From an uncultured archaeon (lineage in GTDB: Archaea > Asgardarchaeota > Thorarchaeia > Thorarchaeales > Thorarchaeaceae), in assembly GCA_964354495.1 (NCBI GenBank), contig CAYHAA010000001.1, positions 1 through 32,000 on the forward strand: a stretch of DNA of 32,000 nt, in the 5' to 3' direction. The notes under the pieces were generated by a model. That model worked only from the letters and a program-made list of their open reading frames with translations, was not told the DNA's origin and ran no database searches. Shown one piece after another: positions 1-32,000 of this stretch. Within the stretch, counting starts at the first letter, position 1; each line of letters begins with the position of its first letter. Position numbers and translations under genes: made by a program.

Positions 1-3000
1 CTCACCAGCACCTCTGCCTTGAGTATTAAAGCCTCAAGTAGATTCGCTCTGAATGAAGCACTGCGCGGGACCTCCGGTTCTATCATCTCAATGTATTTGT
101 CAATGGTCTCCAGTGCCTGTTGTGACATTCCACCCTCTCGAAGCTCTTGTGCCTCTCTTTTCATTCGACCATATTCAACTGCAGCCGAGAAGGGATCTAG
201 TGGTGGCCTTGTGGAGACCTCTTCTACGGCTCTCCACCCTCTCTCCTTGGCAATATTCTTGAGGACACCTGATAGTGACTCTCTCACCTCCTCAGGAGAC
301 TCTATCTCGTACCCCTCCGACCTCGCTATTCGGTCTACGCCTTCTGTCAGTCTCTCAAACGCCTCGTCAGGGGTCGTTTCTTCACTGACCCTGATGGAGC
401 CATAGTCACGCCGCACTGAATCAGGGCTTCTTCTCTCTACACAATACCTCACAAGGTCACCTTCACCATGTAGCTCGACACTATACAGGTTCTCAGGCCT
501 ATATCCCTGACTTCTCAACATCCCCTTGACATGCTCTCTCAGTAAGTTCTGGTCCATGATTTTTCGGGATGAGAAGGTCTTGCTGATAGACGTGATGATG
601 GCATCTGTCATATTCTCTAGACTCGCAGCTCGAAACAGAGGTATGGTGAAGGACTGCCCTCTGTAGGTTGCTCCTGTGGTGTCGGACCTTGCACTCCATG
701 TGATGTGGTCCCTCTGGAATTCAATTGAGACAATCCATCGTTCCTCTCTTTTCAACAGGTAGGAGCCTGGCAGATGAAGTTCTTTGAGAGCCTTGGGCAC
801 AATCTCCCTGTAGGCTTGAACCAGGAAAATGCTCTCTCTAAACTCTCGTGGAAGATGGTCAACCTCAGGGACCTTGAACTCGTGAATCACCCACTTGTCC
901 GCATCATTGTAGACCAGAGCACCAGTCTTCAGGAGGGTGGCTAGGGCAGGACCACTCAGCGCAACGCGCTCAAGGTGTTTCACCCCCTCCGGTAGGCCCT
1001 CATCAGCCTTCAGCATGACTCTCCAGCACACACCATGACGAAAGACTGACTCGCTCAGGATTGCATCAGGCTGCCCCAGTTGGCCCTCAATCCTTTGGAG
1101 ATACTCTGAGACATCTACACCACCTTGTTCATCCATCCGTCGTTTCAATTCATCCTCTGAAACTAGGCAGAGAGGACATGTCCCTCGGTCATGCAGGACA
1201 GAGAGCTCTAGACCGACTCTCTTCTCGATCCCGATGAACTGCTCAGCAGTCGCCGGAAGACTCAGGTCTTCGGTCTTGAAGGGCTCTCTTCTCTCAACCC
1301 ACGGTCTCAGAATGTTAGCATCATCCATGTATTCAATGTCCTTGAACCTATTCCATATCAGCTCATGCTCGCCAATGATCACCTGTTCGCACTGAAAGTC
1401 TGGTCTTCTCAATATCTCAAGCAAATCGATAGTGCGCTTGATCAACAGATGGGCCATCTCTTCGTTCTTCGCAGGTCTGAGAAAAGAGACCCTGAACATC
1501 TGTTCCCTGGTGTCCACCGATACCTGACATCTTGCAGCCTCACACCTTCTGAAGACTGCAGAGAGAGTTCCAAGACCGACTTCCACGATGTCCCCTAGAT
1601 CTGATGGTGGTGCTCTGACCTTATGTGCCATGATTTCTTCGAGGTCAGCATCCTCTCTCAGAGTCATAGACATCAGGAGAGTAACTCCCTCGCTCCTGCG
1701 TGTGTAGTAGTCCAGTTGTCCGATAGGCATCCAGGTATTCTTCGCTTTATCGTGGATCCAGAGCCCCCTCACGTTTCTATATGTAGCAACCAAGATATCC
1801 ACGCTGTCATCCAGATTGACGGTGTCAGATAGTATACCCAGACGTGTCAGATCCGACTCTCCCCAGAAGGGCTTCTCTCGACACAATCCCCTGAGAGCCT
1901 CTACGATTGAATCCTCCTTTTCGGAGGACAGTCGAATAGAGATAGTGTTCATATCATGACTGCCTGGTCTTGCTTGGAATAGCAGTAACAAAGAGGCTGG
2001 TCTTCCCTTCTCCTCCACGAATGCTGCCTTTCCAAAATGAATATCATGGACCTCTTTGCTCTTGTATAGGTTCTGCAGGGCTTCAGCGCGTCTAGCCAGT
2101 CTGTCGATGAGCTGAGGCCGATGAAGGACTGACTCGCCAGTCTGGTGGGGAAGAGGGTACTCTGGCTCAAATCCCAGAGCTATGAGTTGCCAAGGCATAA
2201 GGTACTCCCAGAGTTTTTGAGTGACAGCCCTCGGAAACTCTAATGATTGTGCTGGACGGAGTGCAGCAAGAAGAATGAGGAAGAGCTGATTACCCATGAC
2301 TAGGAGTAGGTCTGGATGTTGAGACATCAGCTGTTTCAGAACCACATCCTGGTCTGGAGAGAGTCCCTGGGGAGCCCGTGTTCGAAAGACCTTTAGATGC
2401 GCCCAGATCCCTTTACTCAGAGAGTGTGTCTCAAGAACCATTCTCACAGCCCTCAGAGGGCTGAATACGTCTATTGAGGGGGCGCGATTGGTAGTGTTTC
2501 TATGCGCAAGCTCACTGAGTGAGTCCAAGAGATTCCTCCATTCACTCTTCTCACAGTGACTCTTTCTGAGTATCTCTATGACACGCCTGATCCCACTGAG
2601 TTCTCGACTGACAATGATAGCATGGTCTCTCTGCCCATACTTCAGAAGCGCGACATGAGGCGGTCGTGTGGTCACCCTTCGAGGTTGTCCATACAGACGG
2701 GTTTCTCTGTACTCTCGTTTCTGGTTTATCTTCCCCAGTGGTTCGATAAGGGTTACCCTCCCATCATGTTCCTTCGTAGTCAGATGCTGATGTGGTGTGA
2801 AGTTCACTCTGGACAAGAAGGAAGGTGGATTTGATGGAGATGTCGGTAGTAGATTGCTAATGACAGTCTCAATTCTCTCTTGATCAGGGGAGTCTGAATT
2901 CTCCTCATAGAATCTCTGGAGGTGCGGAATTAGTTCAAGAATCGACTGCTCATCCTCCTCCTCACAAGCTCTACTCTGCACTCGTCTAGCACTTGGATAT

Positions 3001-5612
3001 GAGGATCTGAGATAGAACGTCTGTCGTCGACTGGTGTTCTCAACCCGCTTACTGTCTGGTCGAAATCTTTCACCCCACAAGTACAATGGAGGAATCAGTA
3101 TAGGAGTGATGTCGATGGCATCGGCTCGCTCAACGACCAGCCACCGCAGGTCATCCTCTATAGGAGCGTATGAACCGTATCTCATAGGAGCAGTTGGCAC
3201 ATTGTAGATGATTTCGTCCACGAGGTTCGCCCAATGACTCTCATTATAGAAGGGAGCGATACTTCGTGTGTCATAACGTTGGGCGGTGTTACTGATTGGA
3301 ACAGGTCTTTCAAACCACAACGCCGTGGAATGCTCAGGGACCTCGTTCAGAAGACGAACCATCAGTTCATCTAGCAGTGATTCTCTGTCCTTTGGGATAG
3401 TGCTTCTCACCCCGTCGATTCCGGTGACCACAATGAAAGGTCTTCTCGCGTTCTTGAGAAGACACCGTATCTCTGCGCAGATCTTACTGAGAGATGTATC
3501 CCCATAAAGATACGATGCCACAGACTCGCTCAAATCGACGAACCTAATTCTTCTTGTGAGGAGGCCCAGTACACTCTCTGGCTGTAGATTAGTCCTGAGA
3601 ACACGTCTTCTTTTCTCAGGATTTCCGTATTCTCCTGCGAGGTCAAACCAGTAGATGTCCCTGTGCTTTCCCCTCGTCCGTTCATGGATGAGTTCAAGTC
3701 CATGCCACTTGGCGGCAATTCGCGCAGCAGACTCTGAGGGGGATCCTCTTCCAGATACGGTGAGGTACAGAATGAACTCTCTATCGTCTTTCCGTTTCTC
3801 AGAAAACTGAAATGGGTCGAAATGCTTGACCTTTTTGATTGGATTGGTTTCTCTGTTTTCAATATCACTGAAGAAAACAAGCCCCAACCGGAGGGTCTTA
3901 TACTCTGGAGAGAGATGGAAATGTTCTCTCTTTGATAGTGCAGCACCTATTGATGTATGATATGCCTTCAAGATCAGCTCTTTGATGTGGTCACGAAGAG
4001 TTTCCCAATTCTCGTTCAGGTCAACAACAAGCACTCCCTTCATGAGGCTCTTGGGCGGGTCAGAGTCATGTGGTGCATATCTCCGGTATTCCTCAAGCAC
4101 GGTCTTCTCATACGCGGCGAGCTGTAAGCGTTCATACTTTGTCGGTCTCGACTCGATGACCTCATTCCATTCAGGATCTTCGGATCTACGCAGTTCCATC
4201 TCATGTTCAATGACTCTACTGCGCCTGTCCTTTGACTTTGTTAATGTTGCATACAGGTCCAGATCGAAAAAGCACGTTGACTTGACCTCGACAAGCATGC
4301 AGGGTTCCCAGATATCCTCGATATATGAGTCATCAACTCGTTGGAGTCTCTTTCTCCGAGAGAGAAGGATATCAAGGCGCCCCCTGCCATTCGCAATAGG
4401 CACCTCGCAGGAAAAGAGGAACTCAGTCTTCTCTGAAACCATCTCATCTCCATGCCTGAAAGTACTCTGAAGGTTGAAGGGTCGAGTTGTAAACTCCGCG
4501 TTGGCGATGAAGTCATGGAACGCAGAGCCTAGTTTCCGACTATGCTCCCGAAGGTCCCTTGCGATGTTTTTTGAGTCATCAGGACCCAGCAAATTGCCTT
4601 CAATGAGTGTTCTCAGTTGTTTGACCTGTTTCTTCCACTCAGGGTTCGTTCTAGTATCACATCTATCTGCAAGGTGAGGAAGAAAGGAGTCAAGGACCAT
4701 TTGACGTGGACCCCGAGAGTTAGCATCAACAAACTCCTTCTCAATAATAGTTGCCTTTGATGCCCCTTTCAGACCTTTATCATTGGAGTTCCGGATAAGC
4801 ATGATCTCTGTATTTTCATCCTTCATCGACTCTGAGATCTCTCCCGTGATTGATTGTGGGCGACCATTCACTCCTCCAAAGGTGGCACGAATCTCTAGGG
4901 TGATCTCTCTGAGTATCTTCGCACTGCCTCGTACAAATCCTGACTCTATCTTCTTCTGTTCGGTGTAGATGTATTCCAAGTGAGGAATGAGTCGTTTGAC
5001 GAGTGCATCAAGGTAAAGTCTTGCCTCTCTCAGGGGGACGGAGTACTTCATACACTGTCGGATAAGCTCTACTCCATGACTGCGAATCATATCGACAAAG
5101 TCCTGTTCTGGAGCCGTGTGTCGTGGAGCAAACTCTGGAATGCACGAGTTTCCAGGATAGACCCATCTCACTTTTCCCTGATCTGTTAGTGTCCTCATTG
5201 GTGATGGAAACGGAAACCGTTCGGCGGCCAAGTTTCTGAGCCGTGCACCATAATAGTCTGCAAGGTTGTTGATGTATTTCCTATCCTCTCTTTTCCTCTT
5301 TCTCTTAGTTTCAGCGTTGCCGTATGGGACTGATGTGTTGAAGATGATCTTGTTGAAACTTCGACGGATGTTGTTTTCGGCTCTCTGAAAGTGGACTGCA
5401 TCAGGTCTTCGAGCTCGCTTGGAACTTGAATAGCTCTCATTTGCCTCTAGATAGATCCTTCTAATCCCCTTGCATCCCTTTCCTCCCTCATAGAGATGTT
5501 TAGTGGCCTTAGTGATTCTGGATTTTGCCAGATATACTGTCGAAGAGAGCCCGAGCTGGATAGATCTGGTGAGAACCTTGCCAGGATGAGAAGGCAATCT
5601 ACTACCTATCAT
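1..5612 (-). CDS. Giant protein (>=1870 aa, runs off the left edge) with an N-terminal-third PD-(D/E)XK RecB/AddB/Cas4-like nuclease domain, a degenerate P-loop-like domain and a long uncharacterised C-terminal region
   Basis: Manual translation from ATG 5612 (MIGSRLPSHPGKVLTRS...) stays open to position 3 (...NLLEALILKAEVLV). It is absent from the ORF track, consistent with having no stop in the window; the + strand ORFs here are Ser-rich antisense shadows. Motifs: GSAFH (H366), CEVP (E403), GRLD (D414), VEVK (E442/K444), QLAAY (Q497-Y501). A TTATATAA box lies about 30 nt upstream. Confidence 0.85.
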   Translation of the reverse strand, partial: MIGSRLPSHPGKVLTRSIQLGLSSTVYLAKSRITKATKHLYEGGKGCKGIRRIYLEANESYSSSKRARRPDAVHFQRAENNIRRSFNKIIFNTSVPYGNAETKRKRKREDRKYINNLADYYGARLRNLAAERFPFPSPMRTLTDQGKVRWVYPGNSCIPEFAPRHTAPEQDFVDMIRSHGVELIRQCMKYSVPLREARLYLDALVKRLIPHLEYIYTEQKKIESGFVRGSAKILREITLEIRATFGGVNGRPQSITGEISESMKDENTEIMLIRNSNDKGLKGASKATIIEKEFVDANSRGPRQMVLDSFLPHLADRCDTRTNPEWKKQVKQLRTLIEGNLLGPDDSKNIARDLREHSRKLGSAFHDFIANAEFTTRPFNLQSTFRHGDEMVSEKTEFLFSCEVPIANGRGRLDILLSRRKRLQRVDDSYIEDIWEPCMLVEVKSTCFFDLDLYATLTKSKDRRSRVIEHEMELRRSEDPEWNEVIESRPTKYERLQLAAYEKTVLEEYRRYAPHDSDPPKSLMKGVLVVDLNENWETLRDHIKELILKAYHTSIGAALSKREHFHLSPEYKTLRLGLVFFSDIENRETNPIKKVKHFDPFQFSEKRKDDREFILYLTVSGRGSPSESAARIAAKWHGLELIHERTRGKHRDIYWFDLAGEYGNPEKRRRVLRTNLQPESVLGLLTRRIRFVDLSESVASYLYGDTSLSKICAEIRCLLKNARRPFIVVTGIDGVRSTIPKDRESLLDELMVRLLNEVPEHSTALWFERPVPISNTAQRYDTRSIAPFYNESHWANLVDEIIYNVPTAPMRYGSYAPIEDDLRWLVVERADAIDITPILIPPLYLWGERFRPDSKRVENTSRRQTFYLRSSYPSARRVQSRACEEEDEQSILELIPHLQRFYEENSDSPDQERIETVISNLLPTSPSNPPSFLSRVNFTPHQHLTTKEHDGRVTLIEPLGKINQKREYRETRLYGQPRRVTTRPPHVALLKYGQRDHAIIVSRELSGIRRVIEILRKSHCEKSEWRNLLDSLSELAHRNTTNRAPSIDVFSPLRAVRMVLETHSLSKGIWAHLKVFRTRAPQGLSPDQDVVLKQLMSQHPDLLLVMGNQLFLILLAALRPAQSLEFPRAVTQKLWEYLMPWQLIALGFEPEYPLPHQTGESVLHRPQLIDRLARRAEALQNLYKSKEVHDIHFGKAAFVEEKGRPASLLLLFQARPGSHDMNTISIRLSSEKEDSIVEALRGLCREKPFWGESDLTRLGILSDTVNLDDSVDILVATYRNVRGLWIHDKAKNTWMPIGQLDYYTRRSEGVTLLMSMTLREDADLEEIMAHKVRAPPSDLGDIVEVGLGTLSAVFRRCEAARCQVSVDTREQMFRVSFLRPAKNEEMAHLLIKRTIDLLEILRRPDFQCEQVIIGEHELIWNRFKDIEYMDDANILRPWVERREPFKTEDLSLPATAEQFIGIEKRVGLELSVLHDRGTCPLCLVSEDELKRRMDEQGGVDVSEYLQRIEGQLGQPDAILSESVFRHGVCWRVMLKADEGLPEGVKHLERVALSGPALATLLKTGALVYNDADKWVIHEFKVPEVDHLPREFRESIFLVQAYREIVPKALKELHLPGSYLLKREERWIVSIEFQRDHITWSARSDTTGATYRGQSFTIPLFRAASLENMTDAIITSISKTFSSRKIMDQNLLREHVKGMLRSQGYRPENLYSVELHGEGDLVRYCVERRSPDSVRRDYGSIRVSEETTPDEAFERLTEGVDRIARSEGYEIESPEEVRESLSGVLKNIAKERGWRAVEEVSTRPPLDPFSAAVEYGRMKREAQELREGGMSQQALETIDKYIEMIEPEVPRSASFRANLLEALILKAEVLV

Positions 5613-5641
5613 TTCTGTCCGGCACTCTATTGTTATGTTAC

Positions 5642-5649
5642 TTATATAA
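5642..5649 (-). promoter_or_regulatory. Archaeal TATA box for the giant ORF (probably a leaderless transcript)
   Basis: TTATATAA 30 nt upstream of ATG 5612 in an AT-rich intergenic region. Confidence 0.55.
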
Positions 5650-5759
5650 TATCCGTAGACTATTATCCATTTTAGACTATGCCAAAGTGGCCAAATAAAA
5701 CCAAGATATGAGGCTAAATGGGGTCAGCAGGGACTAATCTTGTTAAATACTATAAGGAG

Positions 5760-5767
5760 TTTAAATA
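5760..5767 (+). promoter_or_regulatory. Archaeal TATA box for the TnpB-like gene
   Basis: TTTAAATA preceded by a purine-rich tract (AAGGAG), 33 nt before ATG 5801; SD-like GGAG at 5789-5792. Confidence 0.5.
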
Positions 5768-5800
5768 GCATCGTAGGCACTGGTATTTGGAGAAACGACG

Positions 5801-7966
5801 ATGAAACAAGACATCCAGTGCCATTCCTGGAGGCAAGGGCAGAGGTCTACACCACAGCCAATGCAAGAGTCAATGACTGGCAAATACTATAAGGATTCGT
5901 CGCAGACGAAATATCTTGTCGAGTCGTTTATTCTAAACTCCGAAGACAGAGTTGTTTCGAGAAAAGGAGTTGGACGGAGACCACACCCATCCTTCAAAAG
6001 AAGCAGTAGACAGGATTCCATGCTCTCATCCATCCTAAGAGGAACCGGAAAGAAGGTCAAGGACATTGACCTCAGAACTCTCTCCCTTCACTTCGAGAGA
6101 TATATGCAGGCTGTGAATCTTGTCCTCTCAAAGATATACAGTAGTCCCAAGCGAGCAGCACAACTCGGAAAAGAACTATCAGAATACAATGGGAGAGCCT
6201 ATACGCTTCTCAGAAGGCAGAGAGACCTCTGTTATGAACATAATCAAGACATCAAGGATTTGGTGTACGAGAGACTTCACAGGAATGTCCTTGAGCAAGC
6301 TGGAAGGATGCTATTTGCTGACTGGTCGAGAAGAGAGCTGTTCACCTCTGCTCTGAAGGTCCTCGATGCCTCACAAGACGACACACTGACTCTTCTGAGA
6401 AGGAAGCACATTCCTGCATTTCTGATCAGGAAGGCCCGGGACTCGTGTGAGTCTACCAAGAACAATGGTGCAGGATATCATTACGCTATGGGTGTCCTCA
6501 GACAGCTCCGTCTTGCCATGGATAGGCATGTCCTTGACACTCTTGGAATCAAGATTGGATGGAGAGCAAGGCAGAGGAAGAAGGTAGCATCTCTTCTAAA
6601 GAGTGGTTCACCTGAATATCAGGGTGCAATTGATACCATAGAGTTACAGGTCAAGAGTTGGGCTAGGGATGGATATCCCTTCAGCATTCCCCAGCTCAGA
6701 AGTCAGAGTCTTGACTTCTCAGCCAGTACTGAAAACTCCACCGGGCAGGGATACTGGTTCACAATGGATGAAGAACGAGAGAACGAGATACTCCTCTATC
6801 TCAAACTCCCTCCTGGGATAGATGGTATTCAGCATGAAGATTCTCCACACAATGCAAAGACCCTCACCTTGCGCTTCCTTGACTGGCTTCCCAGTGCAAG
6901 CTCTATTGACAGGAGAAATGGCGAATTAGCCAAAGAGAAGAGTGATGTTCATCGCGCTGAGGGACTGACCTTCAGAGCAGCCAAGTTCGAGGACATGCAT
7001 CAGCAGCTTATGAACACCATTCAATTCCAGCACATTACCCACAGACTGGCAAGATTGAAGCAGAAAAAACACTCTGACTGCGAAGAGATCACGAGATTAC
7101 AGGAGAGAGTCAAACAACTGAGGAGTTCAAGGAGGAGTGCGCCCCCTCGGCTTCTTCTCAGAGGTCACAGAGTGATCCTTCAGATTCCCTTTCTCTCACC
7201 TAATGGTTCAGTGAGTTCAGCGGTTCTTGGTGAGAGGGAATACTCAACCAAGGCAGGAGCTGACAGGGGGCTTCGGGCTCCAGTGGCACTCTCTGTGGAG
7301 ACAGAGACCTCCTTCCAGGACCTCCTTATTAGAGTAGACTCCTTGGTAGAGAAGAGAGGAAGAATCAGGAGACATGCATCACAGCTCACCTCAGAGTTAA
7401 CAAGGAAGAAGAACAACTGGGATAGGAAGCGGTCAGGACAGTTATATCCAGCGCCTATACTGAAACGTGACAGACATGTCGACGCGCTGTGGAAAAAAGT
7501 ACGTCGTCTTGACCTCGAGATTGCCCGACAAGTAGCCTCTCAAACTGTGTGGTTCTGTGAGGAACACAGAGTGAAGAGGTTGTTCTTCGAGGACCTGCGG
7601 AGCTTTCAGGCTCGCGCCGGGTCAAAAGACCTGTCGTACAATCTCTCCTCAAATCTCTGGGGGCGGATCATCGACACAGTTCGCTACATGCGCGAGGCCC
7701 TTGGCCATAGCAAATACAGTGTGTGGACGGTAAGCCCGAGATATACATCTCAGACCTGTCATATGTGTGGAGAGAGAGGGTTTCGAGTAGAGGATGAGAT
7801 CTCCACCACTGAGAGAAAGGGAGGGGAGTACTTTTACTGCTCACAGTGTGATACGCACTTCCATGCTGATATCAATGCAGCACGGAACATCATTCATGTT
7901 CAGGACTCCAGTGCCGCTTCTGGAGGGACAAAGGGCATATGTCCAGGTTTGTCTAGGTTACAATAA
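5801..7966 (+). CDS. tnpB: Oversized TnpB/Cas12f-like RNA-guided RuvC endonuclease (721 aa; alternative starts at 5861 and 5873)
   Basis: RuvC-I AGADRGL (D488), bridge-helix region, RuvC-II FFEDL (E597), VSPRYTSQTCHMCG, Zn finger C653/C656/C680/C683, RuvC-III HADINAARNI (D690). N-terminal LHFERYMQAVNLVL resembles the TnpB helical region. Confidence 0.9.
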   Translation: MKQDIQCHSWRQGQRSTPQPMQESMTGKYYKDSSQTKYLVESFILNSEDRVVSRKGVGRRPHPSFKRSSRQDSMLSSILRGTGKKVKDIDLRTLSLHFERYMQAVNLVLSKIYSSPKRAAQLGKELSEYNGRAYTLLRRQRDLCYEHNQDIKDLVYERLHRNVLEQAGRMLFADWSRRELFTSALKVLDASQDDTLTLLRRKHIPAFLIRKARDSCESTKNNGAGYHYAMGVLRQLRLAMDRHVLDTLGIKIGWRARQRKKVASLLKSGSPEYQGAIDTIELQVKSWARDGYPFSIPQLRSQSLDFSASTENSTGQGYWFTMDEERENEILLYLKLPPGIDGIQHEDSPHNAKTLTLRFLDWLPSASSIDRRNGELAKEKSDVHRAEGLTFRAAKFEDMHQQLMNTIQFQHITHRLARLKQKKHSDCEEITRLQERVKQLRSSRRSAPPRLLLRGHRVILQIPFLSPNGSVSSAVLGEREYSTKAGADRGLRAPVALSVETETSFQDLLIRVDSLVEKRGRIRRHASQLTSELTRKKNNWDRKRSGQLYPAPILKRDRHVDALWKKVRRLDLEIARQVASQTVWFCEEHRVKRLFFEDLRSFQARAGSKDLSYNLSSNLWGRIIDTVRYMREALGHSKYSVWTVSPRYTSQTCHMCGERGFRVEDEISTTERKGGEYFYCSQCDTHFHADINAARNIIHVQDSSAASGGTKGICPGLSRLQ
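5814..5833 (+). repeat. Left copy of a hairpin direct repeat bracketing the TnpB-like gene
   Basis: TCCAG-TGCCATTC-CTGGA-GG; 17/20 identical to 7907-7926 with all mismatches in the loop; both copies are followed by AAGGGCA. Confidence 0.75.
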
Positions 7967-8015
7967 ACGGTATCTGAGCCGCAATTTCATCGGTCACTAG
8001 ACAGTCAATGACTCT
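7860..8015 (+). ncRNA. Candidate omegaRNA (reRNA) overlapping the tnpB 3' end; boundaries uncertain
   Basis: TnpB omegaRNAs typically overlap the 3' end of the gene (established knowledge). Visible stems: 7906-7925, GGACA/TGTCC (7926-7930 with 7940-7944) and GACAAA/TTTGTC (7927-7932 with 7948-7953). TCAC at 7994-7997 resembles an IS200/IS605 right-end tetranucleotide. Confidence 0.4.
7906..7926 (+). repeat. Right copy of the hairpin direct repeat, inside the 3' end of the TnpB-like ORF
   Basis: CTCCAG-TGCCGCTT-CTGGAG-G, 6-bp stem with 8-nt loop. Confidence 0.75.
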
Positions 8016-8494
8016 AGGTCAACTGCCTCTCGCTTGATGAGTTCGACAATCTTAGCGATTTCACTTGATAGCACGACCGGAATGTCTTGATTGCCCTGGA
8101 ATGCGTCTGAAGACCAAGTGACTATCGCCTTCACAGACTCAGGAAGTACGCTGACTTCACTCTCAGCATTGCCAACGCACCAGAGCTTTGGTACTTCGCT
8201 CTCCTTCAGTCCCTCAATGATAAGGAAGTCCGCTGTGACTCCAGAGAGCAATTCGTGCAGACTCCTTCTATCATTGTGTGTGACAGCCGAGCTGTGCGGA
8301 CCGAGAATGACCGTGGCAGTCGCGCCTGCTCGTATGTGCCTCCAGGAGTCCTTGCCCTCCGTATCATAGATCTCATGCATGGTGCTCTTTGCTGTCACCA
8401 CGACATGCCCTTGCTTAACCAGTCTCTTAACAATCTGTTCCACTAGTGTGGTCTTTCCTGTTCCAGAATATCCCGACACTGCAAAGGCTCGCAT
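7997..8494 (-). CDS. mobB: Molybdopterin-guanine dinucleotide biosynthesis protein B
   Basis: MRAFAVSGYSGTGKTTLVEQIV Walker A, DTEGKDSWRHIRAGA, DFLIIEGLK. Start moved to ATG 8494 from the track's 8575. Confidence 0.88.
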   Translation of the reverse strand: MRAFAVSGYSGTGKTTLVEQIVKRLVKQGHVVVTAKSTMHEIYDTEGKDSWRHIRAGATATVILGPHSSAVTHNDRRSLHELLSGVTADFLIIEGLKESEVPKLWCVGNAESEVSVLPESVKAIVTWSSDAFQGNQDIPVVLSSEIAKIVELIKREAVDLESLTV

Positions 8495-8627
8495 GGCATC
8501 TCTGAGAGGTGTTGATAGTGCATATGGGCGTTTCGTTCGGAATTGCTTATTGACGACTGTCATCGAAGTGCTCAAAGCAGTTTCCTTAAAACGGAGTGCA
8601 ATTCATCGAGAGGCCAGTGAATCACCC

Positions 8628-9404
8628 ATGGCCGTCGAAAAGCAAGCAGCTGTAGAATGCATAGATGTTCGCAAGGAATTTCAAGACGGCTCGCGCGTCA
8701 TTAGAGTCCTTCAGGGCACCAACCTCAGTGTGAACCGTGGAGAGTTTGTCGCGATTGTAGGTGCGAGTGGCTCTGGGAAGACAACACTCCTGAACTTGAT
8801 TGGTGGTCTTGATACCCCTACTTCTGGAACAATTATGGTCGACGGACTCGACATCACCAAGCTCGATGACGATGCCATGTCAGAAGTACGACGGCACAAG
8901 ATTGGTGTTCTCTTTCAAGACCAGCATCTGCTACCGATATTCACAGCACTTGAGAATGTTGAGGTTCCAATGCTTCTTGATGATGTTCCCGCTGAAGAAC
9001 GCAGACAGAGGGCCATGAAACTTCTGGAGTCAGTCCTAGTCAGTCATCGTTTCCAACATATGCCCCATGAGTTGTCGGGTGGTATGCGTTCTCGGGTAGC
9101 TCTGGCAAGGGCCCTGGCTAATGATCCTGCCGTCCTACTCTGTGATGAACCTACAGGCGACCTTGACCACAAGACTGGCGGTGAGATCATTCAACTCATG
9201 AGAGACCTAGCAAAGAATCAGAATCGTGCAGTCATCGCTGCAACCCACGATCCTGAGACCGCTCGTATGGCAGATAGAATCCTTCTCCTACGTGACGGTG
9301 TTCTTGTAGACGAGCTTGTTGGTGACTTCTTCAAGACCAGTGGAGTCGATGTGGCAACGAAGAAGGAGTATAGGAGATCAGACACCAGAGAAAGGATTTC
9401 ATAG
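8628..9404 (+). CDS. ABC transporter ATP-binding subunit, LolD/MacB family
   Basis: GASGSGKTT, FQ Q-loop, LSGGM signature, LLCDEPTG, ATHD. Start moved to ATG 8628 (MAVEKQAAVEC). Confidence 0.93.
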   Translation: MAVEKQAAVECIDVRKEFQDGSRVIRVLQGTNLSVNRGEFVAIVGASGSGKTTLLNLIGGLDTPTSGTIMVDGLDITKLDDDAMSEVRRHKIGVLFQDQHLLPIFTALENVEVPMLLDDVPAEERRQRAMKLLESVLVSHRFQHMPHELSGGMRSRVALARALANDPAVLLCDEPTGDLDHKTGGEIIQLMRDLAKNQNRAVIAATHDPETARMADRILLLRDGVLVDELVGDFFKTSGVDVATKKEYRRSDTRERIS

Positions 9405-9406
9405 GA

Positions 9407-12307
9407 GTGATACTATTGGTTGCAGCAAGAAGAACAGCAGGACTGAAGTCCAAGGGAAACAACAGGTACGGGCTGTCCTACGCGCTCAGTACGATTCGTG
9501 CGAATCCCTTCCGGGCAATCAGTCTGGCACTGACACTCAGTCTAGGTATCAGCCTCTTCGCCTCAACGATGGTGTGGGGAGACACGGGGGTATACGTGAG
9601 CATCTATGAATATCTTGAGACACACTCATACCAGCTTGATGTGACTGCGGAGGCCGGTTATCCTGAGGATCTTGCATTGGCACAGTCCTATTTGCTGCAA
9701 GACCCCTTTGTTGAGAGCACTTTCAATCTGACCTCTACGGTTGGCCTGGTCTGGGGGACAGAGCTTCCGAATACAACTCTCTATGATTTTGATGGCTCGA
9801 TCTATACGCAGGGGCTAAAGGACACCAGAGTGGTCTTTGTGGACAACGATTTTCTCGCCCAGACTGCCAATGAGTTCCTGTATCAGGGCTCATCTGAGCT
9901 ACAGGCCGGTGAGATACTTGTCTCATCCCAGTTCCTCGTCTATGTTCGTCAGGTGTTCGATGTCACTCTCCAACTCGGAGATGAGATTAATATCGAACTC
10001 CTCACAGGAGCGGGTTCACTCCTACCCGTGCAAATTGGAGCTCTCGGCAGAGTCAGCCTAGCATCAATGACAATCGTGGGCATCTTCGACCCAGCTACAG
10101 GCAACTCCATGCTTGAGCAGGCAATGCCATCGCTGTACCGAGCGAACTGGGCCATCACCAACATACGATACCCTGTTCTGGGCATTCGAGATAGTGTCTT
10201 TGTTCTGAAGGACTCTATTGCACCCGACACGCTCTCAGAGAACGGATTCTTTAAGCCATCGACTCTTCTACGTGTGTCTGCATCAGCCCTAGCGGCTGCT
10301 GGTCCTGAGAATGTGGCAACCAATCTGTTTGCCATGATATACCGCACTGATGAGAGATTCAATATTGGCTGGCTCGGCTCAGACAAGATCAACGAGATGC
10401 AGAGTTCTATCAATACCTATGTATCCACACTCTCTCTCTCCATCCTTGCGCTCCCCGTCATACTTCTTGCTCTATTCTTCTCGGTCTTTGCTGCTGACAC
10501 CTTCATGGCACCAAGAACTGTAGAGGTTGGAATCATCCGCTCAAAGGGTGCCAGTTATTCTCAGGTGTCTTCGATATTCCTCTGGGAGACCCTACTCATC
10601 TCATCCATTGCTATCATTTTGGGTGTGTTGTTCAGTGTCCTGTTTGCTCCGCTAATCCCTGCCTCTATCGATTTCATGATCTTCGATTGGAGTGTCTATA
10701 CTTACTACCTCTCCAATACTGTGCTCACATCTGGAACGATTCTGACAGCAATCGGTCTGACTGTTCTGCCAAGCATGTTATTCATTCTCTATCGTGCTCG
10801 AAGAGCTGCTCAGGCAGAGATTGGGCTCACGCTCATGGAGGTAACAACGGATCCCACTGAACAGACTGAGTCTCATGGATTCACAATTGGAGCATCCATT
10901 GTTCTTCTGATACTCGTCGTCGTGATGATGTTTATCCTGCCCAAGAGTCCTGTCTTCTTCATGCTGGAACTTGCTCTTGGGACTGCAGCTTGGTTCTTCA
11001 TAGCATTCAATGGCTCCAGAATCTCAAGAGTTGGGCTCGCTAGGGTCTACGAGAAACTATCCTTCTTGCTGGGACAGAAGAACCTCATCTCAGCAGGTTA
11101 TCTAAGGATGAGAAAGGGTCGAATTATTCCACTTATGGTTGTCCTCGCTCTCACAATGTCTACGACAATCGCATTTGCAGTTCAATCAGAGAGCCTTCGA
11201 GTGGATCTCGGCAGAGAGGTTGAATATGCTCTCGGTGCTGACCTGCGCATAGAATGTACAATCAGGGAGTTCGACTTCAACGGCACACTTGGCAATTACA
11301 CCGGAGTAGAGAGTGCAATGCCTGTCCTAAGAACTTGGGCACGATTGGGACCTGAGACACTGACAATCGAGGCTCTACGTCCGGAACAATACGCTCTGAT
11401 AGGCAATTTTGACGAATCAAGTTTCTATGGTGAGAATCCATCGGATGTTCTCTCAGCGTTGGCCGCAGTAGCCAATGGTATCATCATCAGTGAGCATCAT
11501 GCAACGATGTGGAACAAGACCGCAGGAAACACCCTGAATCTAGAGATGAGTGGCGTTGGCGCAACGCAGATTGTCGAGTTCATTGTAGTCGGAATAGTCT
11601 ACAGCGCACCTGGATTTGGATATGCATCAATCACAGACATACCCTACTCCACTCTTGGAGCTGGATTCGGTTATCAGGCACAGTATGCAGGGTTTGCCAT
11701 AGCCAATCTGGGGTATATCGAGAGTGAGATTGACAGTCATACAACAGACCTGTTTCTTGCAGCTCTTCAGGATGGTGTCAATCGTACCCTTCTGACTACT
11801 GAGCTGCGGCTGCTTCCGGGAGTCTATCCGAACACTCCTCAAGAGTTTGACCTCAAGAGTCGGTCTCTCTACACTGCTCTATTTCTGAACACAGTGGAAG
11901 GTCTCTTTTCAATCGGATTCATAATGTCCCTCATCCTCAGCATGTTCGCATTATCAATCTCTCTAGGTTCCGTGGTGAGAGAACGCAGGAAAGAATATGC
12001 TGTAATCCGAGCCATTGGAGGTTCACGGAGGCAAGTAGTAGCGATGGTCTTCTCTGAGTTCACAGGCGTTGTCATTGCCTCTCTTGTACTCAGCCTGCTT
12101 CTTGGGGTGGTCTTCGCCTATATCATGGGAATCCTGCTAAATAACATGAGCCCGTTCTCAAGGACCCTTGCCACCACTGTCTCGTTTCCGCTACAGTTCC
12201 TATCGATTGTGCTGTTCTTAGAGATCATGACCATGGTGATTGGAGCCTTTCTACCAGCTCGAGAAGCATCCAGAACTGAGCCAGCTGTTGTACTTCGAAA
12301 TATGTGA
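9407..12307 (+). CDS. ABC transporter permease, FtsX/MacB family (two TM modules with large extracellular domains)
   Basis: N-terminal TM, RTVEVGIIRSKGAS and ERRKEYAVIRAIGGSRRQV FtsX motifs, EYALGADLRI, C-terminal PAREASRTEPAVVLR. Confidence 0.9.
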   Translation: MILLVAARRTAGLKSKGNNRYGLSYALSTIRANPFRAISLALTLSLGISLFASTMVWGDTGVYVSIYEYLETHSYQLDVTAEAGYPEDLALAQSYLLQDPFVESTFNLTSTVGLVWGTELPNTTLYDFDGSIYTQGLKDTRVVFVDNDFLAQTANEFLYQGSSELQAGEILVSSQFLVYVRQVFDVTLQLGDEINIELLTGAGSLLPVQIGALGRVSLASMTIVGIFDPATGNSMLEQAMPSLYRANWAITNIRYPVLGIRDSVFVLKDSIAPDTLSENGFFKPSTLLRVSASALAAAGPENVATNLFAMIYRTDERFNIGWLGSDKINEMQSSINTYVSTLSLSILALPVILLALFFSVFAADTFMAPRTVEVGIIRSKGASYSQVSSIFLWETLLISSIAIILGVLFSVLFAPLIPASIDFMIFDWSVYTYYLSNTVLTSGTILTAIGLTVLPSMLFILYRARRAAQAEIGLTLMEVTTDPTEQTESHGFTIGASIVLLILVVVMMFILPKSPVFFMLELALGTAAWFFIAFNGSRISRVGLARVYEKLSFLLGQKNLISAGYLRMRKGRIIPLMVVLALTMSTTIAFAVQSESLRVDLGREVEYALGADLRIECTIREFDFNGTLGNYTGVESAMPVLRTWARLGPETLTIEALRPEQYALIGNFDESSFYGENPSDVLSALAAVANGIIISEHHATMWNKTAGNTLNLEMSGVGATQIVEFIVVGIVYSAPGFGYASITDIPYSTLGAGFGYQAQYAGFAIANLGYIESEIDSHTTDLFLAALQDGVNRTLLTTELRLLPGVYPNTPQEFDLKSRSLYTALFLNTVEGLFSIGFIMSLILSMFALSISLGSVVRERRKEYAVIRAIGGSRRQVVAMVFSEFTGVVIASLVLSLLLGVVFAYIMGILLNNMSPFSRTLATTVSFPLQFLSIVLFLEIMTMVIGAFLPAREASRTEPAVVLRNM

Positions 12308-12316
12308 GGTGAAAAG

Positions 12317-15232
12317 ATGACCACGAAGAACGACACCACAAGACTGCTGCGAGGTAATCGTCTGTGGTCAATCGGTTATGCTCTCACCTCTCTGAAGAAT
12401 AATAAGATGCGGAACATGGGCATTGCGCTCGTCCTCGCGATTAGTATTGCACTTCCGACCACTGTCTTCACATGGACCAATACTGGTACAAGACTCGCTA
12501 TCTGGGACTACTTCGATAATAATGCTTACCAATTCAGTGTACAGAACGCACCAGGGAATCCAGCCTATACTCGACTCTTTGATGCCCAAGAGTTGATACT
12601 GAGCAGTCCGTTTGCCGAGTACGCCCATATCACTCCGAGTACCGTTGGTATTCTCAGGGCGGATGGGATTACCCCTGACTGGGAGGCGTACTATACAACA
12701 GATACTAACTATGCACAGGGTATCAAAGACGGAAGAGTCATTCTTGTGACGCCGGACGTTCTTGAGGTATGGTCCACGGAGCTTGCCTGGGAAGGTAATT
12801 TCACCCTTAGCCCCGGAGAGATACTGGTCTCTCGCAGATTTATGGAGACCGCTCGGGATGTCACTGATGGTGCCGTCGATATCGAGATTGGATCTGAGAT
12901 TGCTATTGATGTTCTTCGTACCGCTTACGAGCCAACACAGGGCCGCCCATTCGACCCTCTGCTTCTGAATCGTCAGATAGTGCGAAATCTGACAATCGTT
13001 GGAGTCTATGAGGTCGTCCAATCTTCGATAGTGGGCGCTTCATTCCCTGATGTGTATCGCAGGAACTGGGATCCCCTAGGTGTACTGGAGGGCGTCTTGG
13101 GAATCAGTGATTCGATTCTCATGTTGGCTGACGAGATTGGTGATGAATCGGTTGAGATGATCACTTACTATGGCTACTTCTCACCGGTAGGTTTTGTGAG
13201 GGGATCTGCAGATGGTCTCATTGCCGCTGGACCAACCGAGGCAGCCATCAACATGATGGCTCTGAAGACATCAGTAGAAGAGAGTGATGACACTCTCTCC
13301 GTTGTGGGTCTGGATAACATTGAGAATCTTCAGACGCACATCAACATATATGTAGCAAGTCAGATCCTCATTCTCCTTGCTCTACCGATCATGGTCATGA
13401 GCCTAGTGCTGACCATCTTCACATCAGAGACATCGGTCTCACAGAGGAAAGGGGAGATCAGTGCCCTTCGGTCAAAGGGTGCCTCCTTCAACCAGATCTT
13501 CAGTGCATTCATCTGGGAGTCTTTGATTCTTGCTACCACAGGTTTTCTCATCGGGTTAGGGCTCACATTTCTGATGTCACCCCTGATGGGCTCGTCAACT
13601 GGGCTTCTCTCTTTTGATGTGTCCGTTTACAATCTGTTCCTGAATGAACTAGCAATCCCACCACACGCCTTGATTCTGGCAGCAATCATTGCTCTGTTCC
13701 TTCCTGCAACATATCTGTTTCATGTCTCAAGACGAGTTGATGTGACTGAGATTGGTCAACCCACTACTCGACTGACCTATGAGATTCCTGAAACAGTTCA
13801 CTTCTCATACTATGCTGTTGGACTGGGTGTGGTGCTCGTCATACTCCTTGTGATGCCGATTCTGATCAATCCGACAGGTCAGACTGCCATCTTTGAGGTC
13901 CTGATATCCACGCTACTCCTGTTTGCAGCAGCATACTTGGGTTCGAGGGCGATGAGACTGGTCACAGCAGATGCATCAGAGAGAGTGACTCGAATCATGG
14001 GTGAGAAGAGGCTCTATCTCACTCAGAGCCTCCGCAGACGCAAGGGGCAGTTCATCCCGCTCCTTGTGATACTGACCCTGACCCTGACAACAACCACGAT
14101 GATGCTGATTCAGACTGCAAGCTTCGAAGACACGCTCGCGAACGAGGCAGAGTATGCACTAGGCTCAACGTTGAGAATCGAGACATCCCATCACTCTCTC
14201 TATTGGCTTAGTGGTCTTCCTGGATACTCAGAGGCCGATGGTGGGACACCTGTGATTGAGGCTCTATCTCATGTTGGTGACGAAGGGTTCTATCTCGAAG
14301 GCATTGATGCGCGATACTACAGGGACATCGCGAATTTCAAGCCCACGAGTTTCGTTGGGAGCAGTCCTGAAGTCATTCTTACTGCCCTTGACAACACACA
14401 CAATGGCATCATCATAAGTGAGTATTATGCGACAGCCTGGAATCTCACGGCAGGCGCCACTCTGTCAATCGATGTGACAACAATCACGAGTCACGAAATT
14501 GTCGACTTTCAAGTGGTAGGAATGATGATTAGTGCTCCTGGATTCGGAATGGCATCAACTAGGGATCTTGAAGGCATGCCCTTTGGGGCATTCTTTGGGT
14601 TCCAGCCTGGCCTTGGTGGATTTGCCTTGGTCAATCTTCAAGATCTTGCCCATGAGATCGGTGCAACGACTGCTGAGACCTTCCTCGTGGGAGCGGCCTC
14701 ACTCGATGATGTGGCAGAATTGACTGCATACCTTGAGACCATGACGTACACCACGGTCTACATAGCAGGAACGATTGAGTTTGGTCCTGACTCTGTCACA
14801 GGGCTCTTCGTGGCTGGTCTGGAAGGACTGACAATGATCAGCTTCATCATGTGCGCTGCTATGGGCATCTCATCAATAGCACTGTTCTTGGGTTCTGCCG
14901 TGCTAGAGCGCGAGCCTGAGTATGCTCTCTTTCGTGCTATTGGTGGTACAAAACGCCAGATCATCAGCCTTGTGTTCAGCGAATTCGCAGGGAGTGTTCT
15001 TGCGGCAGTCCTGATTAGTCTTGGTCTGGGTGTCCTATTTGGTTACACGCAGACACTACTCACCTTTGGGATATCTTCAGTATGGCCTATTCTTCCAAAG
15101 GCGTTAACATATCCACTCACTGTAATGCTATTCACAATTGCATTGGAGTGCATAGTGATGATAGCGGCGTGCTATTACCCAGCTCGCAGAGCAGCGAACA
15201 CAAATCCTGCAGAAGTATTGAGAAATATGTGA
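12317..15232 (+). CDS. ABC transporter permease, FtsX/MacB family (paralogue of the upstream permease)
   Basis: QRKGEISALRSKGAS, EREPEYALFRAIGGTKRQI, EYALGSTLRI, C-terminal PARRAANTNPAEVLRNM. Confidence 0.9.
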   Translation: MTTKNDTTRLLRGNRLWSIGYALTSLKNNKMRNMGIALVLAISIALPTTVFTWTNTGTRLAIWDYFDNNAYQFSVQNAPGNPAYTRLFDAQELILSSPFAEYAHITPSTVGILRADGITPDWEAYYTTDTNYAQGIKDGRVILVTPDVLEVWSTELAWEGNFTLSPGEILVSRRFMETARDVTDGAVDIEIGSEIAIDVLRTAYEPTQGRPFDPLLLNRQIVRNLTIVGVYEVVQSSIVGASFPDVYRRNWDPLGVLEGVLGISDSILMLADEIGDESVEMITYYGYFSPVGFVRGSADGLIAAGPTEAAINMMALKTSVEESDDTLSVVGLDNIENLQTHINIYVASQILILLALPIMVMSLVLTIFTSETSVSQRKGEISALRSKGASFNQIFSAFIWESLILATTGFLIGLGLTFLMSPLMGSSTGLLSFDVSVYNLFLNELAIPPHALILAAIIALFLPATYLFHVSRRVDVTEIGQPTTRLTYEIPETVHFSYYAVGLGVVLVILLVMPILINPTGQTAIFEVLISTLLLFAAAYLGSRAMRLVTADASERVTRIMGEKRLYLTQSLRRRKGQFIPLLVILTLTLTTTTMMLIQTASFEDTLANEAEYALGSTLRIETSHHSLYWLSGLPGYSEADGGTPVIEALSHVGDEGFYLEGIDARYYRDIANFKPTSFVGSSPEVILTALDNTHNGIIISEYYATAWNLTAGATLSIDVTTITSHEIVDFQVVGMMISAPGFGMASTRDLEGMPFGAFFGFQPGLGGFALVNLQDLAHEIGATTAETFLVGAASLDDVAELTAYLETMTYTTVYIAGTIEFGPDSVTGLFVAGLEGLTMISFIMCAAMGISSIALFLGSAVLEREPEYALFRAIGGTKRQIISLVFSEFAGSVLAAVLISLGLGVLFGYTQTLLTFGISSVWPILPKALTYPLTVMLFTIALECIVMIAACYYPARRAANTNPAEVLRNM

Positions 15233-15242
15233 GGTAGCTAAA

Positions 15243-16271
15243 ATGAATACAATTGAAACCGAGGAAGAACTGGACCTTTACAGTGACCTGCCTGACGATG
15301 TTGTAGTCAGTGTGAACGAGTGCTACAAGATCTATAAGGCTGAGGAGTTAGAGGTCGTTGCCCTCAGTGGTGTATCGTTGCAGATTCTAGAGGGCAAAAT
15401 TATGGCTGTAGTCGGCCCCTCTGGATCAGGTAAGACAACCCTCATCAACGTCATTGGGGGAATCGCAAAGGCAACGGTCGGTCGTGTCTACTGGGCCAAT
15501 CTGAGGACCGACATCACCAAGCTCAGCGAGAGGGTCTTGACAGAGGCTCGACGCAACTTCATCGGATTCCATTTCCAGCTGAACAACCTACTACCTCATC
15601 TCAACGCATGGCAGAATGTGGAGCTCGCAGCAAGGATTGCTGGAGTACCTCGTGCTATTCGAAAGGAGCGTGTAGACAGACTCATCAAGATGGTGGGGCT
15701 CGAGGAAAGAAAGCGTAACAAGGCAACAACTCTCAGCGGCGGTGAAAAGTCACGCGTAGCCATTGCGAGTGCACTCGTCAATCTGCTTGATACTGAAGGG
15801 AAAGGACTTGTCCTCTGTGATGAACCCACTGGCGATCTGGATCCGGAAACCGGCGAGAGGATTCTGGACCTCTTTCAGGAGTTGAACGAGACCATTGGAA
15901 CATCCTTTTTCATTGTGACTCACAGTCAGCAGGTTGCATCAAAGGCAGATGTGACGGTCGAGCTTCGCGATGGTGTCATCTCTGGGTTCCATCAGGCTGG
16001 CATTGACCTTGACATGCTTGACACAACTAGGATCGTACGCCTGGATGACAAGAGCCGATTGCCGATGCCGACTGATCTCTTGAGCCTTGCTGGCAGTCCG
16101 CGGGAGTTTAGGCTCTCGTACGTTGACAATAAGTTCGTGCTTGTGCCACAGTCTGCTGAGGTAGTAGACACAATGCGTGCGAAGAGAGCTAGGATCTGCA
16201 GGGTATGCGGAGCTGAGATTCCAGGTGGCAAGTTCATCTGCTCTAATTGTGGAAGCCAGGTTGTGGTCTAG
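15243..16271 (+). CDS. ABC transporter ATP-binding subunit with a C-terminal AbrB/SpoVT-like domain and zinc ribbon
   Basis: GPSGSGKTT, LSGGEK, VLCDEPTG, VTHS; then IVRLDDKSRLPMPTDLL (AbrB-like) and CRVCG...CSNCG. Confidence 0.88.
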   Translation: MNTIETEEELDLYSDLPDDVVVSVNECYKIYKAEELEVVALSGVSLQILEGKIMAVVGPSGSGKTTLINVIGGIAKATVGRVYWANLRTDITKLSERVLTEARRNFIGFHFQLNNLLPHLNAWQNVELAARIAGVPRAIRKERVDRLIKMVGLEERKRNKATTLSGGEKSRVAIASALVNLLDTEGKGLVLCDEPTGDLDPETGERILDLFQELNETIGTSFFIVTHSQQVASKADVTVELRDGVISGFHQAGIDLDMLDTTRIVRLDDKSRLPMPTDLLSLAGSPREFRLSYVDNKFVLVPQSAEVVDTMRAKRARICRVCGAEIPGGKFICSNCGSQVVV

Positions 16272-16282
16272 AACCTCATCTG

Positions 16283-16777
16283 TCAGAGACTCGATTCTGA
16301 CGAGTCTCTTCTCTTGAGGAGAGAAGCAACATCTTCTATGCATCTCCAGTTTCTCATGAGTCGTCTTATTTTGCGTCTCACGTTTTTCAGGATCTTCACG
16401 CCCGTTGGCTCGAGTTCCTTTTCGATATACTTGCAGATCTCTCTTCCCTCTAGGTCGAAATCTGTTAGAATGAGTACTTGCCCGGTTTTGCCAGCCTTTG
16501 CAGCGATTTGCTCTGCCACCCTGTATCTTGGAAATTTCGTCTGTGTCTTGATTATTGGTGCTTTTACATCCAGATTGCGAAGAACTGAAACATCCTTTTT
16601 TCCCTCTACGATGATGATGAGGTCTTCATAGCTAGAGTCTAGACCTTGGAGTGTTTCAAGAAGCATATTCTCAGCATCATTCAGCTTCCGTGTCTGTTTC
16701 TGCTTGATGGCCATGTTTCTATACTCAATACCTTTCTGACGCAATGAATCCAAATTATCCTCAGGCATTTGTTGCAC
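16283..16777 (-). CDS. Small Toprim-domain protein (RNase M5/primase-like, COG1658 type)
   Basis: IIIVEGKKD and ILTDFDLEG Toprim motifs. Confidence 0.82.
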   Translation of the reverse strand: MQQMPEDNLDSLRQKGIEYRNMAIKQKQTRKLNDAENMLLETLQGLDSSYEDLIIIVEGKKDVSVLRNLDVKAPIIKTQTKFPRYRVAEQIAAKAGKTGQVLILTDFDLEGREICKYIEKELEPTGVKILKNVRRKIRRLMRNWRCIEDVASLLKRRDSSESSL

Positions 16778-16787
16778 CAGATACTGA

Positions 16788-17837
16788 TTATGGCGAAATC
16801 GCGACCTTCATCGACTTTCCCTCGCCCATCATCTGCAAGGCCTCACTTGTCCTCTCCAGAGGCATCTCGTGCGAAATGAGCAAATCTGGCTTGATGTCGC
16901 CCGCGATGATGATTTGCAGTGCCTGCTCCACATGTCGTGGTTTGAGGTGGAATATACCTTTCAATGTGAGCTCCCCGTAATGAAACCTCGCAGTGTCGAC
17001 CTCGAACTTCGTACCTGATGCCGCTCCGCCGAACAGCACAGTGGTACCAGCATCACGGGTCATGCTCACTGCCTGTTCCCACAATTTGGGAATTCCCACC
17101 GCCTCAATGACAACATCTGCCCCTCTACCTGAGGTCTCCTGTTTCACCCGTTCCACAGGATCTTCCTTGGAGGGGTCTATGATGATATCTGCTCCTGCCT
17201 TTCTCGCTATCTCTCGCCTGAGGTCAACCAGGTCTGAGACAATGACCGTGGACGCGCCTCTCTTCTTGGCCAGCATTGCCATCATCACACCTATCGGTCC
17301 TGCTCCGATGACAACTGCAGTGTCCCCCGGTCTTATGTTCGATTCTTCGATACCGTGAACCACGCATGCCAGGGGCTCAGTGAGGGCAGCATCTCTGAAA
17401 GAGAGCGAGTCTGGTATCGGATGAGTGTTCCACCTGACTACTCCTTCAGGAACTCGGATATACTCAGCAAAGGCTCCATTGACAAGACTGTCCTTGAGTT
17501 TGGCGCACAGATTGGGCGCGTCCCTCTTGCAGAAGAAGCACTCACCACACGGGGCAGAGTTCGTGGCTACAACACGCATTCCCTGTTTGAACTTCTGCAC
17601 ACCCTTTCCGACCTCCTCTATGGTCCCCGCGTACTCATGTCCAAAGAGTGAAGGAATGTGCTTGAGCAGGATGGGGTGACCCCTCTTGTACGTCTTGACA
17701 TCAGTGCCACAGGTCAGGGCAGTTCCAATCTTGACTAAGAGCTCTCCTGGTCCTATCTTCGGAATATCGGTTTCCTCGTACCGCACATCGCCGATGCCAT
17801 AGTACATGGCTGCTTTCATTCTTCGAGGCATGAACAA
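16788..17837 (-). CDS. Zn-dependent alcohol/polyol dehydrogenase (MDR; iditol/threonine dehydrogenase-like)
   Basis: CGTD, GHE, CGECFFC...C structural Zn site, EPLAC, GAGPIG. The start may be MKAAMYYG at 17819. Confidence 0.92.
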   Translation of the reverse strand: MFMPRRMKAAMYYGIGDVRYEETDIPKIGPGELLVKIGTALTCGTDVKTYKRGHPILLKHIPSLFGHEYAGTIEEVGKGVQKFKQGMRVVATNSAPCGECFFCKRDAPNLCAKLKDSLVNGAFAEYIRVPEGVVRWNTHPIPDSLSFRDAALTEPLACVVHGIEESNIRPGDTAVVIGAGPIGVMMAMLAKKRGASTVIVSDLVDLRREIARKAGADIIIDPSKEDPVERVKQETSGRGADVVIEAVGIPKLWEQAVSMTRDAGTTVLFGGAASGTKFEVDTARFHYGELTLKGIFHLKPRHVEQALQIIIAGDIKPDLLISHEMPLERTSEALQMMGEGKSMKVAISP

Positions 17838-17937
17838 TCCCGATGCTAGGTCACAATCCCCGTTTAAATGACTTGCTGACGAGACCTACCGTAACCCTTA
17901 ACCCTAATTTCCTTGGTAGTAGGCAAGGGGCTCGAAT

Positions 17938-18390
17938 ATGCGATTGAAGTCAAAATACCCCAAGAAGATAGAGTATCACTCCATATCAGAGTGGGATGGT
18001 CAGACCGGCGGCACTGCAACAGTGAGTGCAGGGCGTAAGATTGTCTACGATACCCCGGAGACCTACGGTGGAAGAGGCGATGGCATCTGTCCGGATGAGT
18101 TGTTCATGTCCACAATTCTTGGATGCTTGAACAATACATTTCTTGACTTTCAGCGCCGCTTTGAGATGGGTCTCAAGTCATTTGTGCTTCGAGGGACTGC
18201 CACGTCGGTCTTCGACGGTACTGGCTATCGCATCACTGGTGTCACTGTTTCAGGCGAGGTCGTTGTTGGGGAAGATGAGCTTGAAACTGGGGAGCGGTGT
18301 ATCTCCCTCATGAAGGAGTATTGCCATCTCACTAGGTCCATCAAGGACTGTATACCATTTCAGTATGATATCTCGATTCGCGAGGGATAG
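17938..18390 (+). CDS. OsmC/Ohr family protein
   Basis: CPDELFMSTILGCL and EYCHLTRSI, matching the two conserved Cys motifs. Confidence 0.85.
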   Translation: MRLKSKYPKKIEYHSISEWDGQTGGTATVSAGRKIVYDTPETYGGRGDGICPDELFMSTILGCLNNTFLDFQRRFEMGLKSFVLRGTATSVFDGTGYRITGVTVSGEVVVGEDELETGERCISLMKEYCHLTRSIKDCIPFQYDISIREG

Positions 18391-18391
18391 C

Positions 18392-18883
18392 CTAGCTCTG
18401 TGAATCTCTCATGAGCTCTGATATCCTCTGCATGTATGCATCAATGTTGATCCATTGTCCGCCCCGAAAGAAGACACTCTTGCAGTATCTACAGTACCAG
18501 AACTCATCATAGTAGTCGTAGGTCTTCTCATGAACTAGGTCCTTGATCTGTACCTTCTCATCACCTATGATGTGAACAAGGTCGCCATTGCATTTTGTGC
18601 ATCTTGATGTAGCAGGATTCGCCGCGGCATTGATTCCGTATTTTGAGAAGACGCTAGCAACACCCTCATCCACAGACCCTCTCACAAGCATCGCCTCAAC
18701 CCCTGCCTCCTGTGCCTGACGGAAGAGAGTGGCGTCCGAAGTGAGCAAGACCCTATTCTGTTCGTGTGCTATGCGCACCATCTCTTCGTCGGGCATCACC
18801 GTGGAATAGAACGTATCATGACCCGTCAGACGAAGCCATGTTACGAGCTTTCCAAGCATGGCGTCTACGATGAATGTTGTCAA
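18392..18883 (-). CDS. Mut7-C RNase (PIN fold plus Zn ribbon)
   Basis: FIVDAMLGKLVTWLRLTGHD, RVLLTSD, RCTKCNG, FWYCRYCKSVFFRG. Confidence 0.9.
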   Translation of the reverse strand: MTTFIVDAMLGKLVTWLRLTGHDTFYSTVMPDEEMVRIAHEQNRVLLTSDATLFRQAQEAGVEAMLVRGSVDEGVASVFSKYGINAAANPATSRCTKCNGDLVHIIGDEKVQIKDLVHEKTYDYYDEFWYCRYCKSVFFRGGQWINIDAYMQRISELMRDSQS

Positions 18884-19845
18884 TGTCTATCACCAAAGAA
18901 CAACCGTTCGGCGTTTTTCCACATCACCGTTTCAATCTCAACCTCACTTATCTGTGCATATCCTTGGTCTACCATATCATCCGGCAGCTGGAGTTTCGCG
19001 AAGAATCGAACCCATTTTTCAAGAGGCAAGGCATATTCAAAGAGCGGAAAGTCACTTCCGAACAACATCCTGTTGGGAAATACACGATTCAGCCTGGCCT
19101 CTGCAATCATCAGGTAGACCCTGATTGGTACTTTCGCAGCGAAGACTTGCCACCCAGAGACGTCGACTGACACATTCGGATTCTTGGATGCAACCATTAG
19201 TGCCTCATTTACCCACGGGACTCCAACATGTGCTAGGACTATCTTCAGCGTAGGGAAGTCAGTGGCCATCTTATCGACATAGATTGGTTGTGCATATTTC
19301 ACGTGCTTGAATCTCGAAGTGAATCCTGTGTGAATCACGATTGGAATATCTAGGTCCACACATTTTTCGTAATATGGGTAGAACGAGTCGTCATCGGGGT
19401 AGAAACCATTCGGTGGGTACATCTTCCACCCGCGGCACCCCTTCTCTGTTATTGCACGTTCAAGCTCTCGCAGACCCTCTTCTCCTCTTCTCGGATCAAT
19501 CCCAACGAATGTGATGATGTCAGCGAAGTCGGCCACTTCATCAGCGTGCCAGTCTGTCTTCTCCTGAAGGCTCAGGGGCATAGTCTGCGTGAAACCGCTG
19601 TCTATCGGTAGTACAACTGCTCGCTCGACACCACTCTTCTTCATTGCAGCCTTGAGTTTCTGAACAGGGAAATCGAGTTGAGGTTCTATGCCTGCTCGTT
19701 CGGCTGCAATCTTCCTTGCCTGCAGGTCCTGCTCGCTGATGATGTCCCTAGTCCATGTATGAACATGTGCATCGATAACTCTCAATGGAATCCCAACTGT
19801 GTACAACTCGCGGAACCGATTAAGGTTTCTGCGCTCTCTGACCAC
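18880..19845 (-). CDS. Amidohydrolase family 2 metal-dependent hydrolase
   Basis: IDAHVH, KMYP, IHTG, LAHVG, LFGSDFP; the stop overlaps the Mut7-C start (ATGA). Confidence 0.88.
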   Translation of the reverse strand: MVRERRNLNRFRELYTVGIPLRVIDAHVHTWTRDIISEQDLQARKIAAERAGIEPQLDFPVQKLKAAMKKSGVERAVVLPIDSGFTQTMPLSLQEKTDWHADEVADFADIITFVGIDPRRGEEGLRELERAITEKGCRGWKMYPPNGFYPDDDSFYPYYEKCVDLDIPIVIHTGFTSRFKHVKYAQPIYVDKMATDFPTLKIVLAHVGVPWVNEALMVASKNPNVSVDVSGWQVFAAKVPIRVYLMIAEARLNRVFPNRMLFGSDFPLFEYALPLEKWVRFFAKLQLPDDMVDQGYAQISEVEIETVMWKNAERLFFGDRH

Positions 19846-20703
19846 TCATCCGGTCTTTATTTCCTCTGCAGCCTTTCGGAGCTGACCGATGGCATCGACT
19901 GAGACCGTCATACTGCCAAGATCGTTGTGCGTGCCGTCCCCGTGAAAGTCACTGCCGCCTGTTTCAATGAGTCCAAGCCCGTCTGCAGCAGTCTGAACCT
20001 CTCTCGTATCCACAGCTGGGTCTGTACCCTTCTCATAGTTATAGACCACCTCTACTCCCGCCAGACCGGCCTTCCTGAGGCTCTTCAATAGACTCCTGAG
20101 GTCATCTCCGTTGTAGTAGAGAGGGTGTGCCAACACGGGAACTGCTCCCACCTCTCTTAGTCTTTCTATGCCCTTGAAAATGTCTGGTTTCTGGCGTCCT
20201 ACGTAGGCAGGCCTTCCCTCTGCCAGATACTTAGCAAAGGCCTCGTCAATGTCTGTGACAGTGCCCATCTCGACGAGTATCCGTGCTAGATGCGGACGTC
20301 CAGGGGACGCCACGGTCCGCAAAACCCTCTGAACGTCTGACTCAGGTATGTCAAATCCAAGGTCTCTGAGTTTCTGTACCATCTTTGGGAACCTTGTATG
20401 TCTTTCATCTCTGAAGGCAATCAGCTCCTCTTCAAGCTCAGGCTTGTCAATTGGAACGAAGTATCCTAAGAGGTGCAGCTCATAGCCACGATAGTCTGTG
20501 CTGACTTCGACGCCTGGTATGCAGACAATGTCCTTTCCTTTGCCCGCAGAAATGAACTCCTTATCTCCCCCAATCGTATCATGATCTGTTAGTGCGATTC
20601 CACCAAGCCCCTTCTCCACAGCCATCTCGACCAGCTGCTTCGGAGAGAAGATACCATCCGAGTGGTTCGAGTGTAGATGCAGGTCAACAAGGGCTCTCAC
20701 CAT
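19846..20703 (-). CDS. PHP-domain phosphoesterase (TrpH/YciV-like)
   Basis: DLHLHSNHSDG, LTDHD, GVEVS, HLLGY, GRPH, LAHP, GGSDFHG. Confidence 0.92.
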   Translation of the reverse strand: MVRALVDLHLHSNHSDGIFSPKQLVEMAVEKGLGGIALTDHDTIGGDKEFISAGKGKDIVCIPGVEVSTDYRGYELHLLGYFVPIDKPELEEELIAFRDERHTRFPKMVQKLRDLGFDIPESDVQRVLRTVASPGRPHLARILVEMGTVTDIDEAFAKYLAEGRPAYVGRQKPDIFKGIERLREVGAVPVLAHPLYYNGDDLRSLLKSLRKAGLAGVEVVYNYEKGTDPAVDTREVQTAADGLGLIETGGSDFHGDGTHNDLGSMTVSVDAIGQLRKAAEEIKTG

Positions 20704-21100
20704 GCGCAGCCTCCTGTCGAAGGGTGTCTACCAGTTTCCTCACTCTATGGCGGATCTTCCTAATCTCCTCTCGAGTGACAGTCACCGAAGAGGGACAGTC
20801 CGTATCAAGAACGCATCTCCTCTTTCTAGCATCGTAGATGATTGGGTAATACCTACAGCCCTCCGGCCTGCTCTCATAGATGCGGCACACCTTCGTATCT
20901 GGATCGTAGAAGTAACAATGTCCATCAACATTTTTGAGTTCGCAAAAGCCTGCCATCACTCTGACCAGGAAGTCCTCCTTCCTGTAACCTCGCGTTTCGA
21001 TTCTCTTGGCGTCTTCGCGAGTCAGAGTCATCTCAGTCTCAGTACAACAGAGCCTAACCTCCTCGCATGAACCATCATGGTTGCAGACAAATGGTGACAC
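20684..21100 (-). CDS. YkgJ-family cysteine cluster protein
   Basis: C...C...CC, CYFYD, CRIYESRPEGCRYYP; GTG start. Confidence 0.85.
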   Translation of the reverse strand: MSPFVCNHDGSCEEVRLCCTETEMTLTREDAKRIETRGYRKEDFLVRVMAGFCELKNVDGHCYFYDPDTKVCRIYESRPEGCRYYPIIYDARKRRCVLDTDCPSSVTVTREEIRKIRHRVRKLVDTLRQEAAHGESPC

Positions 21101-21255
21101 GGTCTCTTGGCACTCCTCTATCGATATGTGTGTATCTTTTGTATCCGTTATTTTACGGTTTGCAGGGTTCTTTTGATGATAGGCATGTTTGCCCTTCCTG
21201 TATTAGGTTCGAAGTGCGGAATGGAGTCCTATCAGTCCCCCAAAGCTCGATAATT

Positions 21256-21489
21256 CTAGAGACCTCTTCTGGCAAGTCTGCGAGAGGGAGACAAGTCACG
21301 GGTCATGTCCTCCACGCTGCTCTCCGTGGGCAGGCTTTGGTCGGGAAGAGTCTTGCCAGTAATCTTGAGGTAGGTTGCAGCACGCACTCTGTACAGATAT
21401 GCGATGAGGTCAGCAGGTGGTGATACTGCTCCCATCCTCAGTGCGCGTCTTCTTCCAAACATGTCGAACAATCGGTCCAGTATTGTCAT
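21256..21489 (-). CDS. Small hypothetical protein (77 aa)
   Basis: Protein-like ORF (MTILDRLFDMFGRR...DLIAYLYRVRAA) filling an otherwise 560-bp gap; no recognised motif. Confidence 0.4.
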   Translation of the reverse strand: MTILDRLFDMFGRRRALRMGAVSPPADLIAYLYRVRAATYLKITGKTLPDQSLPTESSVEDMTRDLSPSRRLARRGL

Positions 21490-21663
21490 CTTGCTCTATC
21501 CCGCGACAATCACAACGGGAATGCACAAAAGGCTTTCCAAGTTGACACTTCACGTGTGAGCCTCGGTCTGGAGGACATGAGGCAGGTTTCTTCACTAAGC
21601 CAAAGCGCTAAATAGTGACCGGAGCCAATCTCGGACAGCTCTTCAGCGAGTGTGACACAATAG

Positions 21664-23484
21664 ATGCGTATTGCCATTGTAGATAGACCGAGGTGCAGGC
21701 CTAAGGACTGTACTCATGAGTGCCAAAGATTCTGCCCCCGTGTTCGCATAGGAGACGAGACGGTCGTATTTCCAGATGGAAAGGACAAGCCTCCAGTCAT
21801 AGTCGAATCGCTCTGTTCTGGAGAAGCAATCTGTGTGAAGAAATGCCCGTATCATGTCATCAGCATAGTCAATCTTCCTGAAGAGCTTGAATCTGATACC
21901 AGTCATAGATACAGTATCAATGGATTCAAGTTGTTTCGACTTCCTATACCAAAAAAAGGACAGGTACTCGGTCTGATTGGACCTAATGGGGTTGGAAAGA
22001 CCACTGCAGTGAAGATACTTGCCGGCGAATTGCAGCCAAACCTTGGTCGCGTTGAAAATCCTCCTGACTGGGAGGAGATCATCAGGGCATATCGTGGTTC
22101 CGAGCTTCAACCCTTCTTTGAGAGGGTCATGGCTGGTACGGTAGTCCCAATTCATAAACCACAGAACATCACCGACCTCCCGAAGGTCAAGAATATCGCA
22201 GACCGTCCGATTAGCGAGCTCCTAGAGTCATCAGACTCGTCGGGTCGTCTGAAGGACCTGAAGGCGGACATGAGCCTCAATGATATCTGGGACCGCCCAG
22301 TCAAGTTTCTCAGTGGAGGGGAACTTCAACGTGTGGCAGTCACTGCCGCCATTGTCCGCGAGGGTGACATATACTTCTTCGACGAACCCACTGCGTATCT
22401 TGACGTTCGAGAGCGACTTAGGATTGCAAAGGCAATCAGACATCTGGCTGAACTTGGAAAGACAGTGGTTGTGGTAGAACATGACCTCTCAATCCTGGAC
22501 TACGTATCAGACAATGTGTGCATATTCTATGGTGACCCCGGAGTCTACGGTATTATCTCCCATCCACACGGGACTCGTGTTGGAGTGAATCAGTTCTTGG
22601 ATGGATTCATTCCTGATGAGAACATGCGGTTCAGAGACACATCTATCTCCTTCAGAGGCATGTCAACAGAGGACCTGGAATTCACCTTCTCTGAAACCTT
22701 GATAGAGTATGGGGATATGCACAAGGAGTTTGAGAACTTCACTCTCGATGTCAAGGGCGGTCGTGTGTCAAAAGGCCAGGTCATTGGCATTCTAGGACCC
22801 AACGGAATTGGAAAGACGACCTTTGTGCGTATGCTCGCCAGAGAGATTGAGCCCGAACAAGGAGAGGCACCGAAGAAGACTGTCACAGGACTTGACCTCA
22901 AGATCAGTTACAAACCGCAGTATATTCCCAACGACTTTGAAGGTAACTTGCGACTGTACCTGCACGAAGCAGGTGGGCACAATATCGATTCCTCTGACTT
23001 TCAAACGGGGGTCATCAAGAAGCTCCAACTTGAACATCTAATGGACCACAACTTTCAGGAGCTGAGCGGTGGAGAGTTGCAGAGAGCCGCTATCGCGGCC
23101 TGCCTTGCGCGGGATGCTGACATCTATCTACTGGATGAGCCATCTGCATTCCTTGACATTGAACAACGGCTCGCAAGTTCTCGCGCCATAAGAAGGCATG
23201 TTCGGAACAATATGAAGACTGCTTTTGTCGTTGAACACTCCCTCCTCATGGCTGACTATCTAAGTGACAGCCTCGTTATCTTCAGTGGCACTCCTGGGAA
23301 GTCAGGTGTGGCATCACCAGCCACTACTCTGCGTACTGGAATGAACAGCTTCCTAAAGGAGATGGGTGTGACCTTCCGGCGAGACCCCCAGACTGGACGT
23401 CCACGTGTCAACAAAGACGGATCCCAGCTTGACTCACAACAGAAGGCATCCGGCGACTATTACTACGTAGGAAAGGGAAGGTAG
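21664..23484 (+). CDS. rli: Ribosome recycling ATPase ABCE1/RLI
   Basis: N-terminal Fe-S domain, two NBDs (GPNGVGKTT, LSGGELQR, DEPT; GPNGIGKTT, LSGGELQR, DEPS), C-terminal TFRRD...GRPRVNK. Confidence 0.97.
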   Translation: MRIAIVDRPRCRPKDCTHECQRFCPRVRIGDETVVFPDGKDKPPVIVESLCSGEAICVKKCPYHVISIVNLPEELESDTSHRYSINGFKLFRLPIPKKGQVLGLIGPNGVGKTTAVKILAGELQPNLGRVENPPDWEEIIRAYRGSELQPFFERVMAGTVVPIHKPQNITDLPKVKNIADRPISELLESSDSSGRLKDLKADMSLNDIWDRPVKFLSGGELQRVAVTAAIVREGDIYFFDEPTAYLDVRERLRIAKAIRHLAELGKTVVVVEHDLSILDYVSDNVCIFYGDPGVYGIISHPHGTRVGVNQFLDGFIPDENMRFRDTSISFRGMSTEDLEFTFSETLIEYGDMHKEFENFTLDVKGGRVSKGQVIGILGPNGIGKTTFVRMLAREIEPEQGEAPKKTVTGLDLKISYKPQYIPNDFEGNLRLYLHEAGGHNIDSSDFQTGVIKKLQLEHLMDHNFQELSGGELQRAAIAACLARDADIYLLDEPSAFLDIEQRLASSRAIRRHVRNNMKTAFVVEHSLLMADYLSDSLVIFSGTPGKSGVASPATTLRTGMNSFLKEMGVTFRRDPQTGRPRVNKDGSQLDSQQKASGDYYYVGKGR

Positions 23485-23529
23485 CAGTATCCTGCCACGA
23501 GTGACGCTCAGAGTGCAACTGATGAGGCC

Positions 23530-24363
23530 CTATGACAAGACTCTACGGCTCCAGTGGTCTTTGCCTGCTGCGCTCTTCTCATCATCAATCTCTTTGAGGA
23601 CTTTGACGGCCTCGTTCCCACATCTGATGACATCCATTTCTCCCTTGACTGCGAACTCATCAAGCACTCTGTTGCCATAGACTGCACATACTGCACCTGT
23701 TCTGAAGCCATAGATATTTCCAAGAGTGAAGAGGGTCGCTGCCTCCATCTCAAAGTTGGCAACGTTAGCTCTCTGGAGGTCATCAATTAGGGTTGTACTG
23801 AAGCTCTGGAAGTATCCCCTGTATCCCGGACGTGATTGACCCGGGTAGAACGAGTCAGTCGATGCTGATACTCCTAGGTGATACGTGAGCTCCAGGTTCT
23901 CAGCTGCTTCGATGAGAGCAAGAACCACCTCGTGAGATGCTGATGCAGGATACTCTGGTCGCACATATTGCTCACTTGTTCCATCAAGACGTACGGCTGC
24001 GGTCGAGATGATGAGGTCTCCAATCCTGATGTCTTTCTTTAGGGTAGCACACGATCCGACACGAATGAATGACTCAACATTGACATTTGCAAGTTCCTCG
24101 ACGACAATCGCCATGCCTGGACCCCCAATTCCCGTGGAGCATGCAGAGATGTCTGCTCCCTTGTACTTACCTGTGTGAGTCACGAACTGGCGATGTGATG
24201 CGACCTCTCTGAAGGAGTCCCAGAGAGAGCTTATGCGTTCGACCCGTTGCGGATCCCCTGGGAGAAGGACAGTCTTTGCGACATCGCCCTCCTTGACCTC
24301 AAGATGATACTGCCTTCTGTCTTCAGTCACCGGTTTTCTTGCTGAAACCTTCTTGTCTGTCAT
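23530..24363 (-). CDS. udp: Uridine/nucleoside phosphorylase
   Basis: QYHL, LPGDPQRV, HRQF, STGIGGP, EEL, IRVGSC, NFEME. Start moved to ATG 24363 (MTDKK). Confidence 0.88.
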   Translation of the reverse strand: MTDKKVSARKPVTEDRRQYHLEVKEGDVAKTVLLPGDPQRVERISSLWDSFREVASHRQFVTHTGKYKGADISACSTGIGGPGMAIVVEELANVNVESFIRVGSCATLKKDIRIGDLIISTAAVRLDGTSEQYVRPEYPASASHEVVLALIEAAENLELTYHLGVSASTDSFYPGQSRPGYRGYFQSFSTTLIDDLQRANVANFEMEAATLFTLGNIYGFRTGAVCAVYGNRVLDEFAVKGEMDVIRCGNEAVKVLKEIDDEKSAAGKDHWSRRVLS

Positions 24364-24488
24364 CTGTTCATCTCTCTGTGTGCAGCTACTGAGTCCGAAC
24401 TCCCTTTTGTATCCAGCGAATGGCACTCTCGTTAAGCATATAGGAAGAAGGCAGTATCTAAAAGTCTGTAACTCCGAGGCAAGATATC

Positions 24489-25376
24489 ATGACTATAATC
24501 GATGAACTTGACCACCTAAACTTGGGAAAACGAGTCAGACTTCACCATATGTTATACGAGCACGGGCCTGGTAACGGTCGGCTCATGATTCTTCCAATTG
24601 ATCAGGGTCTGGAACATGGTCCTATTGACTTCTTCCCCAATCCGCCATCTGCAGACCCTGAGTTTCAGTTCAAACTGGCAGTCAAGGGTGGATATTCCGG
24701 TATTGCTCTGCATCTTGGTCTAGCCGAGAAGTATGCACCAAAATTCGCTGGGAAGATACCCATTGTATTGAAGATCAATGGTAAGACACGCATCCCAACA
24801 ACAAATGACCCGATATCCGCAATGACTGGCTCTGTTGAAGATGCAGTCCGGATTGGAGCTGACGCAATCGGATACACATTGTATGTCGGAAGTCCGAACC
24901 AGGTTGCAGACCTGAACCAGTTCAGAAACGTGAAGGCAGATGCCGAGCGTTATGGAATGCCTATCATCGTCTGGGCATATCCTCGGGGAGAGGGAGTTGA
25001 CAGCAAAGGTGGAAGAGACTCTCTCTATGCCATTGACTATGCAGCAAGGGTTGCCAATGAGGTAGGTGCAGATATTGTCAAGCTGAATGTTCCCTTGGAT
25101 GATGCCAAGACCCGGTCTCAACAACCCAGTCCCTATGATAAACTTGAGTTGAGCTATGAAGAGATGGTGCACAAGGTTGTGATGTCTGCGGGAAAGACCT
25201 TGGTGTTGTTCTCCGGCGGCGGAAAGATGAATGATGATGAAGTTGTTCACAGAGCAAAGGTGTGCCTTGAGCAAGGCGCCACGGGTATCATCTTTGGTCG
25301 AAATCTCTGGCAGAGAGAATGGAGTGAAGCCCTGGCAATGACAAAGAGACTCAAGGACATGATCAAGAGCCTCTAA
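24489..25376 (+). CDS. fbaB: Class I fructose-bisphosphate aldolase (DhnA/FbaB family)
   Basis: ILPIDQGLEHGP, WAYPRG, DYAARVANEVGADIVKL (Schiff-base Lys), SGG, GRNLWQ. Confidence 0.9.
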   Translation: MTIIDELDHLNLGKRVRLHHMLYEHGPGNGRLMILPIDQGLEHGPIDFFPNPPSADPEFQFKLAVKGGYSGIALHLGLAEKYAPKFAGKIPIVLKINGKTRIPTTNDPISAMTGSVEDAVRIGADAIGYTLYVGSPNQVADLNQFRNVKADAERYGMPIIVWAYPRGEGVDSKGGRDSLYAIDYAARVANEVGADIVKLNVPLDDAKTRSQQPSPYDKLELSYEEMVHKVVMSAGKTLVLFSGGGKMNDDEVVHRAKVCLEQGATGIIFGRNLWQREWSEALAMTKRLKDMIKSL

Positions 25377-25395
25377 AGTGGCTAATACACCACTT

Positions 25396-25446
25396 TCTGA
25401 CAGTACTCTCAAATGAGAACTATTATATGCTGAGAGAATAGTCAGA
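25396..25446. promoter_or_regulatory. Imperfect inverted repeat around a TATA-like element upstream of fbp
   Basis: Arms TCTGACAGTACTCTCA and TGAGAGAATAGTCAGA pair at 13/16 positions; the 19-nt spacer contains TATTATAT. Confidence 0.4.
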
Positions 25447-25517
25447 GTTCCGTAGGAACCGCACTTTTTTCTTGGTTCCCACACAAGAGAATCGTAGTTG
25501 GGAAAAGAAGGAGAAGA

Positions 25518-26684
25518 ATGCAGATGGTTGAGACCACCATTAGCGTGATTAAAGCAGATATCGGGTCATTAGCCGGTCATGTTATTGTTCCTGACTTCCT
25601 GCTCGAGCTGGCTAGGAAGTCATTGAAAGAAGGCGTTGAGAAAAAGATCATCAACGACTTTCATGTTTCCCATGCAGGTGACGACCTAGAGCTGATCATG
25701 ACTCACCACAAAGGAGAGGGTAATTCGGAAGTCCACAGACTCGCCTGGGATACGTTCCTCAAGGGCACAGAGCTTGCGCGAAAGAACAAGATCTATGCAG
25801 CAGGTCAGGACATGCTTGCTGACACCTTCAGCGGGAATGTGAAGGGTATGGGTCCGGGTTCTGCGGAGATGACATTCGAAGAACGTCCGTCAGAGCCAAT
25901 CGTCGTCTTCATGGCCGATAAGACCGAACCTGGTGCCTATAATCTGCCTCTCTACAAGATCTATGCTGATCCATTCAACACAGCGGGCCTTGTCATCGAT
26001 CCAAACCTGCATGATGGATTCATATTTGTCGTCCAGGACGTTATAAAACAAGTACCCTGTTTCATCTCGATGAAGACGCCAGAGGAAGCGTACGACCTTC
26101 TCGCACTTCTGGGAAACACAGGAAGATACACTATCAAGAAGGTCTATCGTAAAGATGGAATGGTGACAGCATCTGTGAGCACCGACAAGCTACATGCTAT
26201 CGCGGGCAAGTATGTTGGGAAGGATGATCCTGTTGCTATTGTGCGAACACACTCTGGCCTACCAGCAATGGGCGAGGCTCTGGAGGCATTCACTCTTCCG
26301 CACTTGGTGGCTGGTTGGATGAGGGGCTCTCACACTGGCCCACTATTGCCTGTTGGAATGAAGGACTCTCGATGTACGCGATTTGATGGGCCACCACGGG
26401 TTGTTGCACTTGGTTTCCAGGTATCAAACGGAATGCTTGTCGGACCTGTGGACCTCTTCGATGATGTTGCATTTGACATTAGCCGCCGTCGTGGCATGGA
26501 GGTGGCTGACTATCTGCGCAGACAAGGACCATTCCAGCCTCACAGGCTCAGCGAAGAAGAAATGGAGTACACAACCCTTCCAAAGGTTCTGGCTCGCTGT
26601 GAGAACCGGTTTGTGAACGAAGAGATCGTACCAAAGGGTAAAGAGAAGAGCAAAGAGAAGAAAAAGGCAAGCTCGGTAGAGTAG
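25518..26684 (+). CDS. fbp: Bifunctional fructose-1,6-bisphosphate aldolase/phosphatase (class V FBPase)
   Basis: VIKADIG...GH, GDD, GQD, DKTEPGAYN, DPFNTAGL, GKYVGKDDP, GWMRGSH, RFDGPP, MEYTT. Confidence 0.96.
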   Translation: MQMVETTISVIKADIGSLAGHVIVPDFLLELARKSLKEGVEKKIINDFHVSHAGDDLELIMTHHKGEGNSEVHRLAWDTFLKGTELARKNKIYAAGQDMLADTFSGNVKGMGPGSAEMTFEERPSEPIVVFMADKTEPGAYNLPLYKIYADPFNTAGLVIDPNLHDGFIFVVQDVIKQVPCFISMKTPEEAYDLLALLGNTGRYTIKKVYRKDGMVTASVSTDKLHAIAGKYVGKDDPVAIVRTHSGLPAMGEALEAFTLPHLVAGWMRGSHTGPLLPVGMKDSRCTRFDGPPRVVALGFQVSNGMLVGPVDLFDDVAFDISRRRGMEVADYLRRQGPFQPHRLSEEEMEYTTLPKVLARCENRFVNEEIVPKGKEKSKEKKKASSVE

Positions 26685-26692
26685 ACATATGT

Positions 26693-26712
26693 GCGGGGTC
26701 AGTCAATCCCGC
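26693..26712. terminator. Possible hairpin terminator between convergent fbp and parvulin genes
   Basis: GCGGG...CCCGC stem 9 nt after the fbp stop. Confidence 0.25.
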
Positions 26713-26746
26713 CAGCTGCCCTACTGTTCTAGTCAGATATCCTCAG

Positions 26747-27037
26747 TTATCCCATTCGCTTGATAATATGGTATCCGAATTTTGTCTTCACAGGCTCTAC
26801 GGTCATTGCCCCGACATTGAGACCGAATGCCGCCTTCTCGAACTCAGGTACCATCTGGCCCTTGGTGAACCAACCCAGGTCACCGCCTTTCTTCTTTGAG
26901 GGGCATGTGCTGTACTCTCTTGCAATCTTTGCAAAGTCCTCCCCCGATGATATTCTACCAATGAGAGCTAAGGCTTGGCTATGCTTTTCAACCAGAATAT
27001 GACTTGCTCGGACTCTTCCGGCTTTTGCTTTTGACAT
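26747..27037 (-). CDS. ppiC: Parvulin-type peptidyl-prolyl cis-trans isomerase (Par10/PpiC-like)
   Basis: VRASHILV, FAKIAREYSTCPS, GGDLGWF, GQMVPEFE, TKFGYHII. Confidence 0.93.
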   Translation of the reverse strand: MSKAKAGRVRASHILVEKHSQALALIGRISSGEDFAKIAREYSTCPSKKKGGDLGWFTKGQMVPEFEKAAFGLNVGAMTVEPVKTKFGYHIIKRMG

Positions 27038-27295
27038 TGAATCACCCGTTCCATGATGTCTGGTGGAAGTCGCAGAGTCGAGACGGTCTTAAACTTGTTC
27101 ACTGGTCATCGTCAGCTGAATGAATCTGGAGCCCTGGTCTGTCAACGCAGACACCAGACTGAATCTCTCTACTCTACAGATTGTCCGGTTTTGCTTCGTA
27201 CTTGCTGGCGCTACAAACCTAATTACAGAGTGTTCCTCAGAGGAGAGTCTTTATGTCTATGTTTGCAGTCAGTTCCCCTCTGAAGAGTGAGTGAG

Positions 27296-28336
27296 ATGAA
27301 GGCTGCTGTATTTCACAAACACGGTTCTCCTGAAGTTCTCTCTTACGAGGATTTTAAGGATCCCAAGATTGGTGCGAGGCAATTGCTGATTAGAGTCAAG
27401 GCTGTTGCGTTGAACCATCTGGACCTCTTCGTTCGAAATGGCATTTCTGGTCTGAAGTTGGAAATGCCCCATATCCTTGGAAGTGACATCAGTGGCGAAA
27501 TCGTAGAACTGGGCAGCAAAGTGGGGACCACATTCGAAGCTGGTCAGCACGTCATTGTCGACCCAGGCATCTCATGCGGAACCTGCGAGTTTTGCATGCG
27601 CGGTCAGGAATCTCTCTGTCCATCCTATGGAATCATAGGAGAGCACTATCGAGGCGGCTATGCACAGTATATTGCAGTAGACCCGCAGAATGTGGTGCCG
27701 ATTCCAACGGATGCGGGACTTGCCCTTACCGAGGCCGCTGCGCTTCCCCTCACGTTGATGACTGCTTGGAGGATGCTCATCACTAAGGCTCAGATAAGGC
27801 CTGGAGATGACCTTCTGATCATTGGAATTGGCGGAGGAGTCGCAGTTGCAGCTCTTCAGATTGCCAAGGCCGCTGGAGCAAGAGTAATAGTCACAAGTTC
27901 TTCAGATGCAAAGCTGGAGAAGGCAAGTGCCCTAGGTGCAGATATCGGAATCAATCACAATACGACTCCTGACTATCATAAGGAGATCTATCGTGTGACA
28001 AAGAATCGTGGAGTCGATGTGGTTCTTGACTCAGTAGGACAGGCTACTTGGGCGAAAAGCCTGAAGAGTCTACGAAAGGGCGGAAAATTAGTCACATGTG
28101 GAGCCACCTCTGGCCCCAATGCTGAAACGAATGTCAGCCTTCTATTCTGGAAGCAACTTGAGATACTAGGCTCTACTATGGGCAGCAGGGATGAGCTACG
28201 TGCGGCTCTAAAGCTAGCATGGACTGGAAAAGTGCGACCGGTTGTTGACCGTGTCTTTCCGCTCTCAAAGGCCAAAGAAGCCCACGAGCTCTTGGAGCGA
28301 GGAGAGCAGTTCGGGAAGATCCTTCTCCTGCCTTAA
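27296..28336 (+). CDS. MDR-family oxidoreductase (quinone reductase-like) retaining the structural Zn site
   Basis: MKAAVF, NHLD and GSD in place of the catalytic Zn ligands, CGTCEFC...C, GIGGGVA, GSTMG. Confidence 0.88.
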   Translation: MKAAVFHKHGSPEVLSYEDFKDPKIGARQLLIRVKAVALNHLDLFVRNGISGLKLEMPHILGSDISGEIVELGSKVGTTFEAGQHVIVDPGISCGTCEFCMRGQESLCPSYGIIGEHYRGGYAQYIAVDPQNVVPIPTDAGLALTEAAALPLTLMTAWRMLITKAQIRPGDDLLIIGIGGGVAVAALQIAKAAGARVIVTSSSDAKLEKASALGADIGINHNTTPDYHKEIYRVTKNRGVDVVLDSVGQATWAKSLKSLRKGGKLVTCGATSGPNAETNVSLLFWKQLEILGSTMGSRDELRAALKLAWTGKVRPVVDRVFPLSKAKEAHELLERGEQFGKILLLP

Positions 28337-28414
28337 TGGTGAGTAATACCCTGATACGCACCACAGTCAGACACCGGTTCATTACAGACTATGATGTGAT
28401 TGACACTGGTCACA

Positions 28415-28645
28415 ATGAGAGTCGTCACTATCTGTTTACCCGAGTCTTACGTTGATGGCGTGGACAAGCTAATTGGCCAGAACAAGTACCCGAATCGCTC
28501 AGAGGTCATTAGGATAGCTATCAGAGACCTTCTTGTTGATGAGCTCTGGGGAGAACGAAAGGTGTCTGGCGGTGTTCCACTGGTGACCCAACTTGAGAAG
28601 CTGGCACTCATTCCGGAGATACAGAAGCCAAGCCCTCCCACGTGA
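28415..28645 (+). CDS. Ribbon-helix-helix CopG-family regulator, CdrS-like
   Basis: MRVVTICLPESYVDGVDKLIGQNKYPNRSEVIRIAIRDLL. Confidence 0.85.
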   Translation: MRVVTICLPESYVDGVDKLIGQNKYPNRSEVIRIAIRDLLVDELWGERKVSGGVPLVTQLEKLALIPEIQKPSPPT

Positions 28646-28777
28646 TGGATACAACTGAGCTATCTTTTTCTGTGACTGAGTAGATTTTCTGCCTAGGCAT
28701 TGGAGTCAGAAGAGCAGTTTATCTCTTGCCCGATGCTGAGCATGTTGCTCACTCTGCAACTAGGAGCGATTCTGAAT

Positions 28778-29383
28778 ATGTCACGATTCTTTAGACGCAA
28801 GAAGTCAGTTAAGGAAGAAGCTAAGACTGCTGAGGACGAACCAGTAGAGGAAGTCCGAGTCGAAGATGTAAAGCCCAGTGAAGAAGAAACAGCTGAAGCT
28901 CCGGAGCCCAGTGTGGAAGAAACCACTGAAGCTTCAAAAGAAGCTGTCACTACCGCAGAAAAAGCACCGGTTGGTCGACAGTCCACAATTCCGTACCATG
29001 CATCAATTCAGGATCGGTTGATGTACATGTTCAATGATTCAACCACGGGTGGTGGGATTGAAGGGACCGACGAGTTCTATATTGAGTTCATGGCAATGGG
29101 AGAGCGGTTCTGGATTGGCAAGGTTCCCCTTGGAAAGGTGTCAATCAAGGCTGGCGCGATGACTGATCAGGACGCTCATGTGCGCATCTCCAATGACGCT
29201 GTGGCGACCCTTCTCTCCGCGGCGAACTTCTCTGAGTTCTCAAAGGCCTTCATACAATACTACAAGGCCCCTGAACCTGGCAAGTTCATCAAGATTGAGG
29301 TCCGTAAACCTATAACAGACCTGAATCGACGAGGTTACGCCCGCGTGCCAATCATGAAACTCCTCATTGGCTCAGCAAGATAG
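28778..29383 (+). CDS. Hypothetical protein: basic N-terminus, acidic low-complexity linker, SCP2-like C-terminal domain
   Basis: AGGAG SD before ATG 28778 (MSRFFRRKKS); E/A/T/P-rich linker; FYIEF...FWI...KVSIKAG...DAHVRIS...FIKIEV resembles the SCP2 fold. Confidence 0.65.
   Translation: MSRFFRRKKSVKEEAKTAEDEPVEEVRVEDVKPSEEETAEAPEPSVEETTEASKEAVTTAEKAPVGRQSTIPYHASIQDRLMYMFNDSTTGGGIEGTDEFYIEFMAMGERFWIGKVPLGKVSIKAGAMTDQDAHVRISNDAVATLLSAANFSEFSKAFIQYYKAPEPGKFIKIEVRKPITDLNRRGYARVPIMKLLIGSAR
28874..28939 (+). repeat. Imperfect 33-nt (11-aa) tandem repeat in the acidic linker
   Basis: PSEEETAEAPE / PSVEETTEASK. Confidence 0.6.
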
Positions 29384-29468
29384 TTCACATACAACCCTCT
29401 TCTCCTGAGGTGTCCGGCAAAGCATTAATGAAGCATTAGATTGCTAGAGGCAACCAGGTGGAATGTGA

Positions 29469-30152
29469 TTGAACAAGATTGAAACTCCCGTGGTCATCAT
29501 CAATTTCAAGACATATACCAAAGCGACAGGCGAGAAGGCTGTGCTATTGGCTCGTACCTGCGAAAGGATCTCAAACAAATACGATCTTCCAATCGTCGTG
29601 GCGCCTCAGATACCGGACCTGTATCGTGTGGCAAAGGCAGTGAAGATTCCAGTCTTCTCACAACATATGGATTCCGGCGAGCCCGGTCGATTCACTGGTC
29701 ATGTCTTGGCAGATGCCTTGGTGGAATCGGGATGCGCTGGCACGCTCCTCAACCACTCTGAGAAGAGGATGCAACTTGCGGATATTGAAGAGTCCATCTC
29801 GAAATCACACAAGGCTAGCCTCCTCACAGTCGTCTGTACGAACAACATACAGGTGAGCGTCGCTGCGTCATGCTTGAATCCATGGTCAGTGGCAGTTGAA
29901 CCCCCAGAGTTGATCGGGTCGGGTATATCGGTCTCACAGGCACAGCCCGAGATAATCAAGGGCACTGTGGAGAAGATACGCAAGGTGAACAAGAGCGTCG
30001 TGATTCTGTGCGGAGCAGGAATCGGCACTGGCGAGGATGTAGCATCGGCCATCAGACTTGGTGCTCAGGGAGTGCTATTGGCGTCTGCTGTTGCCAATTC
30101 TGACAAGCCAGAAGATGTCCTCTCAGATCTTGTTTCCCCTCTGAAGAAATAG
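29469..30152 (+). CDS. tpiA: Triosephosphate isomerase, archaeal type
   Basis: INFKTY, LNHSEKR, AVEPPELIG, CGAGI, GVLLASA; TTG start. Confidence 0.95.
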   Translation: MNKIETPVVIINFKTYTKATGEKAVLLARTCERISNKYDLPIVVAPQIPDLYRVAKAVKIPVFSQHMDSGEPGRFTGHVLADALVESGCAGTLLNHSEKRMQLADIEESISKSHKASLLTVVCTNNIQVSVAASCLNPWSVAVEPPELIGSGISVSQAQPEIIKGTVEKIRKVNKSVVILCGAGIGTGEDVASAIRLGAQGVLLASAVANSDKPEDVLSDLVSPLKK

Positions 30153-30206
30153 CACAATCCGGTTCGTTTTTCACCGATTGGGCTGGATTGTCAGTAGGCG
30201 ATTCAT

Positions 30207-31097
30207 GTGAAAGTTTCCCTTGAGTGTGCACACTGTCTTCTAGAGCGAGCAGGGAATCAGGTAAAACTAGCAACTGATGACCCAATGCTCCAGATGAAGA
30301 TCATCGAGGCAATGACAAGATTCCTTGGAGAGAACTTCAATAGTGATGCTGTGCCAAGTCACATAGGCACTGATCGGGACCTGCTCGTCCAACGTATGAC
30401 GGGGTGTGACCCCTACGAAGGCCTCAAACATCAGTCAAATGCAATGGCTCTCAGGATTCTTCCAGAGATGCTGAAGATTGTGGATGGAAAGTCGAATGCG
30501 AAAGATAGGTTCAGGACCTCTGTCCTCATTGCTGCCGCTGCTAATTCCATTGAATTCGACGTTTCCGGACGTGATTTCTCTCTCAATGAACTCAAGACGA
30601 CAATAGATCATGTGGAGGACGACCTAGCAATAGATCAGATTGAGGAATTCAGACGATTATGTCAGAGTGCAAAGACTGTTCTCTACCTGATGGACAACGC
30701 CGGCGAACTCGTTCTTGATATGATTCTGATTAGGGAGATGAAACGTTTCGGAGCCAAGGTCACTGCTGTGGTGAAAGGGGGGCCGGTTCTAAACGATGCA
30801 ACCATGGTCGATGCAGCTGAAGTGCATCTGGGTGACTATGCGGACAGGGTTGCAGATACGGGAGCTCCCGCCATAGGTATCAATCTCGAACGTAGCTCGG
30901 TTGAGTTCAGAGCCCTCTTCATGTCATCAGAGCTCATCGTCGCCAAAGGTATGGGCAACTTTGAGTCGATGACTGAGTTTGATCCGCGGTGTCCGACTGT
31001 GCATATCATGAGAACAAAGTGCAATCCTGTCGCTCGGCAAGTCGGAGTTCCAAAGAACAAGAATGTGATAATGATTCGAAGACCTGCTGCTGACTAG
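30207..31097 (+). CDS. DUF89/ARMT1-like damage-control phosphatase
   Basis: N-terminal ECAHC, DPY, ANSIEF, DNAGE, KGMGNFES, KC. Confidence 0.9.
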   Translation: MKVSLECAHCLLERAGNQVKLATDDPMLQMKIIEAMTRFLGENFNSDAVPSHIGTDRDLLVQRMTGCDPYEGLKHQSNAMALRILPEMLKIVDGKSNAKDRFRTSVLIAAAANSIEFDVSGRDFSLNELKTTIDHVEDDLAIDQIEEFRRLCQSAKTVLYLMDNAGELVLDMILIREMKRFGAKVTAVVKGGPVLNDATMVDAAEVHLGDYADRVADTGAPAIGINLERSSVEFRALFMSSELIVAKGMGNFESMTEFDPRCPTVHIMRTKCNPVARQVGVPKNKNVIMIRRPAAD

Positions 31098-31110
31098 GAC
31101 CTGTTTTCCA

Positions 31111-31941
31111 TCATGCCATGTCCTCTTTGTATGGTCTAAGTGCCTGCGCAACAAGAGTCGAGGCCATGAAATCTATCTTGAGGTCAGGATACTCGAGGCT
31201 GATGCTGTCTCTGAGCCTCTTCATTCCAAGATCTTCAGTCACAAAGGCTCCCAGTTCAAGAGTGTTCATTCCCTCTTCGTGTGCAATGAGTCTAATCTCT
31301 GGATTCAGCTCTCCAGTGACCAAGGTCTCAATGTCCTGCTTCTTCGCATTTATGATTTGTGGCATATCAACATGACTTCCAGCGACCAGCAGACACTCTC
31401 CAACTTCGTCATCCAGGTCTCCTGAGAACAAGACAGTATTGAGATTCATTCTAGATGCAACATAGTTGACGAAACCCGAATGATTCTTGACGTCTTCTAG
31501 TCTGCAGATTCTGCCAAATGGCACAAACTGGCCATAATCACTCTCCGAGAGGAAATCACCGACCTTCTCCATGCCAAGTGCATCTGAGAGAGCATCATTC
31601 AAGCCGTCCCTCGCACAGAGCCAGCCGCTTCCAATGACGTACGATGATATGTAGTTCTTGGTGAGAAGACGTACTCTCACAAGGTCGAGTCCGGCGAGTC
31701 TGTCAATAGCAAAGGGAAACAATGGTCTGTAAGTAATGAGAAGGTTCGACTTGTCCTGCGTCGCCTTCGTGATGACCCTTGCAGAGGGATATGTGGCAAT
31801 CAAGGCTCTGTTTATGGTAGTGTTGGCCTGTTCTGAAGGGCTCTGGGGACCTATCTCAACCCTATCCTCCAGGCCCTGAATTGTCATCTCCCTGGGAGAC
31901 AGCTCTTGTAGACGTTTGACAATCTGGAGAAAACTGGTCAT
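31111..31941 (-). CDS. Nif3/YbgI-like protein with degenerate metal site
   Basis: Nif3 architecture (LLITYRPLF, GLNDALSDALG, GRIC, LVTGE, LELGAFVTE) but the His ligands are replaced. Confidence 0.75.
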   Translation of the reverse strand: MTSFLQIVKRLQELSPREMTIQGLEDRVEIGPQSPSEQANTTINRALIATYPSARVITKATQDKSNLLITYRPLFPFAIDRLAGLDLVRVRLLTKNYISSYVIGSGWLCARDGLNDALSDALGMEKVGDFLSESDYGQFVPFGRICRLEDVKNHSGFVNYVASRMNLNTVLFSGDLDDEVGECLLVAGSHVDMPQIINAKKQDIETLVTGELNPEIRLIAHEEGMNTLELGAFVTEDLGMKRLRDSISLEYPDLKIDFMASTLVAQALRPYKEDMA

Positions 31942-32000
31942 GCCTTCTTTCCTCCTGGAAGGGTTTCAGATTGTCCGATGATTGTTGTCCGTCTTATGCT
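31938..32000 (-). CDS. C-terminal fragment of an upstream gene (partial)
   Basis: Open frame ...SIRRTTIIGQSETLPGGKKA* whose TGA overlaps the Nif3-like ATG (ATGA). Confidence 0.55.
   Translation of the reverse strand, partial: SIRRTTIIGQSETLPGGKKA

Follow-up and report, generated by a model that had tools for sequence, protein, structure and literature searches.

The 32,000-nucleotide stretch of Thorarchaeia DNA analysed here (the window) carries an ORF for a TnpB-like protein of Cas12 size, which a preliminary description had read as a catalytically intact nuclease without tnpA or a CRISPR array, lying in an AT-rich intergenic gap and possibly domesticated. This raises the question of whether the nuclease is a host gene standing by itself or part of a mobile element and, if the latter, what moves it and what guides it. 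Taking the evidence together, we favour with moderate confidence a mobile Thorarchaeia element that consists of a giant protein, an enlarged nuclease and an omega-RNA-like right end guided by the flanking DNA. The features of the locus are collected in Table 1.

Table 1. Features of the element in the window (coordinates are those of the window).
Feature	Position	Strand	Details	Evidence
Giant partner gene	3..5612	-	codons 1-1,870 (protein of 1,921 aa); truncated at contig start	ORF
Divergent promoter spacer	5613..5800	.	188 nt; TATA-like box on each side; invariant CTAATCTTGTTAAATA at ~5733-5748	conserved in orthologues and paralogue
TnpB/Cas12f-fold nuclease gene	5801..7966	+		ORF, Pfam, NCBIfam, family alignment, AF2 model, structure search
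Weak second R1 match	5813..5880	+	just past start codon; hairpin TCCAG-N7-CTGGA resembles right-end hairpin 1	cmsearch
RuvC codons	7262-7264; 7589-7591; 7868-7870	+	D488; E597; D690	family alignment
Zn-finger Cys codon starts	7757; 7766; 7838; 7847	+	C653; C656; C680; C683	
Right end, candidate omega-RNA scaffold 3' part	7906..7969	+		DNA conservation, covariation, fold prediction, R1
Right-end hairpin 1	7906-7925	+		
Right-end hairpin 2	7926-7954	+		
Right-end single-stranded tail	7955-7969	+	ends in ACAATAAACG	
Right-hand target-site duplication	7970..7980	+	GTATCTGAGCC; 12 bp if G7969 is counted	G012 empty site, C25 second copy

The ORF is open under translation table 11 and encodes 721 aa; the automatic gene call is shorter (648 aa, start at M74) and thereby loses aa 38-44, which form the first WED strand and are conserved. 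PF07282 (Cas12f1-like TNB) is the sole Pfam match (aa 620-697, E 1.3e-14, above the cut-off), NCBIfam guided_TnpB matches aa 483-698 with 70.5 bits, under its cut-off of 100, and the best PADLOC profiles are Cas12u3 and Cas12f. Sequence similarity to Cas12f/TnpB profiles is confined to the C-terminal ~220 aa, and outside the family the protein is closest in sequence to archaeal TnpB-like proteins (Heimdallarchaeota, Methanosarcinales and Halorubrum). When the family was aligned (38 sequences), D488, E597 and D690, which fall on the RuvC motifs of the guided_TnpB and Cas12f profiles, proved invariant, as did the four cysteines of the Zn-ribbon that characterises TNB. The invariant triad also upholds the earlier argument against a dead repressor of the TldR type.

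The AlphaFold2 model of the protein (pLDDT 76.7, pTM 0.68) has the bilobed WED-REC-RuvC fold. Its inserts, a block of helices (aa 70-290) and a long hairpin of helices (aa 363-442), lie where the preliminary description had placed them. AsCas12f was the top whole-chain structural match (Foldseek E 2.7e-11), and VIA-align laid aa 36-701 over the whole of this protein (8dzj_A; Z 17.6, 378/416 residues, rmsd 4.0). Since this segment covers all of AsCas12f with 378 residues aligned, about 300 aa would correspond to inserts and disordered tails. ISFba1 TnpB (8iaz_A; Z 14.3, 369/384 residues aligned), ISDra2 TnpB (8h1j_A; Z 13.4, 353/362) and Fanzor2 (9b0l; Z 13.8) matched as well, which agrees with the proposed enlarged lineage of the TnpB/Cas12f fold; placement of the protein among TnpB, Cas12 and Fanzor is by profile scores and structure ranks. 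The ORF is real and keeps its catalytic residues intact, and its product is predicted to be a nuclease of the TnpB/Cas12f type.

The nuclease gene does not lie in an AT-rich gap, as had been thought: GC is 0.45-0.50, and the gene is 188 nt from the giant gene and 30 nt from mobB. Throughout, it is divergently paired with a gene for a 1,600-1,920-aa protein, and the pairing holds in every subfamily; giant proteins of different subfamilies are just 23-27% identical. The genome to which the window belongs contains at least 7 giant/TnpB-like pairs from several subfamilies, together with broken copies. Both the length of the shared spacer (187-189 nt) and its motifs are kept in orthologues and in a paralogue with 46% identity. 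Y1 TnpA (PF01797) was not found in this 97.7%-complete genome, where positive controls were detected, Pfam Cas1 had no match in it either, and neither tandem repeats nor a CRISPR array was present within the 32-kb window. The earlier statement that no transposase is present is doubtful, as the giant partner gene adjoins in every subfamily.

What, then, is the giant protein? Its full length (1,921 aa) was taken from P0287/L127, and it is 58% identical to its orthologue and 49% to a paralogue in the same genome. No family in Pfam, NCBIfam or PADLOC matched it, profiles of the full-length and N-terminal protein gave chance hits and no Cas1 against the PDB, and a feature search of the ESM Atlas yielded nothing usable with the whole protein and, with aa 1180-1921, TPR-like leads below threshold. 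The AF2 model (pLDDT 78.4) and motif inspection predict a helical N-terminal domain with invariant E74/H160/D166/D169 as a Cas1-like candidate, followed by a PD-(D/E)xK-like motif (about aa 398-439) and, over aa 601-889, a RecA/KaiC-like fold; aa 602-889 aligned with KaiC (4o0m_C) at Z 12.3 over 203 residues (rmsd 3.7). The structure searches were run with a model of 1,190 aa, and as matches to the RecA-like domain took up their results, they speak chiefly to that domain. Comparison with 30 Asgard Cas1 proteins using hhalign gave no significant homology (probability 0.15-0.35%); the same non-significant alignment puts E74/H160/D166/D169 on the catalytic E/H/D/D of Cas1 and N110/L112/G117 on its N..L....G motif, and these residues are invariant or at least 90% conserved in the family. 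We consider the giant protein a candidate integrase, transposase or mobilisation machine. The Cas1-domain proteins of ~1,350 aa in a different Asgard family (G066, G083) have no relationship to it and no TnpB as neighbour.

Empty sites in relatives define the ends of the element. At one locus (L047), the element measures 8,265 bp and is accompanied by an 11-12-bp duplication, and the same site is empty in three genomes (G007, G015 and G024). For the window's copy, the empty site is found in the relative G012, where a single target copy is preceded by CCTTAGG. In the occupied genome the target GGTATCTGAGCC is duplicated, on contigs C25 and C1, with the second copy at G000:C25:16292-16303; this left-hand duplication on C25 is absent from the 142 nt available in L127. 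Beyond the left junction follow at least 7.4 kb of ordinary-looking genes, which may be cargo or may reflect a rearrangement, with an assembly gap between G000:C25:23732 and C1:1. Overall, direct repeats of 8-12 bp occur at five loci, two of them verified by empty sites, and AGG stands 0-2 nt ahead of the duplicated target at five full-length sites. In full-length copies the left end shows little conservation and falls anywhere from 16 to 312 nt beyond the stop of the giant gene; terminal inverted repeats were not seen in these copies, nor was a common motif found downstream of the right end.

The right end takes up the final ~62 nt of the nuclease gene, overlapping 20 codons and the stop, and ends 3 nt past the stop in a tail that closes in ...ACAATNAACG. 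Its DNA is conserved even among copies whose proteins are as little as 59% identical, with a sharp end to the similarity after AACG. Two hairpins are predicted in 27 copies (mean z -2.4), and 94.8% of cells are paired, compared with 81.4% in shuffled alignments, none of which (0/500) reached the observed value. Compensatory changes occur between CG and UA (13/12) and between GC and CG (16/8), and the stems are kept although residues of the encoded protein change with them (Ser/Pro to Thr/Gly). R1, an RNA model of this right end, scores 65.3 bits on the window's copy; no Rfam family corresponds to the element. Sequencing runs listed as matching positions 5500-8100 of the window were DNA runs with small shares of this interval, and no RNA run was among them. 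Just past the start codon, cmsearch with R1 returned a further match (23.4 bits, E 1.4e-4), the hairpin of which is kept in orthologues and is replaced by CCCGG/CCGGG in the paralogue.

R1 also revealed that right ends are amplified on their own. The occupied genome (G000) has 29 copies, G015 has 33, G007 24 and G012 six, and none was found in G001 and G013. About 19 of the 29 are ~175-nt units without coding sequence and with their own TATA box; when 14 solo copies were aligned, they shared a TATA box ~70 nt upstream and an extra hairpin, with no coding similarity. Each of these 14 solo units has WGG in front of it. For two solo copies the empty site is present in G012, and in both the unit sits exactly between AGG and the flank, with no target duplication. 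The left end of the solo units carries an inverted copy of the TGTCCAA-type repeats of the right end (TTGGACAnAGTTGGACA). Full-length copies duplicate 8-12 bp and the two solo copies checked duplicate nothing, so that the two forms do not obviously share a single mechanism.

Judged from sequence, we infer that the right-end structure acts as RNA, with the adjoining flank as its guide and WGG as its TAM. The mechanism that we propose would start from a core of two divergent genes, in which the giant protein would serve integration or mobilisation, while the end of the nuclease gene would supply the 3' part of an omega-RNA-like scaffold and the guide would be read out of the host DNA adjoining it; the right-hand target duplication is then also predicted to form the first bases of the guide. 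Insertion would place the right end immediately 3' of the target AGG/WGG, and for this reason the nuclease-RNA complex should recognise the empty allele (WGG plus flank) and not the occupied one (ACG plus flank). Cutting of the empty allele would lead to the element being kept or copied, as with canonical TnpB.

The hairpins and tail could instead be DNA signals only, namely binding or cleavage sites for the integrase comparable to the subterminal hairpins of IS200/IS605, in which case the solo units would be ordinary MITEs and the TnpB-like protein would obtain its RNA elsewhere or have another role. The inverted right-end repeats at the left end of the solo units do form a classic transposon-end layout, and the two empty sites attest that these units are mobile. 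However, the TATA box of every solo unit stays at a constant spacing from the structured part downstream, a feature for which a pure DNA signal would have no need, and the stems are preserved by compensatory changes at the cost of amino acids. Moreover, to our knowledge, all TnpB systems studied have a guide RNA that overlaps with the 3' end of the nuclease gene. We therefore regard an exclusively DNA-based role as unlikely. If the right end does act as an RNA, a tentative and rather doubtful extension is that the promoter-bearing solo units, ~20-30 in each genome, serve as independent guide-RNA genes in trans with the 721-aa nuclease, each programmed by its flank against a WGG-adjacent site. 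They would then amount to a repertoire of many dispersed guides, in function intermediate between TnpB with its single guide and Cas12 with its array, beside a giant Cas1-like integrase responsible for the 11-12-bp duplications.

Distribution of the nuclease type is patchy. It is present in 10 of 24 congeneric species, with 1-15 matches each, many of them truncated or containing stops, and absent from the other 14, several of which are 93-95% complete. The occupied genome has 10 matches, including copies with stops and C-terminal fragments. Within the family, the giant-protein profile matched 17 of 26 genomes; outside it, one of 124. Homologues carry the name Thorarchaeota. Neighbouring genes differ at each locus. 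On the question of a fixed or a sporadic locus, which the preliminary description had raised, the type is sporadic among congeners. This is a mobile two-gene element, specific to one Thorarchaeia family.

Such a lineage-specific, patchy pattern would also suit a defence or conflict system, in which a giant nuclease-ATPase effector is joined to a guided nuclease and the solo units are a dispersed set of guides directed at invaders, comparable in function to a Cas12 without CRISPR. PD-(D/E)xK and RecA-like modules are frequent in defence proteins, and there are many promoter-bearing, guide-like units, each with a unique 3' flank. We nevertheless find this quite improbable, as PADLOC is blank for the giant protein, the 'guides' are adjoining host DNA that is present at the empty sites of relatives too, and seven or more copies per genome, decayed copies and target duplications fit a selfish element. 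Very little credence can be given to the earlier suggestion of an enlarged TnpB that is domesticated, fixed in the host and serving a cellular function: an intact catalytic site with neither a classical transposase family nor a CRISPR array nearby would be compatible with it, but the gene is missing from more than half of the congeners, copy number varies and includes pseudogenes, neighbours change from locus to locus, and close relatives have empty sites.

The reading as a mobile element with a giant partner brings the locus close to a kind of transposon that has been predicted from Asgard genomes. Such elements carry Cas1 homologues reportedly described by Makarova and colleagues (CRISPR J, in 2020). 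Three sister pairs in the occupied genome (C6, C27 and C17; TnpB-like proteins of ~557 aa), whose giant proteins are homologous to that of the window, carry an exact GTTCACTCA 96-106 nt past the stop. Altae-Tran et al. 2023 (PMC10691335) describe the aCas1-associated TnpB groups Cas1H-Asgard-1 and -2 and, downstream of tnpB, a conserved T, a variable region and then GTTCACTCA. These elements share with ours that the host is an Asgard archaeon, that the TnpB-family gene adjoins a large gene for a proposed transposase, that the loci are flanked by repeats and that a conserved T starts the variable region. In contrast to the published group, the 715-721-aa subfamily lacks GTTCACTCA, with no exact match near 11 right ends, and conservation of its DNA breaks off 3 nt beyond the stop codon. 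This lowers the case for membership in the described group, not in the wider aCas1-TnpB kind. Because its sister pairs carry the published motif, the element probably belongs to this predicted, uncharacterised kind of transposon; the lineage is an enlarged one, as first described, and probably already catalogued, an outcome that the preliminary description had itself named as counting against its reading.

Asgard aCas1-TnpB elements have so far been a bioinformatic prediction only, and the available part of PMC10691335 makes no mention of exact ends, an 11-12-bp duplication, a WGG site or solo promoter-bearing units. For the present locus, the exact ends are available, WGG is predicted as the TAM and the position of the guide is predicted as well; a candidate scaffold has support for its secondary structure, small natural versions of the candidate RNA gene come with promoters of their own, and the domains of the giant partner are mapped. 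With a paired giant gene and dozens of guide-RNA-like copies, the target rule becomes directly testable. Should our reading be right, the RNA-guided nucleases would gain a TnpB from archaea that has the size of Cas12 and a G-rich TAM, TnpB would be coupled to a target-duplicating integrase that is not of the IS200/IS605 type, and the case would bear on the repeated moves of TnpB between transposon types on its way to Cas12 and Fanzor.

Among other known systems, aloposons (PMC8813620), with tandem genes for 3,000-6,000 aa and no TnpB, were rejected as a candidate. Inactivated TnpBs such as TldR differ in that the triad is invariant here and neighbours vary by locus. Cas12f (type V-F; AsCas12f 8dzj/8j12) is the closest in whole-chain structure, whereas CRISPR-Cas type V would come with an array, which the window lacks, and with the Pfam Cas1 that is missing from the genome. 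IS200/IS605 TnpB (ISDra2, 8h1j) has in common with our nuclease the RuvC-TNB core and WED-REC fold, a structured element over the 3' end of the gene that stops at the element boundary, MITE-like derivatives and, for the two solo units with empty sites, insertion without duplication right 3' of a short motif; unlike there, a giant gene takes the place of tnpA, the nuclease is almost twice as large and full-length copies duplicate their target. Fanzors, the TnpB homologues of eukaryotes and giant viruses, differ in host, which is archaeal here, and show no specific sequence affinity, but they offer a parallel as enlarged TnpB folds that travel on transposons whose own transposases duplicate the target.

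The TnpB-like gene is an open frame without interruption, and profile matches of its product are confined to the C-terminal third, where Pfam PF07282 (Cas12f1-like TNB) and, below its cut-off of 100 bits, NCBIfam guided_TnpB are found; the PADLOC profiles Cas12u3 and Cas12f also match (E 4e-14 to 5e-13), and solved Cas12f and TnpB chains give marginal sequence matches only. More than 200 full-length homologues share 53-81% identity with it, nearly all of the named ones coming from Thorarchaeota MAGs, and outside the family its closest sequence relatives, TnpB-like proteins of archaea, have only the RuvC-TNB part in common with it. In an alignment of 38 homologues, D488, E597 and D690 as well as C653, C656, C680 and C683 are invariant, which bears out the RuvC triad as numbered in the preliminary description and its four-cysteine zinc finger. 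As it had argued, a dead, TldR-like repressor is rejected on the invariance of the catalytic residues. The automatic gene call, which starts at M74 and gives 648 aa, is too short because the first WED strand (aa 38-44) lies ahead of M74; a TATA-like box about 35 nt upstream would agree with the ATG at 5801 as the start.

We modelled the protein with AlphaFold2 from the 38-homologue alignment (pLDDT 76.7, pTM 0.68). Foldseek against the PDB placed Cas12f at the top (8j12_A, E 2.7e-11), with TnpB, Cas12 subtypes and Fanzor2 lower, and VIA-align superposed aa 36-701 on entire Cas12f and TnpB chains: AsCas12f (8dzj_A; Z 17.6, 378 of 416 residues aligned, rmsd 4.0), ISFba1 TnpB (8iaz_A; Z 14.3, 369 of 384) and ISDra2 TnpB (8h1j_A; Z 13.4, 353 of 362), with Fanzor2 (9b0l_P) at Z 13.8. 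From these whole-chain superpositions, the TnpB/Cas12f core is complete in the predicted structure, which has a surplus of about 300 aa over it. The two inserts previously read from the sequence, one helical in a REC-like position and one before RuvC-I, reappear in the model, and the whole core plus its surplus supports the reading of an expanded TnpB lineage. We therefore regard the observation of an enlarged, catalytically intact TnpB-like gene as confirmed.

On the opposite strand, a giant open frame starts 188 nt upstream of the nuclease gene. This head-to-head arrangement with 187-189-nt spacing recurs in the orthologous contigs L010 and L011, where the giant protein has 58% identity, in an in-genome paralogue on contig C3 (TnpB-like protein 46% identical, giant protein 49%) and in copies of other species. 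Two TATA-like boxes persist in the spacer, where CTAATCTTGTTAAATA is invariant. More distant pairs lie on contigs C44, C31, C6, C27 and C17 of the same genome (G000); their TnpB-like proteins (550-625 aa) carry the TNB domain at E ~1e-12, and their giant proteins (1,630-1,902 aa) are just 23-27% identical to the window type. That pairing survives such wide divergence argues for functional dependence between the two proteins.

The giant protein matched no Pfam, NCBIfam or PADLOC family, and its full-length profile had no genuine match in the PDB. E398, D409 and K439 are invariant in the family alignment, a pattern typical of PD-(D/E)xK nucleases that suggests, at the level of motif, such a nuclease. 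In an AlphaFold2 model of aa 1-1190 (pLDDT 78.4), a structure search matched one domain to RecA/KaiC/RAD51-type ATPase domains (KaiC 4o0m_C; Z 12.3, 203 aligned, rmsd 3.7); ATPase activity is doubtful because SG(K/R)GSP, the sequence at the P-loop position, is not fully conserved. Cas1 homology, though expected from the literature, is not statistically supported: Pfam Cas1 matched nothing in G000, hhalign against 30 Asgard Cas1 proteins gave non-significant probabilities of 0.15% (whole protein) and 0.35% (aa 1-285), and the N-terminal profile found no Cas1 in the PDB. In the non-significant hhalign alignment, the catalytic E/H/D/D of Cas1 is matched by E74, H160, D166 and D169, and the Cas1 N..L....G motif by N110, L112 and G117; we treat these conserved residues as a lead only. 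Another Asgard family has proteins of ~1,350 aa that match Pfam Cas1 weakly (E 1e-6 to 3e-10) and whose genes neighbour two ~270-aa genes; these proteins are not related to the giant protein.

The proposal that the nuclease might be domesticated is rejected: copies are multiple, patchy and in part decayed, and empty sites with target duplications exist. In G000, which is 97.7% complete, the nuclease has 10 protein-level matches: another intact copy, a copy bearing a TGA, a copy truncated at a contig end, C-terminal fragments and a weak match to a more distant subfamily. Matches occur in 10 of 24 other congeneric species (1 to 15 each, many truncated or with stops) and are absent from the other 14, genomes of 93-95% completeness among them; none of 16 genomes outside the genus matched at E <= 1e-20. 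Within the taxonomic family, 17 of 26 genomes match the giant-protein profile (10 genera, 2-7 matches each); outside it, 1 of 124 does. By synteny the locus is not fixed, its neighbours differing from copy to copy (mobB, AstE/AspA, metallophosphatase, Schlafen-like, fibrillarin/DUF61, KaiC-like, EF-2).

At locus L047, the copy sits between DUF61 and PDDEXK_19 genes, and its flanks are contiguous in three relatives (G007, G015 and G024; 86-93% identity), which represent the empty site; an 11-12-bp direct repeat, CTATTAGATAT(C), encloses the insert of 8,265 bp and occurs once at the empty sites. For the window's copy, the empty site in the congener G012, whose flank is 90% identical and which is without a TnpB-like gene of the 721-aa type, reads CCTTAGG-GGTATCTGAGCC-GCACC..., and the left junction, on contig C25, reads CCTTAGG-GGTATCTGAGCC followed by unrelated DNA. 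Together with the right junction, this gives a target duplication of 11-12 bp. Three further full-length copies have 8-10-bp repeats at matching places, by repeat comparison alone and statistically weaker (7-10 of 200 shuffles equal them where the control was run). Full-length copies show little conservation at their left ends, which are found 16 to 312 nt past the stop codon of the giant gene. Beyond the left junction of the window's copy, contig C25 extends for 7.4 kb and contains genes of ABC-2 transporter, LRR and TPR type, and its first 2.3 kb there has no match in the congeners G012, G006 and G017; either the window's insertion includes 7.4 kb or more of additional DNA as cargo (and would measure at least 15.6 kb), or the region was rearranged later or is affected by an assembly problem.

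Several single loci deserve mention. In G000 mobB is followed directly by the element, and a G015 copy in the same neighbourhood is one gene further removed and oriented the other way; the two insertions are independent. An imperfect ~30-nt direct repeat with 2 mismatches brackets the copy in L025 (G015:C49); it is far longer than the 11-12 bp elsewhere, and weaker similarity extends on both sides. Different-subfamily copies in L012 and L029 (G014:C69) lie ~55 nt from a putative tRNA gene of the same kind with similar flanks, which could be a shared or re-used insertion site. An internally deleted copy on contig C7, in which a giant-gene middle fragment abuts a TnpB-like C-terminal fragment, retains its right-end element.

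Coordinates of the features of the element and of related loci
Feature	Location	Details
TnpB-like nuclease gene	window 5801-7966 (+)	721 codons
Giant gene	window 5612 down to contig edge, opposite strand	1,870 of 1,921 codons present
Right junction	window 7960-7980	...ACAATAAACG-GTATCTGAGCC
Second R1 match	window 5813-5880 (+)	23.4 bits, E 1.4e-4
mobB	window 7997-8575 (-)	
PF07282	nuclease aa 620-697	E 1.3e-14
guided_TnpB	nuclease aa 483-698	70.5 bits
Enlarged helical REC region (model)	nuclease aa 70-290	
Helical hairpin between WED strands (model)	nuclease aa 363-442	~80 aa
Disordered tails (model)	nuclease aa 1-37, 53-83, 702-721	
RecA/KaiC/RAD51-type domain (model)	giant protein aa 601-889	
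DNA past left junction	C25:16304-23732	L139
Solo units, examples	C1:289912-289977, C3:18836-18900, C3:40958-41022, C4:57848-57913, C12:18259-18324, C8:17012-17077	of L140-L158
Corresponding neighbourhood in G015	L025 4160-4636	
Imperfect ~30-nt repeat	L025 5590-5625 and 13840-13875	
Site near putative tRNA gene	G000:C3, ~6950-7010	L012
Internally deleted copy	G000:C7:27376-28487	right-end element C7:28490-28545
~1,350-aa weak-Cas1 proteins	G066:C5:121343-122176, G066:C4:342074-342907, G083:C9:5285-6127	L092-L094

In about 27 copies, whose protein identity goes as low as 59%, the DNA of the last 20 nuclease codons is conserved beyond the needs of the protein, and in the C3 paralogue this conservation runs on past an earlier stop codon. 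Similarity breaks off sharply after ...ACAATNAACG, the next bases being mostly GT. RNAalifold and single-sequence folding agree on a hairpin 1, (Y)CCA(G/C)-N8-(C/G)TGG(R), a longer hairpin 2 closed by GGAC/GTCC and a tail of 15-16 nt; the mean folding z-score against mononucleotide shuffles is -2.4. In alignment A6, 94.8% of cells are paired, against 81.4% in column shuffles (0 of 500 reaching the observed value) and at most 50% in slid controls; in A8, which includes the inner helix, the values are 85.9%, 76.7% (0 of 500) and at most 54%. Cells changed on both sides number 34 against a shuffled mean of 10 (A6) and 44 against 18 (A8), in related sequences, so that independent events are few. 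Within hairpin 1, one pair in A6 is CG in 13 and UA in 12 sequences and another GC in 16, CG in 8 and GU in 1, and the compensatory changes alter codons (Ser/Pro to Thr/Gly).

A covariance model of 62 right-end positions, R1, finds 29 copies in G000, 33 in G015, 24 in G007, 6 in G012 and none in G001 and G013, greatly outnumbering the genes. A second, weak R1 match lies just after the nuclease start codon; orthologues preserve its hairpin, TCCAG-N7-CTGGA, and the paralogue has compensating changes there (CCCGG/CCGGG). The match probably accounts for the conserved N-terminal peptide M.QD.QC.SW.Q and, more speculatively, might serve autoregulation or processing.

G000 contains about 19 solo, ~175-nt units, each with a TATA box, three hairpins, the end ACAATGAACG, a unique flank and WGG in front. 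The 14 aligned copies have in common the TATA box (TTATATAG) ~70 nt upstream of hairpin 1, an additional hairpin CTGTGAGG...CCTCACGG and, in the left part, TTGGACAnAGTTGGACA, a mirror of the right-end TGTCCAAGTTTGTCCAA; none has coding similarity to the nuclease, and the 3' flank is unique in every one. Two units compared with G012 have empty sites there and fit exactly between ...AGG and the flank, with no target duplication beyond a 2-3-nt ambiguity. WGG precedes all 14 (AGG 11, TGG 3), and AGG lies 0-2 nt ahead of the duplicated target at 5 of 5 full-length sites; the occupied junction reads ACG plus flank, the empty site AGG plus flank.

Sequence and predicted structure thus establish an intact TnpB/Cas12f-fold nuclease obligately paired with a giant multi-domain protein, mobility with defined ends, a covarying right end over the gene's 3' end, amplified promoter-bearing mini-copies and insertion beside WGG. 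TnpB guide-RNA biology is established for ISDra2 and relatives and serves as our model for the functional steps beyond this, which we infer. The right end, transcribed within the mRNA or, at solo units, from the unit's own promoter, would form an omega-RNA-like scaffold, and the transcript would extend into the flank, which would act as guide. WGG would be the TAM, and the complex would cut empty alleles, sparing occupied ones (ACG), so that the element may be retained or copied by recombination. The giant protein would perform integration, its staggered joining producing the 11-12-bp duplication; this mechanism does not explain the missing duplication at solo units.

Among known systems, a CRISPR effector is rejected (no array in the window, no Pfam Cas1 in the genome), and so is an IS200/IS605 element, since G000 has no Y1 TnpA and full-length copies duplicate their target; the lack of tnpA and of an array noted previously holds. 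Aloposons are a different element. In Altae-Tran et al. 2023 (PMC10691335), Asgard aCas1-associated TnpBs form two groups, repeats on either side of the loci lead to the proposal that aCas1 is the transposase, and a variable region downstream of tnpB is bounded by a conserved T and a conserved GTTCACTCA. In G000 and relatives, ~557-aa TnpB-like genes paired with giant homologues have an exact GTTCACTCA 96-106 nt past the stop, and 578-623-aa types have it, with no more than one mismatch, 18-36 nt ahead of the stop. Since these sister types carry GTTCACTCA, the pair superfamily is very probably of the aCas1-TnpB kind already published; the 715-721-aa subfamily has retained the conserved T but, unlike those elements, is without GTTCACTCA. 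We conclude that the element probably belongs to a predicted, uncharacterised kind of Asgard transposon, possibly as a separate subfamily, for which the exact ends, target duplication, WGG site, covarying scaffold, dispersed promoter-bearing mini-units and partial domain map of the giant protein are new as far as the accessible literature shows.

Follow-up and report, generated by a model that had tools for sequence, protein, structure and literature searches.

A second guide-RNA scaffold within the first codons of an Asgard TnpB-like gene, with a candidate short guide for repression of its own promoter

The TnpB-like gene described here lies in a Thorarchaeota genome, in a stretch of 32,000 nt that was analysed as a whole (the window). 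It carries two structurally homologous copies of a guide-RNA scaffold, one at its 5′ end and one at its 3′ end. The guide-like word that follows the 5′ copy matches the gene's own promoter, which points to RNA-guided promoter binding. In our reading of the sequence, the mRNA contains an embedded natural short guide for autorepression of the promoter, comparable to tracr-L; we assign this a probability of about 0.6. A more specific proposal is that an active Asgard TnpB-like nuclease would be programmed by its own mRNA, in which a translated 5′ region comprises a full second scaffold and an 11-16-nt guide, to act on its own BRE/TATA region, so that protein and RNA would form a self-contained negative feedback loop. 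We regard this as having slightly better than an even chance of being correct.

Results

The TnpB-like gene (P0001, 721 aa) occupies positions 5801-7966 on the forward strand and was assigned to the TnpB/Cas12f-like nucleases by profile matches and catalytic residues. The PF07282 profile matched with an E-value of 1.3e-14 and 54.5 bits (cutoff 26.3), and NF040570 (guided_TnpB) with an E-value of 1.5e-19 and 70.5 bits, which is under its curated cutoff of 100. The RuvC D-E-D triad is intact, and its residues D488, E597 and D690 are invariant in 20 homologs, as are the zinc-finger cysteines C653, C656, C680 and C683. A phmmer search of P0001 against the PDB gave no match. With an AF2 model (mean pLDDT 65), Foldseek returned 15 matches at E ≤ 1e-3, all of them Cas12f or Cas12p, and TnpB structures ranked just under these, in both cases with TM-scores of only 0.12-0.25. 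The TnpB omegaRNA complexes 8H1J and 8IAZ were present among the matches. The N-terminal half of the protein is long and helical. At residues 1-38 and 694-721 the pLDDT drops to about 27, so both scaffolds would be encoded under tails that are predicted to be disordered.

A start codon at 5801 is favoured over the positions 5861 and 5873 that the original prediction had considered. The ATG at 5801 is preceded by a GGAG/GGTGA motif 7-12 nt upstream and by a TATA box about 40 nt upstream, all conserved in the homologs, and the reading frame from 5801 stays open across the 5′ hairpin described below. The putative archaeal-type TATA box of the window, TTTAAATA, lies at 5760-5767 on the forward strand; all homologs have a TATA-like octamer, at a distance of 38-43 nt upstream of their ATG. 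These features favour a correction of the annotation, in which the gene would begin at 5801 and not at Met74, as the 648-aa entry P0002 implies.

Two similar hairpins, at 5814-5833 and 7907-7926, were the starting observation. Their positions were confirmed, as were the identity of 17 out of 20 nucleotides and the confinement of all three mismatches to the 8-nt loop. A degenerate search for the 20-mer, allowing up to three mismatches, found only these two sites in the 32 kb, where shuffled sequences lead one to expect 0.04. Similarity of the flanks had also been claimed; it is real but requires gaps (5807-5847 versus 7901-7943). The best local alignment of these segments scores 33, a value never seen in 2000 shuffles (mean 14.6, sd 2.1), and the next best score among 1058 real windows of 120 nt was 25. 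The stem has 5 bp in the 5′ hairpin (TCCAG/CTGGA) and 6 bp in the 3′ hairpin. Thermodynamics alone gives no support, as z-scores from single-sequence folding ranged from -1.2 to +0.2. The 5′ hairpin is weak by itself, with a z-score of about 0 and a minimum-free-energy fold that does not contain it; its reality depends on comparative evidence.

Homologous loci conserve both hairpins, with 100% pairing of the 5′ hairpin in 21 loci and of the 3′ hairpin in 35 sequences. Within the 21 loci, three of the five pairs of the 5′ hairpin change on both sides, and its covariation of 0.66 (0.23 when shuffled) was not reached in any of 500 shuffles. Pairing is kept over six stem variants, including a nonsynonymous swap between Q..W and R..R. 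Codon choice in this hairpin is also unusual: its arginines are encoded by 51 CGG, CGT or CGC codons and never by CGA, and AGR occurs only at the last codon (4 AGG), whereas AGR makes up 51% of the arginine codons in the remainder of the same genes. The 3′ hairpin shows covariation in 35 sequences, with exchanges of CG and UA (19/15) and of GC and CG (31/4). Identity of the stems between the two hairpins is restricted to the clade of the window (7-9 of 32 loci), and a general tracking of one stem by the other was therefore rejected. Outside this clade, the 5′ and 3′ hairpins have a common geometry and loop motif with different stem sequences. Comparison of loop position 3 with the 3′ loop, counted by hand, was not significant (one-sided p of about 0.07). 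A genome-wide search with a hairpin regular expression gave 33 matches, compared to 9 in the reversed control; the excess consists entirely of hairpins at right ends or at the 5′ ends of the genes, which speaks against a motif of general use in the host. A similar hairpin was seen at the start of the giant partner gene (see below) in one clade only, where it may reflect the encoded FP..GK residues.

The 3′ hairpin is stem-loop H1 (7907-7924) of a structured module of about 65 nt (7907-7971), which further contains H2 (7926-7954), a pseudoknot between 7913-7919 and 7965-7971, and the stop codon of the gene (7964-7966). This module is present in 24 copies in the genome, all of which end sharply at ...AACGGT and then diverge. 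Covariation was found in H1, H2 and the pseudoknot, G.U pairs included. The loop-to-tail pseudoknot is 94.7% paired, with one pair occurring as CG (13), UG (9), GC (7) and UA (5), and the copy of the window has one mismatch. Together with a covariance model match of 61.5 bits and the fold, these data indicate that 7899-7971 on the forward strand is the right end of a mobile unit and, as judged from its sequence, a putative ordinary omegaRNA-type scaffold, overlapping the 3′ end of the TnpB-like gene and stopping at the element boundary. A search of Rfam with 5600-8100 gave no match.

As the 3′ scaffold ends at the right end of the unit, its guide would come from the flanking DNA. The directly following flank (7972-7991, forward strand, of which the length is presumed) is the presumptive guide of this RNA, placed by the alignment boundary to the closest relative (G012). 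This genome has no full-length homolog of the TnpB-like gene, and its alignment with the window begins only at 7969 and extends rightwards, with 89.6% identity, which confirms the element boundary. For the short elements, the same relative gave no clean empty site: one was common to both species, one had no flank match and one was replaced by 803 nt.

At the 5′ end of the gene, a covariance model trained solely on 35 right-end scaffolds found a full-length match at 5806-5881 on the forward strand, within codons 2-27 (27.4 bits, E-value 2e-7 in 501 nt). It comprises an H1-like hairpin (5814-5831), a pseudoknot between 5820-5826 and 5875-5881 with one U.C mismatch, and the tail TCAATGACTGGC. A second full-length match at the 5′ end of the gene was obtained in all 20 loci searched, with E-values between 1e-5 and 1.3 in 97 kb, those at the 5′ site of some loci being weak (0.15-1.3). 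The 5′ pseudoknot is 98.6% paired and five of its seven pairs covary. Both copies share the pairing of the hairpin loop with the 7 nt directly before the guide position and a distance of about 65 nt from hairpin to junction. An nhmmer profile of the right end matched only the 20-nt hairpin in the 5′ regions, and only in the clade of the window. It was the structure-aware covariance model that recovered the whole scaffold where the sequence profile had matched the hairpin alone. The 5′ scaffold is without the extra upstream hairpin found in promoter-bearing short elements and may thus be incomplete.

A guide-like word at 5882-5895 (forward strand, codons 28-32) begins exactly one base after the scaffold match. 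It is identical to the promoter word AAATACTATAAGGA at 5745-5758 on the same strand, the presumptive target (protospacer) of the 5′ guide, which ends 1 nt before the TATA box. This 14-nt direct repeat has its sole two exact copies in the 3.3-Mb genome at these positions. In 34 of 42 homologous loci, the word is identical within the locus over 10-16 nt and different between loci, and most of the remaining loci match with one or two mismatches. Control comparisons across loci mostly gave 6-8 nt, reaching at least 12 nt in no more than 9 of 1722 pairs. Because of the relatedness of the loci, these counts overstate the number of independent events. At one locus (L117), the match extends 16 nt beyond the junction, and the 20-nt common run there includes TGGT before the junction. 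One intact locus (L093/L035) showed no word match between promoter and post-scaffold site. An exact promoter prefix of 11-16 nt, never longer than 16 nt, begins one base after the model match in 17 of 20 loci.

Directly 5′ of the promoter word lies the conserved motif TCTTGTT (5738-5744, forward strand), a candidate TAM. Homologous loci carry TCTTG[TGA]T, TTCTGGT, TTCCGGT or TGTTGTT, in each case on the guide-identical strand and immediately 5′ of the word, which is the geometry that TnpB and Cas12 (type V) require. Before the target of the 3′ guide, the one element-free site examined reads GGGGT and not TCTTGNT. The design recurs, in different sequences, in another family of this genome with an identity of only about 26% (C31, C6, C17).

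Head-to-head with the TnpB-like gene stands a giant partner gene (3-5612, reverse strand) of at least 1870 aa that runs off the contig start. By tblastn, 14 loci, and 9 contigs of its own genome, were found to carry a homolog of the giant gene in divergent orientation upstream of the TnpB-like gene; the two genes are paired in every locus. Pfam searches of the giant protein gave no match, and neither did the PF01867 (Cas1) profile. The left-end module of the family is located on the far side of the giant gene, and short derivatives begin with it, which makes the 5′ hairpin internal to the unit. A left end at 5722 (GGGGTCAGCAGG) was discarded when the unit turned out to include the giant gene. 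As read from the arrangement of ends and genes, the mobile unit is the giant gene with the head-to-head TnpB-like gene, and not a tnpB-only IS. At least 16 proliferated short derivatives retain only one such hairpin and lack the 5′ one, which is also missing from internally deleted derivatives. The family is multi-copy and patchy, occurring in 17 of 36 other genomes of the taxonomic family and 11 of 27 in the genus.

Discussion

In the proposed mechanism, the nuclease would load a natural short guide, either the 5′ end of its mRNA as such or a piece excised from it. The complex would then bind the BRE/TATA region of its own promoter (5745-5758) and shut off transcription by binding without cutting, as the match of only 11-16 nt suggests. 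In a tested TnpB, short guides permit binding without cutting (PMC13507860), and TldR works with guides of 9-11 nt (PMC10705468). Binding of the mRNA in cis would additionally block or destroy that message, and a block of translation in cis may thus form a second layer. The original prediction had offered, as one of two models, that the 5′ hairpin mimics an omegaRNA stem for self-repression. This was right in spirit but too modest, as hairpin, pseudoknot and guide junction are all duplicated.

A pure translational operator, in which protein bound to the hairpin mimic, 13 nt downstream of the AUG, obstructs ribosomes while the promoter word repeats for some other cause, would agree with the position of the hairpin at +13 to +31 of a short-leader mRNA and with the geometry and loop motif common to both hairpins. 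It seems unlikely, however, because it leaves unexplained why the whole scaffold, pseudoknot and tail included, has been copied and why the next 11-16 nt track the promoter locus by locus. Such an operator is compatible with promoter autorepression as an added layer. Alternatively, the 5′ guide might direct cleavage between the divergent genes, for example for recombination, copy correction or element inactivation. The RuvC triad is intact and some word matches reach 15-16 nt, but in no locus does the match exceed 16 nt, even though a longer match of the mRNA to its own gene would be possible, which looks like selection against full pairing. Cutting its own promoter would also be costly, and short guides of a tested TnpB bind without cutting (PMC13507860); we consider cleavage improbable.

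Explanations at the level of DNA fare worse. The word pair could be a target-site duplication left by insertion of a promoter plus scaffold. Cas1-type integrases make duplications of a length similar to the 12-16 nt of the words. One old duplication would decay independently in its two copies, whereas the words change in concert, identical within loci and different between them, and the flanks are homologous across loci, which argues against repeated insertions; a target-site duplication was rejected on these grounds as the source of the 14-nt repeat. The hairpins could instead be palindromic operators of a dimeric DNA-binding protein, with 5-bp inverted repeats spaced by 8 bp as half-sites. 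However, the loop is asymmetrically conserved and pairs with the distant tail, G.U included, a strand-specific RNA feature. A relic or operator of this kind is very unlikely. In IS200/IS605 elements of the IS608 type, similar subterminal left-end and right-end hairpins on one strand bracket the gene, and the other model of the original prediction saw here the ends of a tnpB-only element of this group, read as single-stranded DNA by TnpA in trans. Two alike hairpins do bracket the ORF, and the family is multi-copy and patchy. This model can hardly be maintained, as a search for Y1 TnpA (PF01797) gave no match in the 97.7%-complete genome while positive controls responded, and the giant gene is always inside the unit. 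Moreover, the true left-end module is elsewhere, and the 5′ hairpin is internal, transcribed, downstream of the TATA box and ATG, and dispensable to the short and internally deleted derivatives.

Promoter autorepression by an mRNA-embedded guide can be compared with several known systems. The 3′ scaffold resembles the canonical TnpB omegaRNA (ISDra2-type), which overlaps the tnpB 3′ end, stops at the transposon right end and takes its guide from flanking DNA. In the canonical omegaRNA, too, the pseudoknot adjoins the guide. Differences are the lack of a sequence or Rfam match, the 721-aa protein with its long helical N-terminal half, a giant partner protein in place of Y1 TnpA, and the second scaffold at the 5′ end. 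A counterpart of this second scaffold is tracr-L of Streptococcus pyogenes (Workman et al.; 10.1101/2020.05.21.102756), by whose truncated guide Cas9 binds its own promoter without cutting and represses itself. As there, a nuclease-competent effector comes with a scaffold of the effector type, and the truncated guide behind this scaffold matches the effector's own promoter, an arrangement repeated in the second family. Unlike in the tracr-L system, the effector here is TnpB-like, the host is an Asgard archaeon, the function is a predicted one, and the guide RNA would not be a separate transcript but codons 1-32 of the nuclease mRNA, which are translated.

TldR (PMC10705468) shares the TnpB fold, short guides (9-16 nt) and promoter targets. 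It is nuclease-dead, domesticated and regulates host genes, whereas the protein described here keeps the D-E-D triad, belongs to a mobile unit and would target its own promoter. The aCas1-TnpB loci of Asgard archaea (Cas1H-Asgard-1/2; Altae-Tran et al. 2023, PMC10691335), are also found in Thorarchaeota and combine a TnpB-like gene with a large partner, multiple copies and terminal repeats. Our giant partner is constantly linked to the TnpB-like gene and gave no match to PF01867 or any other Pfam entry. In the loci of that paper, a conserved T and a GTTCACTCA-like motif delimit a hypervariable stretch downstream of tnpB; our right end finishes in T, but the 30 nt after 24 right ends have no common motif. 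The passages of the paper that were consulted mention neither a 5′ scaffold nor a promoter match.

Self-repression is known for Cas9 and repression for TldR. Our literature search did not find a description of an active, still-mobile TnpB with such self-regulation, nor of a nuclease whose own mRNA contains a guide scaffold within its 5′ coding region. If the reading is true, it lends itself to a clean test by mutation and compensation of guide and target, and the candidate TAM, scaffold and minimal guide length would be ready-made for an uncharacterised Asgard effector of 720 aa. It would also show how elements hold a dangerous nuclease at a low level. As two divergent families of mobile units keep the design, it could represent a natural stepping stone from a transposon nuclease to an RNA-guided transcription factor, and thus a plausible route to this class of regulators.

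The TnpB-like protein and its start

The TnpB-like open reading frame (5801-7966, + strand) encodes a 721-aa protein, P0001, whose C-terminal third resembles TnpB and Cas12f (PF07282, E 1.3e-14). A match to NF040570 (E 1.5e-19) was under the curated cutoff of that profile. The RuvC residues D488, E597 and D690 and the four cysteines of the zinc finger do not vary among 20 homologs. The AlphaFold model is moderate (mean pLDDT 65), and its best structural matches are only Cas12f, TnpB and other Cas12 proteins, with low TM-scores. Named homologs were found in metagenome-assembled genomes of Thorarchaeota and related Asgard archaea. Residues 1-38 and 694-721, which lie over the 5′ and 3′ copies of a putative guide-RNA scaffold, show no conservation and are predicted to be disordered. 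The conserved ATG, ribosome-binding motif, TATA spacing and open frame support the start at 5801 over one at 6020. P0002, a 648-aa collection entry for the same gene, is 100% identical over 90% of P0001 and fits a start at Met74 (6020).

The 3′ copy and the mobile unit

The original prediction described two similar 20-mers at the ends of the TnpB-like gene (5814-5833 and 7907-7926). Both were located and are alike as described, and the similarity exceeds chance; the identity of their stems is confined to the clade of the window. A BLAST search of the window's own genome (G000) with 7860-8100 showed that 7907-7971 is a repeated module. This search for further copies, a check proposed earlier, yielded 24 right-end modules, short derivatives included. 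They have a common end, ...ACAAT[G/A]AACGGT, and diverge completely beyond it. In the closest relative, G012, the full-length homolog is absent and the alignment to the window (89.6% identity) runs from 7969 rightwards, which places the right boundary at 7971|7972. Hairpin H1 of the module is paired in 35/35 sequences, with CG to UA and GC to CG exchanges, and a second helix, H2, covaries using G.U pairs. The module looks like a TnpB guide-RNA scaffold in that it shares sequence with the 3′ end of the TnpB-like gene and terminates with the element.

GGTATCTGAGCC lies right at the right end (7969-7980) and again at C25:16301-16312 of G000, after an Ogg-like gene; in G012, that gene directly adjoins this site on the left. 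The recurrence may stem from a large insertion that duplicated 9-12 bp, or from rearrangement of DNA at the element.

About 16 of the module copies belong to short elements (190-230 nt) that combine a left-end module with a TATA box of their own, an extra 8-bp hairpin and the right-end scaffold. Near-identical short elements occur at different places and have therefore moved; they resemble mobile genes that encode a guide RNA and nothing else. The left-end module recurs in internally deleted copies (C17, C46, C24), and a homolog of the giant gene (ORF 3-5612, - strand) stands head-to-head with every full-length TnpB-like gene. Because of this constant pairing and the left-end module of the deleted copies, the unit spans left end, giant gene, TnpB-like gene and right end, and the 5′ hairpin is internal. 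With the 5′ hairpin inside the unit and absent from the short derivatives, the proposal that the two hairpins are the ends of a tnpB-only IS200/IS605 element mobilised by TnpA is refuted. A profile search (PF01797) of the window's genome, which is 97.7% complete, also found no Y1 TnpA.

Short elements lie at L016:1456-1640 (G000 C3:18835-19013), at C1:289797-289978, C4:57847-58028, C8:16898-17078 and about 12 more sites of G000, and on C81, C78, C44, C16 and C6 of G012. At least six remain in G012, where the full-length nuclease gene was not found, and one occupies an orthologous site in both genomes (92% identity, 3 kb). A 178-nt short element of G000 (L019:1459-1636) corresponds to 803 nt of unrelated, apparently coding DNA in G012 (L077, C12:2967-3771). 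The junctions have GGGT and GAT in common, and DNA seems to have been replaced rather than simply inserted. In three genomes (L002:~1380-1450, L049, L050), one paralog has its right end about 50 nt from an opposite-strand tRNA gene and thus looks like an old orthologous insertion next to the tRNA. The giant gene carries a hairpin in codons 6-12 (5578-5597, - strand; 5 bp TTGCC/GGCAA, 10-nt loop). In relatives the stem reads TTCCC/GGGAA, a compensatory change. The hairpin appears in one clade only and may simply follow from the encoded FP..GK residues. Neither PF01867 (Cas1) nor any other Pfam profile matched the giant protein.

The 5′ copy as a probable second scaffold

A covariance model, also proposed earlier, was trained on 35 right-end scaffolds only. 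In 20/20 loci it matched over its full length a second time, at the start of the gene (5806-5881, + strand, in the window); some of these matches are weak. All full-length homologs carry a 5-bp hairpin with an 8-nt loop, beginning 11-16 nt past an ATG; a GGAG/GGTGA motif and a TATA box keep a constant spacing from this ATG. Among about 50 distinct 5′ ends, the hairpin is perfect in 42 and most others retain 4/5 pairs. Pairing is retained in 100% of cells across six stem variants, including a Q..W to R..R exchange that changes two amino acids. Arginine codons within the hairpin are CGG, CGT or CGC (51) and never CGA, and the sole AGR codons are four AGG in the last codon, whereas AGR makes up 51% of arginine codons elsewhere in these genes.

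RNAalifold on the 5′ matches paired the hairpin loop with the final 7 nt of the match; by explicit count, this pseudoknot is 98.6% paired, with covariation in 5/7 pairs. The right-end scaffold has the same pseudoknot (94.7% paired); here the final base of the loop has as its partner the variable position of the tail, [G/A/C]AACGGT (CG13/UG9/GC7/UA5). The shared loop motif and the TGA, TAA or TCA at the stop position are due to this loop-tail pairing. The full-length model matches and the pseudoknot indicate that the 5′ copy comprises the scaffold as a whole, not a hairpin alone. It lacks the additional hairpin that precedes the scaffold in the short elements, so it may be incomplete.

A guide-like word matches the promoter

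An exact 14-nt direct repeat links 5745-5758 and 5882-5895 (+ strand). The downstream copy starts one base past the 5′ scaffold match; the upstream copy has a conserved TCTTGTT on one side and the TATA box on the other. These are the only two occurrences of the 14-mer in the genome. An exact 10-16-nt word, varying from locus to locus, occupies the same two positions in 34/42 loci, which are mutually related, so that the counts are not independent events. Cross-locus comparisons mostly gave 6-8 nt. Most exceptions have 1-2 mismatches, and one intact locus (L093/L035) lacks a match. Inverted terminal repeats do not account for the word pair, since it is a direct repeat inside the unit and varies in concert at its two sites. 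Using the independent, model-defined junction, an exact 11-16-nt prefix was found at the promoter site in 17/20 loci and a longer one in none; the shared run of 20 nt in L117 includes 16 nt beyond the junction. The conserved motif lies 5′ of the presumptive target on the guide-identical strand, the same geometry as for TnpB and Cas12. This candidate TAM reads TCTTGNT at the promoter, whereas the one element-free site available reads GGGGT.

Past the word (5896-5901 in the window), a conserved ..TCATC (Ser-Ser) resumes in almost all loci, so the variable stretch that separates the scaffold from conserved coding sequence has a fixed length of about 14-16 nt.

A second, distantly related giant-gene/TnpB family in G000, about 25% identical, is built the same way, but its tail, motif and words differ. 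Its words GAATTTATATAC, AAGTTTATATAAC and AAATTTATAAGGTT each occur in two copies, 94-100 nt apart, upstream of the giant-gene homologs C31:7866 (words at ~7630-7740), C6:15564 and C17:2257. T[TC]AAT precedes the upstream copy, and a GACC..GGTC[AG]G hairpin precedes the downstream one.

Proposed self-repression

We infer that the TnpB-like gene is self-repressed by a short guide carried on its own mRNA. TldR repressors use 9-11-nt guides (PMC10705468), and an engineered TnpB with a 10-nt guide bound DNA and did not cut it (PMC13507860). Cas9 likewise represses itself with a natural short guide, tracr-L (10.1101/2020.05.21.102756); for the TnpB-like nuclease this is a prediction, and our literature search found no account of such an arrangement for TnpB. 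The nuclease would bind the leading segment of its own mRNA as a short-guide RNA and sit on the BRE/TATA region of its own gene, which would create a negative feedback loop. Occupancy of the leader would additionally stop translation of that message.
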